Assembly: GCA_038496445.1 (NCBI GenBank)
Contig: JALMLS010000548.1
Location: 192,586-256,585, forward strand
Origin: Trichosphaerium sp. ATCC 40318
Lineage: Eukaryota; Protista; Tubulinea
DNA: 64,000 bases
Direction: 5' to 3'
Shown: positions 1 to 64,000 of the stretch, one piece after another
Layout of the letters: the number at the start of each line of letters is the position of its first letter
Numbering within the stretch: the first letter of the stretch is position 1
Translations under genes and position numbers: made by a program
The notes under the pieces: generated by a model
Database searches by the model: none
The model's input: the letters and a program-made list of their open reading frames with translations, nothing else
Told to the model about the DNA's origin: nothing

Positions 1-253
1 ACAGAACTTTGAAAAATGTGCAAGTTTCCAGCTATTTAGCAAGGGTAACAAAAAAAGTGTCAAATAATTTGCTCAAACAAGCATACTACAACTTACTCCT
101 AGCACTGTACCTTTCCTTAAACTACCAAACCAACGCCTATATTTACTTACTGACACCAAGCCGATATTGACTAATCATGTACATTGATTCCTTTATTAAA
201 ACAAAAGAAAACAAAAGCTTCTGGAAATGTTTTGTAAAACAAGATTTTTTTTT

Positions 254-3129
254 TCAAACATTTAGTTCTGTGTCTAGTGTTGCATTTGCTGGTGGACTAC
301 CACCCCATTCTGAATCATCTTGTTGAACCAATGAAACTACAAAGCGCCCACGTGGGTTCTTTTTAACTAGCTCTACAACTTCTTCATCATCTTCTAGTTC
401 TTTACCTTTATATACAACAGAATCAATAGCACTTGCCTAAAAAGCTCTCGGTTATGTTTGACTTTTTTGTTTTTGTTTCAAGGACATGACGTCCCGTACC
501 TGGTTAAGGCCACATACTTCTTGTGCCTTTATGTGAGCTTTTAAATCACTGACATCAATGCCAGTGAATGATAATGATACTGCTTCAGTACCAGGAATCT
601 TAATAGAAACAACTAAAAGACAGAAAAATAAGTAACGAAACTACGGCTTTTTTTGAAACTAAAAAAAAGTGAAAACAAAAACAACTTACCAATGGCGTCA
701 CCGCCTCCATTGGAGCTATCATCTCCCGCAGATGATATACCATTGTTAAGCTGAACATGTGATTTGCTTGGATTATCAGCCTCAATAGTTGCAGCAGCTG
801 CAGGGACACTGCCATAGACAGTATTTCCGTTATTTGTATCAGCATCAATCTTTACGCTTTTCTCTGATTCTTCAAGAGCAGCGTCCTTATCAGGCGGCAT
901 GCCTTTGTAGTCAGTTACATCACCTTCATCTTCTTTTGTTTTTATTCTATCCCTTTCAGATAGTAGAATAGGTTCTTCTTCTGATACATTAGAGGCTCCA
1001 TTTGTCAACGTATCAGATAAAAGGAATGTTGTAAGTATCGATACAATAATATTTATAAAAAAGGCAAAAAAGAAGATTGTCCAAGCTCCTACAAGTCATA
1101 AAATTAGCCAATATTTCACATACACCAATTTAAAAACAAATATGTTCATTGCAGTTTGTTTGCTTTTAGGAAGAAGCAATGAAAGAAGTGATATTTATGA
1201 AAACAAAGTTGAAGTTTAATAAAAAACGAACCGACTGGAGAAGCAGACAATGGCGTCAGAAAGAACCCTACTAGTCCAATAGCAGCCAAAGAGAACAGAG
1301 ACACTGCAAGCGTTAGCCTACTTGTTTTTACAAACTGAACACGTGCTGCAGAGCGACGTGTGATGGCGTGTTTGTATGTTAAATTAGGTGATAAATAAGT
1401 TATCACTATAAGAAGCGAGAATACAAGTTTTACGATTAGAAATACAAGTAATGATATGTAAAACACGAAAGATGAACGAGGATCAGTTATACCTAATAGA
1501 TTAAGTGTAAGAAATCTAACTTATGGTGTATAAAAAGTTCAGATTTGATTCTTTGAAAATAAAAGCCACAGTACACTTGTCACACGTGTTGGGTTCTTTT
1601 TGCGATGCGCTGTGGTATTAATGGTTTGGGAATTTGGACTTACCGTCATTGATATTTAGAGCCCTTAGTACACCGAATATAAGTTCGAAGATAAATACAC
1701 CAACAATACCACCAACCCAAACACGTGAGTGGTTTGTTACTAGTGTATGAATCTTTCCAGCTATTCCTGAAGGAGTTGAAATGATTTGTTGCCTAAAATA
1801 GTGAGTATTGTGTCAACATAAGAAAGATGACTTTGTAAACTATCATCAAGCATAATTCAGAAAAACAACAACGTACAGGTAAGTGAAAACAAGCATCAAA
1901 GAAGCATTTGTGAGCGGGTTCAATAACAGGAAAATAAATTGATGATGAAAGTCAACACCATTAAAGTATGGCATTGTTAGTACATTACGAATACGTGGTC
2001 TAGGTGCAATAACAAAATACAATGCACGAACTAATATACAAAGTCAGATTTGACAAAAATACAAAAAAAAAGTAAAAAAACAGCTATCGAGTTCAAGTGA
2101 TTGATGAGTAAATAGAATGGATCTCTTCGATACAAATAAACACCACGATTTTTCTATACTCAAATCAGAGTAAAAGACTTGCAAATAGACTAATTTTTCT
2201 GACGTCACAAGGCGAAAAACATTAAACGAAAAAAGTGTCAAAAAAAAAAAAAGAAGAAATGAACGTACCAATATTAGTTATAAGTTCTAGTGTGAGTATA
2301 AAGTACCCTAAAGGCACACTACATCCAAACCGTGTAAAAAATAATAGTAGCTTATAGAAAGCAATAGCTACACCAACAGCAGCACCTAAACCAAGTATAC
2401 TCTGCCATACATAAACCGCAGGTGAATTCTCACTTTTTATCCATCCGTTTTCGCTGTCTACAAAAACTCAAATGTCAATAAACAACATCACCTCTTTTGT
2501 CGAACCTGTGTTGTCGATGTCCACACTGACATTCGCATTTTGGTTTAAAATCTGCCTCAGAGCACTTGCATCACCCTCTGAAATGCCAAGGATAGGGAAA
2601 ATAAAGTTATCGCCGTCTGGGAGGGTATATTGCGTCCGGCCAGGCGTGCCTGTAGTTATTGTACTTAGCAACATACAAAACAGTACGTGGCTTGGTTAAT
2701 ATGACGTACCATCATCCTCCCAGAATATAGCTGCGAATGGAGGACCACGAGTTTGTAAAATAGTTAACTGATTTTCAATTGGTCGTGCAACCTCTAGTAA
2801 TACGATTGTTCGGCGCAATTCAGTTGCAGTGACTGTAGCAAGATCACTTGCACTTATAAACAATAGTTCTCTTGTTCCAGCGCCTTCAAAACTTGTTGCA
2901 GCGCGTGCAATATCCAATGGAACTACAACCAAGGGCTCTAGATTAAATTGAATTTAGTTTGCAAAGGTTAGCACATAATACACCTACACCACGCACCTAT
3001 AACACCCTCGGGGTTTGTCACTGTAAGTAAAGCGTTTGATACGCAAACAAATAAAAAAAGTAATAAAGCTGCCAACCGTTAGTACTTGAAACGTACAGTA
3101 AGGTGGTACCACATACGCAGGGAAGGCAT
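254..3129 (-). CDS. Signal peptide + PA-like domain + multi-pass (about 7 TM) membrane protein with acidic linker and C-terminal ubiquitin-like domain (spliced)
   Basis: ATG at 3129 followed by a hydrophobic leader. PA-like segment 'RRTIVLLE...AAIFWEDD...FPILGISEGDASALRQIL'. Several hydrophobic helices across 1000-2450. C-terminal 'VSDLKAHIKAQE...VVYKGKELEDDE'. TGA at 254-256. Confidence 0.65.
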
Positions 3130-3441
3130 TTTATCACTTTTTACCATAATTTAGCCTTTATAAATAAATAATGCAACACCACCGACACAACGCACAGTTG
3201 TATTGGTTACGCGCGCTCGAAAATAACAGTGAACGCAGTTTTATACCTGCCTTAACCACAGTACAAAAACAAAAAATTGAAAGTTAACACAACGAGTAAA
3301 GTGATGGTAAAATCAAGCTCTTAGAGTACACTACAGATTCTCGTACAAAATTGAATAGCAAGTAGCCGAGCGTCAACACTAAATAATTCGTAACGCTCAT
3401 GTTGGGGTCTTTTTTTTATAATGCTAGAGAGCAGTTAAACT

Positions 3442-4991
3442 CTACCACTGTGGGTTCTTTCCTTGTTCTTCCAATTGCTTGTAGAGCTTGGCAACTTGGG
3501 CAACCTTCTTTGTAAATGCTTGTTGTAATTCTACCCATTTAGCGGTAACATCAGTGTCGCTCAATTGCTTTTGGTTATCGCGCATCTATAATACAATTAA
3601 CGCTTCATTTTTTGAATGTAACTTGGGCAGCATACCATAGTGTCAAGTTCTTTGACCTCTTTTTTGTATTGTGCTTGTACCAAATCCTCAGATTGTGTCC
3701 TCTAAGTCAAAGTGAGTAATTCAAATAAGGAACAATATTTTTTGAATAAATTTCAGTTTAAAGCAAAGACAATTTGCTACATTTCGTACAGCCTTAAGGA
3801 GCTCCATCCAGTGCTTACGAGAAGCAGCGTTCTGTGTGTAATCAGTTACGCCATGAGGAAGACGAAGTTTATATCCTCTAAGACCTTCTTCGTACTATCC
3901 AACCGTTAATAAAAAAATAATAAAAACAACGCTAAAAAAAAGGCCTTAATTATACCTCAACAGTAAGTTGGAGCTTGTCGTCAGTAATCTTGAGTTGCTG
4001 AGCGACAGTCTTTCTGTAAAAATTCAAAATGCCAGCTTCGATTGGTTGAGGGACAACCAATTGTACGTCAACAATACCACTGTAAACCTACGTTACACGT
4101 TAAAAATAAATAAAAATAACACGAGCGAAGCTGTTACAGCGATAGCTTTTCAAAAAAAAACGCACTTGGAATGCTTGAAGCAAAGCCTCAGCTACTTTGA
4201 CCATAACTGCCATATTAGTGGCTTTGATAAGTGGTTCTTGGAGGAGTTAGTGAAATCCATGCAGAAATGTATAATGTTTTTTTTTGAAGGCGCACCAATA
4301 AAGTATTTGACAGTTTCAGGCTTTAGGGTCTTGAAAATGTCTTGTCTCTTTTGAAGCTCTTCAAATTTGACTTGATCCTAACGCGGGTGTAAGAAAAGAA
4401 GTTTAGTGTAGGCGCGAAATAAGGCCACTAGCGTTGTAAAGCGAGGTAATGTGAGCTAATTGGTCGTTTTCTTTCATATTAACACTACTTCGTACCGAAG
4501 CGACCGTACAAAGGACTACGGTGTCGAAATCTTCGTTTTTCTTGTTGTGGGCAACGATCCGTTTCAAGTCGCTTCCTACAGTAGCAAGGGAGGCTTTGGC
4601 GTTTACCATGCCATTAAAAATACTCTTGGCCAATCTACCATCCTCTCCAGTGATTGTCATTTCCACCTGTGCGAGTTTAGCAGATGTTGAAACAAAATAA
4701 AACAAAACTCACTTCAGAATCTTTGCTCTTTGCGACTGTCTTGTTTTTGGTCCACCACTCGTCCAATTGGCGAGATAATTTTTCTGAAGGAAACAATTGC
4801 TCCATGTTGGCGGAAATAAATTCCATAGCGTCGTCACTGCCAGCAGCAATTTTCTCTGAGGCTATCCTTTCCAAGGCTGGGTTTGCATAATAGCGAACTT
4901 GAACACGTCTTTCAGCTCTACGGCCTTTTTGGGTTGCTTTTTTTGCAGCAACCGAAGCTCTGGCACGACAAGCGGTGCGTACGAGGTGCAT
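3442..4991 (-). CDS. ATP5PO: Divergent mitochondrial ATP synthase OSCP (delta family) subunit with N- and C-terminal extensions
   Basis: Arg/Ala-rich presequence MHLVRTACRARASVAAKK. 'TGEDGRLAKSIF' resembles OSCP GIEGRYATALY, and 'KLQLTVEYEEGLRGYKLRLPHGVTDYT' resembles [27 protein letters not shown]. TAG at 3442. Confidence 0.6.
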
Positions 4992-5283
4992 TTTTTTTTG
5001 AACTTGTGCCTTAGAACAAATATCGCGTAAGGCAACCCAACCACAATACACGCTTTGCTAAAGGTTGCTTACAGCATCACCTGTCGTAAAAGACGGTTGA
5101 AAAACCTTGTTTGCGCTCACAAAAAAAAATTATCAAATCTGTTTGTTACAAACGTTGTAACGTATTGAGAATATGGACGTTAAAGCGTTATCGCGCAATT
5201 ACTGCACACTTTTATTTTGGTCGTCTTTTGTACTTGCTTAGTTACTCTCTGTCACTTTTCATATTATCTCTCGTACTCGCATT

Positions 5284-8200
5284 ATGGCAGCCACGCAAGA
5301 GATTAAGGTTACCGGCGCAACAGGTGCCACCAAGAGACCCCGCCGTTGGCATAGTTTTGGCCCTAATAATGCCATCAGACCAGTTAAACCTTTATTTGTA
5401 AAGAGGAGATCGTCTGAGAAGATAAGCACGGATGGCGAGACAGAGGTCACGTTGCGGGTGTCACAATTAAACACCTCCACACCAGCCCCAAAGGTGTCAG
5501 TAAAGCAAGACCATATAATGGTACTACCTACTGTGGGTGAAAATGAAGCGGTACGTAGTTAAAACGAAGAGGATACTTGAATTACTGCGCGACAAGCAAA
5601 GTATCACCACCCTCAAAGGGTTATAAATAACATACAGAACAAATAACCTAATTTTGTTTTTATCTTAAATTCTAATTTCTTGATTATTAGGATGGCTCTT
5701 CGGATCAGTCTACATCCGCAGCTACAGAACAGGTACTAAAAAATATCACGTTTTTTTTTTTTTGCTTTTTCGACCTCTTCAGAAAAAATTCGTTCTCTTG
5801 TTGTTTTTGTGTTGCTGATCCCTTCTTAAAAGGTGTCATCACCACCGAGAAAACGTGTTTCATTGGTAGCTTCTACTCCAAGGTACAATTCTTTTGTAGA
5901 AAAACTTCGAGTTCATTGAGAGCATTTTTTTTGTTGGGCCATTTATTGCTTTTTTCTTATCGAGGTAATTTTTTTTTAGACCTTCCAACCCTTCACCAGT
6001 AACTCGTAACGCGTCAAATCCTTCAGTAGTACCTAAACCGACGGTAATGTGCTTCTTTATTTATTCAAACACTTTGTGTTTCCCTCCATGACGCCACATT
6101 TTTCCTTATGATTCATTATAGGGCCCTGTTGTATCTGTATCTGTTGAACCTCCACGGAATGCAGGTAATGGTTTTTTTTTCATTAAAATTTGAGGTCTGG
6201 AACCAAAAATTATTGACCTTCTTTGTCTTTTTTCGAGCGCTCTTTACATCACATTGATATTTATTTAATTAAATAGCGCCTAAAAAAACGTTGCCAAAGA
6301 ACTTGCGCGTGAAGCGTAGAGCAAACTCGCTATCCAGACCACCAACAAGAACGGCAAGGAGAACTTATAGAGGTTAGTAGGCTTACTACCAGTTTTGCAG
6401 TAGTTGTTCTCTAACCATTGTTTCTTTTTCAGGGCTTGGTGTTGATGAATTAAATACAGCTAAATTAGCGTTCCAAAAGTACGACGAGGATAGAGACGGT
6501 AAAATTAACAGGTAAGGTCACTTTAACGTTTTTTTTTGAAAGTTTCAAAAAAGGCGAATTATTTTGAGACACCACGTGATAACGCACGTGAAATATGTTT
6601 TTTTGTTTTGCATAAAAAAAGGTGGTTGTATCAAAGCATATATAATATCGCTTGCCTAGAAGCAAGAAAAAGAAAAGTAAAGAACATCAAGCTTGTAGTT
6701 TCTGTACGTTTTTTTTATCTAATCGAGATTTTCGCTACAGGGAGTCATTTTACCTTTGGGTACATGATGTTATGGTAAGTCGTAATAAGCGGCTCGGAAA
6801 AAGACTACTGAAGAGGCTCGCAGATATGCACTGGAGTGTACGATTTCGCATTTATTTTTTTCACAAAGATATGTCTGACAATTTTTCCTTTAGAAACTAC
6901 ACGGTGGTAGAAAGACAGAAGAGATTACATTTGATGAATTCTTGCGTGTATACTCATACTTAATTTTGGACTTTGTGTAAACTCGAGTATGACCAAAATC
7001 AGCGTAGTTTATTAGAATGTAAGCAAAAGAAAAAAAAATGTTTCTCAAAAAAAATGACCTGTAACGTTTACGGATAAACTCGTGTTGACTTTGTAAGTTT
7101 ACAATCCCATACTCTACAACGTAATAAAACGAAAGTAACGCTTTGCGGTTATGCACACGAGACTTGTCACATACAAACGGCTCCAAAGCGTCAGAATATG
7201 CCATAGACGGTTTTCTATAACGCAAGATCGTACGTTGCGCCTGTATATCAGTCGTAGAGTATTGTTTTACTCCATGTCATTTTAATTGTCATTACAGCCA
7301 GTCTTGGCGATGTGGAACGTACTAGAACGTATGTAGAATCAAAATCTATTAAATTATCATTAAAACTGACAAAACAACGTAGACGCATGCCAAGGGAGTA
7401 TTGGATGCAGTTGGGTAACCAAAAAGCCAGGCTAGAGCAAGTTGCTGAACATTTGGGTGTCAAAACAATGACAGATTGGTACAATGTAACAAGAGACGAG
7501 ATGGTAGCTGCTGGGGCTAGTGGTATATTCGCTACGTAAGTTTCCTTGATCTTAACTGCGTTTTAAAGTATTTTTTGTACAGCGGCTATGACTGCATTGT
7601 ATCTTGCTTGAGTACTCTCTATCCAACTTATAGCTTTGTTCCTTGGAAGTTCCAGTACGTACAAAGCCTTAGCCTATTCTAGTGCGACTAAGTCCGTGTT
7701 TAGGCGCGTTCCGAAGTATGTTTTGGGAGACCTTGTAATTCAACTTGAAATTATTGAAGAAATCGGAGAAGCGTTATCTATAAAGCACTTGGATGACTGG
7801 TATAATGTATCTGTTAGATGTATATCTGAAAAAGGAGGATCAAGTCTACTTTCAACGTACAATAAATCAGTGGCGAAGTGTGTTGGCGCTTTGTACCCTC
7901 ATCACAAGTGGGTACCTTGGAAGTTCAGGTAAGTCATTGAACATTTTATTGTTTGATGTTATGAGCTTGTTCTGACTTCTCCTAGAAACTTGGCTACGCA
8001 TTTATGGACTCAAGAGAAAAGAAAGAGAGCAAGATTTGATAAAGTTGCGAAAAACTTGGGTGTCAAAGATCTTGAACAATGGTATACTGTTAGTTCTCAA
8101 GATATTGAAAGTCAAGGTGTTAATTCTTTGATAATGTACGTTCATTCTCCTCAATAGAAGTGTTTTGATATTAAAGATGATATAGGAAGTATTATGAAGG

Positions 8201-9226
8201 ATCTGTGCCTAAATGTATTGCGGATATTTATCCAGAGTTTAACTGGAAGCCTTGGAAGTTTGAGTACGTCTTTTTTAAATCTCCACGTTTTTGTTATGTC
8301 TCTCATTTCCTTGCTTTCTAATGCTATGAACAAACTTGAAAATTTGTTGCGTAAAACTGAGTGTTGAGATTAATGTGTTTTGTTTTGTTTAGGGCGGTGC
8401 CAAGGAACTTTTGGGATAACCTGTCCAATCAAAAACTCTTCTTTGCAGAACTAGAAGCAAAGTATAACATGAAGACACTTGATCAATGGTATAGAAATAT
8501 AAAGTATACTGAAATAGCACGTGGTATAAGCGAGAGGTAAGATAATCGAAAGAACTCTTGAGAGCCAAAAAAGGAGAAACTTACACCAAGTTTTTTTGAT
8601 TTAGATATGGAACAATCACAAATACCTTGAAGGCTATTTATCCTAACTACAAATGGAATATTTCAAAGTTTCACTGGAATATGCCTTCTCCTTGGAATAA
8701 ACCAGGACAAGTAGCATTCTTGGAGAAGTTACAAAAACGTGCTCTTGTTACAAGTCCAGATATGTGGTAAGAGTTATTAAAAAAACATATTTTTTTAGTC
8801 TGCATACCGCAACCAATATTATACAAACAAATTGAAGCCTCAGTTGTTGCTTCTCAATATTTACTAAATTATCTGTACTATGACCAAGCAATAGCGCATT
8901 CCTTTCTGATTTGTTCACCTCCAAAAGTGTTTTTTTGAATAACTTCTTGCATGAACTAATTTCTATGAAGGTATCGTATTTCTGTCAGAACGATAATATA
9001 TTATGGAGGAGCAGAGATGATAAAAGCAAAACTATGGCCAAGAGCTTTAGCTCACTTTGAGCCTAACTTCACGTTTGATTGGGCTAAGTTTAACCAAGCA
9101 CGCAAAGCGGCTAGACAAAGGTGCGTACATACTGATGAACCCAAAAAAACAAGTTCAATCTTCGTAATAATTCTTGTTAGGGCGCTCACTTATTCCCTAA
9201 CTAATCTGTTTGATAACGTAATATGA
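5284..9226 (+). CDS. Protein with low-complexity N-terminus, EF-hand pair and tandem 'LGVK..DWY.V...YP...PWKF' helical repeats
   Basis: EF-hand AFQKYDEDRDGKI (about 6467-6507) and ITFDEFL. At least five repeats such as LGVKTMTDWYNV...LYPTYSFVPWKF and LSIKHLDDWYNV...LYPHHKWVPWKF. GT-AG introns link the exons. Confidence 0.6.
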
Positions 9227-9546
9227 TTCAACTATTGCATGATGAAAGAAGTTGATGTACCTCAGTGTTATACTACACGTTAAATCTTGTTGTTGAAAGA
9301 AAGTTAAACATTCTACAAGATGAAGAAAGGTATGGAAGTGTTTTTACTTTTTTTGCAAAAATGTATCTTTGTTAATTATCCAAGAAGCAGAAAAAGGATT
9401 TCTTCAGTATCTGGGATGTTTAGATTCCTGGACAGCTTTACAGCTTGGATACAAAGGGTCGTAGAGCCAACACCAAAACAAATTCAAAGAACAAGATCAG
9501 AGGCTGTAAAAAAACAGATTTTTTACGGAGGGTGGTGTTTATTATG

Positions 9547-11827
9547 TCATACACTATCGATGACAAGTACCCAATCATTCTCAGGATTATCATATGAAGA
9601 CAATGGAGTAAATTGAACCAAACCAGTATTTTCTATTTCACCAAGATGTATCACTTTACCGTTTCTTGGATCTATCCAAGAGGTTGTTACTGAACTTGAT
9701 TTGATAACAGAAAGGTCAAGTGTAAAAGCAGCTCCTCTAGTGGAATACACAAATGCGAATGATCCGTCACCTGTAAAAATATATTAGATAAAGCGATATC
9801 TAAGTAAAATTTTTTCAAAGCAATAAAGCAATAAAGAAAAAAACAAGAAAACTTTCACGCAAGTAATTAAAACAAACGTTCTTTAATGATATTGACAGTG
9901 TGTGTTGTATGTATGAAACGCAATCATTGACTAATCAAAGCTTGGTGATTGTACATCGAAAGAAAAAAACAGCGACAACTTTATAAAACAAACTCTGTTA
10001 TTTTTCTGCGCGTACTTGCGTATGTTCCAATTGTGATGTCACAGTTTTGTAAATCTCCAGCGTTTGGTACAAGTTTTCTTTCGTGATCTGGAATCAAGAG
10101 TGTCCAATCACGTGATGTCGCTAGATTTTTCAAATGTTGAAGCTGCGATGAACCTAGTGCACATACTATGGTAAGTAACGTTCAAAACAATAAAATAAAC
10201 AACAGGGAGAATAAAAAATTGTACCTGGAAAGGATAAGGCGCGCTTCCAACTAAATCCAGCACTTCTTGCTTTTGTATGTTAGTAAAAACCAGCAAGAAA
10301 GAAGCTTAAAGTTTTGCTTACCTGAACCACCAGAAAAATCCCATATAGCGTTAGCGCCATAAGTATACCCAAAAGCTCCAGCAAAAACCTAAAGTGATAA
10401 TCACACCATGAACACGAAACTGAACTTACGCTCCAATATGCGTTAAGTCTAACACCATTGATCATTGTAGTACCTAACAACACTTGATTAGACACCTGCT
10501 ATTAATTTAGACTACGTACGGCATACCACAGTATGTGTAAATATCCATCTCGTACGCGCCCTCGCCCATAAAAGTAGGCAGAGTTGGTTTCATATTGTAA
10601 TCTTTGGATATAAGCGATTCGATCTTATTGTACTGAACCCACCCTGACTACCATCTCTGTTAGGACGACTAACTCCCACGAATTGGTAAGGGTGGTACTT
10701 GGATAAGATTAAAACTCAGCCAAGCATCTCCATGAAACATCTCTGATGAAGAATGCCCAGAAGAGGGGTGATAAGTCATTAGCAACTTTCTTATAGGTTT
10801 CACTTAGTTTTGTCATTGTATGCTTTTGTACGCACTTCCACGTGGGATTTGAGGTGTCATTCCATTTTGGTCTAGTTCCACCAACGTATCCCTGAGCTAT
10901 ACCTTCAGCCATCATCCGGTAAACATCAACAGAGTCGCCTATCCCGGCGAAACGTCAGGATGATATTTACTAGTTAAAGTCTACCTGTGAGCGGGAAAGG
11001 CGTGTCACCGCCAAGAACGAACACTACGTTTGTTTTGTTTTGTAGTAAATTGCCGATGTACTGTATGTTAAATTAGGTGCTTATTAGTAGTGTCAAGTAT
11101 TGGTGTACCTTGCCATATATGTATGCATTTGACGGATTAAAGATTACTTGGCTACCATACACAAAGATGCTTCCCCATTGCGGCCTTTCTTTTGTTAGTA
11201 AAGGTATAGCTTTGTAGACAATTATACCATAGTGCTATGTAAAGATTCATTGATGCTGCTTGATCTATAACACTTGACACCTGTGTTGACATTATCAAAA
11301 ACTATATTTCGGAGAGCAGTGTACATAGTTAAAAAACTTAGGATTCGGCTTTGTAGGATCCCTATGCTTCTCATCAGTGAAAGCCCAGTCTCCATTAGCG
11401 TTGGGGCGATCTATTCCCCCGAAAGAAAGTGCAGTCTATTTGTGTTTTAATACGTGTTCACAAGGAAGCCAAACAGCGAAGCTAGATTTTTTTTTTGAAG
11501 AACTTTTCTTGCGAAAAGGATGGAACTTACCGCTTGTATTACATTAAACCCCTTTCCAACACGATCTTTAAAGTACTGAGATACATCACCGGTCTTTAAC
11601 GAGTGAAATAAATCCCAAGCAGTTGCGCCAGCCCAAAAAAACGGTTTATTTCCTTCTTGCGCTAGTATTCTATTCTCGCCTTTTAAACAACTCTACGTAA
11701 GCTCGCTTCAACAAACAGTTGTGGATTACATGCCTGGACCTGTGCGAGAGTACACTTGTAGGCGTGGTAATTCAGAACTGACAACAGCTACACAAAGTAA
11801 CACAACAAACCCTAAACTAACTTTCAT
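9547..11827 (-). CDS. Secreted DUF4038/apiosidase-like glycoside hydrolase (GH140-like) with C-terminal collagen-binding-like domain
   Basis: Signal peptide [17 protein letters not shown]. Motifs [39 protein letters not shown], and C-terminal WIDPRNG...DWVLVI. Confidence 0.8.
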
Positions 11828-12168
11828 CGTTAACGACTTGGTAATTGATTTTGTTGTGAAGAATGCACGTGACTGGAAGTGTCAAGAGAACATTACATCT
11901 GCCTCTATTTGGCAAAGTTGTTAGATGTTGACAACCAATTTTAACCACGTGATGGACATGTGTAAGAATCGTACTTTAGAATACCGTAGCGAGCTATAAG
12001 GTCACTTGCAACTTGCGCTTTCCCTTACTGTTCTCAAAGAACATTGTTCTTGACAGGCTGTTTACAACATCTAGGCTTCCGTAACAGCTGTATTGTTCGC
12101 TGTCACTGTTGTAAAACTGGATATTTTTAGAGCAAGCTAAGCAGTATGTTAAGTCAGATTCTCAGGTC

Positions 12169-15100
12169 ATGAAAATGTATCAAAAACAGAAGTTGCTTCG
12201 TACTTTCTAATGGAGACCTTTTGGCGTTATTTTATAGACCCTAGATCTCTTACTGATATACAGTATTGTGCTAAAGAGGATAAAATCTACATTCTAAGCA
12301 ATTACACCAAAAATGTAGACAGCGAACGTGATGAGAAAAATAATACGCCCCTGATGACCGCGTGCGCGTAAGTAACGCATACACAGTATTAACAGCAATA
12401 TTTCTTAACGTACAAAACTTCAGAAATACTAGTTTAGCTTTTGTGACGGCTATACTCGATATGGGAGCATCAGCGTCATTGAAAAACAGCCACGGATCAA
12501 CTCCACTTCATTTGGCAGCATACAACCCGTAAGTAACTTTTATTTGAAAAACAGCTATTTACTCTTTTCATTTTTGAAAAATGTTGATTTTGACTTTGCG
12601 GCGTTTGCTACCAGTAGCTTTAAGTTTCATCTCCGTCATTCCTATATGATTGAGCTACGTACCAATTGCAAGTATTATGGTTATAAGAGCTATGAAGATA
12701 AGCCTTGTGAGGCGAACAGCGTTAAAACCGTTTTTTTTGTTCTCAATCTCAGATTTTTATTTAAATCAAAGTGCAATAACAGCATTGTCATTGTACTAAT
12801 ATGTGGATTGATAACATTTTTATTCATTTAGTGGTTCATCACAAGTACAAATTGGCAAGTTACTAATAAAAAATGGAGCACCTATGGAAGCTGTTGACAA
12901 TAATAATTTCACAGCATTACACATGGTACGTGAATAGAATGACTCCATTTTCCTTCTTTTGGGTAATTAGAAATAAAGGCAATAATACAAAGATGCACAC
13001 GCTTTGCAAAGTGGCTCATTGAATCTGGAGCTAATATTGAAGCACAGAGTACGTATATCCTTAGTTCTTGACTTTTGAAAAAATGACACATTTTCCACAA
13101 AAACTAAGAAAAGCACTGAAGTTTTGTTGTTCTGTGCGTTTTATTGTGGCTGCTTCGCACCAAAGGCTCTTTTGTTATCAAATCAATATTCCCTTAGCTT
13201 AATGGTGGAGCATCTGTCTTACACACAGAAGGTTGTGATTTCGATCCTCATAGGGAATATCTTCCTTTTTGTTATTTTCATAGCTAACACTTTACTCAAG
13301 ATAACCAAGGATACACACCACTCATTGTAGCGTGTGCTAACGGTGACACAGAATCAGCTAAACTATTAATTGAGCGAGGTTGTGATGTTACAATACGATC
13401 ACGTGGAAGCCACGAAACATCTTTAATTTTTGCAGTTCGGTAATGCTTTACAAATATGTTGCGGTCAACTCATTTAGTGTAGTTCTGGACACCTTGAAAT
13501 TGTGAAACTCCTACTTGCCAAAGATTTGTCTTTGCTCCATGTCAGAGACGCAAGAAAACTGCATTTTTTGCTTTGCTAAACTAAGTTAGTCCTCTGGATC
13601 ATTACCAATACACTTTACAGCACACCAAGCAGCAAACACTCGTAAGTGATTGCCACTGTTTCAAAACCGCTACATTTTTTTACCTAACAACGTTCTTCCA
13701 CGTAGAAATCTTGGATTTTTTGTTGTCTGTGGGTGCTGATATAAATGCTACTACAAGTGCTAATGAAACTCTACTTCATTTTGCAACTGAAAGAAATGAC
13801 GAGGCTCACATAAGTGCTCTCCTAGATCGTAAAATTAATGCCAATAATCGCTCATCTTTCGGTACAACAGGTAAGCTTTATATCGTATTTCCTTTGCTCT
13901 TTTGGCTACTCCGCCAGCTACGGCTTGGTAATAACAACTGTAAATTCCCTTAGCTTAATGGTGGAGCACCTGTCTAACACACAGGAGGTTGTGAGTTCGA
14001 TCCTCACAGGGAATATTTACAATTTTACGTATTGCAACAATTATTCTGGTAAATTTCTAAGAACATTGTTTAGCCCTTCATGAAGCTTGCATCAAGTGTC
14101 AGTATAATATTGTCAAGTTACTCGTAACAAAGGGAAATGCTGACGTCAATAGTAAAGATACAGATGGATTAACACCTCTTCATACTTTAACACATGCGTC
14201 AGTGCGTAAAAACCGCGAAAACTGTTTTGATTCATTGTGGTTTACCTTAGGCAAAGCAAAGCAGTGAAACTGTTATCAATATTGCATCATTTCTTTTAAA
14301 GTCTGGTGCTGATGTAAACTGTTTAAGCAATGACGGGGTACCTGCACTTCGCCATGCTCTTTCGAGAGCACATCGTTTTGACCTTGTCAAATATTTCTGT
14401 GAGGTACACTTTGAGCGTTTTTCTGATCCTCGCAGCCATTATAATCACGTGATTTTATATAAAATAATAATTGTTTACTTGGTTCAGGTTGGAGCAGAAG
14501 CTTGTAATGAAGATGTTTATGGGTGGACAAACCTCCATTTCCTTGTAAACAACAATAAGCCAAAAGAGACAATTGAGTTCTTTAAATCTTACATTTCCAA
14601 AACCAATCCTGATTTCCTTGAAACGTTTGATCCAAAAAAACCTCGGGTAGAACCTAAAGGTACCGCCAATCCTTTCTTTATTAGTATAGACGCTTATTAC
14701 TTACTTGACATTACAGAAATTGAAACATTCAATGGACTATCAAAAGAAGAAAGACATGAAGTGCTAGGTGGTAACGTATCAATCGAAGCAATTGCAGAAA
14801 AAATTAAGAATAGCTCGATCAAAAAGATTATTGTTCTCACTGGTACGGACAGCAGAAAGTTTTTGGAAATCTAATATGTAAATTAAAGGTGCTGGTATCA
14901 GTACGAACTCTGGAATTCCTGATTTTAGGTCTAAAGAGCAAGGACTTTACACAACAAATTATCTGGCTGAGAAACTTAAAGTTTTCAACAAAAACGCCTT
15001 CTCACTTCAATCATTTCAACAAAACCCAGCAGATTTTTATAAAATCGTAAAGACACTATTCTTACCTATTATAAACGGTGAATACAAGTACGAACTAATA

Positions 15101-16092
15101 ATGATGTATCATTAGATAAATGACGTAAAAAACTAACACCAGAATTAGACCAACACCAACACATTTCTTTTTGAAATTGTTGAGTGATAAAGGACTATTA
15201 CTTCGAAATTATACTCAGAATATCGATGCACTAGAGTCATTTGCAGGTATACCAAAGGATAAAGTAGTTGAAGTACGTGACAGGGAGTTTTAGAGTGTTT
15301 TTGGGTTGTCTGTTTTATTGACATAACAAGAAACTAGGCACATGGATCATTTGGTTCAGCCTCTTGTTCAGTGTGCGGAAAAGAGTGTCCAAGTTTACGA
15401 GAAGTTTGGGACGCTGTTGAAAGAAATGTACGCTTAAAATACTCGAAGAAAGTCTACAATTGTTACCTCTTATACTCGCTGTAGAGAGTTCCTAAATGTG
15501 ATGTTTGTGGTGGTTTTGTTAAACCTAATGTTGTTTTCTTTGGTGAACCACTACAATCTCAGTTCTTTGACAATCAAAAAGTACGACATAAATTTGAAAA
15601 TCACATTGACAAAATGAACTGTACTTTTCTTCTTATTTCTATTTTTAGGAAGATTTCGACACGTGTGATTTGATTATTGTAATGGGAACATCATTGGTCG
15701 TTTACCCATTCGCATCACTTGTAAACAGGGCACCGAAGACTGTTCCAAGACTTGTACGTTTTGTACTATTAACCCATGTTGCTTTCAAAAAAACGACAGG
15801 AATACGATTTTCTGACCCTTTTTTTAAGTTGTTCAACAAAGATCCTACAGGTCCATTCAAAAATGCCGCGTGGTTTAATCCAAAAGAAAATAAGTTTGAA
15901 AAAGCTGAAAACAATACACTTGGGAATCATAACTACCGTGACGTAGCATCCCTAGGTACTACAATGATAAGGTAATGTAAAATTCTAATGTGAATGATAG
16001 GTGATATTGACCAAGGTGTAATGGCATTAGCACAGCTCCTAGGGTGGGAAAAGGATCTTTTGGCGTTAATGGGCACATTAGAAGAAAAGTAG
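12169..16092 (+). CDS. Ankyrin-repeat + class I sirtuin (SIR2) NAD-dependent deacylase (Dictyostelium Sir2B-like architecture)
   Basis: Multiple ankyrin repeats ([30 protein letters not shown]). Sirtuin motifs [25 protein letters not shown], two Cxx[14 protein letters not shown] at 16090-16092. Confidence 0.9.
13188..13259 (+). tRNA. tRNA-Val (anticodon UAC), intronic in the ankyrin-sirtuin gene; T-stem mismatch (G53 replaced by U)
   Basis: Cloverleaf ATTCCCT-TA-GCTT-AATGGTG-GAGC-A-TCTGT-CT[TAC]AC-ACAGA-AGGTT-GTGAT-TTCGATC-CTCAT-AGGGAAT-A, followed by a T-run. Confidence 0.85.
13944..14015 (+). tRNA. tRNA-Val (anticodon AAC), intronic in the ankyrin-sirtuin gene
   Basis: Cloverleaf ATTCCCT-TA-GCTT-AATGGTG-GAGC-A-CCTGT-CT[AAC]AC-ACAGG-AGGTT-GTGAG-TTCGATC-CTCAC-AGGGAAT-A; all stems pair. 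Confidence 0.92.
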
Positions 16093-16543
16093 AAAGGAAC
16101 ATTATCATAGCTAGAGAGGCAGTAATAATAGTACCTTATAATTGCAAGGTCAATAAAAATTATTGAATAAGCAAAACGATAAAATCAGTTATCTGTCTTC
16201 GTTAGTCATGAAGTTGAATTTGTTTGTTAGTATTTTAAAGAGATGTTCCAAACTTGTATTGATTAATTCTTGATGAAGCAAGTAATAATGAGGCAAATAC
16301 GATCTAAAAAATCGTCTACCAATAAATCCATTGTGCTGAGTTATGTTACAGGCTTTATTATGTATACAAGCGTTAAGCGAATATCCAAAATAATGAAATC
16401 GCTTAGGGAGAAACATGTAAAAAAATTACTATTCACAAAAAGAAAAAGAGAACCAGCACTACATAGCTATGATACCTCCCTTTTTCTTTTGTTTTTTCTA
16501 TTATGGTTTTTGGCTTTTTTTTGGGATTGTTGTTAATTGTTAT

Positions 16544-18739
16544 CTAATTTCCAGCCTCAGATATTGGCACTAAGTTGTCAGAGCCAGCACCACGCTTCTC
16601 TTTTCTTTCAACTAGTTGTTCAGTAATCTTGGAATCTATTTCTTCCTCTGAAAAGCCATAATCAGCTGCGAAACTCCTCCAAGCGCGTGCAAATGAGTTG
16701 TCCTTGTAGTATGGACCTAAGAAACAAACGAATAAGTACTTTGAAAAGCGAATAATGAACTATAAAATACGCTGCGCGTAGCTTCTATTATCTACGTACC
16801 CCAAAAAAACTCGTTGCCAGGTTTTACATCCGTGCCATCCTTAAAATGTACACAGAGTGCCGTCATATTATCTTGACTGCCTAGATAATAGGTCAAAAGA
16901 GCAGTAGCGCTAGATTTAGTGGTTTTGCTAGCACTAGATAAGAAATAGAACGTACCGCTTTGTAGCGACTTTTCGCACAAATTAGCAGCAACAATAGCTA
17001 AGTCTGGTTGCTTTTGAACTTGCTAGAGAAAAATTGCGATCAATACTTACTCTACAAACCTACAACGTACTTCATAAACATACTTGCCAACAGCAGTATT
17101 ATCCATTTGCTCGTAAATACCATCACAAGCGAGTAATAAAATGTCACCTTCACTGGCCTACAAAAAAAAACGTGTAAGCGAATTTATAAACCACACAATT
17201 CGCTAAAAGATCGCGTGATTGCTTTTTTTTCCAAAGCTCACAAACAGAACTACAACTGAATAAAAAATAGTACCGTTCTAAATGTGACATCAGGAAGAGG
17301 TATAACTTCTTGTTTATCTGCAGCTAGATCTTTTGTTTTGTACGGTCTATCACCGACAGCTCTACAAAAAACTTAGATTCGGCGTCTTTGGCTTTTATTT
17401 GCACTGTAGGCGCTAGATAAAAGCAATACGCACCTAGATACTGCAAGATTACCATTTACACGACCATTCCTTACAAACCCACCGGCTTCTTTGATGCGTT
17501 TAGCCTCCTACAAACGACATATTAGAGAAATAAGAAGAATCTTTTATTTTTGTTCGAAAAAAAAAATTTGTAAACTTACTTCAGGGACATTTGGACTGTG
17601 ATCATCAGTAAGAGGGAAAATTTCACCGGACTCTATAGAGAACAAAAATGAGAAACTCGAACGAACAGGTGTACATGTTTTTTTTGTTTGCCAAGATGCA
17701 ACGTGGTAGTAAACAAAAAAACGATTTTTTTCGTACTTGTAATAAGCATAGCGCGTGAATCACCAACATTCCCAATCGTAATAAAAAAGTCTTTGGTTTC
17801 TTCACGATGTTGTACAATCGAAAATACTGCAGTTGTACCATCATCCGCACCACTATGTAAACGTAAATAAATTATTATGATCACTGAACTGATTTTTGGG
17901 ACGATTCGGTTGGAATATTTTTGTTTTTTTCGTTTATAATTGCACAAGAAGAGATCAAAAACACGCAGTCGCGATTTAGGAGCGTTTGTCGTTACGTGAA
18001 CACACGCTAAAATGATCCAGTACTTTTTGTAGTAAAAAAATCTCGTGTATGAACACAAAAAAAAATAATTAAGGTAATTAACGCATTTTAGCGATAAAAT
18101 TCGGTTATGCGTTGATAACAAAGAAAATAAAAACTAAATGTACCCAGATTCGGTCAAAAAGTCTTTGTCGGCCTTAGTAGATAATGAGTATATCACGTGA
18201 TTTGCATTCCGGCGTTATTTACCTGCATGACGGCTTTTTGTATTGATTTCGCTTCAAAGTTACCCTCACCTTCTACATATTTGTGTATGCGTTCTGAGCA
18301 AAATTTTGACGCCTGAACAGGAATTTTAGAAACTGAAAAAAGAATATAGAGTTCCAGCGGTCTAAAAGCGATGTCCGATAGCGTATAAGGCGACGGAGTT
18401 GGTTTTTCACATCATGTTAATAAAGACGCACCTTGCTTCCGCAATGGCCATCATAAACGCCGAAGAAATAGCCCTATACGCATATTATTAGCATTGTCGC
18501 GTGTAGTAACACAAACTGTGTAAAATAGTCTTTAAATTGGCTTTAAATGAGCGCCATTTATTGTGTGGAGGAAGGCTGAATACTTGTACACTCACCCCAT
18601 TGTAATCTACGATCAATTGATGCGAGTCTTCCATCTCTGTGCGATATCCTTGCATACTAGCGCCACCAACGCGCAAATGCTCTGTGCCATGCCTGAACAA
18701 AGCCTTACTTTTAAGAGGGTATGATAGCAGAAGCCCCAT
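16544..18739 (-). CDS. PP2C/PPM family protein phosphatase with putative N-myristoylation
   Basis: MGLLLS..., SMQGYRTEMEDSH, FGVYDGHCG, GNVGDSRA, DHSP, LAVSRAVGD, LACDGIYE, GSQDNMT. Confidence 0.92.
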
Positions 18740-18913
18740 GTGCTGTAACTGTCAGTTTAGGCGAGTGACTTTTTGTCGGTTTTTTTTTTTTTTTTTTTCG
18801 AAGCGCAACTGAAATTTACCTTGCGTGACTTTCGCTCCGTTTATATCTCTTGCAATTGCACTGGTAATGCTAAATACGTACAGCCACAACGGAAATTAAT
18901 AAATCGAGTGACT

Positions 18914-20625
18914 ATGGGCTGTGTTCAGGGCGTGGATGGCGAAATGTCCCGCAACAACCAGATCGAGAAGGAGCTGCACAGGACTCGCTTGAAGCTTCAT
19001 AAAAACACTAATATACTTTTACTGGGGTGGGTCACGCAAAAATTTATTTGTTTTAATGGCGTTAAAAGCCCAAATACATTTCTACTTCGTTATTTTATTT
19101 ACTAATGTATCCCAGACCTGGCGAATCCGGAAAAAGCACAATTTACAAACAAATGAAAATTATTCAAACAAACGGAGGTTTCACGAGGCAGGAACTGGAG
19201 AACTATGCGTTCATTATTTACAACAATTGCATTTCGCAAATGAAGGGTAAGTCCATTTGCCTACAAAACGCGCTTTTTTCTTGCTAAAAGCGTTCTTTTC
19301 TAGTTTTAGTAAGCGCTGCTCAACAATTGCGTCTTCCACTTGACAGTCAAGAAAATGTCGTACGTAAACGCTTATTTGGTCGTTTTTTCTTCACGCCGAA
19401 AGCTTATCGAGTCACAATGCAGGCCAAAGCTGGTAAAATGCTACAATTACCGGCGTCAGGAGCCAATTGGAGTAAAGAGATAGGCGAAACAATTAAAGCT
19501 CTTTGGGCAGACTCTGGTATAAAACGATGCTACGATTACAGGGATAGATATTTTCAACTAAACGATAGTGCAAAGTAGTATGTAGTTTTATGGTGTTTTA
19601 TGAATTTTGTTGCACAGATGTGTTGATGTTTCTTTTCTAGCTTTCTTGATAGTATAGATATCTACACAAAGGATGATTATGTACCAACAGAACAAGATGT
19701 GCTCAGAGCACGAGTGAGATCTACTGGTATCGATGAAGCAACATTCAGATTCGAAGACATGTCGTTCAAGTACGTTTTTCCCTTGGTTTTAGCGTTTGAT
19801 TCATGTAATTATCCTTATCTCCATTCTAGTATGATTGATGTTGGTGGACAGAGAAGTGAAAGACGAAAATGGATACATTGCTTCGATGTACGCGAGTTTT
19901 TAAATGCCAAGCTTTTTTGTTTACGCGTGCTTAGGAAGTGACAGCTGTTATATTCGTGGCGTCTTTGAGTGAATACGATCAAATGTTAAGAGAAGAAGAG
20001 ACACAAAATAGAATGCACGAAGCTATCTACTTGTTTGAAGAGATAGCGAACTCAAAAACCTTTCGCGTAAGTGCTTTTTGAAAAAAGTCGTTATAAGTTT
20101 TCAATCTTTGAGTCTACGTAGCTCCCAAATTACCTTTATTTACTTGTATTATTTCTCACCTGGCGCGTAGAATAAATCAATAATCTTGTTTCTAAACAAG
20201 ATGGACTTGTTCTCAGAGAAGCTGATGCGAGTACCATTATCAGTCTGCTTTGAAGCGCACCAGCCTGACGTATCAGATCTATCTACTGATAAGCTTAAAA
20301 CTCAATATATTGAGGAGGCACTTGATTTTATAAAGGTTCGCTTCCTTGAGCGAAACCAATATGATCATACTATATTTACGCACTTTACATGTGCAGTATC
20401 AACAGACAACATCAAATTTGTCTTCAGGTTCGTTTTCTTTCTTTTTTGACTTCTTTCGTTGATGTTTCATCACGTTTGTAATCAATGACCAACTTTGGAG
20501 ACTATTGGTTTAATTTTTGTGTTTTGTTTTCGATGTCAAGCTAAGTACTAAACTTATGTAGGGCTGTGCGTAAGACGTTGTTGACAAAGATAATGAAGGA
20601 GACGGGATTGTACCCCGTACCTTAG
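18914..20625 (+). CDS. Heterotrimeric G-protein alpha subunit
   Basis: MGC N-terminus, [43 protein letters not shown] at 20623-20625. Confidence 0.95.
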
Positions 20626-20871
20626 ATGTGGCTATTCCGCCACAATTATTTCCTGTGGAATTACTACATCATTGTTTAAAATAATGAAATATAGCCACTG
20701 TAGATGGCTTAAGTGGTGACACAGCATGTAAATTAATTAAAGAAAGTTTCGAAATTGCAAATTTACAACACGCACAAATTGAGTGAGAAAAGTTGTGTTG
20801 GGTCTGACGAACCGGTTCAAAATGTTCACTGAATGCTATTGATAAAAAAGAGAGTAAACACAACTAACACC

Positions 20872-21873
20872 ATGGCAGAATCTTCTGGACAAATTACAAT
20901 TGATACCAGCAAATTGGCTGCTATTGATGGTACGCTTGCTGTTATTTCTAAGGTATCGGCTTATCCCTTTTAGAGAGTCGCACACCAGTTGTAAGTACTA
21001 CAAGGAAGCTTTTCAGACTATTGTAACCAATTTTAGATCTTGCTTGGTTGTGGGTCGTTCAATCCAATCACCTTCCTTCATTTACGCTTGTTGGGTGCGT
21101 TTTTAGCCGATTTAATCAATTTATTTAATTGTACGTTTAGAAATGACTAGAGATCACATTATATCGGACGCAAAAGAACTACAAGTGCTGGGAGCGTACA
21201 TGTCTCCTGTCGGAGATGCCTACAAGAAGAAAGGTCTTCAACCGGTTAGTCACCGTATTGCTATGGTAAATCTAGCTATTGAAGACAGTGACTGGATAAT
21301 GATTGACACTTGTACATTGTTTCAACGCGCGGTTTTGTTTTTACTTATTTTCTCGCCTCAGGGGAAAGCACTCAAACCGAATACATTCCAACTATGAAGC
21401 TTATTCGCAAGATACAGGAGAGAGTTGAACCACATTTAAAACGTACTCAATAGAAAGCGAAAAAACCGTTTTCTTTACTAACCAATATTTCACTAGGTAA
21501 ATGCAAAGTGATGCTTGCGTGTGGCGCTGATTTATTGGATTCCTTCAACGTACCAGACCTATGGAGTAAACAAGACGTACATAGCTCTTATTTTTCTCTT
21601 TTGGCCGTTAATTATTGTTAGATGCAAGATATTTGTGGAAACGGTATTGTTGTACTTGAGAGACAAGGTACTGACGTGTCATCTGCTATTGAGAAGAATC
21701 CTATTCTCAAGAAAAACACGGCAACTATTTATCGAGCAACACAAACGTTTCCCAATGATGTTAGTTCCACTCGTATGCGAAAGGCCATAGCTGAAGGAAA
21801 ATCTGTAAAGTATTTGACACCTACTCCTGTTGTTGATTACATTGCAAAACATAAACTATACAGTGCTATTTAA
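20872..21873 (+). CDS. NMNAT: Nicotinamide/nicotinate mononucleotide adenylyltransferase
   Basis: CGSFNPITFLHL, SPVGDAYKKKGL, CGADLL, NDVSSTRMRKAI, SVKYL. Confidence 0.93.
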
Positions 21874-22083
21874 GAAATAAAATACCTAAGTAGGATTAAT
21901 CAGTTAATATTCACCAACTTTTGTTCATTCAACTTCTTTTTTACTACTGTCAATACTGGACGCTACCAAAGAGGATGCACGTACTCGTACAGTGCTCAAA
22001 CTCACAATAACTGCGGCGGTAGAAGAGAAAAGTGGTCAAATACGTTCATTAAGGTTTGTTCGTACACAAAAGGGTTTCCCTTG

Positions 22084-24512
22084 ATGGAAACTCCTCCCTA
22101 CGAGTATTTTAAGAAGAAAATAGCGAGCGTATTAGATGATATTGCACGTGAGAAGTTATCAAAGCGAATGGACCCGCCAATGTTCTTTGCTACGTCAAAA
22201 CTACTACTTGGCGAGCTGGAAAAGCGTAAACTATTAACTCCAGCTGATACAGCTTGGTTGAAAGAAGCAGCTAAAGAAATCGGTTTGAGCGACGTTCTAC
22301 GCCTGTGTAATGACTACATGGAGTTCCTAAACAAACAAGTACTTTGTTTTACAGTTTTAGACACTATATTGCTTATTATATTCCAATTTGCTGTTACAGC
22401 ACTAGGGATCCAATAGATTATAACTTAACGCGTTGTAGGTTCAACCACGCGGTAGAATGTTGGCGCGGCATCGCGGTAACTCTGTACATGATTTCGTGTT
22501 TACTGTACGCTAATTCTTCAACTTGCGCAAATCGTCAAGTATTCCATAAAATTATTGTGCTCAAGTTATTGCCTTTTGGCAAAATCATTCTACATAGCTC
22601 TCGCTAGTACTTACGCGTCTTTTTAGCCTGGTGCAAAGGAGCGACCGAAAAAGGTAACTGCCGAACCAAAGGCTTTTCACACACTACGGACATACAAACC
22701 TGAGGCTCGCGCGGCGCGTATTCCAGTTACAGTCGATATACTCACTCCAGTGAGCCACAAGGAACTGAAAAAGAATGAAAAAACTGATCAGAAACGTCCT
22801 GTAACTATTCAAGTGCCACCAATCGCAAAATCACGAACTATGGAACCGGTTGCTTCGCCACGAGAAACGAAACCTACAAACACAGCATTTAAAGAACACG
22901 TTTCTCCTCGCGGGAGCCCAAAGTTATCTCCTCGCGTTTTTCTAGCGGCTTCTCGTAAGGCAAGTACAAGTGGCGGACACGTCAATGGCAGGATTCGTCA
23001 GAATTCTCAATCAAGCGGTGGACAAGCGGACGCTCTTACTTTACCACCTATGTGTACTCGCGATACGAGTAAATCCGCTCCTCAGCGTTTACAAACAACT
23101 GCAACAGCGCCTGTTAGGGTACCTAACCAGCGAGTGGAGACTGTTACAGTATCCGCACAGCCTGCACCTTGGTCGACAGGTCCTGCTAGAAGGGCTTCTT
23201 CTCCATTTGCATCGAGGTACAGACGTAGTGGTGATATGCGAGTACCAGAACCTCGACTTCGAACTGCAAGTAGTCCTCAGAAAGAGTCGTCAGTCTACAA
23301 AAATATAATGCTTTCAAAACAACGTAAAATATCAGCATCAGCTGCTATTGGTAATACAAGCAAGTATGCTCTTGTTATTGGTAATGGTGAGTATTCTTCA
23401 CCTGTACCGCATGCATCTAATGATGCCGAACTTATGGCAGATCAGTTAAGTTTCATGGGGTATTCTTTGATTGGTGGAAAAGCTCAGATAAATGTTGATA
23501 AAAATAGCTTAGAAAAATGTTTGAAGTTATTCAAACAGATTCTTACAACACGTTCAGATAAGAAGATTAATGCTTTTTTTTATTTTTCTGGACATGCTGC
23601 ACATGTTGATGGATATAATTATCTATTTCCTATCGTTGATAATGTTCTTGACGAGAAATCTGTGCCATACAATTGTATAAAAGTAGACAGGTACGTACTA
23701 GTTTTTAACACTTTTTTTTATCTTTTTTTGTTTCAAATTGTTGCTTATGGAGTTTAGTGTTCTATCTTGTATGGCTCAACCTAATGTTGATTTACGATGT
23801 GTTATGCTTGATTGTTGTCATAAGAATCTTTTAGCAGAAGGTAGACGATATGGTATCGGTAATCAAAGCATACAGGCAAGTACTACAGCCTTCTTTCTTT
23901 ATTTCATAAAAACATCGTACATACTTGTGTTTCGGTACTAATATTATGCATAAATAGAGTGATATCCCAACATGCATTGTTCTATCTGCTGGTGTAGCCA
24001 TGCCCTCTTTAGACAAGTACGAAAATGAACTTTGCTTCTGCAAATTCTCAAAAAATTCTTATTTTTCATTTCTTTGTTGTTTTTTTCCTCATGTCTCATA
24101 CTTTGTAATAGACCTAGTGATGATACGTCTATGTGGACAAAACATTTTTTAAGTCAAAGTAGTGATGTAACCAAAAGTTTGGGTAGAGCTTTGCACCGTA
24201 AGTTTTTTGGAGCTTGTTTTTTCTTCTTCTGGCGGATATCGTTGTTATTTATTGTTTTTCGTCGTCTATCATATTCTTACAATAATTTTAGTTGCTGCTT
24301 CAGCAGTTACGAGGGAAACAGCACAGGTACGCTTTGATGATCAATTTCTTTTATTTTTCGTTTTTCTTCTCCGCTTGGTTAAAAAATCGTATTAACGACG
24401 TTTCGTTTCGTATTTTGATTGTCTGTTGTAGATTTCTGTTAAACATAAACAAATTCCTGTCATACAATCAAATTTTAATGCATACGGGATATGCCTTTAT
24501 GAGCAATCATGA
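22084..24512 (+). CDS. Caspase-family (peptidase C14, paracaspase-like) protease with N-terminal death-effector-domain-like module and long low-complexity linker
   Basis: ALVIGNGEY, NDAELM, FYFSGHA (catalytic His), NYLFP, MLDCCH (catalytic Cys), C-terminal QIP. N-terminal helical segment LLGELEKRKLLTPADTAWLKEAAKEIGLSDVLRLCNDY. TGA at 24510-24512. Confidence 0.85.
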
Positions 24513-24947
24513 CAAATGTGGAAAAAAAAAACCCCACCTGTAAATAAATAGTGACAACAGTTTAAAAAAGATAGAGGACGTCACAGATTAAAACAAAAAA
24601 TCCAACATAAAGAAATGGCTCTGGCAAGTTTGCTAAAAGGGTAGGTTCACGCGTGACCCGTAAAGTACTCATTATATACTGCAAAACTAAAACAGTAAAA
24701 AGGGCCACTTACAACAAACAAACCAAGATAAAGCTGTATTGGTTAACTCAAGGTTGCAATGTACATCTAATTTTTTTGCAGTTTTTTTGTAAAACTTGGA
24801 GTTTTCCAGAGTGCTATTAAATAGTCATAGGCGTGGTTTTTTACTTGTTCGTATACTTTGCAGCCTGCTTACCCCTTTGGCAGCAATTTGGCACTTTTCG
24901 TTCAAATAAGGAAGTCCTATCTTTATTTTAAACTCTCGACACCAAGA

Positions 24948-27138
24948 ATGCAACAGCTATTGTTTATACTAGCATTGTGTCTATCACTAGTGCTTTCAGC
25001 GTCTATAGAAGTATCTGGCAAGCTCGGGGACGTATCTTGTTCTGGAACAAACCCAAATGTTGGAGTATGCGCTACAGCACCTGCTTTTGCGAGCACCCTC
25101 ACCTTAGGTGGCTCAAACTCTGGTTTTTCGGCTGCATGCAACAAGTACAATTGCAAATGAATCAAACCACCTTACAACGTATTTAGAACATCAATGAGTG
25201 CCAATTGGATAAGTAAAGACGTTGTAGCTCCAGAAGATGGTTTTTACTATTTCTCAGGTAAGAAACCGACCAAATTACGCTGCCAGATACAGTAAACTAA
25301 TTAAAATGACCTTAGTGAAGTTCACTCACCTACTAAATGAGGCAATGACTGTAGCAGTTTACTCAGACAGCTTTGACTGTGCTAACCCTTGCAACAACGT
25401 AGCGTGGGCTCAACGCGCTTATGAAACGACTTTCGGGACAAATGGTACGTATTTTGCGTAGCACAGTCTCTTAACTGTATTTTCCTCTAGTACTCAACAC
25501 AGAAGGAACATTTTTCCTCCCGACAGGTAGTTACAAGGTTATTTTCTCATATGATCCACAAGCTGTGAATACAACAAAACCAGAAGATGGAACTAGCGGA
25601 TTCCAAGGTGTCTTTGTAGCTTCAGTTAAGCCTGTTTCTTCTCAGTTTATTAAGTCATACAACTCATCTTCAACAAAATACGAACTACCTCAACTCTCTG
25701 GAATGTCTAGTTGTGTATCTAACAGACCAGCTGTAACACATGTATTTACACCTACAGAGACTAAAACATATTGGCTACAATTCACTGGTAACGTCCAAGC
25801 TTCAAAGTGCGTATTTTTTTTTCTGCCTTTTTTGTTTACAATTAATCGTCTTTAGCACTTCGCAATTTGGACAATCACAAGGATTGTATTCACCAACTGA
25901 TGATCGTATATTGGGTCAAAACATCGTTGTAGTTTTAGAGAATGCTACATTGGAGTCAAGTTCTTGTGGGTGTACATTGGAACCTGCATGTGGGGCGCTG
26001 GTTAATGATACTGATTTGAGTGTATGTTCTTTCTTGGATTTTTGATAAAACTGAAACAATGTTTACCCTGAGCAATATCTCATACTTTTTTTTTAGAGCG
26101 AAGACATCTACTCCTACGACTTGACAGCTGGTGTAGAATACACATTTGTGTTCCGTATTTTCGGTTTTGTGGAGAACGGTACAGGCCTTTTTTTGTCAAA
26201 ATTTAAACTGACAGGAAACTATAAAGGAACAATCGGCTTTAGGATAGTTGAGAGATTTCCAGTTGTACCTACAGCTCCAGTCGCTCCTCCAACAACTGAA
26301 GTGCCAACATCTTCTTGTAGCTGGATATTTCTCTTAGGAGACGTAATGGTACGAGAACACAACTTTCAACCAAGTGCTATCGCCTCAAATCTTTTGGACT
26401 TGAATGATCTAACTTTTACTAGAACTATGCAAGACCTGAATTCGTTGAAGGAAAAGTAACTGAACAATGTATAGCTGGTTCACAACAAGTGTGGGACGCT
26501 TTTGTAAGAACTTCAGTGTTTAACTAAGGTTCTAATCTTGTTATTTTGAAAATAGGCGTTAGCACAAACTGCAGGTTACCACATATGGACACCTTTCAAT
26601 ATAGTCGCTCAAACAAACTGTGCAGATCCCGTTGATATGGTATTTGCTCTTTACAAAGGCGACTTAGTTCCTACAAACCGTAACTTTAGGTATGTCACTC
26701 ACTAAGCCATTTCTTCTTTTTTTGAGAAATAATTCTGACTTATTACATCATAGCACCGCACCAACACCTTGTTCTGCTTCATTCTTGAAAATCTCACATG
26801 GCCTTCCTTTGTCTACTTATGTTCAACAAGATGAATTTCATACTTTACTAGTAACAAATGCTACTGGCGGAGTTGCTGATCAAGTTTGGTTACTATCACA
26901 AGATACTGCTCCAGCAATTGGTTGTTTCCCAGCAGCGCCTGAGCCAACAGCCCCACCAACAACACCGGTACCTCCAACGGCTCCTACAACGCCTACAACG
27001 CCTACCACACCTACAATGCCAGTAGCGCCAATAATGCCAGCATCTCCAACAGCTCCAATAGCTCCTAGTGGTAGCACTAGCTTAAAAGCCTTTGGCCCAT
27101 TACTTGTATTGCTTCTTGTTGCATTTTCTGTTTTGTAA
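24948..27138 (+). CDS. Cys-rich cell-surface protein with signal peptide, beta-rich domains, Pro/Thr stalks and probable GPI-anchor signal
   Basis: MQQLLFILALCLSLVLS leader, PTAP/PTT repeats, and C-terminal SGSTSLKAFGPLLVLLLVAFSVL with no cytosolic tail. Confidence 0.75.
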
Positions 27139-27379
27139 AGTCTTTACGAATAAAGAAAAGAGTTGATTCTTCTGCTGAACAAATGCTTGGCTGAGCTGAA
27201 TGAGACAACCATAAACAATCCGAGTTTACCTACACGAGCTCATGGACTTAACCCAAAAAACATAGTGCTCAGGATCGTTTTCTTTTTTGGGTTGAGAAGA
27301 TTTTGTAGTCAAAACTTGTCTACGTTCCTTTTGCGACGCATCAGCTAGCCCAATTGTAGGTACACGGTAATAATATTAG

Positions 27380-28221
27380 ATGTCTAAGTAAGAACTGTTT
27401 ACCGAATTTCTACTAACCGCAAACCACGTGATAGTGCTAAACAGAGATTTTTGGACTTGCCACCCGAGATTTTGGCGCGTATTTTACGACAAACGACCAC
27501 AGCACGATTTGCGGCTTGTCAGACGTGTCACCTACTCTGTTCTATCATTCACGACGTTATTGGGTACCATAAAATTAAGATATCACCTGAACAAACCAAA
27601 ACAGTCGTAAAACATGCTGGTATTCTTAGAAACACATATATCATATTAGATGCTGACTTTAATGATGATCTCATCAAAGAATTCGCTGGTGTTCGCATGA
27701 TTTACCTACAGGGTATTTATATTACAGATGAAGGAGTTAAGGTGTTAGCACTTTCTGGAGTTCAAAGAATTGTACTTAAAAATACTTTTATAACTGATGA
27801 AAGTCTAATAGCGCTTGCTGGTATCTATGAGATAGACCTTTCAAACACTTCAGTAACAGATAAGGGCATCAAAGCGCTAAGAGGTGTCCACACTATATGT
27901 CTCTATTGCACAGATGTGACAGATGAAGGTGTTAAAGCACTCTCGGGTGTTCATACAATAAATGTCTCTTATACTGCTGTGACAGATGAAGGGATCACTG
28001 CACTCAAAGGTGTTCACAATATTAATGTATCAGGTACATCAGTGACAGATGAAGGCATACGAGCACTCAGAAGCGTTCATACAATAAATGTTTCACATAC
28101 TTCTGTGACAGATGAAGGAATCAAATCACTCACTGGCATTCATACCATCTTCGCATTTAGTGCTTGTGTAACGAGGAAATGTGTTAAAGAACATCCTAGT
28201 ATTTGTGACTATTTTCTGTAG
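27380..28221 (+). CDS. F-box + leucine-rich repeat protein (22-aa repeats)
   Basis: Short first exon ATG-TCT-AA at 27380 spliced to give MSKFLDLPPEILARIL (F-box-like). About seven repeats of VTDEGIxAL.GVHTIN.S.T. Confidence 0.8.
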
Positions 28222-28755
28222 TAAAGTCAGCATTACTGGAACCTAAATTTACTCCTGTTGTAGCCCTCAAATCTCAGTGTATTTTACTTCGGTTTGTGGT
28301 AAGACTAAATTGCTGGCAAATACGCAATGGCTACAGTAGCAAACAGTTGTTACTTCTGTTCATTTATAGTTTCGTTTGCGTGTCCACGTGACTTTGCAAA
28401 GTAAAAAGTTCAGGTTAGCAAGTCTCTCGCAAACTTTGTCTCGTAGGTTGACTGATGCAGTGAAGCTTTGAGACAGGTTGCAGTGTTGCAATCAAAGGTT
28501 GGTAAACAACCGTTTCTTTTCTAACTGCCAAATTTCGAAGTTGCTTTTCTTTTTTCCTTTTCACCATCTGTTCACGGGTAGATAGGGGTTGCTAACTTGT
28601 GTGTTGTGATTTGGCTTTAATTTACAGTATATTACATTTGCTTATCTTTGTACAAGGTATTAGTTTTCACCCTTTTTTTTTCTCTTCGGCTTGATGCTAT
28701 GTTTCATTTTTTATTTGCTTCGCACTTCTTTCCTTCTTCGCTATGTTATTGCGCA

Positions 28756-31039
<2,284 letters not shown>

Positions 31040-31675
31040 CGCGTTCCAAACGACCCTGGGAGTTCTCGAATAATTAAATAACTCAGTTTTGGCGTATCGT
31101 TTGTTGCTTGCGCTGCGTATTTAGCGACTTCAATGAATTTTGCTTTGCCTTTGGCTTAGAACGCAGCTTAAACTCAATTCGGACGCAGTCAATTGTAATG
31201 AACAAATACCTGCTATTACTGCAGGGTTATTTGTAAGTAGAATTACAGACATAAGAAAAATTGCACGTGCAGTCACTGTAATGCTGTTAGACGTCACTAC
31301 TTTCAAATGAACACAAACGCTTTTGGTGCTAACTTGGTGACGTTCTACAGAAGTTATCTTTGCCTCGCTACGCAGGCCAACCTCATTTGGGTTTAAGCGG
31401 GATATTCAATGTAAGTGTCAGATTTGACAATGATGGTCGAAGATGTATAGGATAGTACATCTATCGCGTGTTCGCGCGTTGTCAGTTAATGTCAGAAGTG
31501 TAGCGAGTGAAACGCGTTTGAAGCAAGCACAAGACAGAGAAATATAGCGAAATCCATCTAACAAGGAGTAGGTACGCGCATGTAAAGACTCGTTATGTGA
31601 GTACCACAACGTTGTGGCCCAGAACGACCAAGAGTCTATCAAATCACACTAATACTGCTCTACAAAGTTGGTGTC

Positions 31676-34600
31676 ATGCTTTTTGTAAAAATGTGAGGTT
31701 ATTTGTTGTAAAACATCATCTAATAGCTTAGCAGACGCCTAGTGAGTATAGAGATACGGTAGAACGAGATTTGATGGAGTCTGCTACCCAAGGTAACTAT
31801 ACATCGTTTAAAGCGATCAATGCACCATCCTACGCGTAGGGATACTAAAAATATGACTAGCACCTACAATGGACGACATTAATGCATCAATGAAATTTGT
31901 AGAAGCACTACGTGGTTATCCTAACGTTATTTTCGCTAAAGAATGCTGGACAAAGAGGGCTACCCAAGTACTAAAACTGACACATGACTTCTGTTTTTTA
32001 ATTAGCACATAGCTCTTTGCTACCACGGCAAAGATTGGTGTAGTTGAGAAAACGAGAAGACGTGATGAAGTAGATCATACTTTATTGTATACTGAGCACG
32101 TACCGCTTCGTTCTTTGTTGCCTCAAGGCATTGTTTTTATACAAGGTGAAAAGAATAGATTGTTCTTTTATTGGTTTGTTTTGTTCACTGTTCGTAGAGA
32201 GTAAGACGGCAAAAGATATGCAATTAGTTTTGTATGGTATGAAGAAATTTTTTGACAAAGACGCTGACAGTTTTGCTCTTCGAGACTTCGAAGCAGGTGC
32301 AGATAATTACTTGCTACTATTTTTTAAAGTCTTTTGTATAGGTCAATTCTCGTCTCTTATGGTTACGAAGAGGGTTGATGGTGAGTTGTGCCAAGTCTCT
32401 GTATTACCAAATGGAAGCACTTGGGTTATAGGATCAAAATATCGTAAACTAGCAATGAGAAACACTGATGCAATACATGACTACAAAAAAGATAAAACTT
32501 ACTTGCCTGCTGTGAATATGTCAACAGCCTTTTTTGATTACTTGTCGGAAATAGGTAAAGATAAAACAGAGGTACACACAACAGAGTCTATTCCTTTACA
32601 GTGTTTTACCAAGCCTCTAAACACCTCTAAACAGGAACTGCTCAAGTTTTTGCACTTGACACGACTCACACTTAACTTTGCTTTTGAAACACCTAAACGA
32701 CAACGTGTGATATTGACAAAAAAGAATGCATTAACGCTTGTTGGTTTGTCTGGTATTCACCATACCAATAACATGGTTCATCCTCTAACATGTACTTATT
32801 TTAATGTTGATATTACACGTGTTGTACCTTTTCCTGATTTTATTTTTTAGGTAAAGGATTTGGTGATTACTTTGGTATGGAGCACGCTATACAAGATGAA
32901 AAAGTATATTCACCTGTACGCTTTTTGCACGTGCTTAAAGAGAACCATCTGACTTTCAAACATCAGGCTGATTTGCAAAGTATATTCGAATCAACAGCTT
33001 CTAACTGGGGAACTATGGGTGCTGTTATTGTATCACTCGATGGAGATATGGTTCCTTTAAATATGCTACAAGTGCGAAGCCACCATTTTACTATAGACTC
33101 ACAATTCAACCAAGGTAAGAAGCAAGTGGTATATCTGGCAACAAATGCTACGAGAAAACCTCATTGCATCAGCAAAGACTGATCCATCCAGCAATGCAGC
33201 TAGGAATTTGATTACACTTGATTTATGTAATAACATACACAAACATGAGACGAAGGTAAATATGCTTAAAGAAGAAACTGATACTTTGGTATCTCTTGGA
33301 GTCAACTTTGCAAAAGACATGCTATCTCAAGCTGCAAGCAACAAAGTGTCTCTAGCAAAGCTGAAAGTTCAAGAAACTTTTCCAGAACACTGGAATCGGT
33401 TTTTAGAACGTAGGAGTCTTCCTGGTGATGTATTACTTCTCAGTAAAGAAGTAGAGGTAGCAGATTGGCAAAGCTCTTTTGAAACAAAAGAGTTACCTTT
33501 GTTAGTTGTTATTCAAGGGATACCTGGTATTGGAAAGACATTAGTCGCTAATAAAGTGGTTGCTTTGCTTAAAGAACATGGTATAATATCTATGGCTTCC
33601 ACTCCAGATGACTATGCATTCATGACAGAGGGAGTACGTAATTAGGACGCTCTTTTAAAACTCCATATTCTAACACATTTGTTAGACAAGAAGAACAGCT
33701 ACTGTCAAGATGATAAAAGAAACGATTCTGAGGTAGTGCAAATAAAGAACCGATTTTCCTGTTGCTCATTCTTATTCACAAGGAACAAGAAAGCTAAGGT
33801 GATAATATTGGCTAGAAATGTAACTGTAAATATGAAAGGTTCAGCGTATTTAACTTTAGAAAGAGAGCGATTATGCAGGGCACTCTTTATCTCACCCGAA
33901 GATCACAATACGCGACATTTGGAGTACCTTTATATGGCCATGGTTTCAATGGTACATAGAAAGCACCTAAATGAATCACATCCTACAAGTACGCACTAGT
34001 TGACAATGTGAAGTAGCGCTTTTTCTTCTCTGGCATATCTCGTTATTTTCTTATTTTTATCTAGATACTTACGACTTGCCTTTTGCTGCATCTCTACCTT
34101 TCAAATACGCACCTGTATTTGATACACATCCAGGATCATTTCCTGTAAAATTCTTAACGCCTGAATCTATACACGTGCCACACAAAGAAAAAATGCAACA
34201 AGTCTACAAACTTTGCGAGGTACGTAGTTGGTTAATAAAGTCCAACAAATACTACCACATTTCGACTTATTTTTTTGAAGAATCAAGGATTCCGAGGTGC
34301 ATCAGCATCACCAAGTGATATTGAAGATATGCAACTTTTGGATAAAGAAAATATTGCAAAGATTGTTCAGTCTGTTCATAGGCCAGTTGAGGATATCGGT
34401 AAAGATATAGTCTCAATAATACGTGATAATATAGCATCTGATATACCTCCTACACGTACATAATTATAAGCCTAGCCGTAAACCTTATAGTATCTATAGA
34501 CTCAGTTTTTGGTTTGGCTCTAAACTCCAATGCCGCCGATGCACTGCTAAGAGTTTGTGAGGGTGCAGGATTCATTGCACCTAAGGAGAATATAGTATCA

Positions 34601-35023
34601 ATGATACGCGTGTCTGATTATGAATCATATTTTGAGGATAAGGAGTTGTGGATAAAGGTACAAAGCACAAAACTATTGTTATTTATTTTTCTGTTTTTTC
34701 AAGAATGTAAGCAAGCTTGGTAGTACTTTCAGAGTATCAGTTACAAGCATCAAATACAACGACACAATGGCGCTTTTCACAGCGTATGTAAATAACAAAG
34801 AAGACAGTTCCCTAGAAGATGACAAAGTGCATTTTACAATAAGTCAGCCAGGTGAGTTTTAGATAAGTTATTTTTCATCGAAGCTAATCTACATGTTTTT
34901 TTTATTCAAGGTGTCAATTTACAAGCCATAAAAGCAGAGCTATACAAAGAAAAGGGTACTGTCAATGACCACAAAGTCGAGTTATCGTTTGAAAGCACAT
35001 TGCGATTGTTTTTAGACGAGTAA
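31676..35023 (+). CDS. Trl1-like tri-domain protein: Rnl1-type ligase-like + P-loop kinase + 2H phosphoesterase-like (start uncertain)
   Basis: TKRVDGELCQV...WVIGSKY resembles Trl1 motif I/Ia (TLKENG...VVCSKH). Walker A QGIPGIGKT. C-terminal HFT (2H motif). TAA at 35021-35023. Confidence 0.55.
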
Positions 35024-35108
35024 AATGTATGTACATAAAAGTATCATAAAATGAAGCTTTAGCGGTTTTTCACGTGTTTTGCTTTGAGTGTCAGTTACAA
35101 TATAAAAA

Positions 35109-35796
35109 TCAGTTATTTTGTATATTGAACGTTATCGTGCTTGTTGGTTGTGCTGTAGAACCTTGTTCTATTATTTGTGCCGTTTCTTGCTTGTATACCT
35201 CAACCAATTTGCTGGTACGCGTTATTATTGTTATTTGAGTATATTTGCGTACGTTTTACGTTCTAATTCTCTCATTAGTTCATCCTCAATCTTTTGTTGC
35301 TCTTCTGGGCTATATTCGGTACACGGAAGCTCCTCGATAGCGGCAGTTAGCATATTAACCTTCTCTGTATACGCTGCGATAGATTTTGAGATAGTAACGC
35401 TTTGCTCTTCATTAGACACGCTTTGGAGAATGTCTAGGAAGTCTGCAAGTAGGTTACATTCTATTATACTCGTTGATTGCATGTGAAAGCCGCTTGATTT
35501 TGAACTTTTGAAATGCGTTGAAATATCAATTCAAAAAAGTCAAAGAAAAACAACATTTGTAAACCTGTTCAACTGCTCGTTTGAACTGAAAGCAATAAGT
35601 ATCTTTGTAAAAAGAGGGTAATAGAACCGAACGTCATAGGACCTGGATTATTGCTTGCATATCCACGAGAAGCTCCTTCTTTGTCTTCCCAAATTTAACC
35701 AAGGAACGCAACCTGACGACTTGTTAGAGCGTTGACTAAGCTCATAATAGCATCAAGAATTTTAACACCATTATTCTGTGTAGGCAACGACTCCAT
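35109..35796 (-). CDS. Mediator subunit Med9/Med21-like (5' exons uncertain; could start at 35482)
   Basis: LLADFLDIL...EKVNMLTAAIEELPCTEYSPEEQQKIEDELMRELERKTKLVEVYK matches the Med9 pattern LP..xxSPEEQ...L...K. Confidence 0.55.
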
Positions 35797-36211
35797 TGTG
35801 TTTGGCAACTAAATTCTAGATTAGCATAAATTGTCTAAAGTCATGGCTCAGGAATTGCAATTTAATAGTAAAACACTTTTCTAAAAGACCCTCAGGACCT
35901 GTTCAGTACCAAGCACGTGATTTGTTGCAACTAGTAACAAGCAAAGTAGCTGTGCACAGATACCTCTAAGGCATAACTTACAGGTAATTTGTTGGCACAC
36001 ATCGCCCCTTTCTTACCTTTCACAAAAAAAAGAGTTCACAAACTTTCAGCATCTCGTACATCCTTTATGTTATTCTGTATGGTGTTGAACAGGTTCCAAT
36101 ACTGCTAACACAAAAGAATATTGTGTTGATACGTGTTATAGTAACTCATAGGAAAACTGTTCTAGTGCAAAATAATGTGCAACTAATTCCTACTTCGAAC
36201 TCAGTATTTAT

Positions 36212-37114
36212 TTACTTGTAGTAAGTTTCAAGTTTACTAAGACCCATCAAAAATAAACTCCCATAAATGGATCTAAACATAGCCACACTAGCTCCAGTAA
36301 ACAAAGCAGCAGGTCCCTCCTTTTGAATAATACTACCAAATAGTTTTACAGCACTTGGGTGGCCTATCTTTTCATCCACAGACATTCTCATACGTGTAGC
36401 AACAGTTGAGAATGGATAAACCAATAGAGAAGCAGATAGTGACACGCCATAGCCACAAAGAAAATTGATTGTAACATTGTCTTGTACAAAAGGATGGACA
36501 GAGTCGTATAATCCAAAGTACAGTCCTCTTTGTATCACAATACCAACACTTGCAGCCAAAAAACCTCTGTGTAGCCCAACAATACCATTTGCTCTGTAAA
36601 CCTTCTTGTACACATCCAACATCCCACTGTATTTACGCTTAGATCCCTTTGAAGCCAATACATCTCCATATATCTTTATTTTTACTACATCAAGTGACAC
36701 CAATGGTAGCATGCATAAACCAGAAAGACCACCAGTCACCAAATTAGCCAAAACGAAGACGGGGTAGCCATACTGTTGTTGCATCGAATATGCACCTTTC
36801 ATTGTTGATTTAAAGATAGGCCTCAGCACAACAGCAGAGGCTAGTTGCAAGGACTTTGATAGAGGTACAGTTATTGCACTCACAGAGTAACCTCTCCAAA
36901 ACTGTAGTAGTCCTTCATTGCGATAAACACTCTGGGTGCAATCAATTATACCCTTGTATGGTACTTTTAAGCGACTTGATTCGAGTAGCAAAGTATTACA
37001 TTGCAATAATGCTTGTACACGTGACATAGGCGACGTTGTTGCCTTCAATGCAAGTCCAGTAATTATAGGGGTTACTACGTCTTTGAACCCACGTGATCTT
37101 CTGCTATGTGCCAT
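36212..37114 (-). CDS. Intronless divergent mitochondrial carrier, ADP/ATP translocase-like
   Basis: 300-aa ORF with three carrier repeats: YKGIIDC...EGLLQFWRG, GIVIQRGLYFGLYD, YPFSTVATRMRMS. Confidence 0.85.
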   Translation of the reverse strand: MAHSRRSRGFKDVVTPIITGLALKATTSPMSRVQALLQCNTLLLESSRLKVPYKGIIDCTQSVYRNEGLLQFWRGYSVSAITVPLSKSLQLASAVVLRPIFKSTMKGAYSMQQQYGYPVFVLANLVTGGLSGLCMLPLVSLDVVKIKIYGDVLASKGSKRKYSGMLDVYKKVYRANGIVGLHRGFLAASVGIVIQRGLYFGLYDSVHPFVQDNVTINFLCGYGVSLSASLLVYPFSTVATRMRMSVDEKIGHPSAVKLFGSIIQKEGPAALFTGASVAMFRSIYGSLFLMGLSKLETYYK

Positions 37115-37257
37115 TGTCGCAACAGTAAACGATGAGTGTGGTTGTAAACAAGCTTCACTGTGAGTTCAGGCGAGAATTGGTTTGACAAATAACCTGCGCT
37201 GACTTGAAGGTTTTTTTTGTTTTTGCCTTCCATATTTTTAACAAATAATGTACATTG

Positions 37258-40200
37258 ATGGACACAGACGCTGTTAAGTATGTAGATGAGTTGATAGAGG
37301 ACTATCTACTGTTTCGTGGGTTTACTCAAGCGATAAAAGCTTTCCAAAACGAACGTAGAGGTGATAGAGTTCGCGGTTTTGAGGTTACAACGCTAATCAA
37401 AAATTTTTGAAGTAAATTAGCTTTGTAGGTGTCCAAAATAATAGCACAGCTCTTCACATATGTCCATACATATAAAATAGACGAACTAATGAATTTATGG
37501 AGTCATTTGTACAAAACATTTTTCTCTCGCTTAGAAGAGGTACAACTCAGCTAAAAATCGCGCATTCTACAATTTAACGCTTTACAAAAAAAAAACTTGA
37601 CATCTCAAATAGGACAGTGCCGTTACAGTGCAAAAACTAGAATTATCATTGCTACGGTACGATTTATTACTAGTTATTATGACGTTACGCCCTTTAAAAC
37701 CGAAAAAAAAGGTATTATGTAGTACACGCAATCCAAAACGATCAAAAACAAAAAGTAACAATCTTTTTCGAAAAACATGCAAACACTCTAGCCGAAAACA
37801 AACACTGGAAGGCACGTTTTTCACCCATTTTGCTTCTTTTTTTTCTCTATTTGGTTTTCTTTCTCTTTTCACGTACTGACGTTGTTGTCTATTTCTAGGC
37901 ATGGTTTGGTGAGTATTTTTGAGAATAGAGTCTATACTAACATTCCTGTGAGCTTTACCTTACATGAAGCATCCAGAAAACAGTCCAGCGTTCAAGATTT
38001 ATTTCGCTAAACAATGGGCTGACACTTTTTCAATGTCATTGAATAATTTCCTCACTACTGTTTTTAACAGCTTGTGTATCCTCCTCCAATTTACATATTT
38101 TATCATATAACAATATGGAAAGCTTTATATAATTTTCAAGCTACCTTCATTATCAGAAAACCAAGCTCTTCCGAACTGGATTACAATATTTTTTTGAAAA
38201 CTTTGTTTTTTTTTCTTCTTTCTTTTTGCTTCTTCGAACATCCCAAGTCATCTTGACAAACTTTTCAATAGTGTAGCTACACTTTGTATAAACCTCAAAA
38301 GGCGGTATTTTTACAATTGTTCTATCCTTGACAACTGTATCAGCTCTTCCTAAGATACTTAATTTCAACGTTGAAAGGAAAACTCGTAAAGCTATGGGAA
38401 GACAGATAGATGAGCTTCAAAATGAGAATGATATGCTTCGAACAAAAATTACTGAGCTAATGCGTGAAGTAGAAAAAAACAAGGTGAATGGGATAGTGAC
38501 TTAGACGGGACAACGGTTTTTTTGAAACAAAAAATTCTTGAAAAAAACAAAAAAAAAAGCGTACCTTAAACTTCTCATACCAAACTTAAACTTGTAAAAA
38601 ATTCCTTCCTCAAGATGGATGGACAGAGGTTTTAAATGCCGTGTGAGCGGCAACCCAATAAAACCAATATTTAGACAAACCATCACACTTCACAAAACCT
38701 CCATCTCGCCCTTGCTTGACGCTGAAAACACCAAACAAAAAAACTGAACAACCTTTTTTTTTTTTCATTTCTTTTACTGAAGACATGACCTTTTTTTTCT
38801 CAAATATTCACTTTATTTTCAAGGCACCTTCTTCTAACGCTGGCTGGGAATCACCTACAGTCACTTCACCAGAGACACCAAGAAAACACTTGGCTCAAAC
38901 TCGTACACAACAAGCACAAAGCTTTGTTAAAGCATCACGAAAGACAATCCAAATACAAGATGATTACCTGAATGCAAGAGACCCAAAACCAAGAAGTCAT
39001 TCAGCTAGGGCAGTATCCGCTAGAGCGCCTTTGAATAGCACGGAGTTTTGTAAGACCATGTTTCTTCCTAACTTCAACGTCCCTCAGCAAACCTCAGTTC
39101 AATGTGACTAATTATTTCTTTGTTAGTTCCAATCACAGCATCTTCATCACGTTCTAAAGATGATACCTCAATATCAATGTCTTCTCATAGAGACATATCA
39201 CAGTCACCCCGTTTCAATAAAATAAAGAATATTGTACGTAGTAACCTCAAAGCTCAAACCCAAAAACAAACAGATTGCTGTATTTAACGAAACTACAAGC
39301 GTGCCTTTAAGACAGGTTCTCCAGTGACTTGCTGTAAATTTTCTCCTAATGGCGCACATGCCGCTTCAGGGACTGAAGGAGGTGTGGTCAAGTAAGTAAT
39401 ATATCTAAAAGCTTAATTAATGTTGTGTGAAAGGGTTTGGTCTTTGGACTCTCACAGAGGCGATACTATTGAGCCTTCAACATTAGATGTTGATGAGATT
39501 TTATGTTTGGATTGGGAACCGAAGATGGCTCAACTTGTACGCCAATTTTTAAAGTTGTTTCGAGCGTACATGCCTTCTGGGAGGTTGCAAGAAGACAGTG
39601 AGTTACAACGTTAACAGATTTTTTATCATAGCTTCTATGCGGAACTTCAGGAGGTAAAGTGAAGTTATGGAGTGTAAATGGAGATACACAGTCATTAGAT
39701 ATTAAAGTGCAAGGACAAAATAGATAGTACGTTCGCTCTTATTGCCACACAAAAGATACCTGTTTATTTCTCATAACAAAAAAATCATCTGCGTCTTCAA
39801 AACGTCTTTTATCGTTCATGCTTACTTCACACCAAAAGCTGCTTTTTTGAATTTCGACTTTTTATTGATAAGTAATTGTAGTGTGCGTGATATAGCGTGT
39901 AGCCCCACTGGCGATATGTTTGCAGCTAGTGTTACACAAAAAAACAATACTGGTGTGATACTTCTGTACGATATTAAAGAAGCACGTATACAAGTACGAT
40001 TGAAATAGTAGTGACTTTCTTCTTTTTTTCTTATATTCGATCGCTAGCGAAGGATTGATGCCAATCCATCTCCTGGTACAAGTTGCTTTGTTTTTAATCG
40101 TAAAGGAACAATACTTGCTTGTGGAAGCTCAGACGGTATGGTTCGCGTAATAGACATTCGTAACGGCAAGGCATTGATGAGTTGGCAGTACGCCAAAAAA

Positions 40201-40947
40201 ATCTGCACAACTTTGGCTAAAAAACTTTCAGAGTTCATAGTAGCGAAGTTGGTAGCGTACAATTTTCACACGATGAAGTAGAAGTATTCTCAGCGGGACA
40301 CGACAATAAGGTAAAAATCCGCTCACGTGATCACACGTGTTTTAATTTGTTGAATTTTTTCTGTTTTAATGTTGTATTGTAGCTTGTAAAGTGGGATTTA
40401 CGTAAGACGCCGATACGCAAAAAAGCGAAGAGTAGGATAATTACCGAGTTTGAATATCAAGGGATGCATCATAGACCTAAAATGCCTCAGACACGCGGAA
40501 CAATAAGCCTTGATCGTTCAACTAAAGGAAAATACTTTGTTATAAACTCAAAGAATAACTACGGTTTAATCTTCCACAGCTCAAAGGCTAAACCAGTCGG
40601 AAAAGTACGCAGTCTTTCCAAACAAAAAAACATTCCAACTTTATTCTTTTTTCTGTGCTTCTAGGCAACAATCTACAGCTGTATGTCGTTACCTTGACAT
40701 ACGCAATAAGATACTCCATTGCCACAGAGTGGTTTAATTTTAACCTCCCATACAAGTCAATATTAACCATTTTAATCAAGACATTTCACATATTCTTATT
40801 TAATTCTACTTATTGTTTATTTACAAATTGTGTTAGGTGGGTACACATGACCAACCAGTAGTATGCGCCCAATGGCACCCAACGCAGAATGCCATTCTTA
40901 CAGGCTCAGCAGGAAGCAACCTCTGCTTGACTACTTTCGCATCATAA
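37258..40947 (+). CDS. WDR91: WD40 repeat protein WDR91
   Basis: N-terminal VDELIEDYLLFRGFTQAIKAFQNE...LW.HL...FFSRL, YFAKQWADTFSMSLNNFL, a coiled coil, then C-terminal WD40 repeats. TAA at 40945-40947. Confidence 0.85.
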
Positions 40948-41070
40948 AGAAAAAATGCATGGATCTTTTTTTTCATTATCTGCGCTGGCTGCCACCAGAT
41001 TATTACTGTACAATAAAAAAAGCCACTGGTTGGCTTCCTTCACATTATTTTTTTTTGGGTTCAGTTTAGA

Positions 41071-41878
41071 TCAAGAGTACAAACCCTGTACCAAGTCTTC
41101 AATGCTTACTTGACCATCGCCAGACTCAAAGTTCAGTGCTGCAAGCAGCTCATCAACATCGTCATCTGATAGAGGGGAGCCACCAAGCTTTGTGAGCGCG
41201 TGGCGAAGCTCTCCAAGCTCAATAATGCCTTTCAAAGTGTCAATAAATGTCTTATAAATAAAACATGGAAAAAACTTTCATGAGACTTTTGTGACGTCAT
41301 AGATCAACATACCGGCGCTTGATGGGTCTAATTCTTTTAGCCAGTCCTTGATATCATTCGGGGAAGTACTTTTAAGCAATCCCATGAGTTTGAGAAACTG
41401 TTGGAAGGAAATTAAAAAAAAAACAGTTTTGAAGTAATTTTTCAATTCATACCTCTGCAAACTCGACAGTGCCGTTACCGTAAATGTCCATGCGTTTAAG
41501 AGTTAGTTTGAGGTGTTCTGCTCTGATAAACAATTTAGTACACCCGTTAAAACTAAATTTCCGCGTGTACGCACGTATATGAGCGTCCAACTGCCTTTAG
41601 AACGTGTTCAATTTCGTCTACACCTATAACACCTAAAAACAGCAATGAGCCTATGTACGAGTCGCTGAGTTTCCGTACCATCGCCGTCTTTATCAAATAG
41701 AGCAAATGCTTCTTTGTAAACGTTCAACTCAGAGTTTGCAAGCGTGGACTACGGTAGGATGATCAATACGCAAGGTACCGGTAAAACCCGTTATCCGTGG
41801 ATAGAAAGAGGTACGCACAACTAATTTTCTAGCGTGTAGTTCCGTGTCTTTTCGCTTGAGATCCCTATTATTGGCCAT
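41071..41878 (-). CDS. Calmodulin-like EF-hand protein
   Basis: YKEAFALFDKDGDG, MDIYGNGTVEFAE, ELRHALTKLGG. TGA at 41071. Confidence 0.85.
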
Positions 41879-41979
41879 AGTGTTGTATTGTTATCAATAT
41901 GTACAAGAGACGCGTTGACCGTGTCTTCCGTCGTTCTCAAAAAAAAAAAAGTTACAGCTTCACCAAACAACTTGTGCTC

Positions 41980-42872
41980 ATGCCAAAACTTAAATACACA
42001 ATCGATTTTGGTAAAGGGACTGTATTCGTTGTCCAATTTGGGCTGTTATTCTTTTTCAACCGCTGGGACAATAATACAGCTCTTTTGTATGCTACATTAC
42101 ACTCATGCTATGGTACTACATAATTAACGCATAGTAATTGTTAAACAGTTGCGTGTCAGGTTTCATGTGGTGCGCAAAATCGTTACTGTTTCCAGACTCA
42201 TCTTGGGAAGCAGACACGCCATGGTACGCAAGCTATACATTTCTTCGGCTTGTAACATTTCTAGGTGGTACATACTCCTTGTGGCGTTCCCTGGTCTGTG
42301 CGGTTACCACATACCTGGTGTTATCATCAGTATTTATGACGTACACGCTCCAGCAATGCTGTTCGTTTTGTGTATTGGCATGTTCATCGCTGGTACACTC
42401 TAACGCCATTACACACATTTACTAAACGCTTGGTAGGTACATTCATTCATTTTTCAGCTGACATGCAAAAACATACTACACTATCAATAAAACGCGGTCT
42501 AATTACTACTGGCTTATGGTCACTATCGCGTAACATCAATTACTTTGGGGAACTATTGATATACCTGGCAATGGCACTGTTATCAATGCACTGGCTGCCA
42601 GTTTTATACTTGAGTACGAACAACTAGACAACATTCTTTTTACCATGTCATTATCGGCCTTGTTTCGAAAAACAATGTTGCTTATTTTTTTTGTAGCGAC
42701 ATTCATTGCTGTTTATTGGGTTCCCAACATGCTACGTAAGGATAAATCGTTGTCAAGATACCCCGAATTCAAGGTAAGCTTACAGGCTGTTCTATAACAA
42801 TGGCACATTCTTATAACAATTTTATAGGCGTGGAGTAAGAATACAAAATTGTTTATCCCCTTTATAATTTGA
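41980..42872 (+). CDS. DUF1295 / steroid 5-alpha-reductase C-terminal-like membrane protein
   Basis: Hydrophobic helices, ADMQKH...GLITTGLWSLSRNINYFGELLIY, KDKSLSRYPEFKAW. Confidence 0.8.
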
Positions 42873-42964
42873 CATGTTGAAAAAAAAAAAAAAAAATTAC
42901 TTCGACACCGTCTCTTTTGCCTCTTATGTCTCAACTATGGAGCGCAAATCACACATACCTTATA

Positions 42965-44122
42965 TTATGTCAGACTTAAACTGCAGTGCACAAAATCTAA
43001 AGCGGTACCGGTGAAGAACGACTTTTCTGGCAGTACTGTTTTTCCACTACAATGGGCTGCAATAATCAAGCGTTGTAACCGCGTAAGTCTGCTAAATTTT
43101 TTCCAAGGTACAGTAGTGTCATCACCAAGGAAAGAGTCGTGATTATCAGGTAACTCAACTTCGAGTTTGACAAGTTCAAGAGTGTCACTACAACAAACTG
43201 ATAAGTGGTTTTTTGTAGCAAACCGAAAAATACTGACCTGAGACGCCATAAGTGCATAAAATCTGCGGCCAATAGACACTCCGATTTTATTGTTAGAGTT
43301 TTCAAGTATCTAAGCTGATACCAGTTTATTCCATGAAGAACAATAGCACCAAGCTATCAAAAATTATTTCAAAAAAATGAAGCCAGATCAAGCGCAATGT
43401 ACCTGACCGTAATTACCTGGCTTCCAAAACCAATCTATGCGCAAGTCGTCAAGTGTACCGCTGAACTCTATTGTCAAGTCTTCAAGATGAGACAACACGC
43501 TTATCGCCTCAAATTCAGCTTCTCCATAGCCACTACATGAACGTAAGTGAGACCTACAAAGGAAAAGTGTTCATTTGAGAAAATACTTTCTAATGTGTTA
43601 TGATGCCTATGTGCAAGCTTCGTAGAGTTGAAAATTGTGTCAAATAGTTTTGAATGTCATTTGTTTTCATAGTTTCCACAACTAATTGCAAGTGATTCAG
43701 GGCCTATACATCTTTGTGCGTTAGCTGCAGAGTATTTGTTTTTAAGCTGTTTTGCACTAACGTCAAAAGCCTGTATTGATGTAAAAATGTTGTTTTTGGC
43801 GAGCGGAGAAGACGTGAAGGTGGCATCAACGCACACAAATGTCAAGTTCAAGTATTTTGCTAAACAAGCCAACTGACCCTTGGGGAAGGTATTCACCGCG
43901 TAGTAGTTTGCGTCAGTAGCACTCCACAGGTACTCAGTTTCATTTTGAGCAATAAAAAGGCGACTAGCCACTAATCGCATAGAATGTAACCAAGTCGTGG
44001 ATGTGCGTATCGTCGCCAACCTTATTCCCTCAGAATTTGTAACAAAAAGATGAATAAGTACCAGTCACTCGGGTTATCTAACAGGCACAAAATACGTCTA
44101 AGTAAAGGCAAAGGGAGGCCAT
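42965..44122 (-). CDS. Uncharacterised protein, possibly degenerate F-box/LRR-like; 5' structure unresolved
   Basis: Coding-like ORFs 43657-44019 and 42965-43279 with LxxLxL-like segments (LSHLEDLTI, LTRLQRLII). No clean in-frame start reconstructed. Confidence 0.35.
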
Positions 44123-44202
44123 GTAGCTGAACTTCATAAAGGAGGCTTGGTACGTAAAGAGAATCCCCGACAGCACAATTTCGCCGCTTCATTTAATTTC
44201 AA

Positions 44203-46400
44203 ATGGTCCAAGAAGATTTTACTGCGCAAAAAAAAACAGAAAAAGGCAATGGGTTAAGCCAACAGCTTGATTGCGTTAAGCACATACCCACAAAAACACC
44301 AAACCATAAGAGGTTGTTACGTGATGCATAAACTTCCTCACTCTTGCCATTTTGGCGTGAAGAAACCGTCAAACAAAAACCCACGAAAAAAGGGGCTACT
44401 AGATAGGCGGAACCACGCCAAATTCTTTCAAATGTTAATAAACAGCGATTGTAACGTCGGTGGGTATACTGCAAGGTGATTTCTTTTTCGCGAGCAATTG
44501 ACCCACAATGACTTTTCATTTTTATCTCGAGCTAAGTTTTTTTTTCTTGTGAGCAGACCAAAAAATAGAACTGGTATTGTTTGTGATTACAGAATGGCTC
44601 TACACGAAGCTTACGACAGACACCCCGAACGCCCTGCGAGAATTGAAGCTGTATATTCTGATCTCTGGCTGCAAGGTTGAAAGTGTCAACCAAAAAAAAT
44701 TTTTACTGACTTCTTTTTTTTGTGCAGGACTTGTCGCCAAGTGCGTTAAATATAAGCCCCGTCCTGCTACAAGAGAACAGCTTAGTTTGGCACACTCTCA
44801 AAGCGTACGTGCTCCTTGTTTGGGGATGTTCTGTCTGGGATTTTTTCTGATGTGTTGTCCGTTTAGCATATTGAGAACGTACAGAGGACATCAAGCAAAC
44901 CAACCCACGACTTCGATGGAGACACATTCGCGAATCAGTTTTCGTCAACTGCAGCTCATTTGGCTGCAGGAAGCCTCATACAAATTACAGAACAGGTTGT
45001 CAAAGGAAACGTAGATAACGGATTTGCAATAATCAGACCTCCTGGTACAACCCATTAAGTTCTCTCAAACCTAACAAAAAAAAAAGGTCATCATGCGGAA
45101 TGTAATACTGCGTTGGGATTTTGTCTTTTCAATAATGCCGCAGTAGCAGCTTTGCATGCGCAAAAGCGATTGGGTGTAAAGAGGTACGAAAACATTATAA
45201 AACCTTGGGAATATTTATTGATTGTTTTTTTTCTCCTACAGAATTTTGATTTTGGATTGGGATAGTACGTAGTTTGTTGGTTTCTTTTTTATTTTTTTTT
45301 TTTTGGGTACTTACTGAGCGAAGTACATCATGGGAACGGTACACAGCATATTTTGGAGGACAACAGAAATATCATGTACATGAGTATGCACCGCTCCGAT
45401 TATGGGCAATACTTTCCTCAAACGGGCCACGTCCACGAGGTACATTTTCCGCTTTGGTTTAAAGAGTGAAAGCTCTAAAGAAGAGAAACTTTGCAGGTCG
45501 GTAGAGGTGCTGGCGAAGGATTTACAGTAAACCTACCATGGCATGAGGATGAGATGGGAGACGCCGAATACATGAAAGCCTTTGAGATGATAGTGATGCC
45601 TATCGCTCGACAATACAACCCAGAGCTTGTTATAATCTCTGCAGGGTTTGATGCAGTAAGAGGAGACCCTGTCGGTGGTTACGACGTATCACCAGAGCGT
45701 GAGTGCTTTTTTTTTTCTTTTTTTTTTTTTGGGTTGATTCTACAAAAAGCAAAATACGCGTTAATGTAACGTAGTGTTTGGAAAAATGACAGAAATGATG
45801 ATGACGCTCGCAAAAGGAAAAGTAGTTTTGGCACTTGAAGGCACTGCGTTTTTAATTAACCATCCAAAAAAAAAAACCTTCGTGCGAGCTTCTCTTATTC
45901 TTTGTTAAGGTGGATATAGTTTACGCGGTATTGCTGCTTCTTCTTCTTCATGTGTACGTGCTCTACTAGGTGAAAAATCAGCACATCTCGACTACAGCAG
46001 GCCACTAAGTACGAATTCTTAGTAATTCCAGTACATGATTGATAACTCCTCACTCTACTCTAGAGTACAACGCAATATTATGTATCAACTCTTGCATACG
46101 CCACCAAAGACCATACTGGTCGAAGCTGTCCGATATCGAACTACTTGAAGACCCTACAAAAATCGAATTTGAACCCTCAGAATCACTATTCGACCATTTC
46201 ATGAAAATCAAACATTTGACCTCCTACCGCCCGTACAGCGATCCTCTAGACGACGCTATAAGTAATGTAAGAGAATACCCAAGCGCACAGCGCATAGCAG
46301 TTTAGTGAGGACAAGATCTTTGAGGCCTACTGAAGAAAAAACAACGAAAGTGAAGAAGAACAACGGAGAAAACAAAATTGTACTTTACATACTTAAATAA
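44203..46400 (+). CDS. Class II histone deacetylase (HDA1/HDAC6-like single domain)
   Basis: [47 protein letters not shown]. The 3' end is approximate. Confidence 0.92.
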
Positions 46401-46681
46401 ATTACTGCGTGGATCTGTTGGTTCTTGTATAAGTAAATATGAACCCCCAACATCCATTTTTTTTTGAAAAAGTTCAGTGGTAATTTTTGTCTCAAAATAA
46501 CGTGTTTTTGCTTGATTTAATTTTTTTTCGCCAATTTAATTTTTGATTATTCAAAACCCAGCAAAGTGTACAGACGCTACAAAAATTAGTACGGTGCGAG
46601 GTTTTACAAAAAGCACGTTTTTTGGTAATAGTGGAGGGAAAACGGTTAGTTTGTCTGCGAAACAACGAAAAGAGTGCAAAA

Positions 46682-48765
46682 ATGAAAAGGAAAAGTAGTG
46701 CGACGCGTGGACATAACACGGATGAAGACGGTGAGTAGTTTGTGCAACGCAACGGGCAAATTAATCGTTAGCCATCAAATTTGTCAGAAAATTGTCCTTT
46801 GTTTATCCTCGTGTTAAACCGGCGCGTTTTACAATCGTACAACTATTTTGAACGATGTTGGAGACAACCCAACTGATTCGCACTCATCTTCGTTTTGTGC
46901 TCTGCACAGTGTTCTTAGCGCACAGAAGTAACACTCCTACTAGACTACGTAAACGATAGACACCGTGGTAGGAATTCTACAAGTTCAAACGCGGAAGTAG
47001 CCCAAACGCGATCAAATCGCGCGCAGAGGTAAACAAATTCAAAATATTCAAAATTTAAAATTGTTGCTTGATTTTTTTTTTTTTTCAAACGTGCTGTTCC
47101 TATTTAGCTAACCTTACCCCGCCACGTCAAGACCACAACCAGTTCATTCGTCTCTTGGAGTCACGGTACCGTTCTATTTCTTAAAACACGAAACCAAGCT
47201 TGTTTCATGTGTTTTGATAAAAATTATAAAGCTAAAAATCTATAAAAGGTATCCGTGGCGCAACAACTAGCCAGTCTCGCTGCCCCTGGTATTGTCACAA
47301 ATGTCACACAACCTGCTATGTCACCTAAAAAATCACCATCTAAAACGCCCTACCTAACGCCACGAGAACCACATGCAAATAGCGAAAGCTTACACAAAGG
47401 AAAAGAACCCATGTGCAAGCAGTGTAACTGCAAAAATTCAAGATGCCTAAAGTTGTACTGTGAATGCTTTGCAGCGCGTGTGTATTGCAACCATTGCAAT
47501 TGCGCTGGGTACGAATGACCTGTTTTGGAAATACGCAAGCTAACAAAATTTGTAGGTGTCGAAACAAGCCAGAATACGCTGCAGAGGTGTTACGTGCTGT
47601 TGGACACGCGTTGGAGAGAAATCCAAAGGCTTTTGAGCCGAAAATAACGACAAACGGCGTACGTATTCACGTTTGCTCTCGCTATAGCGTTCTATGGCTA
47701 ATCATTAGGTATTAGATCGCTAGTAAAGGTATACACGCCAAGGGGTGCAATTGTAGGAAGACCTTCTGTCTAAAAAAGTACTGCGAGTGTTTTCAGGTGC
47801 GCAGGACGCGTTGCATAGCAATTGTTTTGTGAATAGTTTAATAATGGCGGCAAAAAATTTGAGTGTAAAAAACTTTCTCTGGTCAAAACCACACGTCCAA
47901 GAAATATCATTTATTCGTTTGACAATTGTATTAGGCCGGTGTTATTTGTAGTACATTGTGCCGTTGCGTTGGTTGTAAGAATCAGCATAATAATAAGGAA
48001 AGAGAACGCGCTATGGAAGAAATGCTTCGTTCAGAAAGTCCGCGGGAAAGTAAGCGGCGAAAGTTATCCAGGTCTAATGACGAGATTCAAGTAGCTAGTT
48101 TGATGGCTTCTGGCTACTTTCCAAAGCGACGACAAACAAACTACGCTCGGTACGTTTTTTTTTAATCAATGGCACCACCAATAAAAAAAAATAACCGTTC
48201 CCTTCTGTACTAATCCTCAAATTAATAAGTGCTGTTGATGAAATTATTAACCCAGAATCTATTTGTGGCTTCTGTGAAACCCTACTTAAATCTCTGCAAC
48301 AGCCACCTTCTCTGCCTCAAGTTCAATCCTCTTCTGGTAATCAAGCTAGCACTGTTACGTTCCCTGTTACGCGCGCTACAGGCGTTCCAACTGATTCTAA
48401 AATGGAGGCTCCAAGCAATATAAAATATGCTCAAGTGCTTCCATTACCACAACAGCAAACACAACAACATGGTACAGCCACTGTGATGCCTCTTCCTCAA
48501 CAATCAACAGAAGGTTGGACTCCAACTACCCGTGGTAGAGATGGGATGTCTAAAAACAATGCTGGCGTACAAGGAAGTGCCGTTAGCGGTATTTCACAAG
48601 AATCAGAACATTTACTTTTAAAAGAACTTTTGGGATTTCTAACAGGGACGATGCAAAAGATAACACAGCGTGGTACGTGTACTGAATCTAGTAGTAAATA
48701 AGTTATTAAATTTTCTTGTAGAGAAGCAGCTGCATCTTGATGCACATAAGGCCGAGAGTACTTGA
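46682..48765 (+). CDS. Tesmin/TSO1/LIN54-like CXC (CRC) domain protein
   Basis: [47 protein letters not shown]. Confidence 0.9.
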
Positions 48766-49053
48766 CTTTTCGTATCATGTGCTTTCTGACAACTTGCCAA
48801 GTTTGGTTTTTTTTTTTTGGTCTAGTAGTGGCCTTTGTCCTTATTGTAAATAAATAGCTTGTTTGTACATTGTGACTTTGATTTATAGTTACCTTCTTAT
48901 AGATTAGTCAACACGTGGATATTACATAATGCACAGTTAGAACTAAGCGTAGTTCATAGTTTATCAGTAAATTCAACACTTTTTATTACTTTATACAAAT
49001 ACAAACGTGTTGTGGGGTTTTTTTATATACAGTAAGTACCATTTCACAACGTC

Positions 49054-50315
49054 CTAGGTTGTTGAGCCAAAGATACAAAATGCTTTTGTCCGAAGCTCCC
49101 TACAAATATTTTTAGAATATCACGTGAATGAGAAATGCGTGACAACATACAATTGTTTTGAACAGCGCTGATTTCTTCCATGAAACAAGGACCAATCCCA
49201 GTCAACTTCAGGGTACACATCTTTGAGAATTGTGGGCCAGTACCTCAAGAGTCCTGAACCCCCAATATCACGTATTTGGCTTTTAGAGATCCAATGCCTT
49301 TAAAGGGTAAGTAAGCTCCAAATTGAAACTAATATAATCAGTGTACCAGTCCACAACCTAGAGTTACATATTAGCAATTACATGTTGATAATTATGGATA
49401 TTGGGGTACGCACGTGTGTAATATTGTACATTTCTTCAGCTTTGAGAAAAAAATTCTTGACGTTTTTAAGATTCTGCCACCATCCCATTTCCACTGGTGC
49501 GTCACTCATAAACTTCCTTGAGGTAAAAAAACGTGTCATTATTTGATGAGGTTTCCAATTTCAGCTCTTTGCAAAATACACATACTTGAATACAAAGCGC
49601 TCTTCAATCCATTGATGCTCCGGGTAACACTCCATAACACCGCGCCTCAGAGAGCCTCCTGTCCTATATAAATACATTAATGAAGCTACGCCAATGATGC
49701 ACCATTAGAGAAAGACTGTACGTCGTAACCAGCATACCACCAGCACCATTTTTAAACCTAAAAGATGTCAGGTTTTTACAGGGAAAACACAACACATTAT
49801 ACTTGAAACTCACGCTTCAGTTTTGGTAACACGATACCAATCGTCGTATATCTTGACACCCAATTCTTTACCTACAGTATCCATTTTCTTTCTACGCAGT
49901 GTGTCATCTTTCCATATACCTGGGTGTCCACGCCTAGTCGATTTCTTAACATTACTTTTTTTAGTAAATCAATTTCGCCATACGTAAAACTCCAAGGCTC
50001 CCAAAGGTGCTCTGGGTACATTTTTTCAAGAACCTGGGATGATGATCCATACCTGACAATCTTGTAAGCATTCACAATGCTATAATTGGGGCGTTACCGA
50101 GCTATTAGAGGTGATCTTCCAAAACGAACCCATGCATCTTGCGGCACTTTGTACCAATCATCAAGCAGCTTTACGCCAAGCTTTTGGCCCAACTTGTCGG
50201 TGAGGTTTTTGTCTGCATTAGAGGGTGGTAGTTTTTTGGAACGTTTTGCTCTCATCCTGGATGTTGTCATTGCATTTTTTGACACCTTTCGCTTGGGTTG
50301 AAATGTCACTCTCAT
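49054..50315 (-). CDS. Second member of the 'LGVK..DWY...YP...W' helical repeat family
   Basis: LGVKLLDDWYKV...YPEHLWEPWSF, LGVKIYDDWYRV...YPEHQWIEERF, YPEVDWDWSLF. The 3' end is approximate. Confidence 0.65.
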
Positions 50316-50689
50316 TTTTGACCAACGATTGGGCTGAAATGACCACTGACTATACGCTTACGCGATAGATGTCGTCCGTATACGCGTTTTGCTGTTTTTG
50401 TTTTATTTGGTGTTGATAGTTGTTAAATGTCCTCACATAGGCGTGTAAGCTGGCTTCGGAGCCTTTGGTAGTGTTAAAACGATAATACGTTATAGCAACA
50501 TCGGTGATCTAATTCTAGAAACGAGACTGACATATTGTGTACCTCGTAGCCTGTTACAACGTGTTTAGATGTGAACCGAATCTATACACGCAGAAATCAT
50601 ACGACTTTTTTTTACGCTGACAGCAGCGAGTTCACTAACGCTCTGAACTGGTAACCAGTCATAATTAAATAATACAACTCTTTATCTAG

Positions 50690-51403
50690 ATGGCACGAGC
50701 ATTTCGGTTGTACAGGGACCTGCGACGCTCTGGAAAGAAATGGCCAGCACCAGGTAATACATTACAACGAGTTATTACATCTTAGAACATATTCTACTCT
50801 AAACAGCTGCTTACTACGCTACACATTATACCACAACGCAAACTAAAAGTCCAAGAGCGTAATTTCATTCTAAAACGCCCTTTGAGTTTGTTTTGGTTTT
50901 TTTTGGTTGTCATTTCTTTCTGTGGCTGACACTAACTCATAGATGAAAGTCGTATTGAAAGATCGCTCAACCATCACTTCCCAACTATTGTAAAGAAACA
51001 CTGGACACATGCTAAATCACAAGCAAAGAGTGTTCATGACGTTGATAAGATGCTTGATTATGGTGACGGCGAGTTGAAGCACTTACGTGACTTGGCATCA
51101 AACAAATATTACAAAAAGGTACGCACGTTGTTCATTAAGGGTGACTGATATAAGAACAACCACCTAACACCATTTACATTCTCCAATGCATAGCAGCAAG
51201 CTCATATTATTTGTTAGTGTCCACCAAAGGGTATTCATTTCCATTCTAATTTGGACACGTTAATCAAAGACCTCGCTGATTCTCAGCAATTAAAGAGGCG
51301 AAAGCAAGGTGCAGGAATAGTAGGTAGAATTTTGACAGCAATGTTTCCACCACCACCTAAAATGGAAGAAGACCCGGATGATAAACAAAATGTAACTAAA
51401 TAG
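50690..51403 (+). CDS. UQCC2: UQCC2/Cbp6-like complex III assembly factor
   Basis: MARAFRLYRDL...WPAPDESRIERSL...LRDLASNKYYKKCP resembles UQCC2 WPVDETKRGRDL...LARLHSNYYKHKYP. Confidence 0.65.
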
Positions 51404-51712
51404 ATAGCACAAAAAATTTGAACAACAAAACAGCTTTGTTTTTACATTTTCTTTTTTCGGTGGCGTGTACTATCGTGGGTAGTGGGATTGCATACTAACT
51501 AATAACAACACTATACGAGAGGAGTGACAAGTGTTTGGTTGATTGAGGTTAGCCAACTTTTCAATGAAACCTCGAAAAAAGTACTTTTTTCTTCAAAAAT
51601 TGTTGCTGGTTACAACGAAATTGGACAAAACTTGCTCTTGGGAACTTCTGCTTGTTGATGGAAGTACTCAGTTATATACTCATAATATAGTACCTAACTA
51701 TAGCACTGCATC

Positions 51713-52304
51713 ATGAGCGTTCTACAAGTACAAACTAAAATGGATGACAACTGTCTTGAAGAATTTGATAAGTGAGTAAGAACTATGCAACGATCATTTA
51801 CCAATTAACGTTACAGATTTAAGATGGGCAAAGGGCACCGCTACATAGTATATAAACTTACAGATGAATACAGTCGCATTCAAATTGAGAACACAGGTAG
51901 TGAAGGAGACACATGGCAGAAAATGGTTGAGGATCTGCCAGAGGACGAGCCAAGATATTGCGTTTTTCCTTTCACGTACGACCTTGGGCTTGATGGTAAA
52001 CGAACCAAAACAGTGTTCCTCTTCTGGTAGGGCAACAAACAATAGAAAATGACTCCACACTAACAATGGCTTTTTACAGGTGCCCAATGAAGTCAGGTGT
52101 TAAACGCAGAATGCTATACACATGTACCAAAGCATACCTGAAATCTGTATTGCATGTACGTTTTTCATGGCAACGTGACTTGTGTAGTACCTCCAACGAT
52201 ACTAACAGTTATCTTAGGGTATAGCCCTTCGTATGGAGACTGGAAATAAGTCAAATTTGACTGAGCAAGCCCTCTTAGAAGAATGTAAGCAAAAGTACAG
52301 ATGA
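51713..52304 (+). CDS. Cofilin/ADF actin-depolymerising factor
   Basis: HRYIVYKL, LPEDEPRYCVF, RTKTVFLFWCP..SGVKRRMLYTCTK. Confidence 0.9.
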
Positions 52305-52989
52305 GTACGGATTGCGAATTACTGTACATAAAACACAAAGCCCTGTTTCTTTTTATCTCTTGTGTATTTTGTGTTTCGTTTTACAGGTATTTCTGCCTAA
52401 CAAACGGCGAACATTCGGCGAAAGCGTTACAACGTACTGATATTTTTAACATTTATGTGAAGATACCGTGGTTACACAGAGGTTGTACAACTATTTACGT
52501 GGATATTCGGGCGTTGACAACGCCACCATAGCGTTATTTTTATGTCACATTTTCCAGAAAAATAACGAAAACCGATTGAGCGAATGTGGCTGTTCAAAGT
52601 GTAGAAGCAGTTGTATCCTCAATTAAGCTAAATGTAGTAAACGCCTCGGGCTGTTTGATTTTTTTTTCGGGAAGACCAAATCAACTGGGAAACCGCACGT
52701 TAACACCACCGAGTTCAGTTCACATGGCTCCACGAGAAAAAAGGAAATGAACAAAAACAGCAAGTTCAAGAAAATAGAAAAACAGCGAGAGTCCGCGGAA
52801 ACTACATAGTGATGAAACATAAAAGGCACCAAGCAAAAAGACATGAGGCAGTTACGTAATTTGGGTGGACACATTTATCAATTTTATTACAGTATTGTCC
52901 TATAATTAGTTGAAATTTCAAAGAGAGACTTGAATAAAGTTTATACGTGACTTAGTCATAACTATTTAAACAAAAAGAGACAAACAGCA

Positions 52990-54248
52990 ATGCCTAGAGA
53001 TTACAAAATCGTCGTACTCGGATCTGGTGGTGTAGGTGCGTACTATGAAACCAAATGCAGACCCTGATAAAGACAACATAAAGTTCTTCGTGTGTTGCCT
53101 CCTTTTTTTACTGCGGTGTTTCTCCAATTAGCTTACGTTCTACTCCTAGGTAAATCTGCCATTACTGTCCAGTTCGTGCAAGGTATTTTCGTCGAGAAGG
53201 TAAACAAAAGTTTGTATTATAATACGCTATATTCCACCACATCGGAAAAACGAACCTTGTGGGCCAGTTCAATGAGCTATTGCTCGTTTTAAAGCACCGC
53301 TGAAAAAATCTGAGCGATCTACGGTTCTTAACCGGCAACTAGCTCGATTTTTATGCGGACGCACTCACCATTGGTGTAATGCAAGCGCTGGCCTTTCAAC
53401 TCTGTATTTGCGCGCATTACAATAGTTTTTTGGTCAAAAATGCATTTACTACCAAAAAAGGTTTAGCGCAGGCTTGGTTTTTTTTTCCATATTTTTAAAT
53501 CTATGTAATGTAGAATGCACACGCTGACGTTTTTTTATAGTACGATCCAACAATTGAAGATTCATACCGTAAACTCGTAGAAGTAGACAATGAACAATAC
53601 ATGCTCGAGATTCTTGATACTGCGGGAACTGTACGACAAAAACGCAAAAAAAAAAAAAACCAAAAAAAAAATTCCTTTTTTTTGTTTTAAACTCCTCTCT
53701 GAAAATAGCAAAAGATCTGACCTTGTTATTAGGAACAATTTACCGCTATGAGAGATTTGTACATGAAGAACGGACAAGGTTTCGTCCTCGTTTACAGTAT
53801 CATCGCTCAATCTACCTTCAACGACTTGCCTGAATTGAGAGAACAAATTCTTCGTGTAAAAGATACCGAAAACGTATGTAGCAAGACCCGATCTACTCCG
53901 TAGATAACCCCGTTTATAAGTTTTGTCGAAAACGACAAGTAGCGTTTTTTTTTTCTTTCTTTAATTCTCTCCCCTTTCGCGTGCTTTGGTTTATTAACTT
54001 CTTATTAGGTACCAATGGTACTTGTCGGTAACAAATGCGATTTGCAAGATCAACGTGTCATCACCTCAGAACAAGGTGAAGCTTTGGCCAGAAAATTCTC
54101 CTCTACCTTCCTTGAGGCTTCAGCCAAGACAAAGGTCAACGTAGAACAAATTTTCTACGATTTGATCCGTCAAATCAACAAAATGATCCCACAAACTGAT
54201 GGAAAGAAGGTCGGTAAAAGGCGTAGAGGTGGTTGTGCCCTTCTTTAA
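52990..54248 (+). CDS. RAP1: Rap1 small GTPase
   Basis: [41 protein letters not shown] (Rap-specific Thr), NKCD, CaaX box CALL. Confidence 0.97.
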
Positions 54249-54612
54249 ATTTAAAGAAGCGCTTTGCCATGATTTGTACAATGTGTTCTAATTATTAAAT
54301 AAAAGTTCAAAAAAAAGAAGAAAAAAAAGGGGTTTCCTTGTATTTGAGCTTAGTGTGTGCGCGTTGACTTTGATCAAGTCCCAAAAAAAAAGGTTTTTGT
54401 GTTTTGTGCAAAATAAGATGCGTTGTGGTGATAAGAAATTCGAGTAAGAAATGTACATTGGTTTTTTTTAATTGGACCGTATCTCCTGAAATTTAAGTCC
54501 AAAACAGGATGTGAAAATATATATTTGATAAAAAAACCAAAAAGGTCCATTAATTTACCCGCTACAGCGCTTAATTATCATAAATAGTACAGCCCCTCAG
54601 CATACAAGCACT

Positions 54613-57426
54613 ATGGTTTACATAATTAACGGCAAAGTAATGCCAGGGAAGCCTACTGAGCCTAGTATGTCACTTGTTTGCTTATAGAACTCACAATCCA
54701 TCTAGAACAGTTCAACGATAACAAAACCACATTCAGTGGCGCGATTGGGCCAAAACCAGGCAATTTGCCGGCAGTACTTGATCGTTATGCGCTTTGTGTG
54801 GCCTATGCATGTCCTTTCGCCAGTAGAGTGCTCGCTACTATGAAACTAAAAAAGCTTGACGTACGTTTGCTAAAATGCGCTCGTACGCCTATTTCCCCTT
54901 CCTCATACATTTACCTAGCATGTATTTGACGTATGGTACATGAAACCGAACAAGAACAATGACGTTGGTTGGGAGTTTGCAGAGGAGACCAACGGATTTA
55001 ATTTCTTACATCAAGTATACACCGCATCTGATAGCGCATGTACAACAAAAGTTAGCGTCCCTGTGCTTTGGGTACGAAACGGTTTTCTGGTTTTTTTTTT
55101 TTTCGTAAAGCAACGTAGCGGTTTGCGAACGCAATAGTTACTTCAGCCTCATCGTGTGACGGAAATACTGACACATGTGGAAGGATAAAAAAACTCAAAA
55201 AATAGTTAACAATGAGAGCGCTGAGATTTCTCGTATGCTTAACAACGAGTTTAACGCATTTACAGATGCTACGATAGATCTATACCCTAAAGTAAGTAGA
55301 AATTTGGGTGTTTTTATTGTAACTTTCTTTTGTACTTATACTTGGTGCCAAAGGATCTGGCTACATCCATTGACGAGCTTAACAGTGAGATAGGGAACCA
55401 CGTCAACAACGGAGGTACCATCCATAAAACACTCGTATATACTAACACTCAACCTCCTTTATAGTTTACAAAGTAGTACTGTCACCTACGCAAGACATCT
55501 ACGAGGTATGCACCAACGTCATTTTGCAGACACCTTTTGCTATTTTGAGCCTTACACTAATTTTGGCAAAAAAAAGACTCATTGTAAAGCTGTGTTCAAA
55601 TGTTTGGATGGTCTCGAAGAGCGCTTGTCCAAGCAACGATACCTGGTCAGTAACACCCATGTTACAGAATCTGATGTACGATTTTATCTATTACAATATC
55701 CTGTGAATGACAGTACCCCTTAGATTCGCCTATTTGTTTCACTAGTGAGATTTGATGCCGCATACTATCCTATTTTCAAATGTAACATAAAGAGAATCAG
55801 CGATTACCCAAATCTCTCCAACTTTGTTAGGGACATTTACCAAGTACGTCCACACTGACTTTGTTCACGTAAGTATTCACACATTTCTTAAGATTCCAGG
55901 CATATCAGACACTGTAAACATAAGAGAAATTGTAATTGCTTACACGTGCGTAGTAATTAAGCGTGCTTGCGTACTGACTAACCCTTAGATGCTCTTTCGC
56001 TTCCAAACCACGCATACCTATCATTAATGATCCAAAGTTTGATTTTCCTCACGATCGCTTCAAATTTGCCAGTGCAAGTGTGAGTGAAGCACTGAAAACG
56101 AAAGGTCAAGAAGATGACGCTAAGCAAACAGACAAAGCAAAAGGAGTGGTACAAACTTTGAATTTTGGCGTATGCACGCTTATGTAATTGTTTTAGTTTG
56201 TCCGTGGTACTAGCAAACATCGTGATGTTGTTACTGTAGATGGTTCTTCAGGGTTCAAAGCCGAAAAAGGCAAAGAAAAATGCTGACAAGCTTACTGTAG
56301 CTCACAAGGTTTTTTCGTTAGGTCGATACCACCTCTTGGTTGCAAATAACTGTCCTTGGTCCCACAGAACTATAATAGCACGAAAACTTAAAGGGCTAGA
56401 AGATGTTGTAACAATGGATATACTTTACTGGAAACGTGATGCGGAACGGTAAACAGAACTACCAAAACCAATAATTATTGATTATTCTTCTCCTTCCTAG
56501 CGGTTGGCAGTACAATCCAGAAGCTCCAGGCTGTACTAAGAATACCGTAAATGATTTTAAGTACATCACGGAATTCTATGAGAGCGTTGGTAAGTGCAAA
56601 TTGTACAATAAACATTGCACGCGTCTTTACAAGTTTGTAGGATCTAAAGAAAAATCTGTACCTGTACTTTGGGATAGAAAAACAAATACAATTGTTAACA
56701 ACGAGAGTTCAGAAATTATTCGTATCTTTAACTCTGGATTTGGAGATCTCGCTTCTTCAACATATGACTTGTATCCTTCTAACCTAGCGCCACTTGTACG
56801 GGTTAAGATTGTTTATGCAGTTCTTGAACTAACACCATTCATAGATTGACTACCACAACGCATGGATTTATCCAGGTATGGAATTACTTTTTTTCGCGCT
56901 TGAAAACAATTTCACTAAGACGGCTAACGTTCTTCCTCTAGAAATCAACAACGGCGCTTACAAGGCGGGTTTTGCAAGTGCTCAAGACGCATACGAAAAA
57001 GCATACAACATATTCTTTAGGGCACTTGACAAGCTCGAGTTAGTATTCGCCACGAACAAATACGTTTGTGGTGACAAAGTTACAGAAGCAGACGTCCGCT
57101 TGTTACCAACAATTTTCCGCTTTGACCACGTGTACGTACCCTTCATTCTTCCTTATACGTCACATAACGTTTACGATTTCGATTAGATACTACACACGCT
57201 TTAATCTCAACAAAGCTATGATTCGTGAGGGATATCTTCATACTTTCAGGTGGTTGAAAGAAATGTATGCGCTAAGTTTTGTTTTTTCACTGTTAATTAT
57301 TTACGTGTTTGTAGGCTCGCTTTGCCTGGAGTTTTGGACGCATCCAATTTGGAACATTGCAAGAATGGTTACTTTGGGCGGACAGGAAATAACTTGATAC
57401 CAGTTGGTCCCGATTTTGGCTTCTAG
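54613..57426 (+). CDS. Glutathionyl-hydroquinone reductase (GST Xi/ECM4/YqjG family), two domains fused in tandem
   Basis: Domain 1: ACPFASR, SVPVLWDKK...VNNESAEI, LVRFDAAY. Domain 2: CPWSHR, SVPVLWDRK...VNNESSEI, IFRFDHVY. The spliced frame runs continuously across 55990-56270. Confidence 0.85.
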
Positions 57427-58669
57427 AAAGCCATCCATGCGACGTACAACGAAAGCGCCAATAAATAAAACAGTGTTTCTGTTGTGACAGTTTTTTTTTT
57501 GGGAATCGTCAACGCAAATTCGCGATGGACAGGAAAGGCGAAATAGAGGGATATTCAGGCTAAAAAGGGTTCGTAGAGAACAACGAGACCATAAATAAAG
57601 CGATTTTGATACCAAAAGTTTTTTTTGTTTGAGAAATCCACAAAAAAAAAAACGTACCGGGATAAAATAGAGAAAGCAGCGATTTGAGGTGATTGAGGAT
57701 ACTTTGAGCACTTTTTGGACCGTTTGAGTGACAGTAAAAAGCGACACAAAGCGCGAGGCGTACAAACCAACTAACGTTGTAATTGTTTCTGAAAAAAAAT
57801 AGAAAAATCATCCATAGCGCCTGTATAAGTATCAAAGGTAGTTGTAGAGCGCTTACAGGGCGAAGAAAACTCGATATTTTCGGGAAAGGGAGTCAGTCTT
57901 ACAACCGTGTAGCCTAAAGCGGCGCAAATAGAGAAGCTGGCTAAGGGTTAGCACCACAGAGCTAGTTCCAGCAACAGGCGACACAATCGCCCTTGCAAGA
58001 GGAGCTACAAAAAAAAAAGGAGGGGTAATCAGACGCGCCATTTTTTTCTTTGAACCCAATAGCGGGTAAGATACAGAAAAGATGGTAAAAGCGCAACCTC
58101 CAAGCAAAGATTGCTGGACCTTAAAAGCCCACAGGGAGTGCACGGTGGTATGGGACCCCGCCCATCGTGCAGCACATTTGTAGCCACAACACGGGCTGAG
58201 GGACCTTAACGAGCCATTAATCTTCTACCACATAAGCCCCTATGAAAAATGCTTTAAAAAACATAGCATAGGCAGTGGTAATCGACTTTTGGCTCTCCAT
58301 CAAGCAACGCTTGTCTACACAAGACAGGTGTCTCGATGGCTGGAAAGTGTGAGTGAACGTGTCACTCTGTAACTACAGAGCACTAAAACGACCTCCACAC
58401 ACGCAAGCATATTCCACAAGAGGGTAGCCTGTATTCTTCTATCGCAGAAAGAACCCAAATAATGTATTTTAATTGGGTTTTGCGCGTTTTAGAGCACATG
58501 GCTGTAAGTCCTCTTGTTTTTATGCACCCACCTTTTGTATTTGGAATGGAAGCAGAAACCAGCAATGCGCATTCCTACATAACCACATAACCACACAAGT
58601 ACGGCTACTCTAGCTTTTATTATGTGATAGAAAAGGACGAGTTACGGCTCGCCTCTTAGTATATCCATC

Positions 58670-60001
58670 GATGACGATGCCAGTTGGTGAAATGTGTTGC
58701 AATGTAGTTTACCTCAACTTGCTTTTTTTTCTATTACATCCATTCCATAAAGACAACAACCGTTGTACCTGTGCTCTTCTAGCATTATAACACTCACTTG
58801 AAGTGTAGAAATGCTAATCGAGTACTGATGTAATGGCAAACCTTTTGTTCTTCTAGCATTAGAACATCTCACGTTATTGTTGAGATGTAGAAATGCTAAT
58901 CGAGTAATTGTTGTTGCCTACAACACCAAGAGTGACTTGAACCGAATGCATCTGTGTGATGAACAGGTTCTGAAGTCAAACAAGACTTGGATTCCTCTTC
59001 TTTCATGAGTAATGCATTACAGCAATGTAGTGTGGCACATGTTAATCGAGGTATCTCAGACATGGTTATGCAATCTCAAGTAGTTGAGCATCAACCTATC
59101 TCTAAAGTGCTTGTGAGCAAATCAAGTTGCTCAACAATATCAGTTGAAGTTCCATAGTGAACAACAATTGTAGTTTGTACAACTAAGTTGACGCCCTAAG
59201 TGGGCAACAACAACAACAACAAAAAACCCGCATTGGCTCTTTTGTTTCTCTTCTAACGTTATAACACATTCTCCCAAAAGGGAAAGGTGTAGAAACGCTA
59301 ATCGAGTACTGAGCTTATGTAAAACACCATAATTACCATATGATGATGTGCAAGTCACATTTTGTTGGTAGTACAAAAAGATGTGCATTTGAAGCCCTCA
59401 GTGGGCAACAAAACCCATCTAAAAAATGTATGACGTTGGTTCTCTTCTGACATTATAACACCCATGTGGTGTAGAAATGCCAATCGAGTTCTAGATCATG
59501 CAAATGAGCTGACTTGACTTCTCTTCTAACATTATAACACTTCCTCTTTTAAGAAAAAAGGAGGAGGTGTAGAAATGCTAATCGAGAGGTATTAGTTCAT
59601 GCAAGACTACAGTTCAAAGTGTATGCAAAGTCATATGCTTTGGGCGGATGAAAGGAACCAAAGTGTTCCAACTAGTCCGTAAAGACTGTAAGATAAACAT
59701 ATCTTATAAAAAAACCTAATGGAAAGAAAAGTATCAAGTACTTGGGTTAAATAATAGATGTGAGCCTGAAGCAGAAATGTGAAAGGCAAATTGATGGAAA
59801 GGCACACAAGCCAAGTACATCAATGAAAGCAAGTGTAGCTAATTGCTACAACTTGAAGGCTTAACAAGGAAAGGCACAGTCCAAGTACTTGAATAGTAAA
59901 GAAAAACAAAAAAAAAGAGTGTATTAAAAATGATGCAGTTGCAAGCTATTACCGACGATGCCTCAAGGGCTACTCAGTAAAAAAAATAGGCATGACTCAT
60001 C
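58670..60001 (+). ncRNA. Candidate large ornate structured RNA (ROOL-like), about 1.33 kb
   Basis: Nested end-to-end helices: GATGA/ATGCC 58670-58681 with GGCAT/TCATC 59989-60001; GTTGGTGA 58683-58690 with TTACCGAC 59949-59956; TTGCAATGTA 58697-58706 with TGCAGTTGCAA 59934-59944. Internal GAA/AGUA loops, a GNRA hairpin and repeated hairpin modules. ROOL resemblance is from recall only. Confidence 0.6.
58774..59586 (+). repeat. Six dispersed copies of a hairpin module CTCTTCTAGCATTATAACAC-(variable stem-loop)-GTGTAGAAATGCTAATCGAG
   Basis: Copies at 58774-58822, 58848-58904, 58995-59050 (degenerate), 59248-59306, 59442-59488 and 59521-59586. Confidence 0.9.
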
Positions 60002-60328
60002 AAGAAAAGTAGTCCTTTAAAAAGACACAACCCTATGCTGTTGTGGCAATGTGCTCTATGAGCATCTCTTGCCATAAAAACCATAACCAAGACATACCAG
60101 CTTCTTCTCCAACAAGAAAGGCTGGTACTGTCCGGCACCAGGTATTTGTGATGTTCATCAAAAAGACCTTCATCTTACATCCTCCTTGAAAGAGAATAGG
60201 AATAAAGATCGAATGGTTTCTTATGAAGTTCATTCTTCAAAAAACCACCTAAAAACCTCAACCTCCTTTGGTCTGATGAGAAATTATTTTAAATGCAGCT
60301 GTCTGCTTTAAAACTCTGATGCAAAAGG

Positions 60329-62988
60329 TACCTGGTTGAGCCTGCCAGGAGTGATAAGCTTTCTCGAAGGATTAAGCCATGCAAGCTCAGCAAAGAGGTA
60401 TCCTCGGAGCCGCAAACGGCTCCTAAAACGGTCGTAACCCACCCGACAAGACTAATAATGGTCACGTCATTTTGCACACAGGAACTTGTTTTCCTAAACG
60501 CACTATAACCAAAACTCGTGGCCTCCCCCGCGGATAACCGGGATTAAAGGAAACCTGCGGCTAATACGTAATGCGCCTAGCGCTGCCGATGGGCCCCTCT
60601 GCTGCAAGGACCCATCGGTCGCATCCAACGCTCAGGAGCGGACGATCACCCGATCCCATCTTGGTTCGCCAAGGGAAGCAGCCTCCCCTTAGGAAGCGGC
60701 GTCCGTACTCCGTCGGGAAGAGCGGCGTTGGGGCATGCGATGGAGTTACGAGGAGTTCTCTCTGACTAGACATGTTTCTAAAAAATAATGTAAAGTTACT
60801 TAAGGTGAAACTAGGTGAAAGAAAAATGAACAACTTTGTTCAATCTCGATCCTTCGCCCAAATGTGCTTTTTCATAAAAAAAGATCATATCGATATAAAG
60901 TTGAGAGTTCTCCCCCTCCACGAGTCGGAAGGGCGGCCGACCTATCAGCCAGGCGGTAGGGTAACGGCCTACCGCGGCAGTGACGGGTAACGGGGAACTA
61001 GGGTTCGGTTCCCGGAGAAGGGGCATTAGATACGGCCCCTGTACTTACGGGTAACAGCAGGCGCGTAACTTGGCCATTGATTGCAAATCGAGCCAGCGAC
61101 TGAGTGTAACGAGGCCGGCATTTAAACCGGTCGTCGCAATGAGGGGCAACTGAATGTCGCCCTGAGAAACTATTGGAGGACAAGTTGGGTGCCAGCACCC
61201 GCGGTAACACCCACTCCGAAAGCTTATACTTTTGCTGTTGCTGTTAAAGCGCTCGCAGTCCAAACAACGACACAGCTGAGAGGGACAAGGTTTTATATAG
61301 GAGTTTACTCCTTGACAAAACCCCCCGACTCTTTTTCATCGCCCGACCAGGCATAAATGGCTTCGCTCAAACGCAAGGTCAGTTTAGGCTTCGGCCGCTA
61401 TGCCACCCACCAGCATCCTGGAATTGGGCTTTAAAAAAACAAAAAAACAACTTTACCAAGTGCGACGCTCAAGTCTCATTTTTAACCAAGTATAAACAAT
61501 ATCCTGATATGCAAGTCTGAGTGAAAACTTATGTTCTTCATTAAGGGAATAAAAACATTGTGAATTACAAAAGTACTTTGAGAAAAAACCTTGAGTTAGT
61601 CTTCACACTAATAAAGAACACACGATTACTAGGTGCGTACGGGGTAGAGAGTGTGGTATCAGCGAGGAGTGAAATCTTTTGACCTGATCCAAACTACCCG
61701 AAGCGAAGGCGCTCTGCAAGGGCGTGGCCGGTGATCTAGAACGATGGTGGAGGGAGCGAAGCGGATTAGAGACCCGTGTAGTCTCCACAGTAAACGATGC
61801 CGACTGAATGGGCGCCGGGCAAACCAAGGCTCGGGGCCCGTTCCCACGGGAAACCGAAGTAATCGGGCCCAGGGGGGAAGTATGGTCGCAAGGCTGAAAC
61901 TTAAAGGCATTGACGGAGCAACACCACCAGGCTCTGGAGGCTGCGGCTCAATTTGACTCAACGCGCGACAACTTACCGGGATCGGACGCTCTAAGGGGAC
62001 GAACAGACTGAAGGGTCTTTTCCGAGTTAGCTAACGGTGGTGCATGGTCGTTTTAGGCTCGTGGACTTATCTGTCAGGTTTATTCCGATAACGGGCGAGA
62101 TCGCTACTGTCACATTGATTCCCCCGCCTCGTGCGGGACCCCTGTGCAGGACTGACGGCGAAAAGTCGTAAGAAGCGGCGGCTATAACAGATCCGGATGC
62201 CCCCAGATATTCCGGGCCGCACGCGGCCTACACTGCTTAGTTCAACGGGTTCCTGGGCCGAACAGGCATCCGGGCAAGCCCTGAAACCGCCAGAACACTT
62301 CTTCACGACAGCGAGTTAAACCTCAGATTTTATTATCTAAATACGACTACACTTAAACGCACCTTCGGAAACTACCACCTTCATAACAAAAGTCTGTCCT
62401 GAACCTAATATAAAGAGTTAACCCCCTCGTCGAGGCTTTTTAGGAAGTTAAATTCCTTTAATGTTAAGATGAGAAGCGCTGTTAGATGAAAACTTACATC
62501 TTTGGACTCGTTTCCTTAGTGTAAACATTGAAAGAGCTGTGGATCGTTTCAAATTAACAAATAAGGTTTCTTCTTCACTTAAATGCTTTGACCTGGAAGA
62601 TTATATATCTTTACCAAGGCAAACTTTATTATGAAGTAAGTTTCTGCAATGTTCATAAAAAAAATACATGAAAGCGCACCGTGTGGTCGATTTGGATGTT
62701 AAGTGTGCTCAATGCTGCTTCTCCGAAAAGACACATGCGTGCTTAGGGACTGGTTGCTGTAACTGTAGCCACGAACGCGGAATGCTCGTACAGGTGTGTC
62801 ATCAACGCACCTGGAATCTGTCCCTGTTGCTTGTACACACCGCCCGTCGCATCGACCGATGTGGGTGCGAGTGGACCAGGGGGGACGACCGGCTTGCCGG
62901 TTATCGAACCTGCTCGAACTTGCGCTCATATAAAGGATGATGATGTCGTAACAAGGTTTCAGTAGGTGAACCTGCTGAAGGATCAATA
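60329..62988 (+). rRNA. 18S (SSU) rRNA, highly divergent, about 2.66 kb with large AT-rich insertions
   Basis: 5' TACCTGGTTGAGCCTGCCAG; GATTAAGCCATGCA; GTGCCAGCACCCGCGGTAA; GAAACTTAAAGGCATTGACGG; TTGTACACACCGCCCGTC; GTCGTAACAAGGTTTCAGTAGGTGAACCTGCTGAAGGATCA. Confidence 0.97.
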
Positions 62989-63226
62989 CTATTGGTATTT
63001 AACCCTTAGAAGCAATTAAACCACTTTTAACCAAGTTTAAAAGAAAAAAAATTGGAGTATCAGCTCTGGTTTGGTAAATCTGATCTTACTTCGGTAATTG
63101 AAGATGTAATCATCCTCTGCTGTGGTGATATCTTGTATATCTGCCAGCTCCACAACCGCCATTTTGGCAAACCAAAACACAGTCGTGGCACGACTATAAA
63201 GAACGTCAAGATTTTCGAAAGAAACC

Positions 63227-63391
63227 AAACCTTGTCGGTGAACGGTTAGGCACCTCCCCGAAGAAAGGCCATGGATCACTATGAAACCAGCCACCGGAAT
63301 CGCTCTCATCTGAAGGTGGCATTGCCGAATGCCTCAGGCCGCGTTCTGTATTCTCACGAAATCACAGGCAAAGGAGCGTGACTCAGCGACG
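63227..63391 (+). rRNA. 5.8S rRNA (divergent; ends approximate)
   Basis: GC-rich block between AT-rich ITS1 and ITS2. AACCTTGTCGGTGAACGGTTAGGCAC...CGAAGAAAGGCCATGG corresponds to canonical AACTTTCAGCAACGGATCTCTTGGCTC...CGATGAAGAACGCAGC. Confidence 0.7.
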
Positions 63392-63589
63392 CCAGCAAAA
63401 CAAACACTAAATTTATTTGGTGCTGCGTATGGTGTACACACTTAATCTTCTAAAAAGAAAGTGGTTGCCACAACTAATTAAATAAATTGCCGGAAGTGAT
63501 GTTCCTCCAGAACTCATGCCTAGCTTACTTAAGCGAAGCTTTAGAGGAAGGTTGGTTTATATACTGAAAGCATTAAAAAAACACAACCT

Positions 63590-64000
63590 GCGTCCTGAGT
63601 TACCACTGGCGACCTGCCTAAGTTAAGCATATCATTGGGGCAGAGGAAAGGAAACCAAAAGGGACTCCTGAGTAGCGGCGAGCGAAAGGGGACAAGCTCA
63701 AGCCTGAATCCGAGCCTAGCATCGGAGTTGTGGGCTAAGGCGTGGTGGCTCTTCCAGACGTTGACGGGAATACGCACGAGTCGTAGCCGTAGAGGGTTGC
63801 GAGCCCCGTACGCTGTAAACTGAGGAAATAGAGTCCATCGTCCAGGAGTGTATGGTTTGGCCGTGCCATACGAAGTTACCGGGAGTTACCCGGCAAGGCT
63901 AAGTATCGGGAGGTGCCGATAGCGCACCAGTACCGTGAGGGAAGACTGAAACAGCACTCCTCGATAGAGGTTTAAAAAGACCCGAAGCCGGCAAGGGTAC
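63590..64000 (+). rRNA. 28S (LSU) rRNA, 5' part (truncated by window end)
   Basis: ACCTGCCTAAGTTAAGCATATCA, GAGGAAAGGAAACC, AGTAGCGGCGAGCGAA, CCGATAGCGCACCAGTACCGTGAGGGAA. Confidence 0.95.

Follow-up and report, generated by a model that had tools for sequence, protein, structure and literature searches.

A covarying hairpin family forms spacer repeats upstream of the rRNA genes of Trichosphaerium

Upstream of the rRNA genes of Trichosphaerium sp. ATCC 40318 lies a cassette of spacer DNA whose repeat units are imperfect hairpins of 80-100 nt, and the modules described here are the conserved cores of these hairpins. The array consists of rDNA spacer repeats with an unusually clear structural constraint. 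All positions refer to the window, i.e. the whole 64-kb stretch of DNA that was analysed, and its features are listed in Table 1.

The original prediction had placed the modules on a large RNA. This frame is unsound, because the stretch is rDNA upstream spacer, located just 5' of the 18S gene and repeated at every rDNA unit. Further, the region is far rarer than the 5' ETS core in RNA-derived assemblies. In Rfam, both at the gathering score and at E values up to 5, nothing but rRNA and a chance match to mir-302 is found; giant ornate RNAs (ROOL, GOLLD) have no match up to E 5 and were rejected as candidates.

Table 1. Features of the cassette and of the adjacent rRNA gene in the window.
Feature	Position	Strand	Evidence and remarks
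Island hairpin, distant family member	58220-58286	+	CM 18.4 bits
Canonical module 1	58774-58822	+	CM 71.4 bits; RNA fold -12.4 kcal/mol, z -3.2
Module 1 with paired flanks	about 58760-58836	+	extended fold -25.3, z -4.1
Canonical module 2	58848-58904	+	CM 62.6 bits; fold z -4.0
Module 2, extended hairpin	about 58835-58918	+	extended fold -25.7, z -3.8
Divergent family member	58995-59050	+	CM 22.6 bits, E 1e-4 to 3e-3; fold -20.2, z -3.6
Hairpin B (stem GCCC/GGGC)	59189-59208	+	direct repeat; fold z -3.3 and -2.2 (two copies)
Canonical module 3	59248-59306	+	CM 64.1 bits
Hairpin B, second copy	59390-59409	+	direct repeat; alternates with modules
Canonical module 4	59442-59488	+	CM 62.6 bits
Canonical module 5, promoter-nearest	59521-59586	+	CM 67.5 bits
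Module 5, extended hairpin	59505-59599	+	extended fold -35.8, z -6.0
Motif C, three copies (GGAAAGGCAC..AAGTAC type)	59718-59888	+	between array and ETS core; cassette maps
U3 hinge complement	60035-60048	+	14 bp: 13 Watson-Crick and 1 G.U
Eukaryotic SSU rRNA gene	60329-62988	+	Rfam RF01960, 990 bits; followed by 5.8S/LSU

The hairpin family

The core of a module is an imperfect palindrome of 47-66 nt, with a 5' arm CUC-UUC-UAGCAUU-AUA-ACAC and a 3' arm GUGU-AGA-AAUGCUA-AUC-GAG of 20 nt each. These pair into a core helix of 14 bp that is broken by two 3x3 internal loops. By pattern match five canonical copies are present in the window, all on the plus strand between 58774 and 59586. As the original prediction had proposed, a covariance model (CM) was built, here on 43 distinct copies from this genome. 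The canonical copies score 62-71 bits against it (E about 1e-14 to 1e-16), and a CM scan of the 64-kb window finds no family members beyond these five and two divergent ones. In module 2 the outer stem begins with UUC, which gives a U.G pair.

Six covarying copies had been claimed for this region. Five of them match the described pattern exactly, while the sixth, at 58995-59050, is divergent: of the pattern it retains the outer stem and the UUC/AUC loop alone (CUC-UUC...AUC-GAG), and its inner helix is different. Compared with its C6 paralog this copy is identical at 55 of 55 aligned bases, its apical part included. It seems to be constrained along its whole length, since a comparison of these loci, C84 and C6, shows differences of about 24% in the canonical tips. 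The second divergent member, the island hairpin, reads UC-UUC-UACCAC...GUGGUA-AUC-GA. It is about 90% conserved across every cassette, also in its loop, and has BLAST identities of 88-93% to rDNA and orphan cassettes.

In the 70-Mb genome a degenerate pattern for the full module gives at least 132 matches, against none for a reversed control, and the 3' arm by itself gives 155 against 6. Copies on C125, C166, C177, C257 and other contigs were identified by pattern match only. The search of public data that had also been proposed was carried out on metagenome contigs, and no relatives were found there: an exact 18-mer scan gave ten single matches, none of which is a module by the CM, and at 15.7 bits or less these are chance matches.

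Covariation and structural constraint

Among the 43 distinct copies, 9 of the 17 pairs show changes on both sides. In column shuffles the corresponding number is 4.1±1.1, and none of 500 shuffles reaches the observed value; when the pairing is slid, only 1-3 pairs change on both sides. The fraction of paired cells is 88.9%, compared with 34-42% in the slid controls.

When orthology is taken into account, at least eight separate compensatory events on seven pairs can be distinguished. The change at pair 8-62 is confined to the fourth module of the C84, C12, C6 and C75 group and that at pair 11-59 to the third, while pair 10-60 changes in the last module of C93, C234 and C248 and pair 19-51 in a first-module type found in many cassettes. 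Orthologous modules of C84, C12, C6 and C75 thus retain their own compensated pairs, indicating that the modules are not simply homogenised.

Compensatory changes had been pointed out in the copies at 59248 and 59442, and both are real. In module 3 a G-C replaces the A-U at pair 11-59, a variant that recurs in the orthologous module of C12, C6 and C75, and in module 4 the same replacement is seen at pair 8-62 and is retained in the orthologues. Both copies also have an uncompensated A.C mismatch at pair 9-61. This mismatch is shared by the copy at 59521, and pair 9-61 is mismatched in 19 of the 43 copies.

The internal loops were described as nearly invariant, and so they are: in 43 of 43 copies they are unchanged, with one exception, as nine copies have G as the central base of AUA. 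Their oppositions, U.C/U.U/C.A and A.A/U.G/A.A, are non-complementary, and both loops are symmetric 3x3 loops. A kink-turn protein site was therefore rejected, as neither loop shows the asymmetric 3-nt bulge and adjoining tandem sheared G.A pairs of that motif.

Outside the core, sequence and pairing behave differently. The 39 distinct tips, 6-29 nt long, lengthen the helix by about 3 bp and form more stable folds than shuffled versions of themselves (mean z -2.1, p about 4e-8), in agreement with the claim that the apical stems vary and still pair. On the other side of the core the 16-nt flanks pair with each other over about 9 bp (mean z -1.6, p about 1e-11), and these flank helices differ in sequence from copy to copy. 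With tips and flanks both paired, the true hairpin is about 80-100 nt long, and its conserved, loop-bearing middle lies between two helices in which the sequence is free but the pairing is kept.

A comparison of the orthologous cassettes of C84 and C6 points in the same direction: the arms are identical at 198 of 200 positions, while the identity is 76.5% in the tips and 81.5% in the spacer between modules. Taken together, the seven or more compensated pairs, the invariant non-complementary loops, the 99% identity of the arms against 76-81% in tips and spacer, and the variable spacing of the arms support selection on a folded single strand and not plain tandem repetition. The same distinction had been drawn from the six copies in the window, and covariation, loops and arm identity all agree with it.

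The array belongs to the rDNA spacer

The array occupies positions 743-1555 nt 5' of the 18S gene and shares its strand. The assembly contains 23 SSU 5' ends, two of which are not checkable; in 21 of the 21 checkable ones the array is found about 700-1500 nt upstream, on the same strand, and it ends about 700-750 nt 5' of the gene. The rDNA units are single and located at contig ends, behind unique sequence. The SSU gene of the window is 2660 nt long compared with 1831 positions in the model, so it contains large insertions.

A cassette holds 5-7 modules, which alternate with hairpin B to form a unit of about 195 nt. The order within cassettes is fixed: the island hairpin is followed by the modules and hairpin B, then by two or three copies of motif C, and finally by the gene. 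Motif C, GGAAAG(G/A)CA..AAGTAC, is found in every cassette, here as three tandem copies with a spacing of roughly 70 nt, and is a candidate for a duplicated Pol I promoter or initiator. The contig depth in RNA runs climbs stepwise over motif C, a rise that is confounded by the copy number of paralogs.

The identity between rDNA paralogs is about 70-75% over the array and 94-96% from the last module on; the block of high identity begins at 59519-59567, that is, in module 5. Further upstream, two islands (58584-58697 and 57865-57935) are conserved at 85-90% among cassettes that are otherwise 70% identical. The island at 58584-58697 was compared in the window with the candidate promoter region as a possible spacer promoter upstream of the array, and this was rejected at a score of 20 against 17.4±2.4 for shuffles. 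An open reading frame upstream of the array, at 57301-57765 on the minus strand, has no match to a Pfam family.

About 19 cassettes are orphans, with island, modules and motif C but without an rRNA gene or a U3 site. Eight of them are on C14, within 170 kb and in both orientations (an example is the region C14:367000-376999), and the others are on C93, C234, C248, C55 and elsewhere. Orphan cassettes are followed by other non-coding repeats.

Two further observations were made. Just past the 3' end of the LSU gene there is an AT-rich cluster of short GGCAATGCC-type palindromes (L036:360-560, on C34), possibly the terminator region. Elsewhere in the window two tRNA-Val genes, at 13187-13261 and 13944-14015 and with anticodons TAC and AAC, are located 700 nt apart.

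The 5' ETS and the RNA data

The genome encodes a U3 snoRNA (C29:148689-148918, minus strand, 75 bits), and the spacer contains a complement to its hinge, located about 450 nt past the last module and 281-294 nt before the 18S 5' end. The predicted duplex has -33.7 kcal/mol, compared with -26.9 for the best control, and every rDNA cassette has the site, which the orphan cassettes lack. It is likely, judging from this complementarity, that the site is where U3 docks and anchors the 5' ETS, which would place the ETS core downstream of all modules.

The RNA data are assembled contigs of public runs and carry no strand information. The contig depth on the modules is about 3 in a bona fide RNA-seq run and about 50 in a probable one, while at 59957-60190 the same two runs reach about 155 and 2000-3400, and the SSU gene is far higher. 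A DNA-like run (X21) rises as well, about 9-fold, into 59957-60190, because paralogs converge there. Given this rise, the safe excess of the ETS core over the modules is only at least 5-fold, and at most about 50-fold. For the same reason the depth step at about 59720-59960 was rejected as a transcription start, as X21 also rises there.

The bona fide RNA-seq run does contain read-sized contigs on the modules, at low depth and with DNA carry-over as a possible source, and the spacer depth of run X1 follows that of a DNA-like run. Compared with the neighbouring spacer, the modules are not enriched in contig depth in the RNA runs. Contigs of X1 have sequencing adaptors exactly at 60142, inside the ETS, and at 60341, near the mature 18S 5' end, which suggests abundant discrete RNA ends at these two positions.

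RNA or DNA, and strand

Folded as RNA, five of five copies have the canonical fold as their predicted minimum-free-energy structure, both when a copy is folded by itself and in a 1.4-kb context. As ssDNA the copies reach no more than -8 to -12 kcal/mol, and two of them, copies 3 and 4, adopt wrong folds. The weakness of the ssDNA folds favours RNA, and we infer that the folded molecule is RNA. Further, the spacing between the arms ranges from 6 to 29 nt, which is incompatible with a dimer site on duplex DNA, and six conserved mismatches in each 20-nt arm make the extrusion of a cruciform unlikely.

The strand was sought in the wobble pairs, and this was given up as a tie. In the core the fold of the minus strand, opposite to the rRNA, is lower in 38 of 43 copies, while the basal helices contain more G.U pairs on the rRNA-sense strand (55 against 30) and so point to plus. 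For whole hairpins the strands differ by 1.3 kcal/mol (p = 0.06).

Comparison with known families and systems

Several known types of element were considered and rejected. Among miRNA models the best match, mir-302, scores 22 bits (E 0.5), where the gathering score is 55. A MITE or foldback transposon does not agree with flanks that have no target-site duplications, or with copies that are all inside the cassette and in one orientation. The arms were also considered as rRNA guides, but no stretch of at least 10 nt in them is complementary to SSU, ITS or LSU.

Like rDNA upstream spacer repeats, the array lies upstream of a Pol I unit, has a fixed orientation and is built from a repeated unit. 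Classical spacer enhancer repeats, such as the 60/81-bp repeats of Xenopus, the 140-bp repeats of mouse and the 240-bp repeats of Drosophila, are duplex-DNA sites or promoter duplicates. They are short, differ in sequence from species to species, and occur in every unit between the spacer promoter and the gene promoter. The modules resemble them in their place at every unit, but differ in that they covary as hairpins, which to our knowledge classical enhancer repeats do not. The nucleolin recognition element is a small hairpin repeated many times in the vertebrate ETS, a multivalent protein site with a conserved loop sequence. In the modules, in contrast, the terminal loops are free and it is the internal loops and stems that are conserved; further, they are located upstream of the mapped ETS core.

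In architecture the closest system is the upstream promoter region (UPR) of myxomycetes, likewise a repeat array with inverted repeats before a Pol I unit. In the rDNA of Didymium iridis and Physarum polycephalum the UPR is built from direct repeats in which inverted repeats are nested, with about five such units directly upstream of the Pol I start and a presumed regulatory role; the repeats are 260 bp long and contain a 140-bp near-perfect palindrome that is foldable on either strand (PMC13182076). The core described here is different, with 47-66 nt, conserved internal loops, free tips and compensatory changes, and the rDNA is chromosomal and dispersed, unlike the myxomycete rDNA minichromosome.

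In mechanism the closest counterpart, by analogy with a candidate spacer transcript here, would be the mammalian spacer RNA or pRNA, a low-abundance rRNA-sense spacer transcript in which a stem-loop recruits TIP5/NoRC (review PMC9575697). The pRNA has one hairpin and overlaps the promoter, while here there are 5-7 hairpins, and at least 130 nt separate the end of the last one from the first candidate promoter motif. A pRNA-like overlap with the gene promoter was accordingly rejected: the last module ends at 59586 and the candidate promoter motifs start at about 59718.

Discussion

The best reading of the array, which we hold tentatively and with a little less than even confidence, is that the modules are RNA hairpins to which a protein docks, carried by a rare transcript of the rDNA spacer or leader. 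The fold would be made in RNA, in low-abundance spacer or upstream-leader transcripts of rRNA sense, and the invariant loops would offer one and the same protein several docking sites. The array might then gather the docked factor beside the Pol I promoter, where it could either regulate the promoter or stop or process upstream transcription before it reaches the promoter. A repeated docking site remains the most economical reading, with a putative protein as partner. The sequences establish the family itself, its covariation and constraint, and its constant place and orientation with respect to the rRNA genes; the RNA nature of the hairpins, their strand, the protein that docks and the effect on Pol I are presumed.

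An alternative is that the repeats control the locus as DNA, for instance as an enhancer or upstream promoter or as a replication origin or barrier, read by a protein on the duplex, as a cruciform or as transient ssDNA and without any RNA. This we consider rather unlikely. The place of the array, upstream of the candidate promoter motifs and the ETS core, is indeed that of classical rDNA spacer repeats; the last module is within the block homogenised with the gene, the two strands fold about equally when the flanks are included, and the UPR of Didymium and Physarum is known as a DNA feature (PMC13182076). However, 6 of the 20 arm positions are conserved mismatches, by which cruciform extrusion becomes unfavourable according to established biophysics, and as ssDNA the modules fold weakly and in part non-canonically. 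In addition, the variable arm spacing excludes a simple duplex dimer site, and two independent duplex motifs would not be expected to show compensatory changes.

The hairpins could also be precursors of small RNAs, cut by RNase III to roughly 20-nt RNAs, or belong to an antisense spacer RNA. With the flanks included, the stem is about 30-35 positions long (about three helical turns) and has conserved arms and variable loops, like clustered miRNA families. The genome encodes a Piwi-domain protein (Argonaute) and several RNase III domains, some of them paired, and in 38 of 43 copies the antisense strand gives the better core fold. We nevertheless regard this as improbable, since a 14-bp core with two 3x3 loops is poorly suited to cleavage by Dicer, the modules do not exceed the neighbouring spacer in RNA-run contig depth, and the best miRNA model match, at 22 bits, is far below its gathering score of 55 (E 0.5). 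Finally, the repeats may be functionless palindromes that keep their pairing by template switching in quasi-palindromes and are spread by cassette duplication. rDNA spacers are generally repeat-rich, the family is limited to one genome as far as searched, and the modules move only within the duplicated cassette, the approximately 19 orphans included. Template switching could imitate compensation, but at the same time it would remove the invariant internal loops, and it fits poorly with arms that are 99% conserved next to spacer at 81% and with module-specific variants that persist among paralogs; we hold this explanation to be very improbable.

Docking hairpins in a spacer transcript could also be part of a larger picture, in which the cassette is a self-contained Pol I control module with the array acting as RNA, the orphans are Pol I-type promoters for non-ribosomal transcripts, and the whole is an independent protist counterpart of pRNA. 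Such a picture is distinctly unlikely at present.

The repeats of rDNA spacers are usually seen as duplex-DNA enhancers or as junk, and the core described here bears the signature of selection on a folded strand. If the modules are DNA elements only, they are a well-characterised but ordinary feature of the rDNA of one protist. If the fold is made in RNA, they would be an unusually clean multi-copy natural system for the control of rRNA genes by spacer transcripts outside animals, offering 132 natural sequence variants. The orphan cassettes may then provide a test of whether such a control module is used away from the rRNA genes.
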